Shown here one piece after another: positions 1-64,000 of a stretch of DNA of 64,000 nucleotides. The position numbers were made by a program, and so were the translations under genes. The stretch's first letter is position 1. Every line of letters begins with the position of its first letter. This DNA is from Octopus sinensis. Taxonomy: Eukaryota. The notes beneath the pieces are model-generated. The model did not search any database and was not told the DNA's origin. It saw only the letters and a program-made list of their open reading frames with translations. The stretch is from the NCBI RefSeq assembly GCF_006345805.1, contig NC_042997.1, forward strand, positions 150,164,001-150,228,000. Reading direction: 5' to 3'.

Positions 1-200
1 TTTCAAATGATTTGGCAGACGGAAACAGAAACAAGCCCATTATATGTATACATCTATGTATGTATTTCTACTTGCGCTTGTCGCAAACCACTTCTTATCA
101 ACCACTGTTGGTTTTTTTATTTCCTTGTAATTTAATGGTTCGGCAAAAGACGCCAATAGATGATGCACTAGGTTTTGAAATTGTAAATACCGGGATCGAT
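1..200 (+). mobile_element. Degenerate fragment of SINE family B
   Basis: 'atttggcagacggaaacagaaacaagccc' and 'ggttcggcaaaagacgccaatag' match the better-preserved copies at 40490-40820 and 43283-43710. Confidence 0.5.
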
Positions 201-1195
201 TCGTTCGACTATACCCTTCAAGGCGATATCACAGAATAGCTTCTTACTGTAAAACGGTGTTACAGAAATAAAATATAGGTCTTCTCCCAGTTAAACAGTA
301 CAGTTTTGTCTACAATCAGAAACAAATAGCATTCAGGTTCACATACTTTTCAGGAATTCATTTCTCACTGGCAGTTACTTCCTACGGTGAAAGCAGATAG
401 CCAAAAATCAAGATATTCATGCATATTATTAATACACATATGTCTTCCTTTCAAACCGCAACTTCAGAATTTTGAAAGCAATTCCCTCTCTTCCAAGTAT
501 GTGATACATATATATGTATTTGCCTGTGTGTGTCTGAGCGTTATGCATATATACAATGGCATGTATGCTTATGAATACACGTTTGTACACATTTATGTAC
601 TTGCAAGTGTTAATGTGCTGAAAATAGTAACGTGTCAATTAATACATATAAATTCATAAAATAGGTACAAGACTGAAACTAGTACTCGAACTGATATTAT
701 TGACAAAAGACACTTGGAAGCCGTGCTGGAGAATGGCCACACTCGAACATCTAAAACCAGTAAAAGGAAGAGCAGCTATATGTCTCTCTGTCTATGTATC
801 TTGATGTATGTGCCATTCAAAACACATTACTACTATTTATTATTATTGTTTACAAACAATACACAATGCTTCAAGCGAACTACAATATTCTCCTATATAT
901 ATATAATGTTGAGGATGGCAAAATATTGTGGTTTACCATCCAATAGCACTTCGAACATCCACTGCAGAGGATGGAAATAACAATATCAAAACGTATGTAG
1001 GAAATACATTATATAGATTGCATCATGTGCTTATCATAATTCTTCTCACATTTTCACTGAATATTATAAACTGCAATACTGCTGATATAGCAGTAACCAC
1101 TTCGCTTTATTCGAAAGAGTCTAGTTGCTGATACGCTACGTGGAACTCTAAATTGGCCAGTCACTGTCGTACATACAACTGCACGCATATGATAA

Positions 1196-1197
<2 letters not shown>

Positions 1198-1242
<45 letters not shown>

Positions 1243-1270
1243 ATAGAGGCGCGCATGCGCATACATACGT

Positions 1271-1328
<58 letters not shown>

Positions 1329-1362
1329 GAATGTGTGCATATGCAGTCCCTAAAACACAAGC

Positions 1363-1421
<59 letters not shown>

Positions 1422-1440
1422 TAATAATAATAATAATAAT
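1198..1440. repeat. Compound (TA)n and (AAT)n microsatellites
   Basis: Directly visible; source of the YIYI and poly-I pseudo-ORFs. Confidence 0.95.
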
Positions 1441-1855
1441 AAAGACAGTAAAATAAGGAACCAAACGTGTTGAATAACGATATCCGCCTAATTAAAGTGA
1501 CACCGCAGAGAAAAGAAGTGTCAAGTTATATTCCTTTCAAATTTTCATTCACTCGAGTACTTTACCATCTTACGGTTGTTTGCGTGAGAATTCTTTAGAA
1601 TCCCTATAAAGGAACTTAACGATAAAACAACTGTGAAGAATCTAACATACTATGTTAAGCTTCTTCAAATTTCCCAGCAACTGGCAACAGTGCGCGCGCG
1701 CGTACACATAGACATATACACACGGGATAACTATTTAAAATTTATTTTCCTAATAACTTTTCGAGTTAATTTATATACTTAAAATTGTAAGTGTATTCCG
1801 GTTTCATCTAGTTTTTTTAAAGATCGTAGTGGTACATTATTAATAGATATTGCGA

Positions 1856-1906
<51 letters not shown>

Positions 1907-2091
1907 GGCGGCGAGTTGGTAGAATCGTTAGTACGCTGGACCAAATGCTTAGCGGTATTTCGTCCGCCGCTACATCATGAATTCGAATTCCGCTGAGCTC
2001 AACTTTGCCTTTCATCCTTTCGATTTCGATAGAATAAATCGACTAATCCACTGTCCCAAAATTGTCTACCCTTGTGGCAAAATTTGAAACC
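1907..2091 (+). mobile_element. tRNA-related SINE, family A
   Basis: Starts 'ggcggcgagttggtagaatcgttag' (A-box-like), has a B-box-like 'aattcgaattcc' and the core 'caactttgcctttcatcctttcg'. Homologous copy at 15835. Lies in a (TTA)n tract. Confidence 0.8.
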
Positions 2092-2106
2092 TTTATTATT
2101 ATTATT

Positions 2107-2662
2107 GAGTGGGAGAGCACTGCATGCCTTCAAAGGGACATTGGGGTAAAATATACGAAGCCCAATATACCCATCGTGACTACACGTCTGATATGGGTAC
2201 ACCAGGCACATGCATCACAACCATATATGCATGCGATATAATGATAACATCTCAAGATAAACAGTGCATGACCTTGCATGTGGGGCCCAGTTAGAATCTT
2301 CCTGAGGTGGAGTTGCCTATTTTGTTCAAAAGGTCCCTGAATAAGGGTTATTTAAGGATGTTGAACGAAACACCCATGTTTCCAGAGGTGAATTATCCAA
2401 ACTCCAAAGAATTCCTCTCAGCATATGTCTATGATGCTCACCCACTACTTCTGCTCGTGATCAAAGATGCATATATCATCAGCCACTAAGGGACATGCTC
2501 AACTAGTTTAAGTCAAACAACTGACTAGCAAATCTGTAGTATTAAGCAGAATATTTGCTGTAGCCCGTCTTTTATAACAAGTCAAAACAGTCTACATGAT
2601 TACACTTCCAGTCAGTTAAGATCAGAAGCCATGAGAGCTACTGTCTGCTACTGCATCAGGGC
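2107..2662 (-). mobile_element. ~560-bp non-coding interspersed repeat with a (TAA)n tail (non-autonomous retroelement or LINE UTR)
   Basis: Colinear with 15211-15633 (e.g. 'aagggacatgctcaact', 'acttctgctcgtgatca'). The minus strand ends 'ctctcccactc(aat)n'. Flanked by trinucleotide microsatellites. Confidence 0.75.
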
Positions 2663-2672
2663 TTAAGTATTG

Positions 2673-2764
<92 letters not shown>

Positions 2765-3780
2765 GAGGTGATCTTCTGAACAAAGACGTATTCGTTCTGA
2801 TCGTTAACATCAGATTTCTTTCAGCATTTAGAATATATATTTTCCGTAATTATGGTATGAGTCTATTCACTAGGTAGCTCTAGCTAGCTTCGTAAACAGC
2901 TTTCTATTTTAGTTTGCTTGTAATATAACTTTTATGGCTAAACACTGAGATAATTAGTCTATCGCATAAAGAAAATCGAGCTAAGGGAAATAATCAAAAT
3001 AAACGAAAAACCATCGATGAAAAACATTATACAAGTATTAATGCACGGAAAATTTGTTCATCAGTATTTCTTGAGGAATTCAAATTTCCTATTTAAAGAA
3101 CGGAAGCAAGAGCCTATTTGTAATCATTAGCAACTCATAATAAAATGGGATATAATTACAAAAATAATTAATAAAATATACTAATTATCATGCTTAAAAG
3201 AAATATGGTCGTTGTTAGTGAGGTCTTTGTCGGCAACGAACTTGTTTGAGCGGTTTGAATTCTCTTGGTCTACTTTTTGTTTTGCGTTGTAGTGATGCCT
3301 TTTTGTACATGCACGGTAAGCTGTCTGCAAAATGTAGCATCTGTCCAACTATGTTAATAAATACAATCTTGGCGTTTACTATTTAAAGTTGTACAAACAT
3401 ATTGGCAAATGACATTAATTATCGAAAATTGAATGGGCGGTATCCAAGCTTTGTGGTCTTTTGATAGTGACTTTGATAATTACTTTGTTTTTGTAGTACA
3501 TTAATAATATATGATGACGGAATATAATGCATATAATATTCTGTTGGATGATATTGAAAATAACATAATCACCTATCCTATATCCAGTGTTATTTTGTTC
3601 ATATATTACATATTGCGTGGATCATTTGTTATAACTAGGTATTTTGATTGCTGTGTTTACTGTGTTCATTTTGTTTCTGCGCTGCTATGTAATTTGGTAT
3701 ATTAAATTCTTTGTATTCCAATTGTTCATTACAATTTCATTTATTCTGTAATAATTATTTTAATTATATTTTGTTTGCAG

Positions 3781-3863
3781 TGCTTCATTTGTGGAGGAGA
3801 ATCTAAAGGCTCTTCTGAGTAAAGGATTTTACACATATCTATGTGGACATTCACTAACTCCAT
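3781..3863 (+). other. Candidate isolated exon (unverified)
   Basis: Acceptor 'ttttgtttgcag' and donor 'gtaagt'. One open frame (ASFVEENLKALLSKGFYTYLCGHSLTP) with no recognisable homology. Confidence 0.25.
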
Positions 3864-5266
3864 GTAAGTAATCGCATTTATTTATAAATCGTGTCAGTAT
3901 AACTTGTAGAAAATTTGTGCTTGTTTTTTCAACCGCCGGGTAAACATTATTGTATAAGGTCAGCATAGAAAACTTATCAAATGTATGCACGACCGCGCAT
4001 TGCATTTCCACACGTGGATAAATGAATGGAACCGTCATTTGTGTCTAGAACTGTATTTCCTAAACAAGATTTTCGATATCGCTAAACATTCAGTAATTTT
4101 GTTTCTTAGACATTTGCGTTCACCTCACTGTAAAGCATCAGGCAAGAACATATGTGCCCGTTTGTGTTTAATACTTTGGGAAATAGGGTAAGATACCGAA
4201 ATTTAGTAACAGAATTTATTTCGACATTTAGAAATTTATCTTATATGAAAAAATAGTAATAAACTGTAGAATGTGATAGGAATCGTTTTATAGATTAGTA
4301 ATCTACAATTAATAATTACATATATGTGTATGGTTGTGTATTTTACTTGACTACAATTGTATATCTTCCTGAGATTTGAAAGAATGGGAAACTAGACGAT
4401 TCTATTTACAGAGAAGCACATGTTTACTCCAGAATTGTTCAGCACGTCTGTATATTAGCTCATATGTGCATGAGTACTTGTCTGTAGTTTTTGTGTGTGG
4501 GGGTAGAGTGCAATAATTGGCTGACTTTTTAAATAACAACACCTACAGCTTTCTAAGCTACTAGCAATCTCCCTAGACATTGCAATTAATTGGCAAGAGA
4601 TAAAATATACGATTTGTTTAACTTATTCTGGAAATAAACAAAAGCAGAAAGTTGATTCTCGTGTATGTATGTATGTTTGTATGTATAAAATTTTATTCAT
4701 ATATATATATATATATGTGAAATTTTATATTTACTTTTAGTTTTATTGTAAAAGAAGGGATAATACACCTGAAGTAATATACGTTCATGCAAGAGAATAT
4801 CCTGGTAAAATGCGTATAAAATTAAAATCTTTTGATCACAAACTACAGAAATAATACCATTGCGTTGGTGCAGAAGAGATATTATTAGATTCGGGCGTGA
4901 CTTACTTTATGTCGTTTTATGTTTCAAACACTAAGAGTATAGGTATGATCAGACACAGACACATTTTCCTCTCGGCATTAAGAATTTAATTTTTGATATA
5001 AAAACATAGGCTATTTGTTCATTCCTGCAATAAGGAAAAAAGGTAATTAAGTGTATAAATTCATATAAATTTATATATGAGAGCAACGTCACATGGAGAA
5101 AGAACAAAAGATGTCGCTTTAAAAGGGAAGGTTACTACTTAACGGACACGAAATATGTTATTCGAAACGTTAGTGGTGAACAGTGATGATGAGAGCTCAA
5201 AAATGCTTTGGTGAATATATACTTTATTTGTGGATTGATAATGCTATATGCTCAATACCGCATTTA

Positions 5267-5344
<78 letters not shown>

Positions 5345-5348
<4 letters not shown>

Positions 5349-5639
5349 CGTGATCACCGTGACCGACCAGGCTATCAGATGTTGCTACACATCGCTGGTC
5401 AGATTGCGCTTCGCATTGTTTTAGCCTTCAAATGACGCCACCCCGCTGACTAAGCGAGCAGGCCAACAGAAGAAAGAGTGAAAGAAAGTTTTGGCGGAAG
5501 AGATCAGCAGGGATCGCCACAGCACCGTGGAGCTTTAGGTGTTTTCGCTCAATAAACTCTCACCACGCCCGGTCTGGGAATCGAAACCGAGATCCTACGA
5601 CCGCGAGTCCGTTGCCCTAACCACTGGGCCATTGCGCCT
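5345..5639 (-). mobile_element. Full-length tRNA(Arg)-like-headed SINE (resembles octopus OR-type SINEs)
   Basis: The minus strand begins 'aggcgcaatggcccagtggttagggcaacggactcgcggtcgtaggatctcggtttcgattccc' (A box, TCG anticodon-like loop, B box) and ends in a repeated 'tcacggtga' tail abutting (TA)n. Confidence 0.85.
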
Positions 5640-5664
5640 GCACACACACACACACACACACATT

Positions 5665-5819
5665 CTTTATTCGTGGAGTTAACAAGGCAACCAAAAGTTT
5701 CATGTCAAGAGATAATTGTTTAAACGTGCTACATGTATGTGTTGTTACTCGTCCCCTTATTGTATGAGAAAATCACTTCGTATGAAACCATTGGTTGACT
5801 TGTTAACCCGCAAATAAAG
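5665..5819. repeat. Imperfect ~40-bp inverted repeat
   Basis: 'ctttattcgtggagttaacaaggcaaccaaaagtttcatg' versus 'tatgaaaccattggttgacttgttaacccgcaaataaag'. Confidence 0.75.
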
Positions 5820-6139
5820 TAATATACATGTATCCAAATGTGAGTGCCATCATTTCTTGAAACTTAACACTAGGGCAGAATACTCTCAGTTCTTACACCA
5901 GTAATATAGTCGCTTGCATAAGACTGCAATGAGGAAAGACCAAATACCACACACAGACATATAGCTTTCATTGTATATTATTGCACTCTACCTAAAAGTA
6001 GTGTCGTACATCGTTTCGCTTAACCTCACTTCACATGAGAACGGCACTACCGTTGTTTATATTTGCTATGAGTGTGTACAAACACAAACATATATTTTGT
6101 GCCTGAGAGTGTAGATGTGTACATACCTATATATATATG

Positions 6140-6174
<35 letters not shown>

Positions 6175-6250
6175 TTGCGTGTGCGTATTAATACTATATA
6201 AGCCATAATATATACATTCATATATATAAAGACATGTATGTATTAATAAT

Positions 6251-6284
<34 letters not shown>

Positions 6285-9200
6285 GAACATATATATACAT
6301 TTATCTATGCGTATGTGTCTATACTATTGTACATAAATATATATTTTTGAAGTATATATGTATATTTCTGCGGATATTTGAGTTTGTGTATATAAATATG
6401 GCTGTATGTGTGCATATATAATACATGTATATAGTGTGTGTGGTGTGCATATGTTGTGTTTGTCTATATATATATATATTCGTATATACAATACAATTGC
6501 ATGCATGTGTTCTTATATATAGAAATGCGATTTTATGTGTGTGTTTTTGCAACGCACCTAATACACAGCTGCGCTGTAAATGTCTATTTGACAATGTCTC
6601 AATATCAATATCTATAAAGAAATTCCAAAAATGAAAATCAGATTATCAACAATATATATGTTCCATATCTCGTCACTAATCGCATAGTTAAGTAAATTGA
6701 TACATTGCTATGTACATGAAACATGAAACATTCACCTATTCTACAACATACAGTATCTTATGGTTCACCAGATTCTTTCAAAGATTTACAAAGTGAATCG
6801 CATCGAGGTTTTCCTTTCATATGACTATTTATGGTTTTTCTATTCTGGTGCAATACGATAATTGAATTTATTCACTTCATATAAACTTTATAGTAATCCT
6901 ACTTTATGAAGTAATACCGTTTCTTCCATACGTAGGTAACACGGATACAAATCACAAATGTTTAGAGAAATAAAAGCCATGAAGTCCTACGCATATATAT
7001 ATATATATAAACACATAATATTGAAAGTGAGCACGTGTTGTATTCAATTTCTCAAACATACATATGTGTATCGTATTTGTTACTTAGGGCACACATGACA
7101 ATATAAACTCATTGATTTAGCTAGGGATATTTGTATATATGTAAGTATATATATAAATGTGTATGTATGTTTTTATTTGTTTGTAGGTGTGCCTATGTTT
7201 CATGTGAACATTTGTACACGTAGGTGCACCTGTATATACGCAAGTGTGCATGCATATACGTTAGTCTATGTATATACTTACATGTTTTCGTATATAAGTA
7301 TTCATTTCCACATGCTCATCTGTGTGAATATTACAGCGATTCTTTTAGTCAAATACAAATGCAAACGTATTTTATGCTATTGATGCGGAGGTAAACGTTT
7401 AAGGGCATTTCTTAACGGTTCGTTTCCCGGTAGTTGATCACTCCTCAAACAAGTCCCTCCCAGCGGGTCAGCTAGTAAATAAAGCAGGCTTAAGGCGAAC
7501 TGATTTATTTGCATATTAGCGCTTTTGACTGCTCTTCATTAATTAGCATTTTTGTACAAAACACAGCGTAAATCAGAATTATTGAAATATATCTAAACAA
7601 TACAAAGCCTCACGGTATGGTGAATAATTACCGAAACATCATGTGTATGTTATGTGCAGTAAAACAGGGTAGATAATCGTTTGATAGATTGTTACTGATT
7701 AGGGATGAAATCTTGAGGATTATAGAAGGAATTATGGAACGATTCGTCTGTAGACTAACACCCTCACTTTGCTACGCATTAACAGCTTAAAAATAAAGTA
7801 TTACCAGTGTTACTTTTACACACAATAAGGATTTGTAATATTGAAATTTAGTTCAGTTCTGCTGATTTACGCTTTGCTGTTGCATAACACACACAATCAC
7901 ACGTACATTAACCAGAACATGGTTCGTGTTGGATACACTTCAAGAAAGAAATCAGTGCATTATAATGTGGAATCGATATTGCTTTGACTGTACAGTTTCT
8001 CCACTACATCCATGTATTCCTTCAAAGGCGTTTGAATATATTCAAATTTCATTGAGATAATTGTACAGTTGTGTGACATCACGTAGTTATTATATACTCA
8101 TACAAATATTCTTACAAATATACATATATAATTGATTTTTATACGTATGCTTGTATGAATACATACTATAAGACATCATAATGTTGTCTAAAATCCCCAT
8201 CTAAATCTGATCAATTTTATTTTGTATATTGAAATCTTAGTCAGTGTAGGAACGGCCATTTCTAGTGAACGCCTTCAGATCTGTTAAAAACGGCTGGAAT
8301 TTTATCCTCACACTGTGTAATTGAGTCGAATACTCACAACAAAGATTATGCTCTCCTTAAGTGTCATGTAGTTTCGTTAAATCGGGTTATGAATTAAGTC
8401 TATTGACCTGCATGCAGATCGAACCGATCCTTACATAGGATTCATACAATTTCCTTCAAGTAAATGTCAATAACAAAGTTTTGGTAGATCTGAGGCTACA
8501 GCAGAATATTGATATGCTGGGCGATCAGTTTGATTTTGATACCTGCGTCTCCATGTACAATTCAAATTTTCTAACCCTCTGGGTGTGTGCCTGTAAGGGT
8601 CTAAGCGGTGAGCTTGTGAAAGCAGCTAAGTTTTTCTCAAACCTCACTCCACTATTTTCAATATGACAGGAACACATGATACTGTATTACATGTTTTTAA
8701 AATAAAAGGAGTGTTGCAACATTATTGCTTTCTAATGATAGGTCTAACCTATCGCAATTGACCTCATGTTAAAAGAAAAAATTTGGAACAGCAATAATTT
8801 GTCCAGCAGTATTCTTTAGTTAAGGTATGATGTCACTGTTAGGCGTAAGACTCACCATGATCGTTAGATTGTTGGTTCGATTCTCGCACCGAGCAGTCTC
8901 TTATGTTCTTGTGTGGTCGTAACAGAAACTTCTTTGATCATATGTGTTTCTTGATTAGTTTGGTGCAACATATTATCCTTAGAAGTTTAACAACTTAGCC
9001 TGTATGCAGTTGCTCCATCTGATAAGATTAGCAACCAAATTGCACACAAATGGTTCCTAACCGTAAAGGAAAGATGCATGCTGCATCTAAAGCAACATTA
9101 TAATAATTTGAATTTAAAGCAAACAATACCAGCTGAATCGTTTTCAGGATATGTATACTCAGTCAGTGTTGATTTCGGGTTAAAACAGCAATTGCTTAAA

Positions 9201-10819
9201 AAACTGAAGGATATTGATATGTTCGAATTTATTTCTATCTAGTATTGTGAAGAAAAAAAATGTTTCTCGTACATGTAAGATAAAAGAAGTCAACGTTCTA
9301 TTCATCTTTGTAGTCCTCTAGCCTCAAAACAAAAATCAGTTACTAAAATTATTTTTTAATTACATTTAAATAAATCGTGAAGATAAACCAAGTTTATTTG
9401 ATAAAGACATTCTGAAATTGGGTTAATTTAATTAAAAAGAATGATGAATTAAATAATCTTAATAATGTAGTTAGAAATATTAGTTGAAATCATAAGCTTA
9501 ATCCATTTTTAGCTTTCTGTCTTTTCAGTTGTATTTATTCATTCATTTATTGGTTAGTCATTCAACACACTGTTTGCTTTTTTTCCCCCTTTTTCTTTTT
9601 CAACAAATTCTAAATCTAGATTTGAAAAAAAGCTTTGGGACATGTAAATAGATATTTTAACTTAATGACTCGACTAAGTAGTAAAGCTGGTCTTCAAATT
9701 TACGTTCAACAGAATCTCGCTCACTTAGTTTATAAACTCTAATGGTAGCAGTTAGATTCCATCTATTGAATACAGTATCTTTTTTCGCAAGTCAAAGATT
9801 CCGATGTCTGCCCCCTCCATATCCTACGAAGGAAACAATCCTATTTTCTTAATTAGATAATTCATTTCACCAGTTTAAGAGACTATAATTTCATTTGGCT
9901 TTAGATAGTCATTTTAGCGTTTTAAATAAACAATTCTTTTCTGAGTACATTTAAAAAAATTTGAGTTATTTTTTTATACTATTTTTAAATTCGTTTATTT
10001 TAGCTAAAATTTCTTCTAAAATTAGTCTTTAGATTTAAAATATTTATTTGTTTATTTCCATCCTCAGAAAAAAAAGTAAAAAAATAAACGATAGCTCATC
10101 TTGATTTCAGCTGTATTCAATTCTTAGTAACTTTCTTTTGTAATTCAACAAAACTGCGTTTATTCGCCTCATTTATAATTTCTTTTATTGTGTTTTATTA
10201 TCAAGTAGTTAAATAATTTAATGTTTCCTAAAGTTTATTTATATTTCACCCTTGACAGTTTTTGTATTGCCTTAATAATATAAACGAGCCTGGAAAATAT
10301 TTTAAAGAAATAACAAAATTCTCACATAGTGTTTGTTTATTATTTGATTTGATTCATATAAACAATCATTGTTTTAGAACGAAGTAAAAGGAACGCTGTC
10401 CATAGTTATTGTTCAGCTTTTAGTTTTGTAGAGCGATGCGTGTAAATGGAGTAGTCGAATAACATTTACATAGAGCTGTTATTCTAGAGAAGGTTAGGAT
10501 GAAACGTTTAGCATACAGCATTCAATTCAAAATGAAATGAATTAGACAAAGCAGATGTGTCATGTGTCTCCGGCGGATATTTTACATAACTAGTTACTTC
10601 AAAGGAACAAGGATGTTTTGTAGTAACGGTAGAAGTAACACAAACAGGACGTGACACGGCAGGAGCTTGTTGGTGAGCAACATTTTGTTAGGTAACCAGA
10701 TATGGCTGTTCTCTGGCACCAAAAATAATATTTGTTCTTTCACTATTATACCAATTTCAATCATTTGGCTGCTATCACGCATGCGCTTTGATTTAATGAT
10801 TTTTCTCCAAAAGTTATTT

Positions 10820-11108
10820 AAAGTCTTATTTTATCGATCTCTTTAAAACGAAGTTTGGAGGGATATATCCCAACATCACTTACCAAGTTATCAAGCGGCG
10901 TGAGACAATCACAATATATATGCGTGTTGTGTACACAAACACACACACGCCCGGACACACACATACACACACATCTTCGCAGTTTCCATCTTCCAAATTC
11001 ACTCGCTAAATATCAGTCGGTGTTATAGTACAAGACATTTGCCCAACGTAGTGAATTCGAAGTGCGAATTGCGAAGTGAGCTTCTTAGCTACACAGCCAT
11101 ACCTGCAC
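10820..11108 (-). mobile_element. Degenerate SINE family B
   Basis: 'cagtttccatcttccaaattcactc...tatagtacaagacatttgcccaa...cacagccatacctgcac' is the reverse complement of family B, including its internal CA/TG microsatellite. Confidence 0.65.
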
Positions 11109-11472
11109 ATATATCATATTGTCTGGAGAGAAATCTTACTCTATTACTACATCATTCAAAATCATTGCATATATTTACCAGTAGACTTGGCGTACGTTAG
11201 AATTCTGAAACACATAGGTTATATTACAAAATATACTTTTTTTAAAGGTGAAGTCAAGGGTAGAAGATCGGTACTTATGGAATCTTTAAGTTCTCATATA
11301 CTAACGAGGAAGAAGAGAACTTGTTCTTGGAGCAGAAGCCAGTCCAGAGTGCTTACGGAAGATAGCAGTTTATTAAATACTTTAAGGAGGAGAAGGAGGT
11401 GGTGGTGTTAAGGTGGTCAATTGATTAAGTCTGTCACCTCGAAACTGGATGGCTCCTCTGATGTTTTTCCAT

Positions 11473-11640
11473 ACAGCTTCCATCTACTAGATTTCCTTGG
11501 TAAACCTATTGTGCAAGCAAACTTATAATAGCAGTCATTCCTAAGTCTGCTAAACTTGCCCGAGGCGCTAAACGATGGATTTGAACTCCAAACCATCTGG
11601 TTGTAATGAGAACGTCGTAACTGTACAGCGATATCTACGC
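11473..11640 (-). mobile_element. Degenerate SINE family B, 5' half
   Basis: 'cagcttccatctactagatt...acttgcccgaggcgct...tttgaactccaaaccatctggttg'. Confidence 0.5.
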
Positions 11641-13365
11641 TTTATCAATTTACAACTGAAGTTTAGCTTTCCTCCCAAGTTTACGTAAAATGGAGGACAT
11701 ATACATTTGGAGAGTATTATGTTTTTCTTCCTTAACCATAGCTTCATTTAACATTTGCTATTCAAAATGTTTACTAGATTCAGTCTGTTTAGGTATACAA
11801 GTATGTTTTGCCGTCAACTTTCCACTTTAGCAATATTTTTTTTATATAGTCATTGGTGATATTTGTTATTGTTCTTCTTTAAATTGTAAATCAGTTCTCA
11901 TCGAAACTTTTGCTCTTCCCATTCATTTAGAAGTGTATAAGTCTATGTTGTATAATGTTCTCCTCTTCTCAAAAATTGTTGGATATGAATTGAGATTGAT
12001 TTCAGTGCTATTTCTGTCAGGCCGATTAACCACATCGAGACAGATTCAGTAGTCTGACCTCACCTTTAGTGTTTCCATATGTAAAATTAGACTAGTAAAC
12101 GATTTTATTACCCCAAAGCGTTTTCACTCAGTGTTTATCAATTATCTTAACATCACTGGAATAAATAAGTTAAGTACTTAGTTTTGTACAAGCATATTTA
12201 TTCAATAGTGAAATACAATCGGAATGAAAAAGAACATGTTTTGATCAAATTGCGTCAGCTTGCTACAAAGAAATGCATATAATCTTAATTTTCACTCTGT
12301 GTCTCGTAAATATTTTAAGGAAAAAGAAAACAAATGTTTTTTTTCTATTTTTTGCACTTTTGATTTTCAATAACAAACAATTATTAATAATATTAATAAT
12401 GCACTTATTGCTATGCTACATAATTAATTGATTAGAAAATGGTACATATATTTATTAAAAGCTTTTATTAATAAAAAAAAATGCAAAACAAGTTTCAGTT
12501 TACATTATTCACATATTTGGTTTTCTTACAACTTTCGGGAAATGCATAGAAAGAAAATTAATGGAAAATTGACAATTTTATGCTGTACTTTCCAATACTA
12601 ATGGAAGCGACAGACATGGAAAATGTCCGGTATAATCTCAGATCAATGTCCAGTAGCTACTTCTACTTCAGATATATGGATTAAAACATCCTTATGATTT
12701 ACTTTTACATCAATGTGGGGTCGATAATTAGCAAACAAAAATAAATAAAACGAACATAGATATTACAGGAAATGATCAAAAATTATTTGCGAAGTTAGCT
12801 GAATAGTAAGGAAACAAATCCTTGAAAACTGGTAAGATTTCCAGTTAGAAAAGTGTCTTTGAGTGGCTTTCTCCCCCCGCTGAGACCGGCTAGGTACTTA
12901 AAATATGCTCTCTAACTGAAGTATTTAGTTGTAAGAAGATTAAATATTTCAAAAGCAGGAAGAAATTGCTGCAGATTAAATCGAAGACCTTGATGCATCG
13001 TACTTGCCTTTATCCTGCTGCAAAGGGCATTTTTGTAGATGGAGTACAACGATCAATATTGCGGTATAGCACCAGGAGTCATTGAAATCGATCAATATAC
13101 TGTTTGAGCTGCAAAATGTAGGATATGGAAACAAAGGTAGAAAGGAGAGGAAACATTCTATTTCGTTCTCCAATATTTGAATTGATTTTAATTTAGATTT
13201 GCAGGGATGCAAACAAATACATACGAAAATATTTCTATTATAATATATATATAACATAACATATATATGCGTGTGTGAGGAGGAGTGTGTGTGTGCGCGT
13301 ACACACATATATATGATGATCAAATATGTACATACATATTATATACATATATCTATGTATGTCTG

Positions 13366-13443
<78 letters not shown>

Positions 13444-13582
13444 AGGTGGTGCTATTAAGTTAGACATGGCCTGGGCCAATAATGGCCGAAACCTATCAAA
13501 GTATCAAAGTATCAAAGTATATATATATATATATATATATTTATAAAGGAAGATACATAAGTTTCTATAGGTTTATTATTTA

Positions 13583-13721
13583 TATTATTTACATTTGACA
13601 GATATTTGTTCTCATCTTGTTTGTTATTAACCCAACGTTTCGGCTGATATGCCCTCCAGCCTTCATTAGGTGTCTTGGGGAAATTTCGAACCTGAGTTCG
13701 CATTCCTAAGATATCTTTCGA

Positions 13722-13813
<92 letters not shown>

Positions 13814-13875
13814 TCACTACCTGGAATCGAACTCGGAATCTTGGAGTTAGCAGGCTGCGCTCTTAACCACTTACG
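13583..13875 (-). mobile_element. tRNA-headed SINE-like element with a hammerhead-like 3' module (left, inverted copy)
   Basis: Minus strand: 'cgtaagtggttaagagcgcagcctgctaactccaagattccgagttcgattcc' (A box, B box), then (AAT)n, then 'gacac ctaatga a ggctg..cagcc gaaa cgtt'. Confidence 0.8.
13629..13675 (-). ncRNA. Minimal hammerhead-like motif (core G5 changed to A)
   Basis: CTAATGA-A-GGCTG/CAGCC-GAAA-CGTT. Confidence 0.6.
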
Positions 13876-13881
13876 AGCTCT

Positions 13882-14110
13882 GGCTGCTAACCCCAAGATT
13901 CCGAGTTCGATTCCTGGCAGTAACATGAATAATAATAATATCATCGAAAATTACCTTAGGAATGAGAACCCAGGTTCGAAATTTCCCCAAGATACCTTAT
14001 GAAGGCTGGAGGGTATATCAGCCGAAACGTTTTGTTAACAACAAACAAGTTGAAGACAAATATCCATCAAATGTAAATAATGTACATAATTCCTCATCTC
14101 TTAAATATAG
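13882..14110 (+). mobile_element. Same tRNA-headed/hammerhead element (right copy, A box missing, 3' extension present)
   Basis: 'ggctgctaaccccaagattccgagttcgattcctggcag...' is the reverse complement of the left copy and continues further 3' to 'tcttaaatatagaa'. Confidence 0.8.
13990..14036 (+). ncRNA. Minimal hammerhead-like motif (core G5 changed to T)
   Basis: CTTATGA-A-GGCTG gagggtatat CAGCC-GAAA-CGTT-ttgtt. Confidence 0.6.
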
Positions 14111-15210
14111 AATTGAATTCTATATATTTATAGGCATTTATATGCATATGCATGTGTGTGTGTACGCATCATTTGGCATACCAAGATGTATATTTAGTAA
14201 CCTGAGGTACAATATAACATAATAGCTTAATCAGTACACTGAGTAGTCTATTGACGTTTCTACAAACATACCTGCTTTTGATGGTATTGCTGCTGCTGTT
14301 ACCATTGTTGCCCTTGTAGCATTTAAAGAATATATGATCATTATCATCGCCATCAATATCATGATCATTATGATAGTCACCGTCGTTGCCATCATTATTA
14401 TCATCAACCCATCTCTTACTGGCTTGCATCTTCTTAATAGTTAGCATCGTTATCTTCATCATCATTACAACAGTAAGTAGACTAATAGCGGGTCAGGCTT
14501 CCTACGCTTTTCCGCCAGAGCAAATAGGTTTTAAAATATTAATATAAATCGACTGTAATCCTCTTGCAAAGTGTGGCCATTGTTAATGTCTTGGAAAACA
14601 TTTTCGCCAGAGCGACGATAAATTTTCAGAATCGGTAGGGCATTAATATATTACGTATTGTTCTATACGCCCTCTCCAATTTCTGAAGCTTGCTAACTTG
14701 TTTTCATGTGAAAGATGGAGTCAGCCATCAGCTAAGTCTATTGAGACACCCGTCGATCCGATATTTTTGACCGGGAAGGCCAGTCGGTCTTTATATGTTT
14801 GTTGGTGAACAAATATGAAAAGGCTGAAGTGAGGCATATTTGACTTGGGGTAAAGCTCATCTAAGATTTCAAGTTTAGACAGTGATGGAAAATGAGACTG
14901 CAAAGTGAAATCCTAATACCCAGCAAATATGGTTAAAGGTAGAAGAGAATGGAGACTATGGTCTGTATAAAGAAGCTGGTTCTGTGCATGCGCCTACAGT
15001 CTGGAGAATGATGACTGGGGAGCATATTTAACCTTAATGATCAAGGTGACCGTTGATTTAAGGGATTTGTATGAGTAGACATCGAAAGTCTTCCCACTAC
15101 TTGGGAATATTTCTGTGTAACAATTTGTTTATATTCCTTTTTGCACGCATTATGCATATGTATATGATGTACGTATATAAACCCAAACGGTATGATCTTG
15201 TACTATTATT

Positions 15211-15633
15211 GAGTGAGAGAGAGCAGTGCTTGCCAACAAAGTGACACTGGGATACAAACACATGAATACCTGCCTGATAAGGTTACACCAGACACATTCA
15301 TTACAACCATATGTGCACGATATGGTGATCTCATAACGAGATAGACAGTGCATGGCCTTGCAGGTGGATCCCAGTTAAATTTTTCTTCAAGTCGAGTATC
15401 CCATCCCGCTCCAAAGGTCCTTGCATAAAGCTTGCTTAAGGATATTGAACGAACACCCATGTTATCAAAGACGAATTCTTCAAACCCCAAAGAATTCCTC
15501 TGGACACATGGCTATGATGTTCCCCAAATACTTCTGCTCGTGATCAGAGATGCACATATTGTCAGCCAATAAGGGACATGCTCAACTGGTTAAAGTCAAA
15601 CAACTGACAAGCTAATCTGTGGTATTGAGTAAA
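15211..15633 (-). mobile_element. Second, 5'-truncated copy of the 560-bp repeat
   Basis: Aligns by eye with 2107-2550 and has an internal deletion. Confidence 0.75.
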
Positions 15634-15665
<32 letters not shown>

Positions 15666-15679
15666 CATTATTATTATTA

Positions 15680-15744
<65 letters not shown>

Positions 15745-15755
15745 TATTATTATTA

Positions 15756-15830
<75 letters not shown>
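15634..15830. repeat. (TTA)n microsatellite
   Basis: Directly visible, about 200 bp. Confidence 0.95.
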
Positions 15831-15831
<1 letters not shown>

Positions 15832-15834
15832 GAA

Positions 15835-16025
15835 GGCGGTGAGCTGGCAGAATCGTTAGCATACCGAGCAACATGCTTAGTGGAACTTCGTCTGTTCCCA
15901 CGTTCTGAGTTCAAATTCCGTCGAGGTCGACTTTGCCTTTCGTCCTTTCAGGATCGAAAAAATCAAGTACCAGTGAAACACTGGGGTCGATGTAATCGAA
16001 TAGTTCCCTCCCCACAAATTTCAAT
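15835..16025 (+). mobile_element. SINE family A
   Basis: 'ggcggtgagctggcagaatcgttagc...gagttcaaattcc...gactttgcctttcgtcctttc...aagtaccagtgaaacactggggtcgatgtaatcga'. Confidence 0.85.
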
Positions 16026-16836
16026 TCTAAGATTGTCTTTCGAGGTCCTCGTTTGTCAGGTGGATGAGATAAACTTCATCCTTTGCTTTTGCCGATTTAT
16101 ACTACGCAAATTTCCTTTCTGTTTTATTATTATGCAGTTTAAATATTTTATTTTTATTTTGTATCAGTTCCTTGTATGTAAATCACTATGTTTTATGTAT
16201 ATCGTTGTATTGTCTCTCTCTTCCGTCGCCCTGGTGGCAAATAAATCATTATCATCATCGTCGTTGTCATTCTTGTTAATATCAGTATTATTCATTTATT
16301 TATTATTGTTGTTGTTATTCTTGTCGCTGTCTAAGCGCAGACAGAGATTTCTCATTGTAATTCTACTGTCAAATCTAATGATGTTACATACTATAATAAT
16401 GGCATGTTTTAGTCGAAATGAATATGACAGAAGTACACGACAGCAAGGCTAGAGTGATTGGACCTAATACAAATTTGTTTTTCAATCTTCGCTATTCTAT
16501 TTCTCGGCTGTCATTTTGCATCATTGTAAAAATACATTTTCATATTTCGATCTAGTATTTAAATACTTTCTCATGAAAAGATATACAAGCGCTGTAAGTA
16601 CGTGGATGTTTTTGTGGTTCTGTGACAGATTGCGTGTGCATGTGTGCGTTTCTGTTGTGTATGCGTATTGATGTTTTTTTGTTTATGCTTATAATGTACA
16701 AGTGTGTGTTTAATTCTATTTTTTTAAAACTGTGTATGCTGGTGTTTACTTACTTAAATCCATATACAAATATATATTCCTCTCTGCATGTGAAATGCGC
16801 ACACACCTAAACTCCACATGTAAATATATGCACACA

Positions 16837-16937
<101 letters not shown>

Positions 16938-17253
16938 TGTGTGTGTATGTGTGAGTTCGTGTGTGTGTATCGTTTCTAAGCAGGAGCAGTGCTGATATTT
17001 TCAAAGTAGATACAAAAAAAAAAGACAGAATGTACCCAATATATGATATTGTAAACATTTTTATAATTGTAATAATTACTATAATATAATTCACAAGTTT
17101 GAGGCAGCGAAATTCATCAAAACAGTCCGTAAGCGTCCATCAATACTTTATCTTTCTGTCCCCAACTTTGTATGGTATTATACAATACGCACACTCGCAT
17201 ACATAGACACAAACTCAAACACGAACACACATACATATGTAATAATAATAATA

Positions 17254-17292
<39 letters not shown>

Positions 17293-17312
17293 TAACGTTA
17301 ATAATATAAAAA

Positions 17313-17403
17313 TAAGAGCATCACAACAAACCACAGCACATACCTAAGGCACACAGAGCTACGCTCGGTAGTGTAGTGAAAGCACGTGATAAAATTAAGA
17401 CTA

Positions 17404-17407
<4 letters not shown>
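17313..17407 (+). mobile_element. Short unique insert within an (AAT)n tract, probably a severely 5'-truncated LINE 3' UTR (R4/Dong-like)
   Basis: About 95 bp of complex sequence with (AAT)n on both sides. Starts 'taagag' like the stop/3' UTR of the element at 24028-24664. Family assignment is inference. Confidence 0.4.
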
Positions 17408-17449
<42 letters not shown>

Positions 17450-17549
17450 CCTACTCGAATAGATTATGCTTTACATATAAGTGTACATACAACTAATTTG
17501 TGATTACTAGGCTGCTACAAGAATGACTTTTGATTGCAAAATGCCTTTC

Positions 17550-17586
<37 letters not shown>

Positions 17587-17594
17587 TATAAATA

Positions 17595-17886
17595 TAAGTA
17601 ATACTAAGCAATAAGGGTTTAGCAACGAGTTGCCTACCACATACCGAATTTAGAAATAGCAGTCAAAGGGTTATAGCTATTTCTTCTACTAAAAAGTAGT
17701 AGAAGAAATAGCTATAACCCTTTGACTGCTATTTCTAAATTCGGTATGTGGTAAGGCAACTCGTTGCTAACCCTTATTGCTTAGTATTACTTAAATTTTC
17801 CTCGAATGAGGCTTTTACATGCCGAAGACTACTTGGTGTAATTGATAATTTTTCCAAATTAATTAATTTCACCCTTCATTATTACT
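17595..17886. mobile_element. Near-perfect ~97-bp inverted repeat with a one-sided extension, between (TA)n tracts (Penelope-like insertion geometry)
   Basis: 17595-17691 is the reverse complement of 17697-17793 apart from two 1-nt indels. Unique tail at 17794-17886. Confidence 0.7.
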
Positions 17887-18239
17887 ATATATAAATATAT
17901 ATATATATAACAGATAACACACTATATTTATTACATCTAATAACTAATATATAAGTGTTTGTTTGTATGACAGCCTGCCATGTCTTTTACATACACTGGG
18001 TTTCCTCAAAGGCTTGTAAGTGAAATTCGTAAATAGAGAATGAAGAAGTCCATCGAATGAGAGAAGGAATTTCAAAATTTAAAGATGTGTCGAACATATA
18101 AAAGTGTTCTCAGTCGAACAATGAATACGTTAAGGGTACACGTGAGATCATAATACTTAGTCACGTCGAAGTCTAATTCAGTAGCTCATCGGAGGCCTGG
18201 AGAAATAGACGTCGAAATCCAATATATATATATATATAT

Positions 18240-18270
<31 letters not shown>

Positions 18271-19093
18271 TATTACATTGGTAAGAAAGTTCTTGGATAA
18301 CCGAGCCGCCTTCAATCCTGCAACCATTCAGGAGTAGTAAGTGTCATTATGTAAAGACTCGGCAAGGTCAGTTAGCTTGGAAAATGGGTCCCACATGAAT
18401 TGACTGAAGTGAACAAACAAGAACGTGTCACTGCATGTCAAGATCTGCTCTGGCGAAGCCGAAGTTTCGATTAGTTGGAGTCAGTAATCACTATGGATGA
18501 AAATTGGGTACTGTACTCCAACGTGAGGCGCAGACGATCCTGGTGTAGCAAAAGTCAACAGCTAAAACCTTCGCTAAAAAGACTGCTTGCGTAAAAGAAA
18601 GTTATGATCTCAACTTGGTGGGATTGCCGTGGTGTGATCATGTTGGATCTTCTCCCACGCAATACCATCGTTGACAAGGATGTTTACTGCGAACAAATCG
18701 CCCGTCTAAAAATCGCGCTTGTCGAAAAAGCGCTGAAATTTAAATATAATTTACCACCATGCGCCAGCACATCGTGCAAAGATGTCACAGAAGCCGATGG
18801 ATGCGGGCTAGGAGATTATAGTGTATCCACCGTGTTCTCCTGACCTTGCCCCTTCTGACTACCACTTATTCTCTGCCTTCCATCACCCGATTGACAATAC
18901 AGAGTTCGAAAACTAGGAAGATGTGAAATCATTCCTTACGACTTTATTGATTCAAAGCCAAGCGATTTCTGGATGAAAGGATTCAAAACTTTGCCTGAAA
19001 GATGGCAACAAGTGATTGATAACGAGGGTGATTATTAATTGTTAATAAAGGGATATGTTAAAAGGGTCCAAGAATTTTCTTAAAAGACTTATA
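18271..19093 (+). mobile_element. Internally deleted mariner (Tc1/mariner) DNA transposon
   Basis: Imperfect TIRs 'tattacattggtaagaaagttcttgga' and 'tccaagaattttcttaaaagacttata', TA context, transposase relics inside. Confidence 0.9.
18350..19037 (+). pseudogene. Mariner transposase pseudogene (catalytic domain; stops and frameshifts)
   Basis: KWVPHEL (18382), ITMDENWVLY (18487), VMISTWWD, SPDLAPSDYHLF (~18835-18871), LPERWQQVIDNEGDY. The N-terminal HTH is missing. Confidence 0.92.
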
Positions 19094-19309
19094 TATATAT
19101 AATATATATATATATATATGTTCGAAGGTTTATAATGGACGCAGGTTGTGTGTCAAATAGCTAGCTTGAGGCGGTGGCATCTTGGAGCTAATCAGCGACA
19201 GCTTTAGTCTTATATTTATAAGACTGCCATATAAGTATGGCGATAACTATTAATTTCCAGTAACGCTGCCGTAATCTCCTTTAGGGAGACTTAGTAATTT
19301 TAATATTTC

Positions 19310-19340
<31 letters not shown>

Positions 19341-19345
<5 letters not shown>

Positions 19346-19645
19346 AAAAAAAAGAAAATGGAGAAAAAATTGATAAACATCAAGTATCAATTATTGATTA
19401 TAAAAAGAAAATATCTCATCTGACAGCTGTTTCTGGTATCACCAGGCATTAATTACTGCAATAATAATAATTATCATTGTAAATAATTAATTATACCAAC
19501 TCAAATGGTGGAACTTCATCAGAGTAGAAAAGTAAAGAATTGGTACATCCTAACTTCTCACTTTCTCTTTATTTTATTTTTTTATACTTTTCTGCTCTGA
19601 TGAAGTTCCACTATTTAAGTTGGTATAATCAATTATTTACAATGC

Positions 19646-19708
<63 letters not shown>

Positions 19709-20020
19709 GTATTAGTATTATTATTATTATTACTATTGTAGTAGTAATTAATGTCTGATAATACCGAGAATAGTGCTAACAGAAACAGCTGTCAGATGAG
19801 ATATTGTATTTTCATAATCAATAAATGATAATTGATGTTTATCAATTATCAGTTTTATCTCATGTTTCTTTCTTTAAGTATAGATAAACTTCGATTTATT
19901 CTTTTCCTTATCTATCATTTATGAGCATTAAATCTAATACTCATTATCACTTATAGGTAATAAGACACCAGTTAATTCATTGGATACAAGTATCCTTTAG
20001 ACGGTTGTTATAGCTCCTAA
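19341..20020. mobile_element. Inverted pair of a non-coding hammerhead-bearing element (Penelope-like termini)
   Basis: Arms 19341-19534 and 19585-19862 are reverse complements. The right copy extends to about 20020. Bounded by (TA)n and (CT)n(TA)n. Confidence 0.75.
19590..19800 (+). ncRNA. Hammerhead-like motif with a very long stem II
   Basis: CTGATGA (19597), GAAA (19782), palindrome CAGCTG, GTC triplet. 'gttccactatt..ggtataatc' pairs with 'gataatacc..aatagtgctaac'. Confidence 0.6.
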
Positions 20021-20032
20021 CTTAACTCACCC

Positions 20033-20097
<65 letters not shown>

Positions 20098-20145
20098 ATA
20101 TATAATATATATAATCAAAATAAGCAACAAGGATGTGTATAGGTA

Positions 20146-20233
20146 ATGCAGTACGATCGTTTCAAGCAACTCCATTTAATTGAACAATGAAATCATTACA
20201 TCAATTTAAATGCAGAGCAATCCTCAGATGCAT
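20146..20233 (-). ncRNA. Hammerhead-like motif, intact core
   Basis: Minus strand: atgcat CTGAGGA ...irregular stem II... GAAA CGATCG TA ctgcat. Confidence 0.7.
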
Positions 20234-21218
20234 AAAGATATAGAATTTAATTGAATTAAAACGGATGGACACATCAGTATAATTTTACCTAAAATCTCCA
20301 AGAAGGTAAAGAGATAGACAAAGAACATGCTGTCTTCACTTCAGCTTAGAAGCTACTAAGGTATCAGGAAGAAAGACTTGTTACAGATTTTGCTTGTCAG
20401 TTTTATGGGGTCAGTTTTCCTTTATAGACTAGTTTATCAAATCTTTGTATATCTAAGGTCAAAAGAACAGGGAGCAGTGCCTGTTAGGAAGAGGGCTTAG
20501 GGAGTCGACAGAAATCATAGTGGGTATAGTCATAAAAATTATCACGATTTATTTGAAGCTATATAACGAGATTTGGTAAAGGAAATCTTAAATCAAGATG
20601 TTAGCTGACAATTAAAGGAGCAAGTCACTAGTAGACTATTGATAATGAAGCAGAGGAAATTTTATCATGGGGTACTATAGTTAATTATTTTAAAAAATAT
20701 AGCCATATTATATAAAGTTAAAATTTAGGGTTATTCCGAAGATTATCAAGAATTTAAATTTTAACTTTATACAATATGGTAATATTGTTTAAATAGTACC
20801 CATGATAAAATTTCCCCTGTTTCATTATTAATAGTCTACTTGTGACTTACCACTTTAATTGTCAGCTAACATATTGATTTAAGATTTCCTTTACCAACTC
20901 TCATTATATTGCTTCAAATGAATCTTGATAGTTTCTTTTGACTATGATTTCTGTCAACTCCCTCAGCCCCCATCCTAACAGGCACTGCTCCTTGTTCAGT
21001 GACAAGCAAAATCTGTAACACGTCTTTCTTCCTGATACCTTAGTAGCTTCAAAGCTGAAGTGATGATAGCATGTTCTTTGTCTATTTCCTTATCTTCTTG
21101 GAGATTTTAGGTAAAATTATACTAATGCGCCCATCTGTTTTACGTAAAATTATACTAATGTGTCCATCTGTATACTAATGTGTCCATCTGTTTTAATTTA
21201 ATTAAATTCTATGTCTTT

Positions 21219-21306
21219 ATGCAACTGAGGATTGCTCTGCATTCAAACTCATGTAATTATTTCATTGTTCAATTAAATGGAGTTGCTTGAAACGATCGTA
21301 CTGCAT
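21219..21306 (+). ncRNA. Hammerhead-like motif, intact core
   Basis: atgca-a-CTGAGGA (21225) ... GAAA (21289) CGATCG TA c-tgcat. Stem I is atgca/tgcat. Confidence 0.7.
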
Positions 21307-21419
21307 TACCTCTGGATATCCTTGTTGCTTATTTTGATCTTAATCGCCTTAATTTGAAATTGCATGGATAATACCGTACTAAATTCTGGTGCCTCAACTC
21401 AAGCACCACGTTCATCAGA

Positions 21420-21458
<39 letters not shown>

Positions 21459-21484
21459 GATCAATATCTATATATATATATATA

Positions 21485-21560
<76 letters not shown>

Positions 21561-21831
21561 ATTTGTGTGTGGTTTAAGAAGGCTAACATTCGGTTAATGC
21601 TGAGAATTAGTGGCATGAAACCAATGGTGGCCTTCAGATGATAACGGTACATTTGCATCTTCCACCATGACACAATTTTCTTTCCACGGTAATCTAAAGT
21701 AAATTTACCTTTAGAATTTAAAACATCATAAACATATTGGAATTAATATAAACCTTGTGTTTGTCTGAATGTGTATGCGCCTGTGTGTGCTCGCGCATGT
21801 GCGTATACATACACACATATAGATATAAATA

Positions 21832-21998
21832 CGGCGGGCTTTCTCCCAGTTTCCTTTCAATGAAATTTATCCATTATGGCATTAGTCGGTCCCAGGCTAT
21901 ATTAGAAGATACTTGCCCTGTGTACCACGCAGTAAAACTCAACGGGAAGCCACGTAGCTGCAAAACGAACCACATAACCACATAGCAATGACTGCACC
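21832..21998 (-). mobile_element. Degenerate SINE family B, 5' half
   Basis: 'cgggctttctcccagtttcc...ggctatattagaagatacttgccc...ccacgcagt...accacatagcaatgactgcacc'. Confidence 0.7.
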
Positions 21999-22282
21999 TA
22001 TATATGTACGCGCACATACACCTCGCACCAATGTGTACAATCGGGCACACACCCACGTTTATGCATACATACATACGTCTACCTTAAAAACATATGTAGC
22101 CACACACGTATGTGTGTGTGTGTGTATATATATATATACATATGTATATTGAGTGTATGAGAGAGAGAGATTGAGGTAATTGTACATGCATAGAAATATG
22201 TGTGTTTAGGTTTTATATATATATATATATATAAATACACACGCACACACATATATGTATATGTAGATGTGTATATAGATGT

Positions 22283-22545
22283 AAGCTTGCAACTTTGTGA
22301 AATTTTCTGGTCTTATTTTCGGAATATCTCATGTATTGTGTATGTATTAGTCTGATGAACAGGCGGAGAAACGTGTCTTGTAACAGACGTTTGATATTCG
22401 TGTCCTTTGTCTGTCATAACACGCCTTACACTGTTCTCAATTCTGATATATATAATACAGTTGCAGGGCATTTTGTTTCCTTTACAACTCTTTCATTTAC
22501 AAGTCTGCTTTTGTTTCTGTTTCCGGCAATCTTTCCTGTTTGTTG

Positions 22546-22549
<4 letters not shown>
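22283..22549 (+). mobile_element. Putative Penelope-like 3' fragment with a degenerate hammerhead
   Basis: 'ctgatga acaggcgga gaaacgtgtc' at 22352-22377. T-rich tail ending at (TA)n. Stem II does not pair well. Confidence 0.4.
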
Positions 22550-22623
<74 letters not shown>

Positions 22624-24027
22624 ATATAATTATATATAATTATATATAATTATATATATATATATATGTGCATATATATAATATGTGTATGTGTATTTTT
22701 GTGTAGAAATATGTACGTACGAGTATACATATGTATGCATTTGATCTTATATATATATGCACATATACACATATGACATCTGAATTATTGTTCAATTCTA
22801 GTATTAGACTAAAGGAATGACTGTAATATATAGTTATGTATAGTAAACATAAAGACATAAAGTAGCACTCTCTATATCCATGTCTGTGTCTCCCTATGTA
22901 CCAGCCTCTTTCTTCCTCTGTCTCTCCCTCTCCCTCTACACACACACGCGCGCGCACACGCGCGTACACACACACACTAATAAAACTTCAACAGCCGCTC
23001 TGTGCGAATTTCGGTGTATATCTATCTAATTTGTTCTAGTAAATATTATTTTACTCCACATCTTATATATTCTCAGTCCCTTTTAGAAATGGAGATATTT
23101 ATGTTGTACATGCATTAAATAAGGCACACACACTCACTCATGCACACACATACACACACACAAACACACATACACACACACACACGTGGACGCATGTATG
23201 TATGCTTTTGTCCCTCTATCGGCTCATGCACCTATACGTGTTAATTTTACTATATGTATTATCTTTACATTTCTCTTCTGTAATACAGAATATGTATTTA
23301 CTCTATCTTAAACAAATTACGTAGAACAGTACAACAGACCATTCAGTGACTGTAATAATAATTTATTCTCAATTCACACGCACTATAGAGAATATTAACA
23401 ATATTCGAATGCGTTTATAAGCTTTGGTACAGAATATTATTTCAATTCCCTAGTTATTTCAAGGCACAATAATGCCGCGTAGTAATTCATTGCTAGGACT
23501 AGACTCTGCATGACGACACCGCAGTTATCACGTAATGCAGTTTATCAGAACACAACGGAGCCCTATATTCTCGATGTTCTAATTATAATCTTAGTTAACT
23601 GAGTCATACTTCAATATATTTGATACCTAATGAGACCGTCGAGTACAATGAACAGGTTTCAAAATCGCGCAGCAGTGAAATGAGGAGCGAAGATATGATC
23701 GCAGCTCAATCATTCATTTAATAATGCAGCTGTCGAGTGATTTTTCCGTCCTAATTATTTCCCGTCAGATTTGGTTAATATTACAATAATGATAATAATT
23801 ATATATACATATCTATGAAAAATGCTCTAGTAAAAATTAAGGTTTATATGCTTCGTAAGAGTCACAGTGCTGGACTAAGAACTTCCAAAAGTATTTCCTC
23901 TACCCCATTCTTCAAAATAATAATAATGATGATGATGATGATGATGATGATGATGGTGATGGTGGTGGTGGTGGTGGTGGTGGTGGTGGTGGTGGTGGTG
24001 GTGGTCGTGGTGGTGGTGGTGGTTATT

Positions 24028-24664
24028 AATATCATATTGTCTTTGCACAGCTTCTAACGCTGGATATCTACTATGGTGTCAGCTGTTCACTACCAGTGAA
24101 CTAAGGTAACACCTCTTATTTTTCGAGCACCATCCGGAGTATTCGAGCAGTTCCAAGCAGTGCTGTTTTCTGCAAGTGCTCCAGCCTTATTGCAGCATCT
24201 TCCATATACTTCTCAACATTTTTACTCACTGTTCTCATGACTCCGACAATTATTGGTATTGCTACCACCTTTTTCGGCGACCACAACTGTTTAACCTCCA
24301 AAGCTAACCTGTTATATATATCGACTCTTCTTTCTTCCTTATCGCATACCTTGTTGTCAGCTGGGCATGCTATATCTATGATCCAGCATCGTTTGCTTTC
24401 TTTCTCAATTAACAGTATGTCTGGTTTCCTATTCTTTATCTCATAGTGGCACTGACTCATAAAATCCCATAGGTTCTTTGCATTATCATTTTCGAAGATG
24501 TCTTCGGGTTTATGTTCGTACCGCTTTTTTGCTCTGTCAAGTCCATACTTGTTGCAAAGTGGCCAATGGACAATCCTTGCTATGTTGCCGTGACGTTTCA
24601 TATTCTTTCTGGGCTAGTGATATACATCCACTGGTAATATTCCCTACGGTTTCACTATTTTGTC
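24028..24664 (-). mobile_element. 5'-truncated R4/Dong-like non-LTR retrotransposon (RLE clade): ORF C-terminus plus 3' UTR
   Basis: Upstream relic 'ETVGNITSGCISLAQKEY' (CCHC-knuckle region), then KRHGNIARIVHW...LWDF...RKPDILLIEK...IIDIACP (PD-(D/E)xK endonuclease) ...LQKTALLGTARILR. The short 3' UTR runs into a trinucleotide microsatellite. Confidence 0.9.
24116..24601 (-). pseudogene. Restriction-like endonuclease domain fragment of the LINE ORF
   Basis: 161-aa ORF with KPDI...IIDIACP motifs. It is frameshifted from the upstream zinc-knuckle relic and lacks an RT domain. Confidence 0.88.
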
Positions 24665-25703
24665 AACAATATTGTTATTGTTATTGTTGTTTTTTTATTA
24701 ACTACCAAGTACTAAGAGGACATGTGGATAATACAACGGGAGATTACGAGATACATTAATATACACGCATGCACATAGACACATAAACTTAAATACGCAC
24801 ACACACATACACATACACACATATATAAACACATATACATATATTCACAAAAAATACATAAGTAAAAGCGATTCAGGTTGAAAAACAATAGAAATAGGTT
24901 TTTATTACAGAAATTGCATTACAAATAGTTTCACGATCGCGTACATAGAAACGTGCAAATAGTGTAAGAAAAAAAAGCAAAGAATTCGAATAACAAATAA
25001 TTCCACAACTGGAGAAGCCCGAGAAATGCTCGTGGAACCCCAACGAAATAGCGTCCACTCTGATAAGCAGGGTTAATGCTATCTCCCTATTATAGTTTCG
25101 TAGTCTACAAGCATAAGCTCAGAGTGAGCTCGCTCACTTAGACCGCCCTTGCCCCTCTCATTCACCTTTCAACACATTTGCAGGGAAGCAACACACTCGC
25201 TTCCACCCAGACTTTCCTTTTTCAAGGATGTTAGGTCATGAATTTTGTCTAGTATCTCAAGTTACACAAGAATCACAGCCAGAATCTTTCGGAATCATTT
25301 TTTTTATTTTTCACAGCTTCCGAGGGTCAATAAAAGCAAAAAATGGAAAACGCATTTCGTTAAAAACAAGAAATCTAACAATCTCCGGTAAATGGTTTTT
25401 AAGTGAAAACTTTCAGTTTACTGTTACAGTTTTGTACGCACAGGGATTAAGATTACGGCCAGAGGGTTTAAGCAGGTTTCATCTTGGCCGAGAGGTGCAC
25501 GGTCTGATTTATGCACAAAGCTGTTTTTCCTTCTGTTCGATCAAGCAAGTTTTGCGATACATTGAGCATAACTTTTCCGGTTTTTTTTTTACAGGATTTT
25601 ATGTTACTAGTAACAGTCACAAGCGACTTGCTATAGATACACATATATGCATACATATGACTATATAGAATAAACACACGTTTATATATATATATATTCG
25701 TCT

Positions 25704-25774
<71 letters not shown>

Positions 25775-26649
25775 CCACACACGCTGATGTATGTATATTT
25801 AGCTATGTATTTCATTTAATAAGTGTCCAGAAAACAATGAAGTTTATAAACAAATGATTGTATTCAGCAGGGAGCGATAAAATACTAACAGCCTAACCGA
25901 ATCACATTAGATAATTCGATAGAATGTACAATTCAATTGCCAAAATTGAATGAAAGTTACCGAAATGATAGTAAATTCAAAATCATTAATGGTTGCAGAT
26001 TTGAATGTAGTTTAGAATCTTCTTTCAAATCTGAAAATAAATAAATAAATTTGTTTTAAGAGATAAGAGTGTATGTAAAGTTTTATAGCATCAAGCGATG
26101 AAGGTACTGTTTTGAAATTGTTCCGATAAAACACGTATATTATGAGTTATATTTGTGTTAGATTAGCGATAGCATGTATAGAAAAATTATGATTAACTTC
26201 TCTATATGTGTGTGTGTCATAACTGGTTATGAAGTGAGACAAGACAACCCTTGAAGCACCACGCAAGTTTGAGGAAGCATGCCTTCGATCGAGGTATATT
26301 TAATATAGATATGCAATGATATTAAGATACAGAACAATATCATTCCTTGTAGAAGTGCCGAGCTGCAACAATGCTATTAGTATAACTTTCAATTCTTCAA
26401 ACCCAATCCCTAGTGGCTCTAACTTCAAAACTGTATTCGTTCGCGCGCATGCACACATAGGCATACACGTGCATGTAACTATATACACGCATATATGATA
26501 TTCTACACACGTGTATATATGCTTGTATGTATACGTGGTTTGTATATGCACATGAGTAAGCACATATATACACAAACACACATACACACATTTGAAGAAG
26601 TGCCAATGAAAACGACATTAATACTTCGGTTTCTTTCAATGCTAGGAAA

Positions 26650-26860
26650 CCCTTATTTTGTTAGAGAGGTCGATGAATTTGCATAATCTGCAGACCATCT
26701 GTCTCTATTGTCAAGTTAAATCTCGTGGAAGTTCACTTTACATTTTAAATATCCAAGTCAGTTCAAATTACTACCATTCACGTACTGGGGTGAATCCAGT
26801 TGATAAATTTTCTGCCACAAAATATTTAGCTTGTTGCAATGCAAGAAATCATAATTATTG
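26650..26860 (+). mobile_element. Highly degenerate SINE family A
   Basis: 'aagttaaatctcgtggaagttcactttacatttt...taccattcacgtactggggtgaat'. Similar relics near 29750-29900 and 33480-33760. Confidence 0.5.
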
Positions 26861-27062
26861 TGTGGTTTAGCCCCAGGTCAGCTCTTATGAATATTACATC
26901 CGATCAAAGACAATTCAGCCGTTACCATGCCGTCTTTTAAATTGATTGTGGCTTTATGTTATTTAATAAGACTTTTTTTCCTTTAGATAGAAGGTATTGA
27001 TTTGATGAAGATTTAGTTGTTTTTTCTAGCAAGATGAGTGGCCACATAAAGGCTCTTCTTGG
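26860..27062 (+). mobile_element. Old dispersed repeat, family C (representative copy)
   Basis: Pattern 'gtttagccccaggtcagc...gatcaaaga..ttcagccgttaccat' ... 'gatttagttgttttttctagcaag'. Partial copies near 27567, 28530-28680, 28800, 29010, 36820-36980 and 47510-47610; minus-strand copies near 9130, 48530-48880 and 58340-58510. Confidence 0.55.
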
Positions 27063-30000
27063 CACGTTGTTATAATTATAATTATTCAAATCCATATGCG
27101 TCTTGGAAAATTTCAATTTCGATTATTATTCATTGTTTTTTTTTTTAATTTCTTATTCATTTTGTTTTCTATTTCTTTGTCATTTAATTTAACTCAAAAC
27201 TAAAAGTGAAAACCTAAGGTAAAAATAAAGTAATTTAATTGCAATTTTTAAAGGAAAGAAAATTGAAAGAAAATTTAATTTTACTTTCAAACGAAATTCA
27301 ATTTTAATTAAATTTTTCCTTGAACGTTGAACATTGCAATTCTTCCTCATTACATGTGTAAATAAAGTAATTAGTTTTTGTACTAATAAACTAATGTGTT
27401 GCTATACTAGGCATAAGTTAGGCGAGAATAAGATTCTCCTTGGCTTGAGATAGTGTGTCTGTTATGCTGGGCAACTGTTAAGTCGTGAGAAGTAGTGAAA
27501 TCTGCAAATATTTTGAAATTGCATAATGTTGAACGTGATAGTTTATTGTTTTATGTAGCAAGATATTGTTGTTTAGCTCTAAGCTCATCCTGATTAGGAA
27601 GACATACGACAAAAATCGTGCAACCGTTAGCATTTTTCCCCCTTTTAGTCTTAATTTTTAAGACAGTGTGTTTTAATTTTGGAAGAATATTAGGAATTTA
27701 TTGACAGAAAAATTGACAAATTAATGCACTAAACCAAACTGTAATTCGGTGGATCAATGTAAAAGAACTGGGTAAATAAAATATTAAAATAATTTTAGGC
27801 ATATCGTAAGGGCAGAGAGTCGATAAGAAAATATTGACCACATGGAAAGATCACAGGAAAATACTAATGGGTTGATCTTGAGAAATAGATTGAAAGCATA
27901 ACGAAGATAACACATTTGGACATGCAGTAGTCTGTAAGAGCAAGAAGAGATAGAAATGATAGGAGAAAGTTGTTAGGCAAACTACCAATATTCAAAAAGT
28001 ATGCAGTTAACGAGAGCACAATTTAGGGAAATTTGGCTGCTTTTTATAGCAGTTCAGGTGACTAGGTAAAGTTTACCTCGTTTATAGTGGAAAGTCTTCT
28101 ACTGTGGTGAATGACAAGCCGGATGCATATATGGTAATCTAGTTGGGAATTTTAAATAATCAGTTTACTTGTGCTGTAAGGAGATGTTTTGGGACATGAT
28201 GTTGAACACTGAGTTTTGGCTTACAGTGTACTTACAGTAAGTGCACTAAGCAGTTGTGAATTGCTATGAAGTATTTACTCCAGGTCAGTACTGGGTCAAG
28301 CAGATATGCGATCAAACATGTTCTTAGCTTGGTTTTATTCATCTTCATTTGTATATTCAAATTATTGTTTTCTGAAAAGACCTTTTCCAAGACGCATTGT
28401 GTGTTTTGAGGCTGATTTATATAAAAGACAACTCTCATAGGTTAAACGACAGTGTAGACACCCTCACTTGAGATCGTAGTGACTTTTGTTTGCTGTTTTT
28501 GCTTAGCCCTTTTTAAATCTGTTCCCGAATATCTAAGATAAACAATTCCAGTCGTAACTATCCATCCCGTCTTTATCCGTGCTGAATCATTTGCTCTTGA
28601 TGCTTTGACAAATGTCAAAACCGAGTGAGATGACCTATGGTCATAGATATTCCGGCATTTATTTTCCAGGCATTTCTGAAGCATAGTCTATGCCCGACTA
28701 CATAACCCGAGGGAAATATACCTTCCTTTATTAAAAGACAGTAAGACATTTTATATATCAAGAATAATCTGTCTAATATATCCTATATTTTAAAGGTTAG
28801 GTTGTGATTTGAGAAAAAAATATTTGCTAATATTTCCAACAGGCTGAGTGGTCACATACAGGCAAACGACTTGTTATGAATACACGAATTATCTGCCGGA
28901 ATCTGTCCTGCCTTTGGATGGTGCACGTGAAGCAAAGCAGTTTTCGATGACACTGATCAGTTGCAATAGAATTTGCTAAATATCAACATTAAATGTTATA
29001 TCAGGGTTCACGAAGACAATTTTGCTGTTTAAGCAAAGGTCATCTCTAATAAATGAGACTTATGCTCAAGAGATATCTTTCCGTGAGCAACCCATTTTTT
29101 TTTACATAATCCAAACTGTGCATTCTTGTATCTTCAGCGAAATATGGTTGTTAGTTATTAAGTCAAGGTTAAACACTCGCGTAATATATGACGTTTAAAA
29201 GAATGTATGCTTATGTACAAAATAAACTTGTGGTTTTTAGAGGTATGTTACATTCCTGTAATATATGTGAGACGGGGTTTTGTATCGTTAATGAAATAGT
29301 GCTTGTGTATGCATTAAAAGCGCGTGTTCGTCTAAAGATGAACACGTGCATGCCAGACTAATTGTGTGTCTTTTGAAGGGAGTAAATTTTAATCAATAGT
29401 TCACTGTGAGTAGTAGCAGTCTCATCAAATGATCTAGTTTTGTTTCTTTATCAAAATTTATTTTTTCCTCATTTCTTCTTTCCTTACCTCTTCTTTCTGT
29501 CTAACATTTAAACTCCTTCACTCCCGCGCTTTCCTCCCCTTTTCAACAATCTATTTGTTTTTCTCTGTATTTGTATCTCGGTGTCGCTATCTCTGTCTCT
29601 CTCTCTGTCTCTCTCTGTCTCTCTCTCTTTCTCACTCTGATTGTCTGTTTTATCTTTCCCACTCTGTATTCTTCACTCAATTGCTGATTCTCTCGCTCTT
29701 GATCAACATTAATTTTATTTATTAAATCATGAGAGATGCAAGTGAACGGTCAAGCCTTTGTGAAGTGGGAAAATGCATTTCGGCAATTTTCTGATTTCAA
29801 ATCCACCAGAGGCCAGCTTTGATTATCGTAATTCAAAGGCTGTTAAAATAAAATACCAGTGAAATATTGGTGTCATGTTAATCAACTGTTTCCTCCTCAA
29901 TTATGTTTTCACATAATTATATTTATCAATCAGAGTTTGCAGGATATTTTCACTGCTAGATGTAGGTGAGAGTGATATGGTCGTGGTTCACTTGAAATCT

Positions 30001-32888
30001 CTGGAGGTTGATAATATAAAAAGCGAATGAATTGCAAGTCATTACGAAGAAGTGGAAAAAAGTTATGGCTTAGAAGGGAAAAGTTAGGGTTTAGGACGGA
30101 AAAGTTTCTTGGGATGGGAAAGATATAGAAAGGACCCGAAGACATGGGTGGATGAGGCTGGGCGCTTGCTCGATCAAAGACATAGATATCCTTAAAAACC
30201 AGGTCTTTAGGTCATGGTTGTAACGTAGAAATAGTTATTGCTACTTAAGTTTTATATTTTTGAGTGAGTATTTTATCTTTTAATCAAAAGGGTTAGTAGT
30301 GTTAATGACAATTCAGAGAGTTACGAGAAAGTAGCTTCAAGAAAAAAGGAATCGTAAAGCCAGAGTTAGTGTTATGCGAGCATTGAGGATGTGTTATGAT
30401 GAAATCAAGTATACTCGAGTTGTAACATAGTCGGAAATGATTCTGTTGACGACTGACTTCTGAGTTGCTGAGTAAGTATTTTAGTGGACGTTATGTCAAT
30501 ATTGAACGAGTATTAGGAAGAAAAACACGTGTATGAGTTGGGACTGTATTACTGATTAAATATTTGCATACACGATTGGATTTTATACTGTTAAATCCAG
30601 TTTATAAGCAAGTATTGGTCATTATGGTTTGCTTAGGTCAGCGAATTATTGTCTTGTGAACAAGACTTTGTATAGATGAGAATTAACATTTCTGTTCATG
30701 TCTAAGTCGTACTGGTGAATGAGTCTTCCTGTTTGTTAGGGAAACTTGCGTCAGTAAATCTACGTGTTGTTGAATATATCCGAGAATTCTTGTAAAGACT
30801 TACCCTATGTCGATATAGTTTCCTTTAACAGTTTATATACGACACCACAAAATGATAAACTGTGTATATCTATATATTTCAATGTTCGTCTCTCACTGTG
30901 CTAGATTCGTTTAGCTTTTCTGCTCTAATATTGTTTCCATTTATATTTCTTTCTCGATCTGCTAATGGATTTTCGATATCTGCTTTCATGGGTGCTCTTA
31001 TATTCCCCACATGGCGAAGTGTACTGCTGGTGTACAAACAAAAACTGAAAAACAGTTGCACATGCACACTTTTATGTATATTCATTCACACAGTCACACG
31101 AACACACACTATTTGCATAAATAATCGCATGTAAATAGTGACATACTTAGCCTTGCAATCACGCTGAAGTATACATTTTTGATTGAATATATCTATTTAT
31201 GCGTTTTCGTATGAATGTATGTGTACACACAGTTTACATATGTGCGTATATATATATCAATAGCTAAAACATCGTTTTGCTATATGTGTGTGTGTGTGTG
31301 TGTGTCTTATGCTGCCAGTTTTTTTTATGCATTCTATATAGCAACTGTTATATATTCCAATATCTGACATATATCGTGTCTGTATTTACATATGTTTGTG
31401 ATACACATCTATTTTACGTTTTGTGTTTATCGTGTCAGTGATGCTTCGTTTACTGTGTGGCTTTTAATTCTCTTAGCTTCTGCTATGTTGCAGAAAGCCG
31501 GGTCACTTAATATAAAAATAATTTAACGTATATGGATGGAGAAACACGAGGACTAACAGTTTTGGAAAAAATCATAATTTCAAAGACGGTTTCACGACTT
31601 TCCAGAGCATACGAACATTGCTTACTTTACAAAATTTTTGTTTAGAACTTCTTTTACATTGAGGCAGGCTATGAGTAGTAGATTCCTTGCATGCAATCTG
31701 TTTATTTATTTACCTGTTTATTTATTTGTTATTTAATATCCATATAACTTTCTGAAAGAAACATAATATCCTAGACCCCGCAAGGAAAGCTATCTAAATT
31801 CATTTTTGTTTGTTACATAATTTGGACATCCTAGCTTCATAGCTTTAGTACGTTCTGTGATACGAGAAGCGAACTCAGGAGAAGTAATAAATCCAACAAA
31901 TAAATGATATAATAACGGTGGCATCTGTGTTTTTTATGGTGGATATGTCTGATGATAGGAATGACGTTAACATAACACAAGTGTGTTCAGTTAATCTCCA
32001 TAGGATATACACGACATCCTTAGAAATATTGACATGCAACAGAATATCATATATTATCATTTTATATATTTTATTATATTATATTGCAATTGTATGGTAT
32101 TGTATTGTAGTATATGTTCGGATTTCAATGTAACAACATCGCGCCCCATTTTTTTTCTTCATTTTAGTATAATAGGTGTTGAAAAGTAACATTGTCTAAA
32201 GTGTATTCGAAGTAAATAAATAAGTAGCAAATAATATAATTTAGAAATATAATATATAAAAAAATAAATTGCTATAAAATGAAATCACAACGTCAATGGA
32301 AATTTAAAGCTTGAAAGTAAAAAAAAAAAATGGAAAAAATATGACTATATAAATAATTGTGAATACGGGAGAGTGAGTAAATAAATAAATAAATAAAAAA
32401 AATGAAATGAAATAAACTAACTCAAATAATGCTTCGCTTTCTCCTCTGTCCTCGTTAAGCAAACATGGCATTTTTTTATATTTTTAATTTCTTATTTTAG
32501 TTTTTTTCTCTTTTTTTTTAGAAACTGTGATATTCTGTTGGCATAAGGAAGTCACTTCTGATCAATAATGTTTTATTCTAGTATGGTTTACTGTTGGCTG
32601 CAGACATATTCCCAACTCATTGGGTAAACACAGATGTATCAATAGCGAGGGAAAATATTAATGGTTCACAATCATCATCATCATCATCATCACGGTGACA
32701 ACACCGACAGCGACGATCAAAACGATGTGGATGATGATGATGACAACGTTAATGTTGATGATTGTGATGATAATAGTAATTATGATGATAACGGTGATGA
32801 TAAATAATGATAATAAGTAATAAAACCCAGAAGTAACAATCAGACTCTAAAGTAATAATGATAAAGTTGATGATGATAATAACAACAA

Positions 32889-32939
<51 letters not shown>

Positions 32940-35900
32940 TTAATAATAATAATGATGATGATGATAAGTAATGAGAATGGTGTTGATACTGATGACGATT
33001 ATGATAATGAAAATATGAAATGTGGGAAGAAAAATAAATGAAAACCAATCACTAGTTTTATATTACTGTTGTTGAAATATCTTCCCTACCGAGAGAAGCC
33101 TACGCACGTATGAGCAAACATACATACAGCCCAACACATACACGCTCACACATAGATAGATACTATTAGCACCACCAACACGAACACCAACATTTATAGT
33201 AGCAGAAACGAGAAAGAAACAATCGAACACCATTATTAGATAGATATTGGGTGCTGAGGAATATAGAAGCCATTAAACTATATTTCCTAACTTTCGTTCA
33301 TCATCGAACTTCTAATGGAGATCGATGGAGATTGGGTTTTCGTTTATTTGTTTGTTTTGTTAATATTATTTTATTTGGAGTGTCTCTTTATGTTCTGATC
33401 TTTAATGCCATCGAAACTAACACGTTTTTCACCCTTCAAAGTGTTGATAAAACTATGTACTACTCAAATAATGAGTAAATTCTGAGATCCAATCCCACCA
33501 AGGTCACCTTTGATTTTTATCCTTCCAAGCTGACAAAAAAAAGTGAGAAAGAAAGTGAAAAAAAATACTTAACTAATAACGTCAAATTTATCGACCGAAA
33601 TGACAAAATCGTTAGCGCTGCAGATAAATTGCCTTGCGGTATTTGTTGTGCCTCTGAAGAAACTTTTCATCTCATGTCCCTCTTAGGTCAGGTTTGCCTT
33701 TCATCTACTCGGTTATCGATTAACAAAACACAGTTCAGTACTAGGTTTCATTCTTACTACTCTCCCTCTTTTTCCCTTTCTCCCGCTTTCTCTCTTTCCC
33801 TTCCTCCCCCTCTTTCTCTATGTGTATGTGTGTGTACCCGCACGCTCTGAAACGCATACAGTTAATATACATTTATAGAAGAAATTGGTTGTGGGAAAAT
33901 CTGGAGCGATATGGTTTCTTGATGTTCCGAATATTGTCCAAGACACAACGTATGTCACGACAATGCTTCTGTACTCTTGTAACTGTCTTTTGCACAATGT
34001 TCGTGCATTCCATATTAGACAAATCTTTTGAGTCGGCACAAGTGTACGGTAGAAAAACATTTGCTGAATGTGCCGCACATGTGTGATAGAACCTAGATCC
34101 ACGTTAGTGTGACGCGAACTTTTAAAGCATGTCTTCGTTCATTACTCCATCCACACAGTAAAATACACAACATTCTTGCTACTCTTCTCTCTGCTATGGC
34201 ATCATACTGACATTAGCGGAAAAAGCACTAAAACTGAAAATAAATGTAATAGTAGAAAACAGGAAAAACGTAACAAATATGAGAAACATGATTTCTCAAG
34301 TAATTGTTTATACTTGCGACCTCGTATCAACAAATGGACGGTCGTGTCCTACCATCGTATGTGACACATTCATCAATCTGATTTATGACACACTTTTGAC
34401 TGTGATCTCTCCCCCTCTTTTCCCTCTCTTTACATACGTACGCATTTGCGTACATACACACACATCTACCAATCTTACTATATCTGTTTCATATATGACC
34501 TTTTGTCAACACAGACGTCCAATACCCGCTTTTATTTAGCTTCAAGCAAATCTTCCATCACCCTACTTTTATATATTTCACCAAGGAACGCAGTGTTCTG
34601 ACATTTTACTATTTATTCACTTTCTATCTCTATGATGTAGTTGCTGTTGCCGTTGTTGTTGCAACTTTTTCCTGATTTAAAATGTTAATGAGTTTCATCC
34701 TATTTGTGTTTGCGGTGATGCGAGTGCATCAATATTATCAGAATTACTGACGTTGATAATGCTTTATTCGAATCGACTCCAGAATAACAGTTCTATGATA
34801 AATTCAAAAACAATCCAGTTATGACCATCCCATATTTCATTGATAGTGTATTTCGACTTCATTCAATATTTCCTTGTTTAACTTGGAAGTTAGTAGGATT
34901 GTCGGAAGATGTGATTTATTATTCGCACTAGCTATGCATTGACGGTCCCTCATTACGTCGTAGTGAAAATATTAAATCATCACAAATGACTCTTAAAAGC
35001 CTAGCAGAATAAAGGCCACGACTTCACGTTGGTTTCACAGCAAAGATATTAGTTTCATGCTACTGTTAAAAAATATATCAGTTAAGATCTCAATGAGCAG
35101 CAGAAAGGACTGCTGTGTTTATTCTGAGAAGAAGCAGATCAAGATTAATGTTTAAGAAACGTTATCGTATTTCCTCTTAAATAATTTTTTCGATGATTCA
35201 TCACCAACACGTAGAAAAAAGTTGGCGTAAGGGTAAGTGGAGTATTTTGCTTTTGTGAACATTTGTATTTTTTCATTTGCGAGTTATTATAAAAGAGCTG
35301 TTGATGAATGAGTTGTAGTCATACAAGATGTTCGAAATTATAAAAAAATAATTAGTCTTTTTCCGTGATGTGTTGCTGAAAAAGAACATTAAATTGAACC
35401 GCTGCGATAACGAATATAAAAGCTGAAATAAATAAAAACAAAAATTGGCAACGATATTCTCGTGATATCTTAATATTTGCTTTAGTATCTATTGCAGTGG
35501 TTATGTCATGAGGCATATAGCTGATCGAACTATCAATTTCTTATCAAATCTGTAATTTTATGCTTCTTTTGAAATATTGAATGATTTCTCAAAATAGAAA
35601 GCAACGTTTTATTCGATTGAATTGACACCAGAATCTGACATGCATACACGCATTTTATTGACAATTGGGGGCGAGGATGAAAGATAGCTCGTGATCATAG
35701 TGGCATTCTAGCTCAAAATATAAGAAATCAAAACTAAATCTGGCATGATATATCTAAAGCTCATCCGTTTTTGTGCTTTCCATCGCAACATTTGATGGCA
35801 TAACTACTCATGGGATAGATTATAAGTGGTCCTATTCAATGCTTTGGAGTTAAAATGTTCAAGAAGACAATAAAACAAATTATACTCTTATTTCGATTAA

Positions 35901-37432
35901 ATACGCTTGAAAAATATTACCTTCATTCAGTTGTAGTAATATAGCGTGTCGGTGAAAGACATAAACGGCCGTATCTTTTCCTTTCCATCACTTGGTGTTC
36001 AACAAAATAACAGTTTGTTCGAGTTTTCCATTGCTCCACTGTCCATCAAAACAACGAGAATAATACAAGATGGAATGAATGGAAACTTTTCACTTATCAA
36101 GAGCGGAATGCAAAAAGAAAAAAAAAGGACTCCTTCTATCTGTAGAGGTATTCAGGAATACAGGAATGTATTCCAATGCATAGTGTTGTTACTGATCTCG
36201 AAAGTATTGAAATAAAGCTCACTACATGGGAAATTGAAAGACAGAAGAAAAAGATGCAATTGTTAAGCATTTTCCACGGTGCTCTATAGTTTATAAATCA
36301 CTCTTGTTTCTTGATTTTTATAGGAAAAAATAAGGATGTGAAGTTACTCCACAGAACAATTAGATAATATAGTTACTCCTTCTGAAACATTGGTCTGTAA
36401 TCCTGACAAATGTTTAGGGATATCTTCGTGACATAGGCATTTTAAAATCCGGGTGGAGCCCATCTCCCTCTCCGAGTGTGAACACAGTTGATTTTTTTTT
36501 CTGGAAAAAGAGATAAAAATAATTGATCAATGTGCTTGGATGGTACTTTATTTATCGGCTCTAACCTGAGAAAATGAAATGCAAAGCTGACGTTGGTGAG
36601 ATTGGACTCAGAACGCGGAAAGTTGTTACGAATAACAAAAGACATCCATAGACCTGTGGAGAAAAGGCCCTGCTCTATTTAGCTGCGTTGCTTCACTTTC
36701 AGATTTTAAGAAACACTAACATATATTTACCATGAATGAATTCACCGAAACCATGTCTCTGTATTTTCTTGTGATTATGTTAAAAATCCTTATATATTGC
36801 AATTTAATGCTTGATTAGCGCTAACTATTGAGAACTATAATCAAAAGCGTTCCATCCACGACCATTCCACTTTGTTTTGTGTTCATGCTTACCTTATTCA
36901 AATTTTTCTCCTTTTTAAAACGGTAGAATATTATTTGAGGAGGACTTGGTTCCAGTATTTAGCTAGCGCTTAGACGCTCCCTTGGCTCTAATACATTTAT
37001 ATTACGATTTCATCAGTAGTAGTAGTAGTAGTAGTAGGAGGAGGAGCATTTCATTTCTGGTTAAATATATTTCAAGAGAACCGTGCAATTTATTACAGTT
37101 AAAAGCCCAAATAAGTGTTTATCATAAGATTAGCGCTACTTCTCTCTTCTCACTGATTGACACTTTCAACTAATGGAATTCCTAAAGTGATGCAGCACAA
37201 GCAAAGGAGGAGAGAACGACTGATGAATGCAACATTCCACCGAGATAAATGTTGGGGAACTGCCTATGACAATTCTTGTTTAGTCAAAAAAAAAAAAAAA
37301 AAAAGAAAAAAGAAAAAAGGAGGAGTGGAGATAGAGACAGAGAAAAAGAAAAATCTTACGTCACAAATGATTCAGATAATTAATGGTTGGTGCCTCTGCT
37401 TAGAAATCATTATCATTTGATGTTAGAAATCG

Positions 37433-37480
<48 letters not shown>

Positions 37481-37536
37481 TATTATTATTATTGTTAGTA
37501 TTATTATTGTTATTATTATCATCATCATCATCATCA

Positions 37537-37583
<47 letters not shown>

Positions 37584-39388
37584 TAGTAAAAGCAAATTGA
37601 CGTTCTGTCTTTGTCGCTGTAGCAGCAGTCCGTTTTGGTTCCCTGTTTGTTCGAGTCAAGAATGATGCACGTCGGTACATCCTTGCCTGATAATTTGAAA
37701 TATTCGCTCGTTGAAGTCATTGTGATTAATTGACATCATTCCAGCTCTTGCTGCAAATAAATGGCTGTCTGAAGTGAAATGACGACTGCTCACTTGCATT
37801 GGCTTTCGTTTTGTTATTGCTATTGATGGAAACATTAAGATTACTCATATTGTATGAATCTGAACCTCCTGCGGAGGTGGAGATGGCCAAGTGGGTGGCG
37901 TGTGTTATATTGTGCAGTCAACACAATGCAACACGAAGTGGACCATTTTAATGTTTCCTTTCATTGATATTACTCTGTTAGAGTTTTCTTTGTCTAAAAC
38001 TGCAAGCTAGCAGAAAGTATAAAGAAGGGATGCTAAATAGCTTACATTAAAGTATATTTCATTTCCAGCAACACAGAACATGAAGTAAAGAGCACAGCCA
38101 AGCTTTCACGCTATGTAGATTCAATTGCAGGCAAAGGATGGAGGCCATTATGTTCGACGAAAGCAAGGGCTAGGAATGAGCAGAATTGGTAGATTGATAT
38201 ACGAAATGCTCTGTACATTTGGTGTCGTCCTTTACGTATTTTGTTTTAATTTTGCCGAGATTAAGTTTTCATCATTCTCTGCTCGATATAATTCAGCATA
38301 TTTTCACTTAGAAAAATAGGAATGTGGATTTCTGAGATTGTAGTACATACATTTGATGAATAGCATTGCTAACAGAACTATAAATTTTACCTCATGCACG
38401 CATTTCCATCCTCAGTATATTGTCTGAGCAAAATAATTATTCAAGTGGTAACGCTCAACCTGCTAAAAATAGAAACCAAATGTCCTTCGAATCACCTACA
38501 TGTTATATATAATAGCTCTCACAATGCATCTAAGTTCTACATAACAATCAACATAAAACGAAAGGTACATTCAATTGAGCAATGTTAATTACACACTGAA
38601 AATAAACACAGATTTCGGATAGACCTCATTTAATGAAAAGCGTGCATGATCAGCGGTGGTATTGAACTACCTTTCATTATGATCAGCACCTACAACAATG
38701 TCCCAGCTGCTCTCGTTATTCATCATACAATGAATAAATAAAATCTTTTCAAAATCTCTCGAAAATTTCTGCTAATACCGATAATATTAAGAACAATTAA
38801 CATAGAGCGGCTAATTCTTAATAAATCATTACAAATCCTCAATCCTTAAGCAAATTCTGATTAATAAAACATAAAACGCATTTTTATCAAGTTCGATCAG
38901 TTAACTGACATCAAATTGCATTTCCACATTCATTACAGTATCATTTTCAGACTTTCATTTTTCAATGATGTGAAATATTGCTTTGGGGAGATGAAAACTT
39001 AACCCTTTATAATTAGTTTCCGAAAATGTTTTAGTTTCCTAGGGTATATTTCAAAGGGTGTACTACTGTAAAGATGTGCCTATATGAAAGAATGAATGTT
39101 GTCTATTTGCGTATTATTTAATTCTATATACGGCAGTGAGTTATTCTATACATGTACGCATTTATGAACATCTCCTTTCCAAAGTCTCCTTCACCCTTAT
39201 TGCTGAATAAATCACCATATATATCGCGCTAAATATGCAATTATTCTTCTCCCTTCACCTGTCAACTTACAAACGTATAAACTTCTATAGACCCCATCCA
39301 ACTATAGTGTTTATCCAAAACCTTGATGAAACGAAAGTACATCGAACTCAATTACATAAGTATATATATATATTCAATATATATATAT

Positions 39389-39583
39389 GATTCAATATGT
39401 GACCCCATGTGTATCGTTGGCGATTGTTTTCCCTCCCTCTTCCCTTCCTTGGATCTTTCCTTTTTCTATGTTTCTGGCGAAGAGCTCCGCTCGAAAAGTT
39501 AAATTCCTGAACGTCCAATAACACTATACTTGTTCCACGTCCTCGCGTTGTTGTGTTTTCTCTTTGTGTTTTCACGTTTGGAT

Positions 39584-39587
<4 letters not shown>
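39389..39587 (+). mobile_element. Short non-coding element within (TA)n carrying a degenerate minimal hammerhead
   Basis: gttt CTGGCGA a GAGC tcc GCTC GAAA agtt aaa at 39470-39503. Confidence 0.65.
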
Positions 39588-39632
<45 letters not shown>

Positions 39633-40489
39633 GCACACATGTCTCTCTCTGTATGTGCGTGCATATTGCATTTGTGTAGGTATTTGACGAGGATATACTC
39701 AATGACTCAAAATAGTTTCTTACAGATCAATTCATTATGGTTACGCAACTCTAATCCAAACCTATAAAATATAAACATATAGCTTTATGTTTTGAGCTGT
39801 ATTACTCACGTTTGTAATTCCAGACAGGATGCGGTTGTGTGACACACACTCACACACATACGCACGCACACACACACACGCACACACCCACACATACACA
39901 CACATACTGAATGAGGAATCCACAGAAATACCTGAGCGAGTGGTGTTTAGTGGCATTGTACGTAGAAGCATTGTTATAGCAATGATATATATGTATATAT
40001 ACATATACACGGATACACACATATACAAATGCACTTTTTTATATATTATATTATATTCTCATGTATATTTATATGTATTTCACCTAGATGTTATATATAT
40101 ATATATATATCATAGCTCCCACAATGCAGCTAAGTACTACATAATAATCAACATTCTCTATATCTAACTGCTGGTTAGAAAGAGAATATGGGAAAAGATG
40201 AACCAAAGAAAATGAAAATACTAGTAGCTAGTACATACAGTATACCAGATAATGAATTTACCAGTTGTAAATCTCATTTTTCTCTGCCTCTACAAATATT
40301 TTCATGTTTTTGTATGTATGTATGTATGTATGCGTGTATGTATGTATTTACGTATGCATATATGTAAGCAATTATATATATGTGTATATATATATATGCA
40401 TACATGTTTTTATGCTTAAATATATGAAGGCATTTAAATAGGTAAATAATTTATAAATATGTGTATATACCATATAATACATATATACA

Positions 40490-40820
40490 CTGCGTGGCAC
40501 ATTGGGCAAGTGTCTTCTACTATAGCTTCAGGTCGACCAAAGCCTTGTGAGTGAATTTGGTTGACGGAAACTGAAAGAAGGCCATCGTATATATGTATAT
40601 ATATGTGTGTGTCTGCATATGTTTGTCCCTCCCAACATCGCTTGGCAACCGATGCTGGTGTGTTTACGTCGCCGTAACTTAGCGGTTCGGCGAAAGAGGC
40701 CGATATAATAAGTACTAGGCTTATAAGGAATAATTCCTGGGGTCAATTTGCTCGACTAAAGGCGGTGCTCCAGCATGGCCACAGTCAAATGACTGAAACA
40801 AAAGAGTAGAGTAGAGTAGA
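40490..40820 (+). mobile_element. SINE family B, 5'-truncated
   Basis: Colinear with 43330-43710. Internal TA/TG microsatellite and an (AGAGT)n tail. Confidence 0.85.
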
Positions 40821-41113
40821 CGTTTGTCTATATGTGTATCATAAATAAGTACCCGTTGGTGTATAATTCTATATAAATATGAAGATACACACACACACAC
40901 ACATATATATGTGTACATCCACGCGCTGTCAATTTTAAGTTTAAATACTGCATAACTTGGAGCATTCAGCGTGGTTCATATTTACCGTTTTCATCTCACA
41001 TTATTTGTCGATCTGTGACTGTTTGCAAAAAAGTAGATCTGTTTGTCGTAGTCGATGATCCTGTACTTTATATTCTACCCGAAACAACGATTTTCTTTTC
41101 CACTTCTTGCATA

Positions 41114-41273
41114 GATCCTTTCTGAAGCAAGTTCAAAATTATTTTGAGAGGGTCTTCGAAACTGTGTCCAATTTACAGCCAATATCTTCCTGCGAAATTG
41201 TTCTCGGCAATTACTGCTTTTCCTTTCATCAAAAATAACTATGGAGAAAGTGACAATCATGGCATTACTCAAA
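41114..41273 (+). other. Candidate exon with a possible start codon (unverified)
   Basis: Acceptor 'ttttccacttcttgcatag', 'aactATGg' at 41241 giving MEKVTIMALLK, then donor 'gtaagc'. Confidence 0.2.
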
Positions 41274-41305
41274 GTAAGCCTGTGCTAGCGAGAAATGACT
41301 ACACA

Positions 41306-41352
<47 letters not shown>

Positions 41353-42329
41353 ATACACACATTTATATATATGTAATGCGTTTTTTTCTTTCTGTCATAT
41401 TTACGCAGTGGACTAATATGGAATATTTCAAACTTTAACCCATTATTAACTAGTTATTGCGCGTTTCGTAATTGTATGCTTGTGTCAGAAGAGTAATACT
41501 GTGTTACATTCAACACTTCTGAGTCTAAATCCGATATAATTTACATAAATGTATTATTTGCTTCTCATAACTTCTCTCTCTTTCTCTCTTCCTCTTTTTC
41601 TGTCTTTCTTTCTCCCTATTTCTCCCTCTCCCTCTCTCTGTGCTCGTAAAGCTTGTAATCACTTCAGAACCGCATACGCCCGTTGAAAGCCAAATGTCCT
41701 CAGAGGCAAATAAATAATCCATCTTATTAATAAACCTTCGAATAATGTCGTTGCGTAAGACTTATGATTATATATATATATATATATATATATAATCTTT
41801 TGATATGTATGTCTAACATACATAATTCTCTTACACCACGACAATTCTGTTTCGCTTCTAAATAATATAGATTCCAAAGCTTCTAGTTCGTTATTTTCTT
41901 ATGCATTCTTTTCTAAAATTTCCACCAAGAAACCCGCAAAGTTGGTAGAGCAAGACACTACTTACAGCATGCTAGCAGACAAAATCATTAACCTTATAAG
42001 CGAACATATAAATAAGCTATGCCGCAGCCATGATTTCTTCTCATAAATATGTCCCTTGGGAGATTAGACATCAAGGTTTACTCTCCTTTCTGGACATAAT
42101 GAATAATATTTTAATACGGGAAGGCAACCTATATATTGTGTATTGCGCTTCTATTAATTTCATATTGAAAGTTACTTTCTAGAGAGATTGATATAGATCC
42201 GCATGTATGCACACACACACAGCATATCTATTGATACATATACATACTTGCATACATTCATGCATACTTATATGATACTTACATCCATCTGTCCATACTT
42301 CCACGCTTGCATAAACATGCACATTATGT

Positions 42330-42466
42330 ATGTGTGCGTGTGTGTGTATGTGTGAGTGCAGATATATAAATACGCATGCTCTTACATACATATATGCATA
42401 TATCGATGCTCATATATACGCGCCCATATATACATATACATATATATATATATATATACATGTTTG

Positions 42467-42497
<31 letters not shown>

Positions 42498-42746
42498 GTA
42501 TATGTATATGTGTATGTATATATATGTGTATGTATATATATATATATGTATAAATATATATGTATATATATGCATATATGCATACATATATATATATATA
42601 TACATATATGTCTATATGTATATATATATATATTTATATATGGGCGTGTGTTTGTATGCGTCTTTATATGCATATGCACACATACACACATATACATAAA
42701 CACCTCCCTTTTTATCTCTCTCCGTCTCTCTCTCTCTCTCTCTCTT

Positions 42747-42791
<45 letters not shown>

Positions 42792-42830
42792 TTGTGTGTA
42801 TGTATATACCTGTTTGTGTGTGTCTGAGTG
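42330..42830. repeat. Compound TA/TG/CT microsatellite field
   Basis: Directly visible. Confidence 0.95.
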
Positions 42831-43282
42831 TACTTGTAATGTACACGTACATACACTTTAGATTTTTATTTTTTCATATTTCGAACAAGATGACACGAAT
42901 GTGAGTTGCTAGTTGCTATCAATGACTGAGATAGTCTGATGGGACTAAGAACATGTCGTGTCAAACAGCAATGAATATTATGATAGATGAATTGATGGCC
43001 ATGTTTGCAAAGATCGTAGAAATCGTGTTGTACCAATACTTGTACATAGAAATCATCACTGTTCTAATAAATCTTTGCTCGTGTGTTGAGGATTATCTTG
43101 ACGATGATGATGAGCGTCAAGATGGCGGTGATATTTATGCTGAAAATGATTATTTTGAAAATTTTGTTAGTAGTTTTCGTAGTGGTTGTGGTAAAGATGA
43201 TAGTGATTTAGTGATAGTTTTGTGGATGGTGATGTTGATCTTGCTCGTCCTGTAGTTTGTGATTGTGGTGATATTGATGGCT

Positions 43283-43428
43283 AGTGGTAAGTAGCTTGCT
43301 TACGAACTACATGGTTCTGGCTTCAGTGCCACTGCGTGGCACCTTGGTCAATTGACTTTTACTATAGCCTCGGGCAGACCAAAGACTTGTGAGTGGATTT
43401 GGTAGACTGAAACTGAAAGAATCGCGTC

Positions 43429-43497
<69 letters not shown>

Positions 43498-43710
43498 GTG
43501 TGTGTATATGTTTGTGTGTCTGTGTTTGTCCCCCTAACATCGCTTGACAACCGATGATAGTCTGTTTACGTTCCCGTAACTAGCGGTTCAGCAAAAGAGA
43601 CCGATAAAAGAATAAGTCCTGGGGTCGATTTGCTCGACTAAAGGCGGTGCTCCAGCATGGCCACAGTCAAATGACTGAAGCAAGCACAAGAGTAAAAGAG
43701 TAAAAGAGTA
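43283..43710 (+). mobile_element. Near full-length tRNA-derived SINE family B
   Basis: Head 'agtggtaagtagcttgcttacgaactacatggttctggcttcagtgccactgcg', body 'gtgagtggatttggtagac', internal (TA)n, 3' 'ggcggtgctccagcatggccacagtc' and a 'taaaagag' tail. Confidence 0.85.
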
Positions 43711-44645
43711 TATGGTAGAGTTGTCGTTGATCATGATTGTTATGATGATACTGATATCGATTACATTCGAAATGTTGTTCATGATGTTAGTGCTGCTGCC
43801 GATGTTCGTCGTCGCGGTTGTGATAATGATAATGGTGATGTTGATAACGTTCATACTTGTGATTGTGATTGTAATGATGCTGAAGATTTTCATGACTTTG
43901 ATGATGATACTGGTTGTGATGTTGGAGGTGTTATCAGCGTGGCTTGTGAAGATGTCATTGTCGGTTACGTCGATGTTAATTATGGTGCTGATAGTGATGA
44001 TGCCGGTGACAGTGGTAATTGAGATGGCACGGATGATATTGATGGTTATATTTATTACGATGTTGATAATTATTATGGCGATGCGAAAATTTGTTTCCCA
44101 AAATTGAAGAGGACGGTGCTAAGTGGTGTTATAAATGAAACGTATGATGGGGATGTTGGTGGTGATATTTTTGGATTATGTCGATGATGAACGTGATTAA
44201 TGATTGTTGTGACTAAGATGATATTGATTATAGTCACTGTTGTTGGAGGTGGTGATGTTGGTGGTGGTGCCGCGGCTGTTGTTAGCTCCATGACAGCCAT
44301 AGTGTATCAGACTTATGATCAAACACACTCTAACAAATACCATTCTTTCACTCGGCATGCTATCAAATAGCAGCCACATATCTGCTCCACCCTCAAACAC
44401 ACCCTACAAAATCTTTTAGAGGAAGGCTACATTGAATAACGTAGACCTTGATACGACAATGATATTGCTGCTGATGTTGGTGGTTGCTCTGTTGGTTGTG
44501 GTAGCAGAGGGAATTGTAATTTTGTTCCTTGTCAAGTGTATATTAAGAGAATGTTGTAGTTCATATCAGTATGAAGTCAGTTTTACTCTTTACTTAGATT
44601 ATATGTTATTTCCTTCAATAATAGTTAAATATGACACAGACACAA

Positions 44646-44683
<38 letters not shown>

Positions 44684-44684
44684 A

Positions 44685-44772
<88 letters not shown>

Positions 44773-44778
44773 CTCTCC

Positions 44779-44815
<37 letters not shown>

Positions 44816-46799
44816 ATATATATATATATATATAAAATCATAAGAAAGTGAAAAAATGCGCACGCGCGAATTCAGATATACAAATATATTTGTATGTGCA
44901 TGTGCCTGAGTGTTATTGCAATTTAAATCATCAAACATTAATGTGATTGTCAGGTTTGCTATTGGCTGCGTAATAAATGTTATAATAACTAGGCTTTCGT
45001 AGACGTTTGATATGTCAGGTCTTTGCTTATATGTACCTGATATCTTCAGTACAAAACTGCAACGACTGATGTACCTGCAATTTGAAATACTGGATATATT
45101 ACTATTTAATGCACAACCAATAATGAAACAGACAGCCATCTCAATAGTTTTAACATTTGGATTCTAGAAACATACTCTGATGCACACCAATCACTCAGAC
45201 AATCACAAATTTTATACATACACTATATTCGCACATGTATGCTCGTATATCATCCGCTTACACATCAGCCACATGCACATACCCAACCGTTACATCTAAC
45301 TTTCCAAACTTCTGTCCGATTTGTCTTCACTGACATTTCTAAATTAAATATAGCTATATTGTTGATGCTATTGCGGTGGCGGAGCCATCAGCCTAAAAGC
45401 AAATTTGCTCTCAGAGGCACTGACCAACTCATCAACGATGGCTAAGAGCAAAAGTGGTCTATAGCATACATTTAATTCGATGAATGCGTTGAGGATGAAT
45501 ATTTTTCCTCAAATTCGAGTTTGGAGAAAGCTCATCGTGCCACATTCTGTTTAAACAATCCTTTGTTGTTCAAAGAATGTGGGACACGAAAGATTGTCTC
45601 CGAGAGGGTAGTATCATCTCCCATTGTGTTAAATGGCAGGAAATCAAATTTAGCCTTCGGGATGAATTGATTGTTCAGCGACACTGAATCGATTATTTTG
45701 CTGGTAAATAATTGCAACCTCGAGAGACCAAATTTGTATATATATATATATATATATATACACGCACACATACATATCATTCCAGCCTAGCTTTGTCTAT
45801 AATAGCGAACGTGAACTAAACAACGCATACACACGCGTATACTTTCTTTAATACATGTTTGTAATATATTTTCTTCTTTTTACCAGCGCTACCACGTCGG
45901 GTGATGCATAATTTATTTGTTACATTACTTACTCGGCAAGATCATAATATACAAAATAGTGTTGGCATATGAAGTGCTAACATGAACATGATAATATTAC
46001 ATTCCATATCAAAGATTAGCCGAACGGATCCCATTTCACACTGAGTCAGAGAAGATTTAGCAAGAAATCCGAGCGTCGTCTAAATAACAGGAGCTTAAAA
46101 CATCAACAAAACTCATTTCAACAAATCAAAGCTATACAAATTTAGCTGTTTATTCTATTTTTACAATAGGTTTTCAGTTTAACAGCTTTCTCTTGTTGTA
46201 TCGTATATTATACGATGGATTCTCAATTACCATGTAGCATTGTTACCTTCAGATTCAATAAATCCATGTTTCTTTAATATTCTTCTTTTGTACATATCCA
46301 GCATTACACACAGATTTCGTGCAATATTTTCTAGTAAATCCATCACTCTTCTATAATTGATCACATGATTGCGTGTCCCAAAGGATTTTTACAACCATTT
46401 TCTTTTTCTTTTTGACAGCTTAAATTCGAGTGAAAGAAATCTTATTGTATGTACATTTTTTGTTACGTTTAGTGATTTTTTTTCTGTATGTTCAATCAAA
46501 TAGACTATGTCACTTAAAATGAAGCGATTATTATGGCTGTTGATATTTCTTCTTACAAGCACATATTGATGATATGGCTCTGTCAGCATTTCTATTATAG
46601 AAGTGCGCAATCACTAGCCTTCTAGCCTTTTATTACAATTCATTTTAACGGCTTTGATGAAGTAATAACGAACCGTGTAAAAATCTGTCACACACATCCA
46701 GCACGTGCGCTTAAACGTGCACATATGAATATATATATTACACATGGGCATATTTGATAAATGGGAATTCTCCCTGTGCAAGATATAAAACTATTAATG

Positions 46800-47003
46800 A
46801 AAACATATATATATATGCGTGTGTATGTATATATGTTTATATATGTATATATATGTATATATGTATATATATGTATATATGTATATATATGTATATATGT
46901 ATATATATATGTATATGTATATATGTATATATATATGTATAAATGTACATATGCGTATATATGTATATATATATACGTATATATATATATATATATATGT
47001 AAC

Positions 47004-47048
<45 letters not shown>

Positions 47049-47139
47049 ATATATATATATATATATATATAATGTATATATATATATGTATATATGTATA
47101 TATATATATATGTATATATGTATATATATATATTGTATA

Positions 47140-47177
<38 letters not shown>

Positions 47178-47271
47178 TATATATATATATATATATGTAT
47201 GCACATGTATATACACGTATATATTTATATATGGACATTATATATATATATATAATATATATATATATACT

Positions 47272-47332
<61 letters not shown>

Positions 47333-47345
47333 TATATATAATTTT
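46800..47345. repeat. Long interrupted (TA)n tract
   Basis: Directly visible. Confidence 0.95.
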
Positions 47346-50288
47346 TGTGTTCGTGTATGTGTGTGTATGCTCATATTCAAATATTTAAATATGTAAGTAG
47401 ATAGACCTGTATATCCTTATACATTTACTGTATTTTAGTTTCTTTCTCTTTTCCAACCATAAATGCTCGCTAAAGCAGCAATACAGACATAGCCATACCA
47501 ACTTCCGTCCATTCTCAATAACCGTCGATCTGTATTAATCAATGTTCTATTCTAATTCAAAAATATTAGGGTGGACTTTGAGACATATTGGCTGTTATTT
47601 ATAACAGGTCTTGTTCGAATGTATGCGTGTACGCATAAACATGTATGCATGTTAGCTTAAACATCGTCTGTGAAAGAAAACATTTGTCTTAAATTATTAT
47701 AATCATGGAATAATACAAACTTTTTAACCGCCTGTTTAACCATCAAGTCATTATAACGTTGATTTACTGCTATGATATCAGTTTCGTTGTCGCTGATGAT
47801 ACTGGATACATTTAGATGAAATTACGTGTACTTATCTTACAAACTACATGAAGTCAGAAGTCTCCAGCTATCAACATTTCCTCTTATGTTTTACGTAATG
47901 TGATTGTATTTGGCATATCGTAATTGCTAATGAACTGAAAGGTTGAAATTATTGTTTTCGAAATTTACTCTTTGTCCATCCAATTACGGTTAGCAATACA
48001 ACTAGCATTCATTCTTTTACTGACCTTATTGTTAGTGTCGGTCCTTTCTTTGATTTCTTCTTGCATTTCGCGTTCGTTTTCAAACTTATATTCTTCGTTT
48101 TCTTCTCATTCGTCATATTTCTTCCTTTCTTCCTCCTTCCCTCGTAAGATAGTATCAATATTTGAACTTACTCTCGATGTTTGTTTATATATCGGTAGAT
48201 AAAACGACGAGCGGAATGCATTTAGGATGTAAATTCAAATAATGTAGGGATATATACCATTTTTTAAAATTAAGTGTGTCACCAGTATAAGAATCAAACA
48301 CATTCTAACCTCAACGTAAACGGCTGTATTTTTCCCCAAAATTTTCGGTTTTGTATTTATGCCACAAATTGTTATTCATTTTATATTCTAACATCTCCAC
48401 GAGACCAAACATCTTGAACGTACATGTTGTTTAATCAATCACAGTATCTCATTACAACATATTTTCTGACCGCTGGCGGGATGAAATGCAAAATTGATGT
48501 AAAGAAGGGTTCTGTACGTGGTTTTTAGTTTAGAAATGGCAGCCGCATCTATTTTTATTTTACTCTACCCTAGAAACGAATTTTGAGCTAAAAGATGGAC
48601 ATTTTTTTTTGTTAGAAAGAATGTGATCATAGGCCTGGGGAATAAGAACAAACCCGAGGTTAAACAAGCAATACATTGAACATGCATACAAAGATCAGTG
48701 AGAAAGCCTGTGCGCTCATATAGGATTTGTTATATCATATCTCCTTAAAAATGAAAGCTTACAAAAACAACGGGCACATTTGATGACAGTCTAAGGCAAA
48801 TTATTGATGTAGGAGATGGTCGGAATTGGCTCATCTTTGATAATATGACTGAGGTAACATATCTGAGTTGGGCTGAAACAACTACAATAGCATGAAAGGC
48901 TTCGTCTGGGTCTGATACAAAATATATAAGTTAAATTCTGTTTTTCATGTCCACATTAGATTGCGTATTCTGTACATTCAATATGAATGCTGTCGTCAAA
49001 AACACCGCCAAGCATATGGTAGCTAACTTATTAATATATTCTCAGCCCATTCACTAAATATCATCAAATATATTTTCATTGGTGTCATAGAAATAACCAA
49101 TTTTTTGTCATATGACGCTATGCAATATTTGTGTCAATAAAATGTTAGCGAACAAATATCAATTTGGCAAATCAATATAATAATATGGTGAAGCTGTCCT
49201 CGACTGAAAGTTACAACAAAGCACTTTAGTTTGATTTTGCCAGAGTGAAATTGGATGACCTGAAAGAGTGCGGAAAACTGTCTCATGGACCTCATGTAGT
49301 ACAATGAACCATACTCGCCTTTCATCTAACGCTAACTCTGCATGATGATGTGAATGTTATTTCTGTCTGTGGAATACTCAGCCATATATATGCTCAAAAA
49401 AGTGTCGGTAGATCATTTTATACTCATTATTGAAACCAATGTAGTGTCTGTATCTATCATTTGCATTTACAAATAAATGCATATTTATTCATATATATAT
49501 ATATATGTTCAAATATGTATAGAAACTTATATAACTGTATGTATAAGCATACACACGCGCACTCACGCACATATGAATATGCATATGTATATAAATATGT
49601 CTATATATATGTATGCATATTTTCTACTTATTTATATATATGTGTGTATATGTGTACGTATACACGTTTATATCGAGTCTGACAAAGTGGGTATTGATGT
49701 AGGGTTTAACGTAAGTTATATCCCTCTAAACATGCTTGCATGCAAGTTTACATACATACATACATACATGCATGCATGTATGCATACATATGTGCACATC
49801 TTCTACATTTATTTGTATGAATGAACATAGAAATATATTTATGTGTATAGCTGCAAGTGAGTTTCTGTGTACGTAAGCAACTTCAAATCTGTGCATGTTG
49901 TCATAAGGAATCTGGAATACATTTAAGAATGTGTATGCGTACGAGCGTGTGTGGGTCCATGTGTCCGTCTGTCTGTGTCTGCAAGTTTGCTTTTATGCTT
50001 TTGAATTTTTGAGTTTCTCCTCCATATATCCTTATACGCGCGTTTGTGCAAATATGTATTTTAATGCATGTGTGTGTGTATGTTTTTGTGTAACATATAT
50101 TATTGTGTGTCTATACGTTCTGTGCTTGTGAGTGTGTGTATGCGGGTAGATATGAACAGTTTTTTATTCGCTTGTGAGCGTGACATATGTTATTGTGTGT
50201 CTGTGATTGCATTAAAACATTTGTGTGTATGCACACTTCTTCTTCATACATGGGTTTTAATATTTTTGTGTATGTGTATGTGTTTGTG

Positions 50289-50396
50289 TGTGTGTGAGCG
50301 CACACTTGTGTGTGAGCGCACACTTGTGTGTGAGCGCACACTTGTGTGTGAGCGCACACTTGTGTGTGAGCGCACACTTGTGTGTGAGCGCACACT
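50289..50396. repeat. 18-bp minisatellite, 6 identical copies (tgtgtgtgagcgcacact)
   Basis: Directly visible; translates as the repeated CERTLV. Confidence 0.95.
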
Positions 50397-51148
50397 TGTG
50401 TGTATGTATCATTCTGTGCTCACGTGTATAATCTGTCATATGTCAGTCTGTCTGTATTACATTGCATTTATCGTTGTCTGTGTGTATGTGTGTCTATATG
50501 AGTCTTAACAATGCAAATATATTCAATGATATTCAAATATTCCAAAACCATTTATGCATCCTTTTCTCTGAAATATCGACAAGAGATTCTCGATGGATTT
50601 CCCTTCTGATGACTCAAGTGTTCATTTTCCTCACACAATCCAATTCTTCCTCAAAACTCTAGTGAAATCCTGCATTCTTTGTTTTCTTTTTCCTTGTTTT
50701 CTTTCTTTGTACTCTTTTTTTTTATCTTGCTCTTCGTATTTTTTTTCTTTGTAAGCGTTTCTTTTACTTTTCTTTCTTCTGATTATTGATTATGATCGGC
50801 ATGTCTTGGTTTTGACACTGGTCTCTGAAGAAACTTCAGATTTCCCTGAATTACACTGCAGAAAGTTACACGAACCAAACCATGCCCCACCAGAAAATAA
50901 TAAATGAACAACAACAGAAACAACAAAAATAATAATAAATTAATATCATCTTGATTTTATTGATAAATCCGGGGATAATTTTGTAACACTATTAATTTGG
51001 TATCTTTCTTTTCCCATTTTTTATCATTTTCTGTTTGTAAATTTGATAGTTGTTATTTGCATTGTTTTATTGCATTGTTTTTATTTTATTTATATTGCAT
51101 CTCCAGGGTCCTGGATACACTCTGTTGTGGTTATCATCATCATCATCG

Positions 51149-51201
<53 letters not shown>

Positions 51202-52279
51202 CATTGTTATTATTATTATTAGTTTTGGTCGCCGTGGTGGTCGTGGTGTTTTTTGTTATGTTGTTGTGGCCGGTATTGAGAAAAAAAAGGACACAGAAAT
51301 AAATTAAAAACGAAATTTAGATTAAACATGGTGTATTTGTGATTGACACACAAAATCAAAATTATAATCCATTTGTCGTTATCAATTAATAGATTGTGTT
51401 CGTTTCAATAAGAATGTTACTTTGCTGGAGCGGTAGAACATTAGCTTAAATGCAATTTTAGAATTTACTTCCGATTCTCTTTGACACTAGGTGAAATATA
51501 GTAATTTAGCAATTAACATTCAGCATTTCATTCACATACATACCAGTAACATTCTAAGTATGAAAATTATGAATTTAGCGAAGTGGAAAATTGCCCTTTA
51601 TGCTTAATCTAATGAAACCAACAAACTTCTTTCCTTGCTGAGTGATGTGTGGCTCGTTGTTGAAGGTATACGGCTTTTCTTGTACAACTAATATTCTTGG
51701 GAAAAACATGAATCCTATGAGGCCATGTGGTTAAGCAGTTTGCTTTATAATCACACAGTTCCGTGTTCAAACCACATTGTACATCATGTCGGAAGACTAA
51801 CATCAATTTATAGAGAATTTTCAGAAGCCCCTCACATGGACTGACCTTAATGAGCAGTGGCTTTTACTTTGCTCCAGCAGTCTTTTAGTTACCCACCGAT
51901 TAATATTGTTTCTCTTGACTTTCAATTAATATTTTGATGCTATAATGCCTGTTTTTAGTAATCCTAAATACTCCCAATACTGGGGTCAAAAACGAAACTG
52001 CACGGTTGGATGTCATCTAACAAAGCTTTGAGTGCCAACGGCTTTGGTTTACTTGCAAGTAACTGTAATATATACCGACTGCTGGTTTTTTAATTGTATA
52101 TACTGTCTGTCTCTGTCTGTCTCTCTCTCTCTCCCTCTCTCTCTCTCTCTCTCATGCACACACATACATTTATACTGAAAAGAGGCATTATTTAAGCTCA
52201 AAAGAAAACATTTTGTTTTTTCTCAAATGTGTGTCAAAGTCCAAAGGTACTAAATTGATGATAGTCATTGTTTGTTACT

Positions 52280-53070
52280 TTGGCACAAGGCCAAGATAGT
52301 GTTTTAAATCGACCGCAGTGACTGACATGTACTTTATTTTATCGACAATGAAGGATGAAAGCCAAAGTTTGCATAGAATGCAAAGAGCAGTAGTAAATAT
52401 CGCAAACTATTTTGGTCGACAATCTAACTATTCTGGCAATGGAAATCTCTACGCATAATAATTCGTTCTGCTATAGACAAATATCCTGAAATTTTGTGTG
52501 ATGAAATTCACAATTTCAGTCACCCTCAGTACATAAATCATACTATACTTTCTGGTTCCTTCACCAACTAAACATGAAAATGAACTCGTTGAACTTACAG
52601 ACACACAGCGTGTACTACGTCTCCTTATATTTTGAATTCAAATGCTGCTGAGGTCAATTGTGTGTCTCATACTCATGGTTTGATAGAATAATGTTCGGCT
52701 CAAGTAATGGCATCAGATAAAAGCCTACAAACACTTGGAGGTGAAAGCGTTAGTTGTATGAATTAACCTCAATACTGGAGTGGTAATAGAGTTTCTTGAA
52801 ATCTGAAGGATGAAAAGTAATCTCAGCAGGATTTCGTACTTAGAACGCAAGTCATCGTAACTAAATAGCGTAAGGCACTTTTGTGTCACTGCTTATGAAC
52901 TTCATAGCGGGAGGGAATGGTCGGTTAGATCGATAGAGTATATAACTTAGTTCTTTATTTTAATCGGCATGGAAGGATCAAATACTAACTTGACCCAAGA
53001 GTGTTAGAAACTCAAAAAGCATAAAAGACCCAATGAAATATAGGAAAGGAGTTTGTCCCACATTCTGCCA
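52280..53070. mobile_element. Cluster of degenerate family A SINE relics, mostly minus strand
   Basis: Repeated 'tactttattttatcgac..gaaggatgaaag..aaagt' variants near 52330, 52800 and 52950, and a plus-strand relic near 52630. Confidence 0.55.
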
Positions 53071-53639
53071 CATATGTCACCACCCTTATTCATATTAATA
53101 ACGATAATAATGAACGCGCGCGCACATACACACACACACACGCACACACACAAATGTATACATCCACACATTTAAGTTTATACGTACGGGCGTTTTGTAT
53201 GATATAGTCATGCAAATATAGATAACTGATGTGATTTAATCGGATCTATACGGTTATCTATATTTTCGATGTATTATTACCGTTTATATTTTACAATTTT
53301 TCTCCAATCGTGTTTTTGTTCTTGGTTTTTTTTTTTATTGGTAAAACGGTTTTAGTATCAAATTTAACAATGAACGTATAGATTTCTTCGAATCAGAGAA
53401 CGATCGCCTCTAGAGATTTGAAACTATAGTTCTTTGTATACTGAACACGCTATTTTCTCATTCTCCCAGGACTCATAAAAAACACATTCACATAAAGGCA
53501 AATCTATTTCAAAAGAGCACTTATTCTTTTCCCACACGTAATTATTCCAGCAGAACTTGCATACATGGCAATACTACTTAGAGGGTTTCATATATACACA
53601 TATATACGCATAAAAATACAGTCTCGCATAACATTCTGT

Positions 53640-53655
53640 AACATATATATATTAT

Positions 53656-53690
<35 letters not shown>

Positions 53691-54005
53691 GCATATATCT
53701 ATATATATATATGCATATATCTATATAAATATATGCATATATATATGCATATATCTATATATATATATGCATATATATATGCATATATCTATATATATAT
53801 ATATATGCATATATATATGCATATATCTATATATATATATGCATATATATATGCATATATCTATATATATATATGCATATATATATGCATATATCTATAT
53901 ATATAATATATTATGCATATATATATTATATATATATATATATATAGCATATATATATATATATATATATGCATATATATATATATAATATATATATATA
54001 TATGC

Positions 54006-54037
<32 letters not shown>

Positions 54038-54184
54038 GCATATATATATATATATAATATATATATATATATAATATATAGATATATATATATATATGCA
54101 TATATATATGCATATATATATATGCATATATCTATATATATATATTATATATATATATATATATATTGTATATTATATATATAT

Positions 54185-54233
<49 letters not shown>

Positions 54234-54270
54234 CTATATATATATGCATATATATATATGTATATATATG

Positions 54271-54322
<52 letters not shown>
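53640..54322. repeat. ~680-bp (TA)n array with periodic GC/CT interruptions
   Basis: Higher-order units such as 'gcatatatctatatatatat' and 'gcatatatatat'. Confidence 0.95.
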
Positions 54323-54324
<2 letters not shown>

Positions 54325-54445
54325 CGCATATTTGCATACGTAGTTGAATATATACATATTATCCAAAAATAATTGTATTTTTATTCATTTGCTGAGAGCC
54401 CAAACTGAACGAACGGAAATATCTGTTCTACTAAAAGTAAAATGT

Positions 54446-54486
<41 letters not shown>

Positions 54487-55059
54487 CGCGGGCGGGCTTT
54501 TCTGTGAGTGTATGTGTAACTATATCAGTATTCAGTTATGTTTGTAGTCGGTTGAAAGCGTTTATGTAACAGAGTTCTCACATTATGTTGATAAATCTTG
54601 TTTACCATTTCTAAAGTTCAGCATGATGCGTTATGCGACGACTTATTACAGTTCACTGAATGACAAATAATATAATGAATACGGCCGACGGACCATACCG
54701 CAGGGTATCGTTTGCATATTCAATACACATACGGTAAGATCTTCTAATGAAAAATACTGATCAGTTGAGATTATTCTAAAATTAGTAGCTAATGACGTCC
54801 CTTCTCCATATATCGGACTTCAAACGACTTTTTTATACTTTTGGTAGATTTGTAGATGTTCTTATTGTTTTGAGTAATTTTTTTTGTAACTTCGTAAATA
54901 TTTTGACGAAAATCTTTAAATCCAGACCATTGCAGTTCATAACACATTTTATCTTCTAAATCCAGTATGACATTCTATTTCTAAAGGCGACAAATCATAT
55001 GTTTGTTGTTTAAACACCTGACTTCGTCTTCTGTTTTTCTGCAAATTTCAACTATATAT

Positions 55060-55214
55060 ATTCTTTTCTCCTTTCTTTCTGTGTTACTTTCTGTGGAAGA
55101 GCGTAGGCCCGAAATATTATGGACTTTTTCACTACCCGAGCGTTGTACTAATACATGCTTGTTGTCTACACCACCTGTCTTCGTCTTTTGTTTTTTCTGA
55201 ATTTTTCACCCCCT
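55060..55214 (+). mobile_element. Short copy of the CTGTGGA-hammerhead repeat family
   Basis: 'ctttctgtggaagagcgtaggcccgaaatatt...cccgagcgtt...gtcttcgtctttt' is homologous to 62540-62670 and ends at (TA)n. Confidence 0.7.
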
Positions 55215-55225
55215 ATATATATATG

Positions 55226-55259
<34 letters not shown>

Positions 55260-55275
55260 ATATATTGTGTGTGTG

Positions 55276-55306
<31 letters not shown>

Positions 55307-55762
55307 TGTGTATGTGTGTGTGTATGTGTTTGTGTGCATGCGTATATATATATATATATTTGTGTATATATGCATAAGTATGCATATAAATGTGTATATA
55401 TATATGTATATACATATATGTATATATATTATATATATGCATATATATATATATATATATATTATAATATTATATATATGCATATATATATATATATTAT
55501 ATATTATATATATGCATATATATATATTATATATATATATAGATATATATATATATATGCATATATATATATATATTTATATTTATATATATGCATATAT
55601 ATATATTATATATTTATATATTGCATATATATATACATGTGTGTATATATATATGTATATATATGTATGTAAATACATAAATATGTATGTGTGTATACAT
55701 CCATTTACATATATATGTATATATATATGTGTGTGTGTATGTATATATATATATATGTATAT

Positions 55763-55793
<31 letters not shown>

Positions 55794-55910
55794 TTGTATA
55801 TATATGTATATATATATGTTATATATATATATATATATATATTGTGTGTGGTGTATATATATGTATATATATGTATATAACTGTACATATATATGTATAT
55901 ATATATATGT
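55215..55910. repeat. TA/TG microsatellite field
   Basis: Directly visible. Confidence 0.95.
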
Positions 55911-56118
55911 TGTCATTATTAGTTCCATTACTTGAAGTGTATCACTAATTGGCTCAAGACTGTAATGTGTTATTACGTTTATTGCAATAGTTAGGTTCCT
56001 ACTTTATGAATTCAATTTACCGTTCAGGATGTTTCAGTCGATTTACATGACCCCACCACCTCATTCTCTCTCTCTGTCTGCCTGTCTTCTTGACTCCTTC
56101 TTTCTATCTCTCCCTCCC

Positions 56119-56151
<33 letters not shown>

Positions 56152-57117
56152 GCTCTGTATACGCGAGCGCACAGAACTTTCATTATACTAATGAAAAATG
56201 AAATAATGCAAATATATGGTGAAGTGGTGTGTTAGTGGTCTTTAGTTTTACCTCTTCGTGATATAATTTAAAGTCTGGAATGCGTTATTTGTTCAGATTT
56301 TAGTAATCTATCCACCAGTCATATAATGGACATGATTCAATCGATTATATCATTTTCCTATGACAACCAGCTGTGTACCTAGTCAAAAACATATCAATCA
56401 ATAATCTAACGTTACATTTATGGATAATTATGTTCAGATTTGTCTGCTGCAGCTGATACAATCTGTGGAGAATATAACAATGAGGCAACGATTCAGCTGT
56501 TCATATCCATAAACGAATTTAAATCCAAAGCCCAGTTCACCTGCTCATAAATCGGTGTCGAATTGGGCAAGTCATTATTGCGTCGACAATATAAAACGGG
56601 ATATATGTTCCGTTTCACTGCACCCTACGTTCAACTGCGCTTTTCGCCTTCTCGGGGCCGACAAAATATACCAAACTCGGGTGGTGTATCGGTGGGACTG
56701 TAACAATGTCGACCAAGGTATCTTGCCTGTTCCCACTCAGCTTTTTTGCGTTATGTTCCATAGCTTATTTGTATGTTTGACTTAATCCATCACTCTTTAC
56801 CGAGTCCTAGATTTTTCAGTAAGATCCACTGCGTTACCAGTATTAGGATCAGGTTTCTGGTCCCTTCTCCCTTCCCCTCCGCTAGTTTCGGATAATTTGT
56901 ACAGCATTAAAATATAAAGAGAAAATATCCACATGTTGATGCTTTCCACTGTTACAAACGACGACACGGCTGTATATACAATACATATTTATTTGCCGAG
57001 TTTTGAATAAGTCGCTCTCCTCTAGATTTAAATATTCGATGGCTGTTCACGAGATTTCCCATATTAAAACGAGAGAGTACATTAGACATAGCAACGTAGT
57101 TTTTCCTTCTAAGTATT

Positions 57118-57381
57118 TATTGGGTAGGTGCATAATTATTGCGGCTTTTTTTTTTCCAACAAATTTTATTCAACAAGAACAATAACAATATTTAACAAAA
57201 ACATCTTTAAATGACGGTATGACCGTCTGCCAAGCAAATGGGAAGCAGTAATTGAAGAAGATGGTGAATATGCTCTGGAATAAGCATTTAAATCGATTTT
57301 TGTTACATGTTATTATTATTTTTTTTTTGTTGAATAAAATTTGTTGAAACAAAGTCGCAATAATTATGCACCAACCCAATG
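57118..57381 (+). mobile_element. Mariner-derived MITE (~264 bp)
   Basis: TIR 'tattgggtaggtgcataattattgcg' / 'cgcaataattatgcaccaacccaat', extended by subterminal IRs (caacaaattttattcaacaa). Retains the transposase C-terminus DRLPSKWEAVIEEDGEY. Confidence 0.9.
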
Positions 57382-59277
57382 TATTCGTTGTACAAAAACA
57401 TTGTTGGCAAAAGGTTTTCTCACTTTGAAACTACTTCTGAACATGACTTGTATTTATTTTATTGATATACGAAGAAATTAAACATTTTTTTTTCCGTTGT
57501 AAATCCAGAACATAGAATCTAAATACTTCAAAGCTCTCTCTGGTTGACTTCGTAGCGTAATTTATTGCCAGAAAACCCTGGGGGTGTACTAATGAGGTAT
57601 TAAATACAATATTCAGAAACTAAAATAAAATGCGTTCATATTTCTATTTATTTCGTTTTAGAACTGTCAATACATGCTTTTCCTCAAGCCCAGCGCTCAC
57701 CTCTCCCAATGAAAAAATAAATAGGGACTGATGAACGATAAAAGGACGTGTTTCTGACAGGAGATAATTTTATTCCTCCCTCTAATCAGCTCGCTCTCTC
57801 CTGAATTGAGATTTATTTTTCATGAATAGTTATTTAAATATTATAGAATACTATGAATTCGCTTCTTTTTTGCATTCGCGCAGGGTTTATTCCATAATGA
57901 TATAAGCGTAAATGTTTCGAATTTTAATATTTATTTTTGGAAACACGTTTTCTTCTTTGCTATTTCGTAAACGAAGTCAACCAAATGAAAATTGCCTCCA
58001 TAACATGGATTATATTTTATTGTGGTTTTTAGTTCAAATCCCATCTAGATCAACTTTGCTTTTTGCCCTTCCGATAAGACATTTAGCTGAATAATAATGT
58101 CGATTTATTCAAATGAATACTAGCATCATCCTGATTTCTAAGACAAAAATTTCTGACAGACAAACTTTCTCGAAACGTCTTAGTGTGCTCTACTGTTTAA
58201 GAGCGAATGCAGAGTTGATGCTCCAAGTGTAATCAGTTTTGCAAGAGAAATAAGGCAGAAGTAACTCAATGAAATTAGTTTTAATCACCCCGTGATCGAC
58301 AATTATGGCAGAAGATTGATGTAGGTAAGGAGCCACTACGTGGCCGATATAACTTCTAGAAATAGTGGTTAAATTTCTCACAAATCACATTGTATTAATT
58401 TAAATATAGAACGACATATTGGACAAAGCAAGCGTAGACATAGCTGCTATTGTTGAGATGCTTTTTGAATAAGGATCTACTGAATCGGAGCTGGTCTGCA
58501 GTTAACAGCAAAACGAATTATATTAATCCAAATTTTCAGACATATGAAATGATTTTCTTTTACAAAATACTGCAGCTGATTATAGTAATGAAGTGTCCAT
58601 GAAGTATAGTATGGCTCTGGAGCTTTATGAACCGGGTCATTTATAAAGAATTAAGCTATTAGACACGAAATATTCAGCAACGTTAGCAGGATACACAAAC
58701 TGTAATTTTCAATTAAATACAATTCTAAATTTGTTTGTCTTAATAACCCACCTACACATTTTTTTCTCCATCGTCTAGACATTTTCACCTAAAAAATCTA
58801 GAACATTCTAGAAATTCTAGCTTTTCCCTTGACCTATATATATATATGTGTGTGTGTATATATATATATATTTGTGATAGTCATTAGTGAAATAAGAATC
58901 GTTTGATTTGAGCTTTCAAATGTCACACTTTTCTCAGTACAAACGATATTAAAAAGACCCTCGAATGGCATATAATATTCCTATTTAACATGTAATAAGT
59001 GCACACCCCACTACACATGCACGCAAAGACACACTCAGGGATATGTGCGCGCGCACGAACACACACACACACAAATGTATAGGTACATGTACATACATAG
59101 CTTCAGTCCATATTGTGGCCATTTATTTCCTGTTTCATTCTATGCATCGTGTGAAGTAGCCACCAAAATGAGTTGTGATGTTATACATATCTTCCATACT
59201 CCCATCAGCTATTCTTTTATGCTTTTCAGCCCAAAAGGTGTGGTCATGCTGGGGCACTACCCCTCCCCCCCACACAC

Positions 59278-59311
<34 letters not shown>

Positions 59312-60819
59312 ATTTTTGTGTGTATATATAGCGTTCACATTTAATCTATTATCATTGTTGTATTTGTGATTAGAATTTAATTTGGGATTTAGAAACAAGG
59401 TCTTTTGATACTACCTCCTAGTTTATTTATTTTATATCCAACTTCATGAATATTTATAGATAACGCATTAGGAATTCAAGTTGTCTTTTGGTGAGACTCA
59501 AACACAATAGTAACAGAAGCCCTGATTTCTGCTTTGGAAGAGGTGTAACTTTATAAATTGTAAAATAATGATGGTAGTCATCTGCATCAAAATACTTTAA
59601 ATTTGTGAAATTATTTTACACTGGAAGTTGAACCAACTGGATTTTTAAATCGAAAAGCTGAAAAAAAAAAAATGAAATAAATGTACATTGTTGAATTTAG
59701 AACTGATATCGAGTCTGCAGATTTGAAAATTTCTAAGTCATTTAGATAAGGCTTCAGCATTCTTTTTCGTGAAGAAGAACTCATGAGAGATACTACACTC
59801 TTAAAAATCTTCAAGATAATTTTTCGTTGGCGTGCATTCAGAAAGTCCTGCAGAGTACAGTTTGTCATGACTGATTTTAGAGCCTTTTTAGTTGAGACTA
59901 TATTAATTATACAAAGAGAGAGAAGGCTATGTCCGATTTAACTAATTCCACTGACTACCCTAGAAGAATAATTACTGTAAATTGTTGCGGAGTTGGAACT
60001 CAGAAGTAAATATACTATAACATGCCTCCTAACAGTATTTACTGTTTTAGGTAGTCTAAACTCTTTTTACCATTTCCTGTTGATATTGATACACACACAC
60101 AGATTATCACATACACCCACATACACACTCCCGAAGACATGTACTGAAACGCCCATACACACAGATATATATTATGGGTAAGTAATTAGCTGGAGTAATT
60201 GACCATAATTAATCTTATCAGTTAAAGAATATTCATGTATTAATGAGTGAAAAACAAAATGTAACCATGTTGAAATTAATTTTAAGAGTTTAATTAATTT
60301 TTTCGACTCAGTATTTTTGCTAAGGTTACCCGGATTTACTATCGATTGAAAAGATAATATAATAAATTAATTAATTTAATTAATTAGCTAACATAGATGA
60401 TAGATTAATATAGCCGAAATTAAAGCAAAAATGCGTTCGCTTCTTTCTTTTGAAAGAACAGTGATCTGAAATATTATATTACGTAATGAAAAATGAATTC
60501 CAATTTTGAAGAATTTTATATGAATACAACATGCCACAACATCAAGAACATGTGCTCACACATGAATATTTGCAAACATACAGATTCTTTATACACACTA
60601 AACACATAGTGTTCATGTACACATAAGCACACAAACACAGGACATAAATTAACTCGCGGGAACGAATCTGTTTTCAAGCGAGGAAAGCACATTTAATGAA
60701 ATATTGCCGTTCGCTTAAGAAGATACCAAGCTGTAGTGAGAATAACTATGAAAGCATTATAAATCTGTTTTACTACAACAATTTCCATCAGAGAATATCA
60801 GCAACCTCCAACAACACAT

Positions 60820-60870
<51 letters not shown>

Positions 60871-61868
60871 TTTCCCATACATTAAGAAATGTCTTTATAA
60901 ACACGTGTGTTCGTAAAATACCATTAAGGCACCACACTCATCTTTCACTGACATTGTCACAATGTATAAATGATATTGGTTTACATTCTCGACCTTCTTC
61001 CTCGAAGATAAACTTTTAAGATATCAAGTAATCATTCAGGCGAAAATGTTTTATAGTTTTCCTAGAATTTGGATGAGGAATATAAAAAACAGAATCTTCC
61101 GAAATCTTCAGTCTTCACTGAGGTATTATATTGTATTCTATTGATTCAAACAAGAAACAGGGAAATTTAAATTCAAATAGTGCTTAAGACATTTTTCTGA
61201 GAATACGACGATATGTGCATTTATGTATGTGTTCAAGTAACACGTAAATGTAATATGTATTTCTTATATATACTCACATCACACGCACGTACACGTATAT
61301 GGTTGTACTTAACGTATTGTATATGCTTGTAGAGAGGCAAGAAAAGCTACAAGTATATTTTTATATGTACTCAAATAGATTGAAAAAGTATGTTTGCAGT
61401 CAAATATATGTAGCAAGCATTAATTTTATCCTGTCGCACTTAGACCGTGACCAAGCAAAACTGAATAGTTGTAGATTATGCATTGCTGTCTCGTGAATAC
61501 GGTAATGATGACGATAATGACCATCACAATCATGGCCATCATCATTAGCATCATTTATCGATTTTGTTGGAGGATGTCACTTTAGTATTTGTTGTCTCAC
61601 TACTTAGTTTTTGATGCTATTTCGCTCGGGTTATATTATTTAGCACATGGTCAATAATGAGCTCAGCAGCTTATTCCAGGTTTCGCAGTGGTGGTGGGGG
61701 GGGGGGAGGCAATGTTATTGTAATAAGAAATGTGTGTGTGTGTGTTTGTGTGCGTGTGCATACAGTGGAAAGCGTGTTTCAGTGTAAAATTTCATTATAG
61801 CTACTCTATGTTTCACGGTTCGGTTCGTGATATTGTAAATTGTGGTTTATGCTTGAATATACGTTATT

Positions 61869-61921
<53 letters not shown>

Positions 61922-62099
61922 CATACATATGTGTGACTGTGGCTGTATAGCTGAGATTTATGGGTGGATGTATGCGTATAAACTTTTCTCGTCGTTTGGA
62001 ATGAGAAGTCAAGAGACTGGATGTTTTATGTTTACGAGTATTTCTGCCTATATATACACATACGCATGTAGTTTTTTATTCGTTTCTTTAATATATTTA

Positions 62100-62670
62100 T
62101 AGTTGTGAATAAAATACATACTTGTGAACCATAATATACACATATACACTCACCCACTCCCACATACAACACCTCTACCCCCACCCTCAGCCTAACCCAC
62201 GCCACCATTGCTTTCCTCACTCTCGCCTCCCCACATCCCAAAACCACCACACACCACCATACCACACACCATCATACCACACACCACCACCCACATACTA
62301 GCACTGACCTCTTCCCAGTCCCCACGTCATCCTCCACACACCTACACATGCACACACACACGCGTCAAGGCCACCAGCCCTCTTCCACAAGCACATACAT
62401 GCTCTCTTTTATCACGCTCGTGCAATTTCGATTTGGGATCACCACTACTTTATCATCTCCCCTTCTACGTAGCTCTCCTGTGTGACCCCTCTGTCCGGTA
62501 TTCGCCATGATAAATCGCTAGCCACTACACATTCGTTATTTTCTCTCTCTGTTTCTTTCTGTGGAAGAGCGTAGGCTCGAAACGTTAAAGTCTTTTTTAC
62601 TTCCCGAGCGTTAAACTAATATATCTGTTTGTTGTCTTCGTCTTTTCTTTTTTGCGAATTCTGTCCCCCT
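62100..62670 (+). mobile_element. Longer copy of the CTGTGGA-hammerhead family (putative Penelope-like 3' region) with a C/A-rich leader
   Basis: The 3' 130 bp are homologous to 55060-55214. Ends at (CT)n(TA)n. The 5' boundary is uncertain. Confidence 0.6.
62555..62590 (+). ncRNA. Minimal hammerhead-like motif, A6-to-U core variant
   Basis: CTTT CTGTGGA a GAGC gtag GCTC GAAA CGTT AAAG: stems I and II pair perfectly, with an ACGT palindrome. Confidence 0.65.
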
Positions 62671-62685
62671 TCTCTCTCTCTCTCT

Positions 62686-62740
<55 letters not shown>

Positions 62741-63855
62741 AAATTCGCATACTAGCGCTCATCCTTTTGCATATTCTATCATATAACCATACTTTTTATA
62801 AGAATTGAAAACAGAAACATTTTATTACAAATCTTGTGTGGGAATGATGGTTTGTATATATATGTGTGTGTGAGAGAGAGTCTGTGTTTGTGTATGCGTG
62901 CGTGTGAGTATGGATGTGTGTATGTGTTTTTTTTGTGCGCGCACGCGTAAGGAACTGTAAAAATAAATCAGATTCCATAGAAATTGCTGGATTTTCGAAG
63001 TCAAAAATCTGTTGTAGAATCTCAGCAAAAGAACCCTGAAGTGATATCAAATTACGTTCACTTGCCAGGCAAAAAGCACCAAAGAATTTGTAGATAAAAA
63101 AAAGAGAAAAATGTATTTTATGGCGGTTCACTTCTTTCGCAAAAGTATTAGACTTTTGTAAAGTTAAATTGCGAAATACCAATAATCAAAGCTCTCTTGT
63201 AATTTCAGGAATCTGGGAAGTTTAAATTTCAGCATATGTAATTTTATAGACTTATTCTTAACTATGTCAATAGGATGGATAATGGTAAACATTAAAGATA
63301 AGAAATAAAAAGAGTCTGTTTTTTTTTATGAAGATATTTACTACACATGGTACGTAAAATACTATCAATTAATTCTTTGACCCTTCTAGATTAAATCAGG
63401 TACACATCAACGAAAAGATATTGAAAGAACTGGTTGACTTTAAGTTCAATAATGTTAATAGTCTTCATCACTTGGTTGGCATTGATCCACCTCATATCAG
63501 ATGGGATGTTGCCAGCGAAGCTGAAAATAATAATAATAGTAAAAAAAAGAGAGAGGCATATATTTGAAAGAAATCCATTACAAACTCGATGATAAGACTC
63601 GAAAAAAATTTCATGATATTACTTTTCCTGAAGAGGATACGAAAGAACCTATCCAAAATAAAAAAAAAATCGTTTGAAGAAGAGAGCGGTAAATGTTAAA
63701 TGCTCAACTGCTGGGAGCAAATAAGAAGGTAGAATCATGGGAACAGTTTTCAAAAGACGTGATGCTTGCTTAAAGCCGTCTTAATCGACTTCATGTTCGA
63801 TTGAGCCATAGCTAAGGAATACATACATATGAAATACCACCACCACCACCATTAT

Positions 63856-63896
<41 letters not shown>

Positions 63897-63914
63897 ATAA
63901 TAATAATAATAATA

Positions 63915-64000
63915 ATCCTTTCTATTAAAGGCACAAAACCTGAAATTTCGTGGGGGATGCTAGTCGATTATATCGAACCCAGTGTTTCACTGGAACTTAA
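63915..64000 (-). mobile_element. 3' part of SINE family A, cut by the window edge
   Basis: 'gtcgattatatcgaacccagtgtttcactggaactt' is the reverse complement of 15965-16000. Adjoins (AAT)n. Confidence 0.75.

What the first reader, a model, noticed from the sequence alone, without database searches (positions are those of the whole stretch)
13583..14110. tRNA-headed SINE fused to a Penelope-type hammerhead, inserted as a head-to-head inverted pair
Seen: each ~230-290-nt unit has a tRNA-like head (A box 'agtggttaag', 'ctgctaa' anticodon-like loop, B box 'gagttcgattcc'), an (AAT)n linker and a compact motif gacac-CTnATGA-a-GGCTG/CAGCC-GAAA-CGTT. Combining the two copies (gggtt, ttgtt) gives GTGTT, which closes stem I with GACAC. 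The copies face away from each other, one is 5'-truncated, only one has the extra 3' tail, and the left end is near (TA)n. Established: Penelope-like elements carry minimal hammerheads with a palindromic stem III in their pseudo-LTRs and often insert with an inverted truncated copy; typical SINEs borrow LINE tails. Inference: this is a Pol III-driven, non-autonomous SINE/retrozyme hybrid mobilised by Penelope RT/GIY-YIG, an architecture I do not recognise as well described. Caveat: both copies differ from the catalytic G5 (A in one, T in the other).
Basis: partly seen in the sequence, partly recalled or inferred. Interest (0 to 1): 0.9.

Follow-up and report, generated by a model that had tools for sequence, protein, structure and literature searches.

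The report
Penelope retrotransposon with built-in tRNA promoter

Summary
The anatomy is real, but this is not a free-standing SINE. The unit is the pseudo-LTR of an RT + GIY-YIG-type Penelope family (thousands of copies in G000, ~92-94% identical to the family majority). In ORF-bearing copies the tRNA-like head follows the ORF stop by ~25 nt (23 of 26), and the hammerhead region is the ORF's first ~50 codons. Head-to-head pairs (53 of 84 loci) and a 3' tail on only one arm (41 of 47 pairs) are textbook Penelope features. G5 is intact in 74 of 84 copies; the window's changes are private decay. Short and ORF-linked copies share one majority sequence and age, so no separate SINE lineage is visible. 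What is unusual: the pseudo-LTR starts with a tRNA-colinear A/B-box head, arm 5' ends pile up at tRNA +1 (43 of 89), and the 2.6-kb sense strand has no TTTT (expected ~4-6; zero in 1 of 75 other Penelopes). Best reading: Pol III-type transcripts starting at +1 are copied by internally primed Penelope RT into SINE-like fragments. Pol III use and cleavage are untested; RNA-seq was uninformative. New variant of a known kind.

The parts
13575..13875 (-). Left arm: 5'-truncated Penelope pseudo-LTR, ends at the first 3' site (no tail)
13810..13875 (-). tRNA-like head from about +11 (A box cut short; B box 13834-13823)
13724..13809 (-). (AAT)n linker, about 28 units
13701..13703 (-). ATG of the Penelope ORF (inferred start)
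   Evidence: alignment with ORF-start copies L361, L372
13629..13674 (-). Minimal type I hammerhead motif, G5 changed to A (13667), stem I 3' strand altered
13875..13881 (.). Head-to-head junction of the two arms (one shared G, no spacer)
13875..14112 (+). Right arm: 5'-truncated Penelope pseudo-LTR with tail
13875..13927 (+). tRNA-like head from about +23 (no A box; B box 13903-13914)
13928..13939 (+). (AAT)n linker, 4 units
13962..14112 (+). First ~50 codons of the Penelope ORF, open frame from ATG, containing the hammerhead
13991..14036 (+). Minimal type I hammerhead motif, G5 changed to T (13998); predicted cut 3' of 14031
   Evidence: cut site from the NUH rule (recalled)
14085..14112 (+). 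Optional Penelope 3' tail (~28 nt retained), on this arm only
   Evidence: PMC8557442, PMC11167929

Best explanation
The pair is two truncated copies of the end repeat (pseudo-LTR) of a reverse-transcriptase-encoding Penelope family, and they likely arose from RNA that polymerase III likely starts at the tRNA-like head. Shown: in the element the order is ORF stop, ~25 nt, tRNA-like head, (AAT)n, ATG, hammerhead inside the first codons, tail, rest of ORF; so an upstream pseudo-LTR places the head directly before the ORF. Inferred: the A/B boxes drive transcription from about +1 into a T4-free ORF; the Penelope RT-endonuclease binds this RNA, nicks AT-rich DNA and primes internally at two sites roughly 125-150 nt into the ORF (as shown for the anole element); each cDNA runs only ~290 nt to the RNA 5' end or stops short, and two cDNAs, one from each start site, join head to head. 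This yields SINE-looking fragments without any separate SINE lineage. The hammerhead would cut only as a dimer or with protein help (untested); both window copies are likely dead.
For: Near full-length frameshifted element L062: RVT_1 E 9e-9; homologs carry RVT_1 + PF28514 + PF26215, some GIY-YIG; N- and C-terminal parts 40% and 56% identical to full-length P0024. ORF end continues into the head in 23 of 26 copies. Head-(AAT)n-hammerhead-tail runs straight into the ORF start in L361, L363, L368, L372, L383; L361 and L372 begin within ~6 nt of +1. Window 13962-14117 is an open 52-codon frame whose hammerhead codons match the P0024 N-terminus (9 of 16). Inverted arm in 53 of 84 unbiased loci; tail on exactly one arm in 41 of 47 pairs, both in 1. 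43 of 89 arms end at -8..+10; end rate 0.048/nt against 0.004 (+26..+45) and 0.012 (-60..-31); contig depth in run X16 falls about 5-7-fold at the same boundary. Head colinear with genomic tRNAs, 44-47 identical positions in global alignment for the ten best, local z up to 9.6. No TTTT in 2,641 nt: expected 5.75, P 0.0035, other bases as expected; codon-shuffle P 0.010; zero T4 in only 1 of 75 other Penelope ORFs. 35 ORF-linked and 72 short copies share majority letters and divergence.
Against: No direct sign of Pol III activity: three RNA runs from another organism label show both strands equally and no start or end pile-ups. Palindromes at pseudo-LTR 5' ends and inverted junctions are known in Penelopes without tRNA heads (PMC3846280), and one sits exactly at +1 here, so the pile-up has a second explanation. 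The T4 test rests on one master lineage; G4 is also low in the RT-anchored set (12 vs 43); T4 runs recur near ORF position 1340-1365 in about six copies. Exact k-mer counts (3,847 head, 814 and 205 upstream) are not a clean measure because the last k-mer spans a variable site. No parent tRNA isotype identified; Rfam and ARAGORN give no hit. No intact ORF copy was seen. An uncapped Pol III RNA is a poor mRNA (general knowledge).
Confidence: 0.62

Rival explanations
1. Same Penelope pseudo-LTR, but the tRNA piece is a passive relic (an old SINE or tRNA pseudogene caught in the 3' UTR). The element is made by Pol II, and the 5' pile-up reflects the short palindrome at +1 acting as a stall or template-switch site.
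For: Palindromes at pseudo-LTR 5' ends and head-to-head junctions are reported for rotifer Penelopes (PMC3846280 passages); the palindrome is present in ORF-linked copies; RNA runs show no discrete start; one control Penelope also lacks T4 in its ORF (L281).
Against: The palindrome is itself a degenerate fold-back of the head's first ~10 nt, as expected if the RNA ended there; ends also fall at +1..+10 with unrelated flanks; T4 absence over the whole unit is not predicted, and L281's own pseudo-LTR is T-rich; no free SINE with this head and another tail was seen in 27 loci.
Confidence: 0.25
2. One reading: an independent non-autonomous tRNA SINE with a Penelope tail that re-amplifies from its own short copies and was secondarily fused into the Penelope.
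For: Short copies outnumber ORF-linked ones (12 of 84 loci carry 3' ORF sequence); unit has A/B boxes and no T4; Schistosoma Sm-alpha precedent; non-autonomous Penelope derivatives are known.
Against: No diagnostic column and equal divergence between 35 ORF-linked and 72 short copies; the head is part of nearly all ORF-bearing copies; the anole element needs ~55 nt of ORF beyond the priming site (PMC11167929), which solo copies here lack; most solo copies are 5'-clipped or CpG-decayed.
Confidence: 0.12

Closest known systems
EN+ Penelope-like elements, Penelope/Poseidon type (e.g. anole PAc; PMC11167929, PMC8557442, PMC3846280)
   Same: Single RT + C-terminal endonuclease ORF, pseudo-LTR overlapping the ORF start, hammerhead in the first codons, inverted 5'-truncated copy, optional 30-40-nt tail on one end, AT-rich targets.
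   Different: Pseudo-LTR begins with a tRNA-colinear A/B-box head plus (AAT)n; sense strand T4-free. No A+B pair found near 80 other Penelope loci (limited sensitivity). Clade not placed by a tree.
Minimal PLE hammerheads (Cervera & de la Pena 2014, PMC4209133)
   Same: CUGAnGA core, one bulged base before stem II, short stem I, no stem III with palindromic ACGU, pairs on opposite strands 100-700 bp apart.
   Different: None in the motif; cleavage not tested here.
Schistosoma Sm-alpha / Sj-alpha SINE-like repeats (review passage PMC6765202)
   Same: Pol III promoter followed by a type I hammerhead in a short dispersed repeat.
   Different: Those are non-coding, often tandem, with canonical hammerheads; here the unit is part of the coding element and mostly inverted.
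TRIMp3: Cassandra, Helenus, Ajax (Kojima 2024, PMC10886601)
   Same: Small-RNA-derived Pol III promoter inside a terminal repeat.
   Different: Those are non-autonomous LTR elements under 1.3 kb; that paper argues their autonomous partners must use Pol II. Here the repeat belongs to a 2.6-kb coding Penelope.
Animal non-LTR retrozymes (PMC7229834; bioRxiv 10.64898/2026.07.22.740005)
   Same: Short hammerhead units related to Penelope pseudo-LTRs.
   Different: Retrozymes are head-to-tail tandems giving circles; tandems of the short unit are rare here (L077, L121) and no tRNA head is mentioned in the passages read.

Membership tests
EN+ Penelope-like element | PLE-type RT in a single ORF | tested here: met
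   RVT_1 E 9e-9; 92 homologs with PLE domain sets; copies seen are frameshifted
EN+ Penelope-like element | C-terminal GIY-YIG endonuclease | tested here: inconclusive
   No Pfam hit on the fragments; 56% identical to the P0024 C-terminus with C-x-C, VYKGET, EH and HW..R..KEA-type motifs (motif labels recalled); some homologs carry PF01541
EN+ Penelope-like element | Pseudo-LTR overlapping ORF start, partial tandems | tested here: met
EN+ Penelope-like element | Inverted 5'-truncated copy and optional tail on one end | tested here: met
   53 of 84 loci; 41 of 47 pairs
EN+ Penelope-like element | Placement in the Penelope/Poseidon clade by RT tree | not tested
   no named reference sequences on hand
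Minimal type I hammerhead | Core CUGAnGA, GAAA, NUH; stems I and II | tested here: met
   Family majority has all; 23 of 84 copies keep the core, 4 of 84 core plus stems; both window copies fail at G5
Minimal type I hammerhead | Rfam hammerhead model hit | tested here: not met
   none at E<=10
Minimal type I hammerhead | Self-cleavage (dimer or protein-assisted) | not testable with these tools
   no read-end pile-up in RNA runs, which is uninformative
tRNA-derived SINE | tRNA-derived head with A and B boxes | tested here: met
   colinear with genomic tRNAs, z up to 9.6, parent isotype unresolved
tRNA-derived SINE | Head absent from the partner autonomous element; own lineage | tested here: not met
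   head in 23 of 26 ORF-end copies; no diagnostic variants
tRNA-derived SINE | Transcription by Pol III | not testable with these tools
   indirect support only
tRNA-derived SINE | Simple-repeat 3' end and target-site duplication | tested here: not met
   ends at two fixed ORF positions; no TSD at the window locus
Non-LTR retrozyme | Head-to-tail tandem units with a hammerhead each | tested here: not met
   direct tandems rare among 87 loci

The most novel reading that the evidence does not exclude
An autonomous retrotransposon transcribed end to end by RNA polymerase III: a Penelope that captured a tRNA promoter into its pseudo-LTR, purged every TTTT terminator from its 2.6-kb sense strand, and sheds tens of thousands of SINE-like fragments as a by-product, a direct route from an autonomous element to a SINE.
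Probability: 0.35. Interest if true: 0.85.

Novelty: new variant of a known kind. Interest (0 to 1): 0.58.

Why it matters
Coding retrotransposons are assumed to need Pol II (or Pol I co-transcription); a Pol III-driven one would raise the question of how an uncapped RNA is translated and give the Penelope hammerhead a testable role. It would also show how SINE-looking repeats can be shed by a Penelope, so such repeats may be mis-annotated as SINEs, and may explain the origin of promoter-plus-hammerhead repeats like Sm-alpha. The one-arm-only tail (41 of 47 pairs) and sharp 5' boundary are a clean genomic test set for the internal-priming model of Penelope transposition.

Tried and rejected
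Rfam and ARAGORN: no tRNA or hammerhead call. Monomer folding of 46-nt motifs gives only stem II or an inactive hairpin, no support either way. Exact k-mer counts as a coverage profile: rejected, the upstream control 21-mer spans a variable site, 7 of 12 near matches differ at one base. Parent tRNA: Asn guessed from recall, tested, no better than Ala, Arg, Cys or Lys; only 8 isotypes compared. No RNA holder listed for the unit; RNA runs X21-X23 of a same-label organism show both strands equally and no discrete ends, so they say nothing on Pol III or cleavage. A short intron in the tail was considered and dropped: the frame is open without it; the laid stretch did not cover the junction. A second Penelope family in G000 as an in-genome T4 control was sought and not found; the best places were again this family. 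No tRNA or Rfam family beside related Penelopes. No earlier findings of this scan. Literature searches listed no paper on a tRNA-headed Penelope pseudo-LTR; Repbase, Dfam, subscription journals and supplements were not seen, and two key papers were not held (Lunse 2017, Ferbeyre 1998).

Full report
1. Observation. The two arms are in the sequence as described. The left arm runs 13875 to 13575 on the minus strand, the right arm 13875 to 14112 on the plus strand, joined without spacer. Both are 5'-clipped (about +11 and +23 of the head), so neither keeps a whole A box. No target-site duplication is visible. The unit is a large repeat family in G000, a 2.7-Gb animal genome: 2,167 candidates, 40 scored at 93-100%, and 4,988 exact matches to one 24-mer with 0 for the reversed control. 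Rfam and ARAGORN call nothing relevant.

2. It belongs to a coding Penelope. Upstream of the head in L007 lies the 3' end of an ORF. A search with that end gave 3,018 candidates; of 26 independent copies 23 continue from the stop into the head and 18 (by regex; 19 by eye) into the hammerhead region, most exceptions being insertions in the (AAT)n linker (four self or duplicate loci left out). L062 holds a near full-length, frameshifted element: inverted partial repeat, direct tail, ORF, 3' repeat. Its RT hits RVT_1; 92 homologs carry RVT_1, PF28514, PF26215 and sometimes PF01541; its N- and C-terminal parts are 40% and 56% identical to full-length P0024. Among 26 independent ORF-start loci, five show head, linker, hammerhead and tail running straight into the ORF (L361, L363, L368, L372, L383). 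Window 13962-14117 is an open frame of 52 codons from an ATG, and its hammerhead codons match the P0024 N-terminus. So the 'SINE tail' is the start of the Penelope ORF, as in the anole and rotifer elements (PMC11167929 parts 1-2 of 4; PMC3846280 passages).

3. The inverted pair and the one-sided tail are ordinary for Penelopes. In 84 loci picked by genome position (90 fetched of the first 100 listed places; three overlaps and three duplicates dropped), 53 have an inverted family arm upstream; in 47 pairs the tail is on exactly one arm in 41, both in 1, neither in 5. This matches published descriptions (PMC8557442 passages; PMC4209133 parts 1-2 of 4, which report minimal hammerheads 100-700 bp apart on opposite strands) and the two priming sites shown in vitro for the anole element.

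4. Hammerhead. G5 is G in 74 of 84 copies (A 4, C 2, gap 4); the only clearly polymorphic core position is the free N7 (T 58, A 22); 23 of 84 keep the whole core and 4 of 84 core plus stems; mean identity to the majority is 92%, the window arms 93 and 94 of 100. The window's G5 changes are therefore private decay. The same motif class was found by regex near the ORF ends of 18 of 80 Penelope loci from other organisms. Cleavage was not tested; published minimal hammerheads cut weakly, as dimers or with protein.

5. tRNA head. The majority head aligns end to end with genomic tRNA genes, A box at position 8, 44-47 identical positions for the ten best, local z up to 9.6 over 27 genes of six isotypes plus two Asn genes; no single parent stands out. 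In 27 independent head-anchored loci (30 fetched, three duplicates dropped) 24 continue into the ORF-start sequence by eye and none into a consistent other tail; 8 are ORF-linked. Comparing 35 ORF-linked with 72 short copies shows the same majority letter at every column except one inside the 9-nt repeat; seven columns have nominal P 0.01-0.03, three of them inside the anchoring 24-mer; identity 93.4% against 94.2%. A separate SINE lineage is thus not visible.

6. Signs of Pol III use. Of 89 arms with a head, 43 end at -8..+10, an end rate of 0.048 per nt against 0.004 for +26..+45 and 0.012 for -60..-31; 9 run into the ORF; 9 scored at -30..-9 are mostly fold-back junctions. Contig depth in run X16 drops about 5-7-fold at the same point (a rough measure). 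The 2,641-nt sense strand of L062 has no TTTT (expected 5.75, P 0.0035; A, C, G runs as expected; Markov nulls on the ORF P 0.012-0.048; synonymous-codon shuffle P 0.010). Column majorities over most of the ORF have none; decayed copies have 14 in 39.9 kb against 87 expected, though G4 is low too (12 against 43), and a few T4 recur near ORF position 1340-1365. In 80 other Penelope loci T4 runs are 548 against 436 expected and zero in 1 of 75 with expectation of 2 or more; that one has a T-rich repeat. None of the 80 has an A+B box pair by regex, but many lack flank and the regex found only one of two control loci. Against: exact k-mer counts are confounded; RNA runs from a same-label organism show both strands equally and no discrete ends; a palindrome sits at +1 and such palindromes occur in Penelopes without tRNA heads.

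7. Mechanism. Shown: element anatomy, family consensus motif, inversion, one-sided tail, 5' pile-up, T4 absence. Inferred: transcription from the head by Pol III, internal priming at two sites, copying to the RNA 5' end, head-to-head joining. Confidence 0.62 for the whole; about 0.97 that the unit is a Penelope pseudo-LTR. Rivals: passive tRNA relic with palindrome hotspot (0.25); independent SINE (0.12).

8. Known and new. Penelope anatomy and minimal hammerheads are known. A Pol III promoter with a hammerhead is known in Schistosoma repeats (PMC6765202 passages), and Pol III promoters inside terminal repeats are known in non-autonomous TRIMs (PMC10886601 passages). Retrozymes derive from Penelope repeats (bioRxiv 10.64898/2026.07.22.740005 part 1 of 5; PMC7229834 and PMC7761336 passages). 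Nine searches listed no tRNA-headed pseudo-LTR in a coding Penelope; PMC13282606 passages do not mention hammerheads. Repeat databases, subscription papers and supplements were not seen and may hold an entry. The host taxon was not established by any search. Verdict: new variant of a known kind, interest 0.58; 0.85 if the whole element proves to be a Pol III transcript (probability 0.35).

Noticed in passing
L055 downstream of the 3' repeat; L006, L020, L084, L114, L123 at the linker: A restriction-like-endonuclease non-LTR element (Dong/R4-like by recalled motifs; translation) sits inside the (AAT)n linker, splitting head from tail: the Penelope supplies a microsatellite target for another retroelement.
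   Followed up: partly
L357, L358, L360, L362, L368, L373, L374, L378, L379, L380, L382, L383: 12 of 26 ORF-start copies stop about 200-260 nt past the tail, several jumping to another repeat copy; may mark an RNA 3' end or a deletion hotspot. The query favoured copies with the first 200 nt.
   Followed up: no
L036:1645-1691: A 45-nt GT..AG skip, antisense to the Penelope ORF, in all three RNA runs (21-26 reads each) and not in run X16: antisense splicing or a deleted expressed copy.
   Followed up: no
L036:1215-2170 (RNA runs X21-X23): A>G plus T>C differences are somewhat more numerous than C>T plus G>A in RNA runs (ratio 1.5-1.75) than in X16 (1.33); inverted pairs would form dsRNA open to A-to-I editing, but organisms differ.
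   Followed up: no
window 14060-14095 and family copies: The 3' end holds a frame-preserving 9-nt repeat in one to three copies; the first 3' end site falls in it.
   Followed up: partly
L099, L100, L102, L103 (G000:C1 21.69-22.60 Mb); L035, L041-L043: Identical loci repeated: segmental duplication or redundant haplotigs in the assembly.
   Followed up: no
G000:C18:42004639-42047814 and C15:54159835-54183339: Dense clusters of a tRNA-Asn motif (35 and 8 matches; two confirmed as tRNA-Asn(GTT)).
   Followed up: partly
window 13493-13518: Short tandem of an 8-nt unit between two (TA)n tracts just left of the insertion.
   Followed up: no
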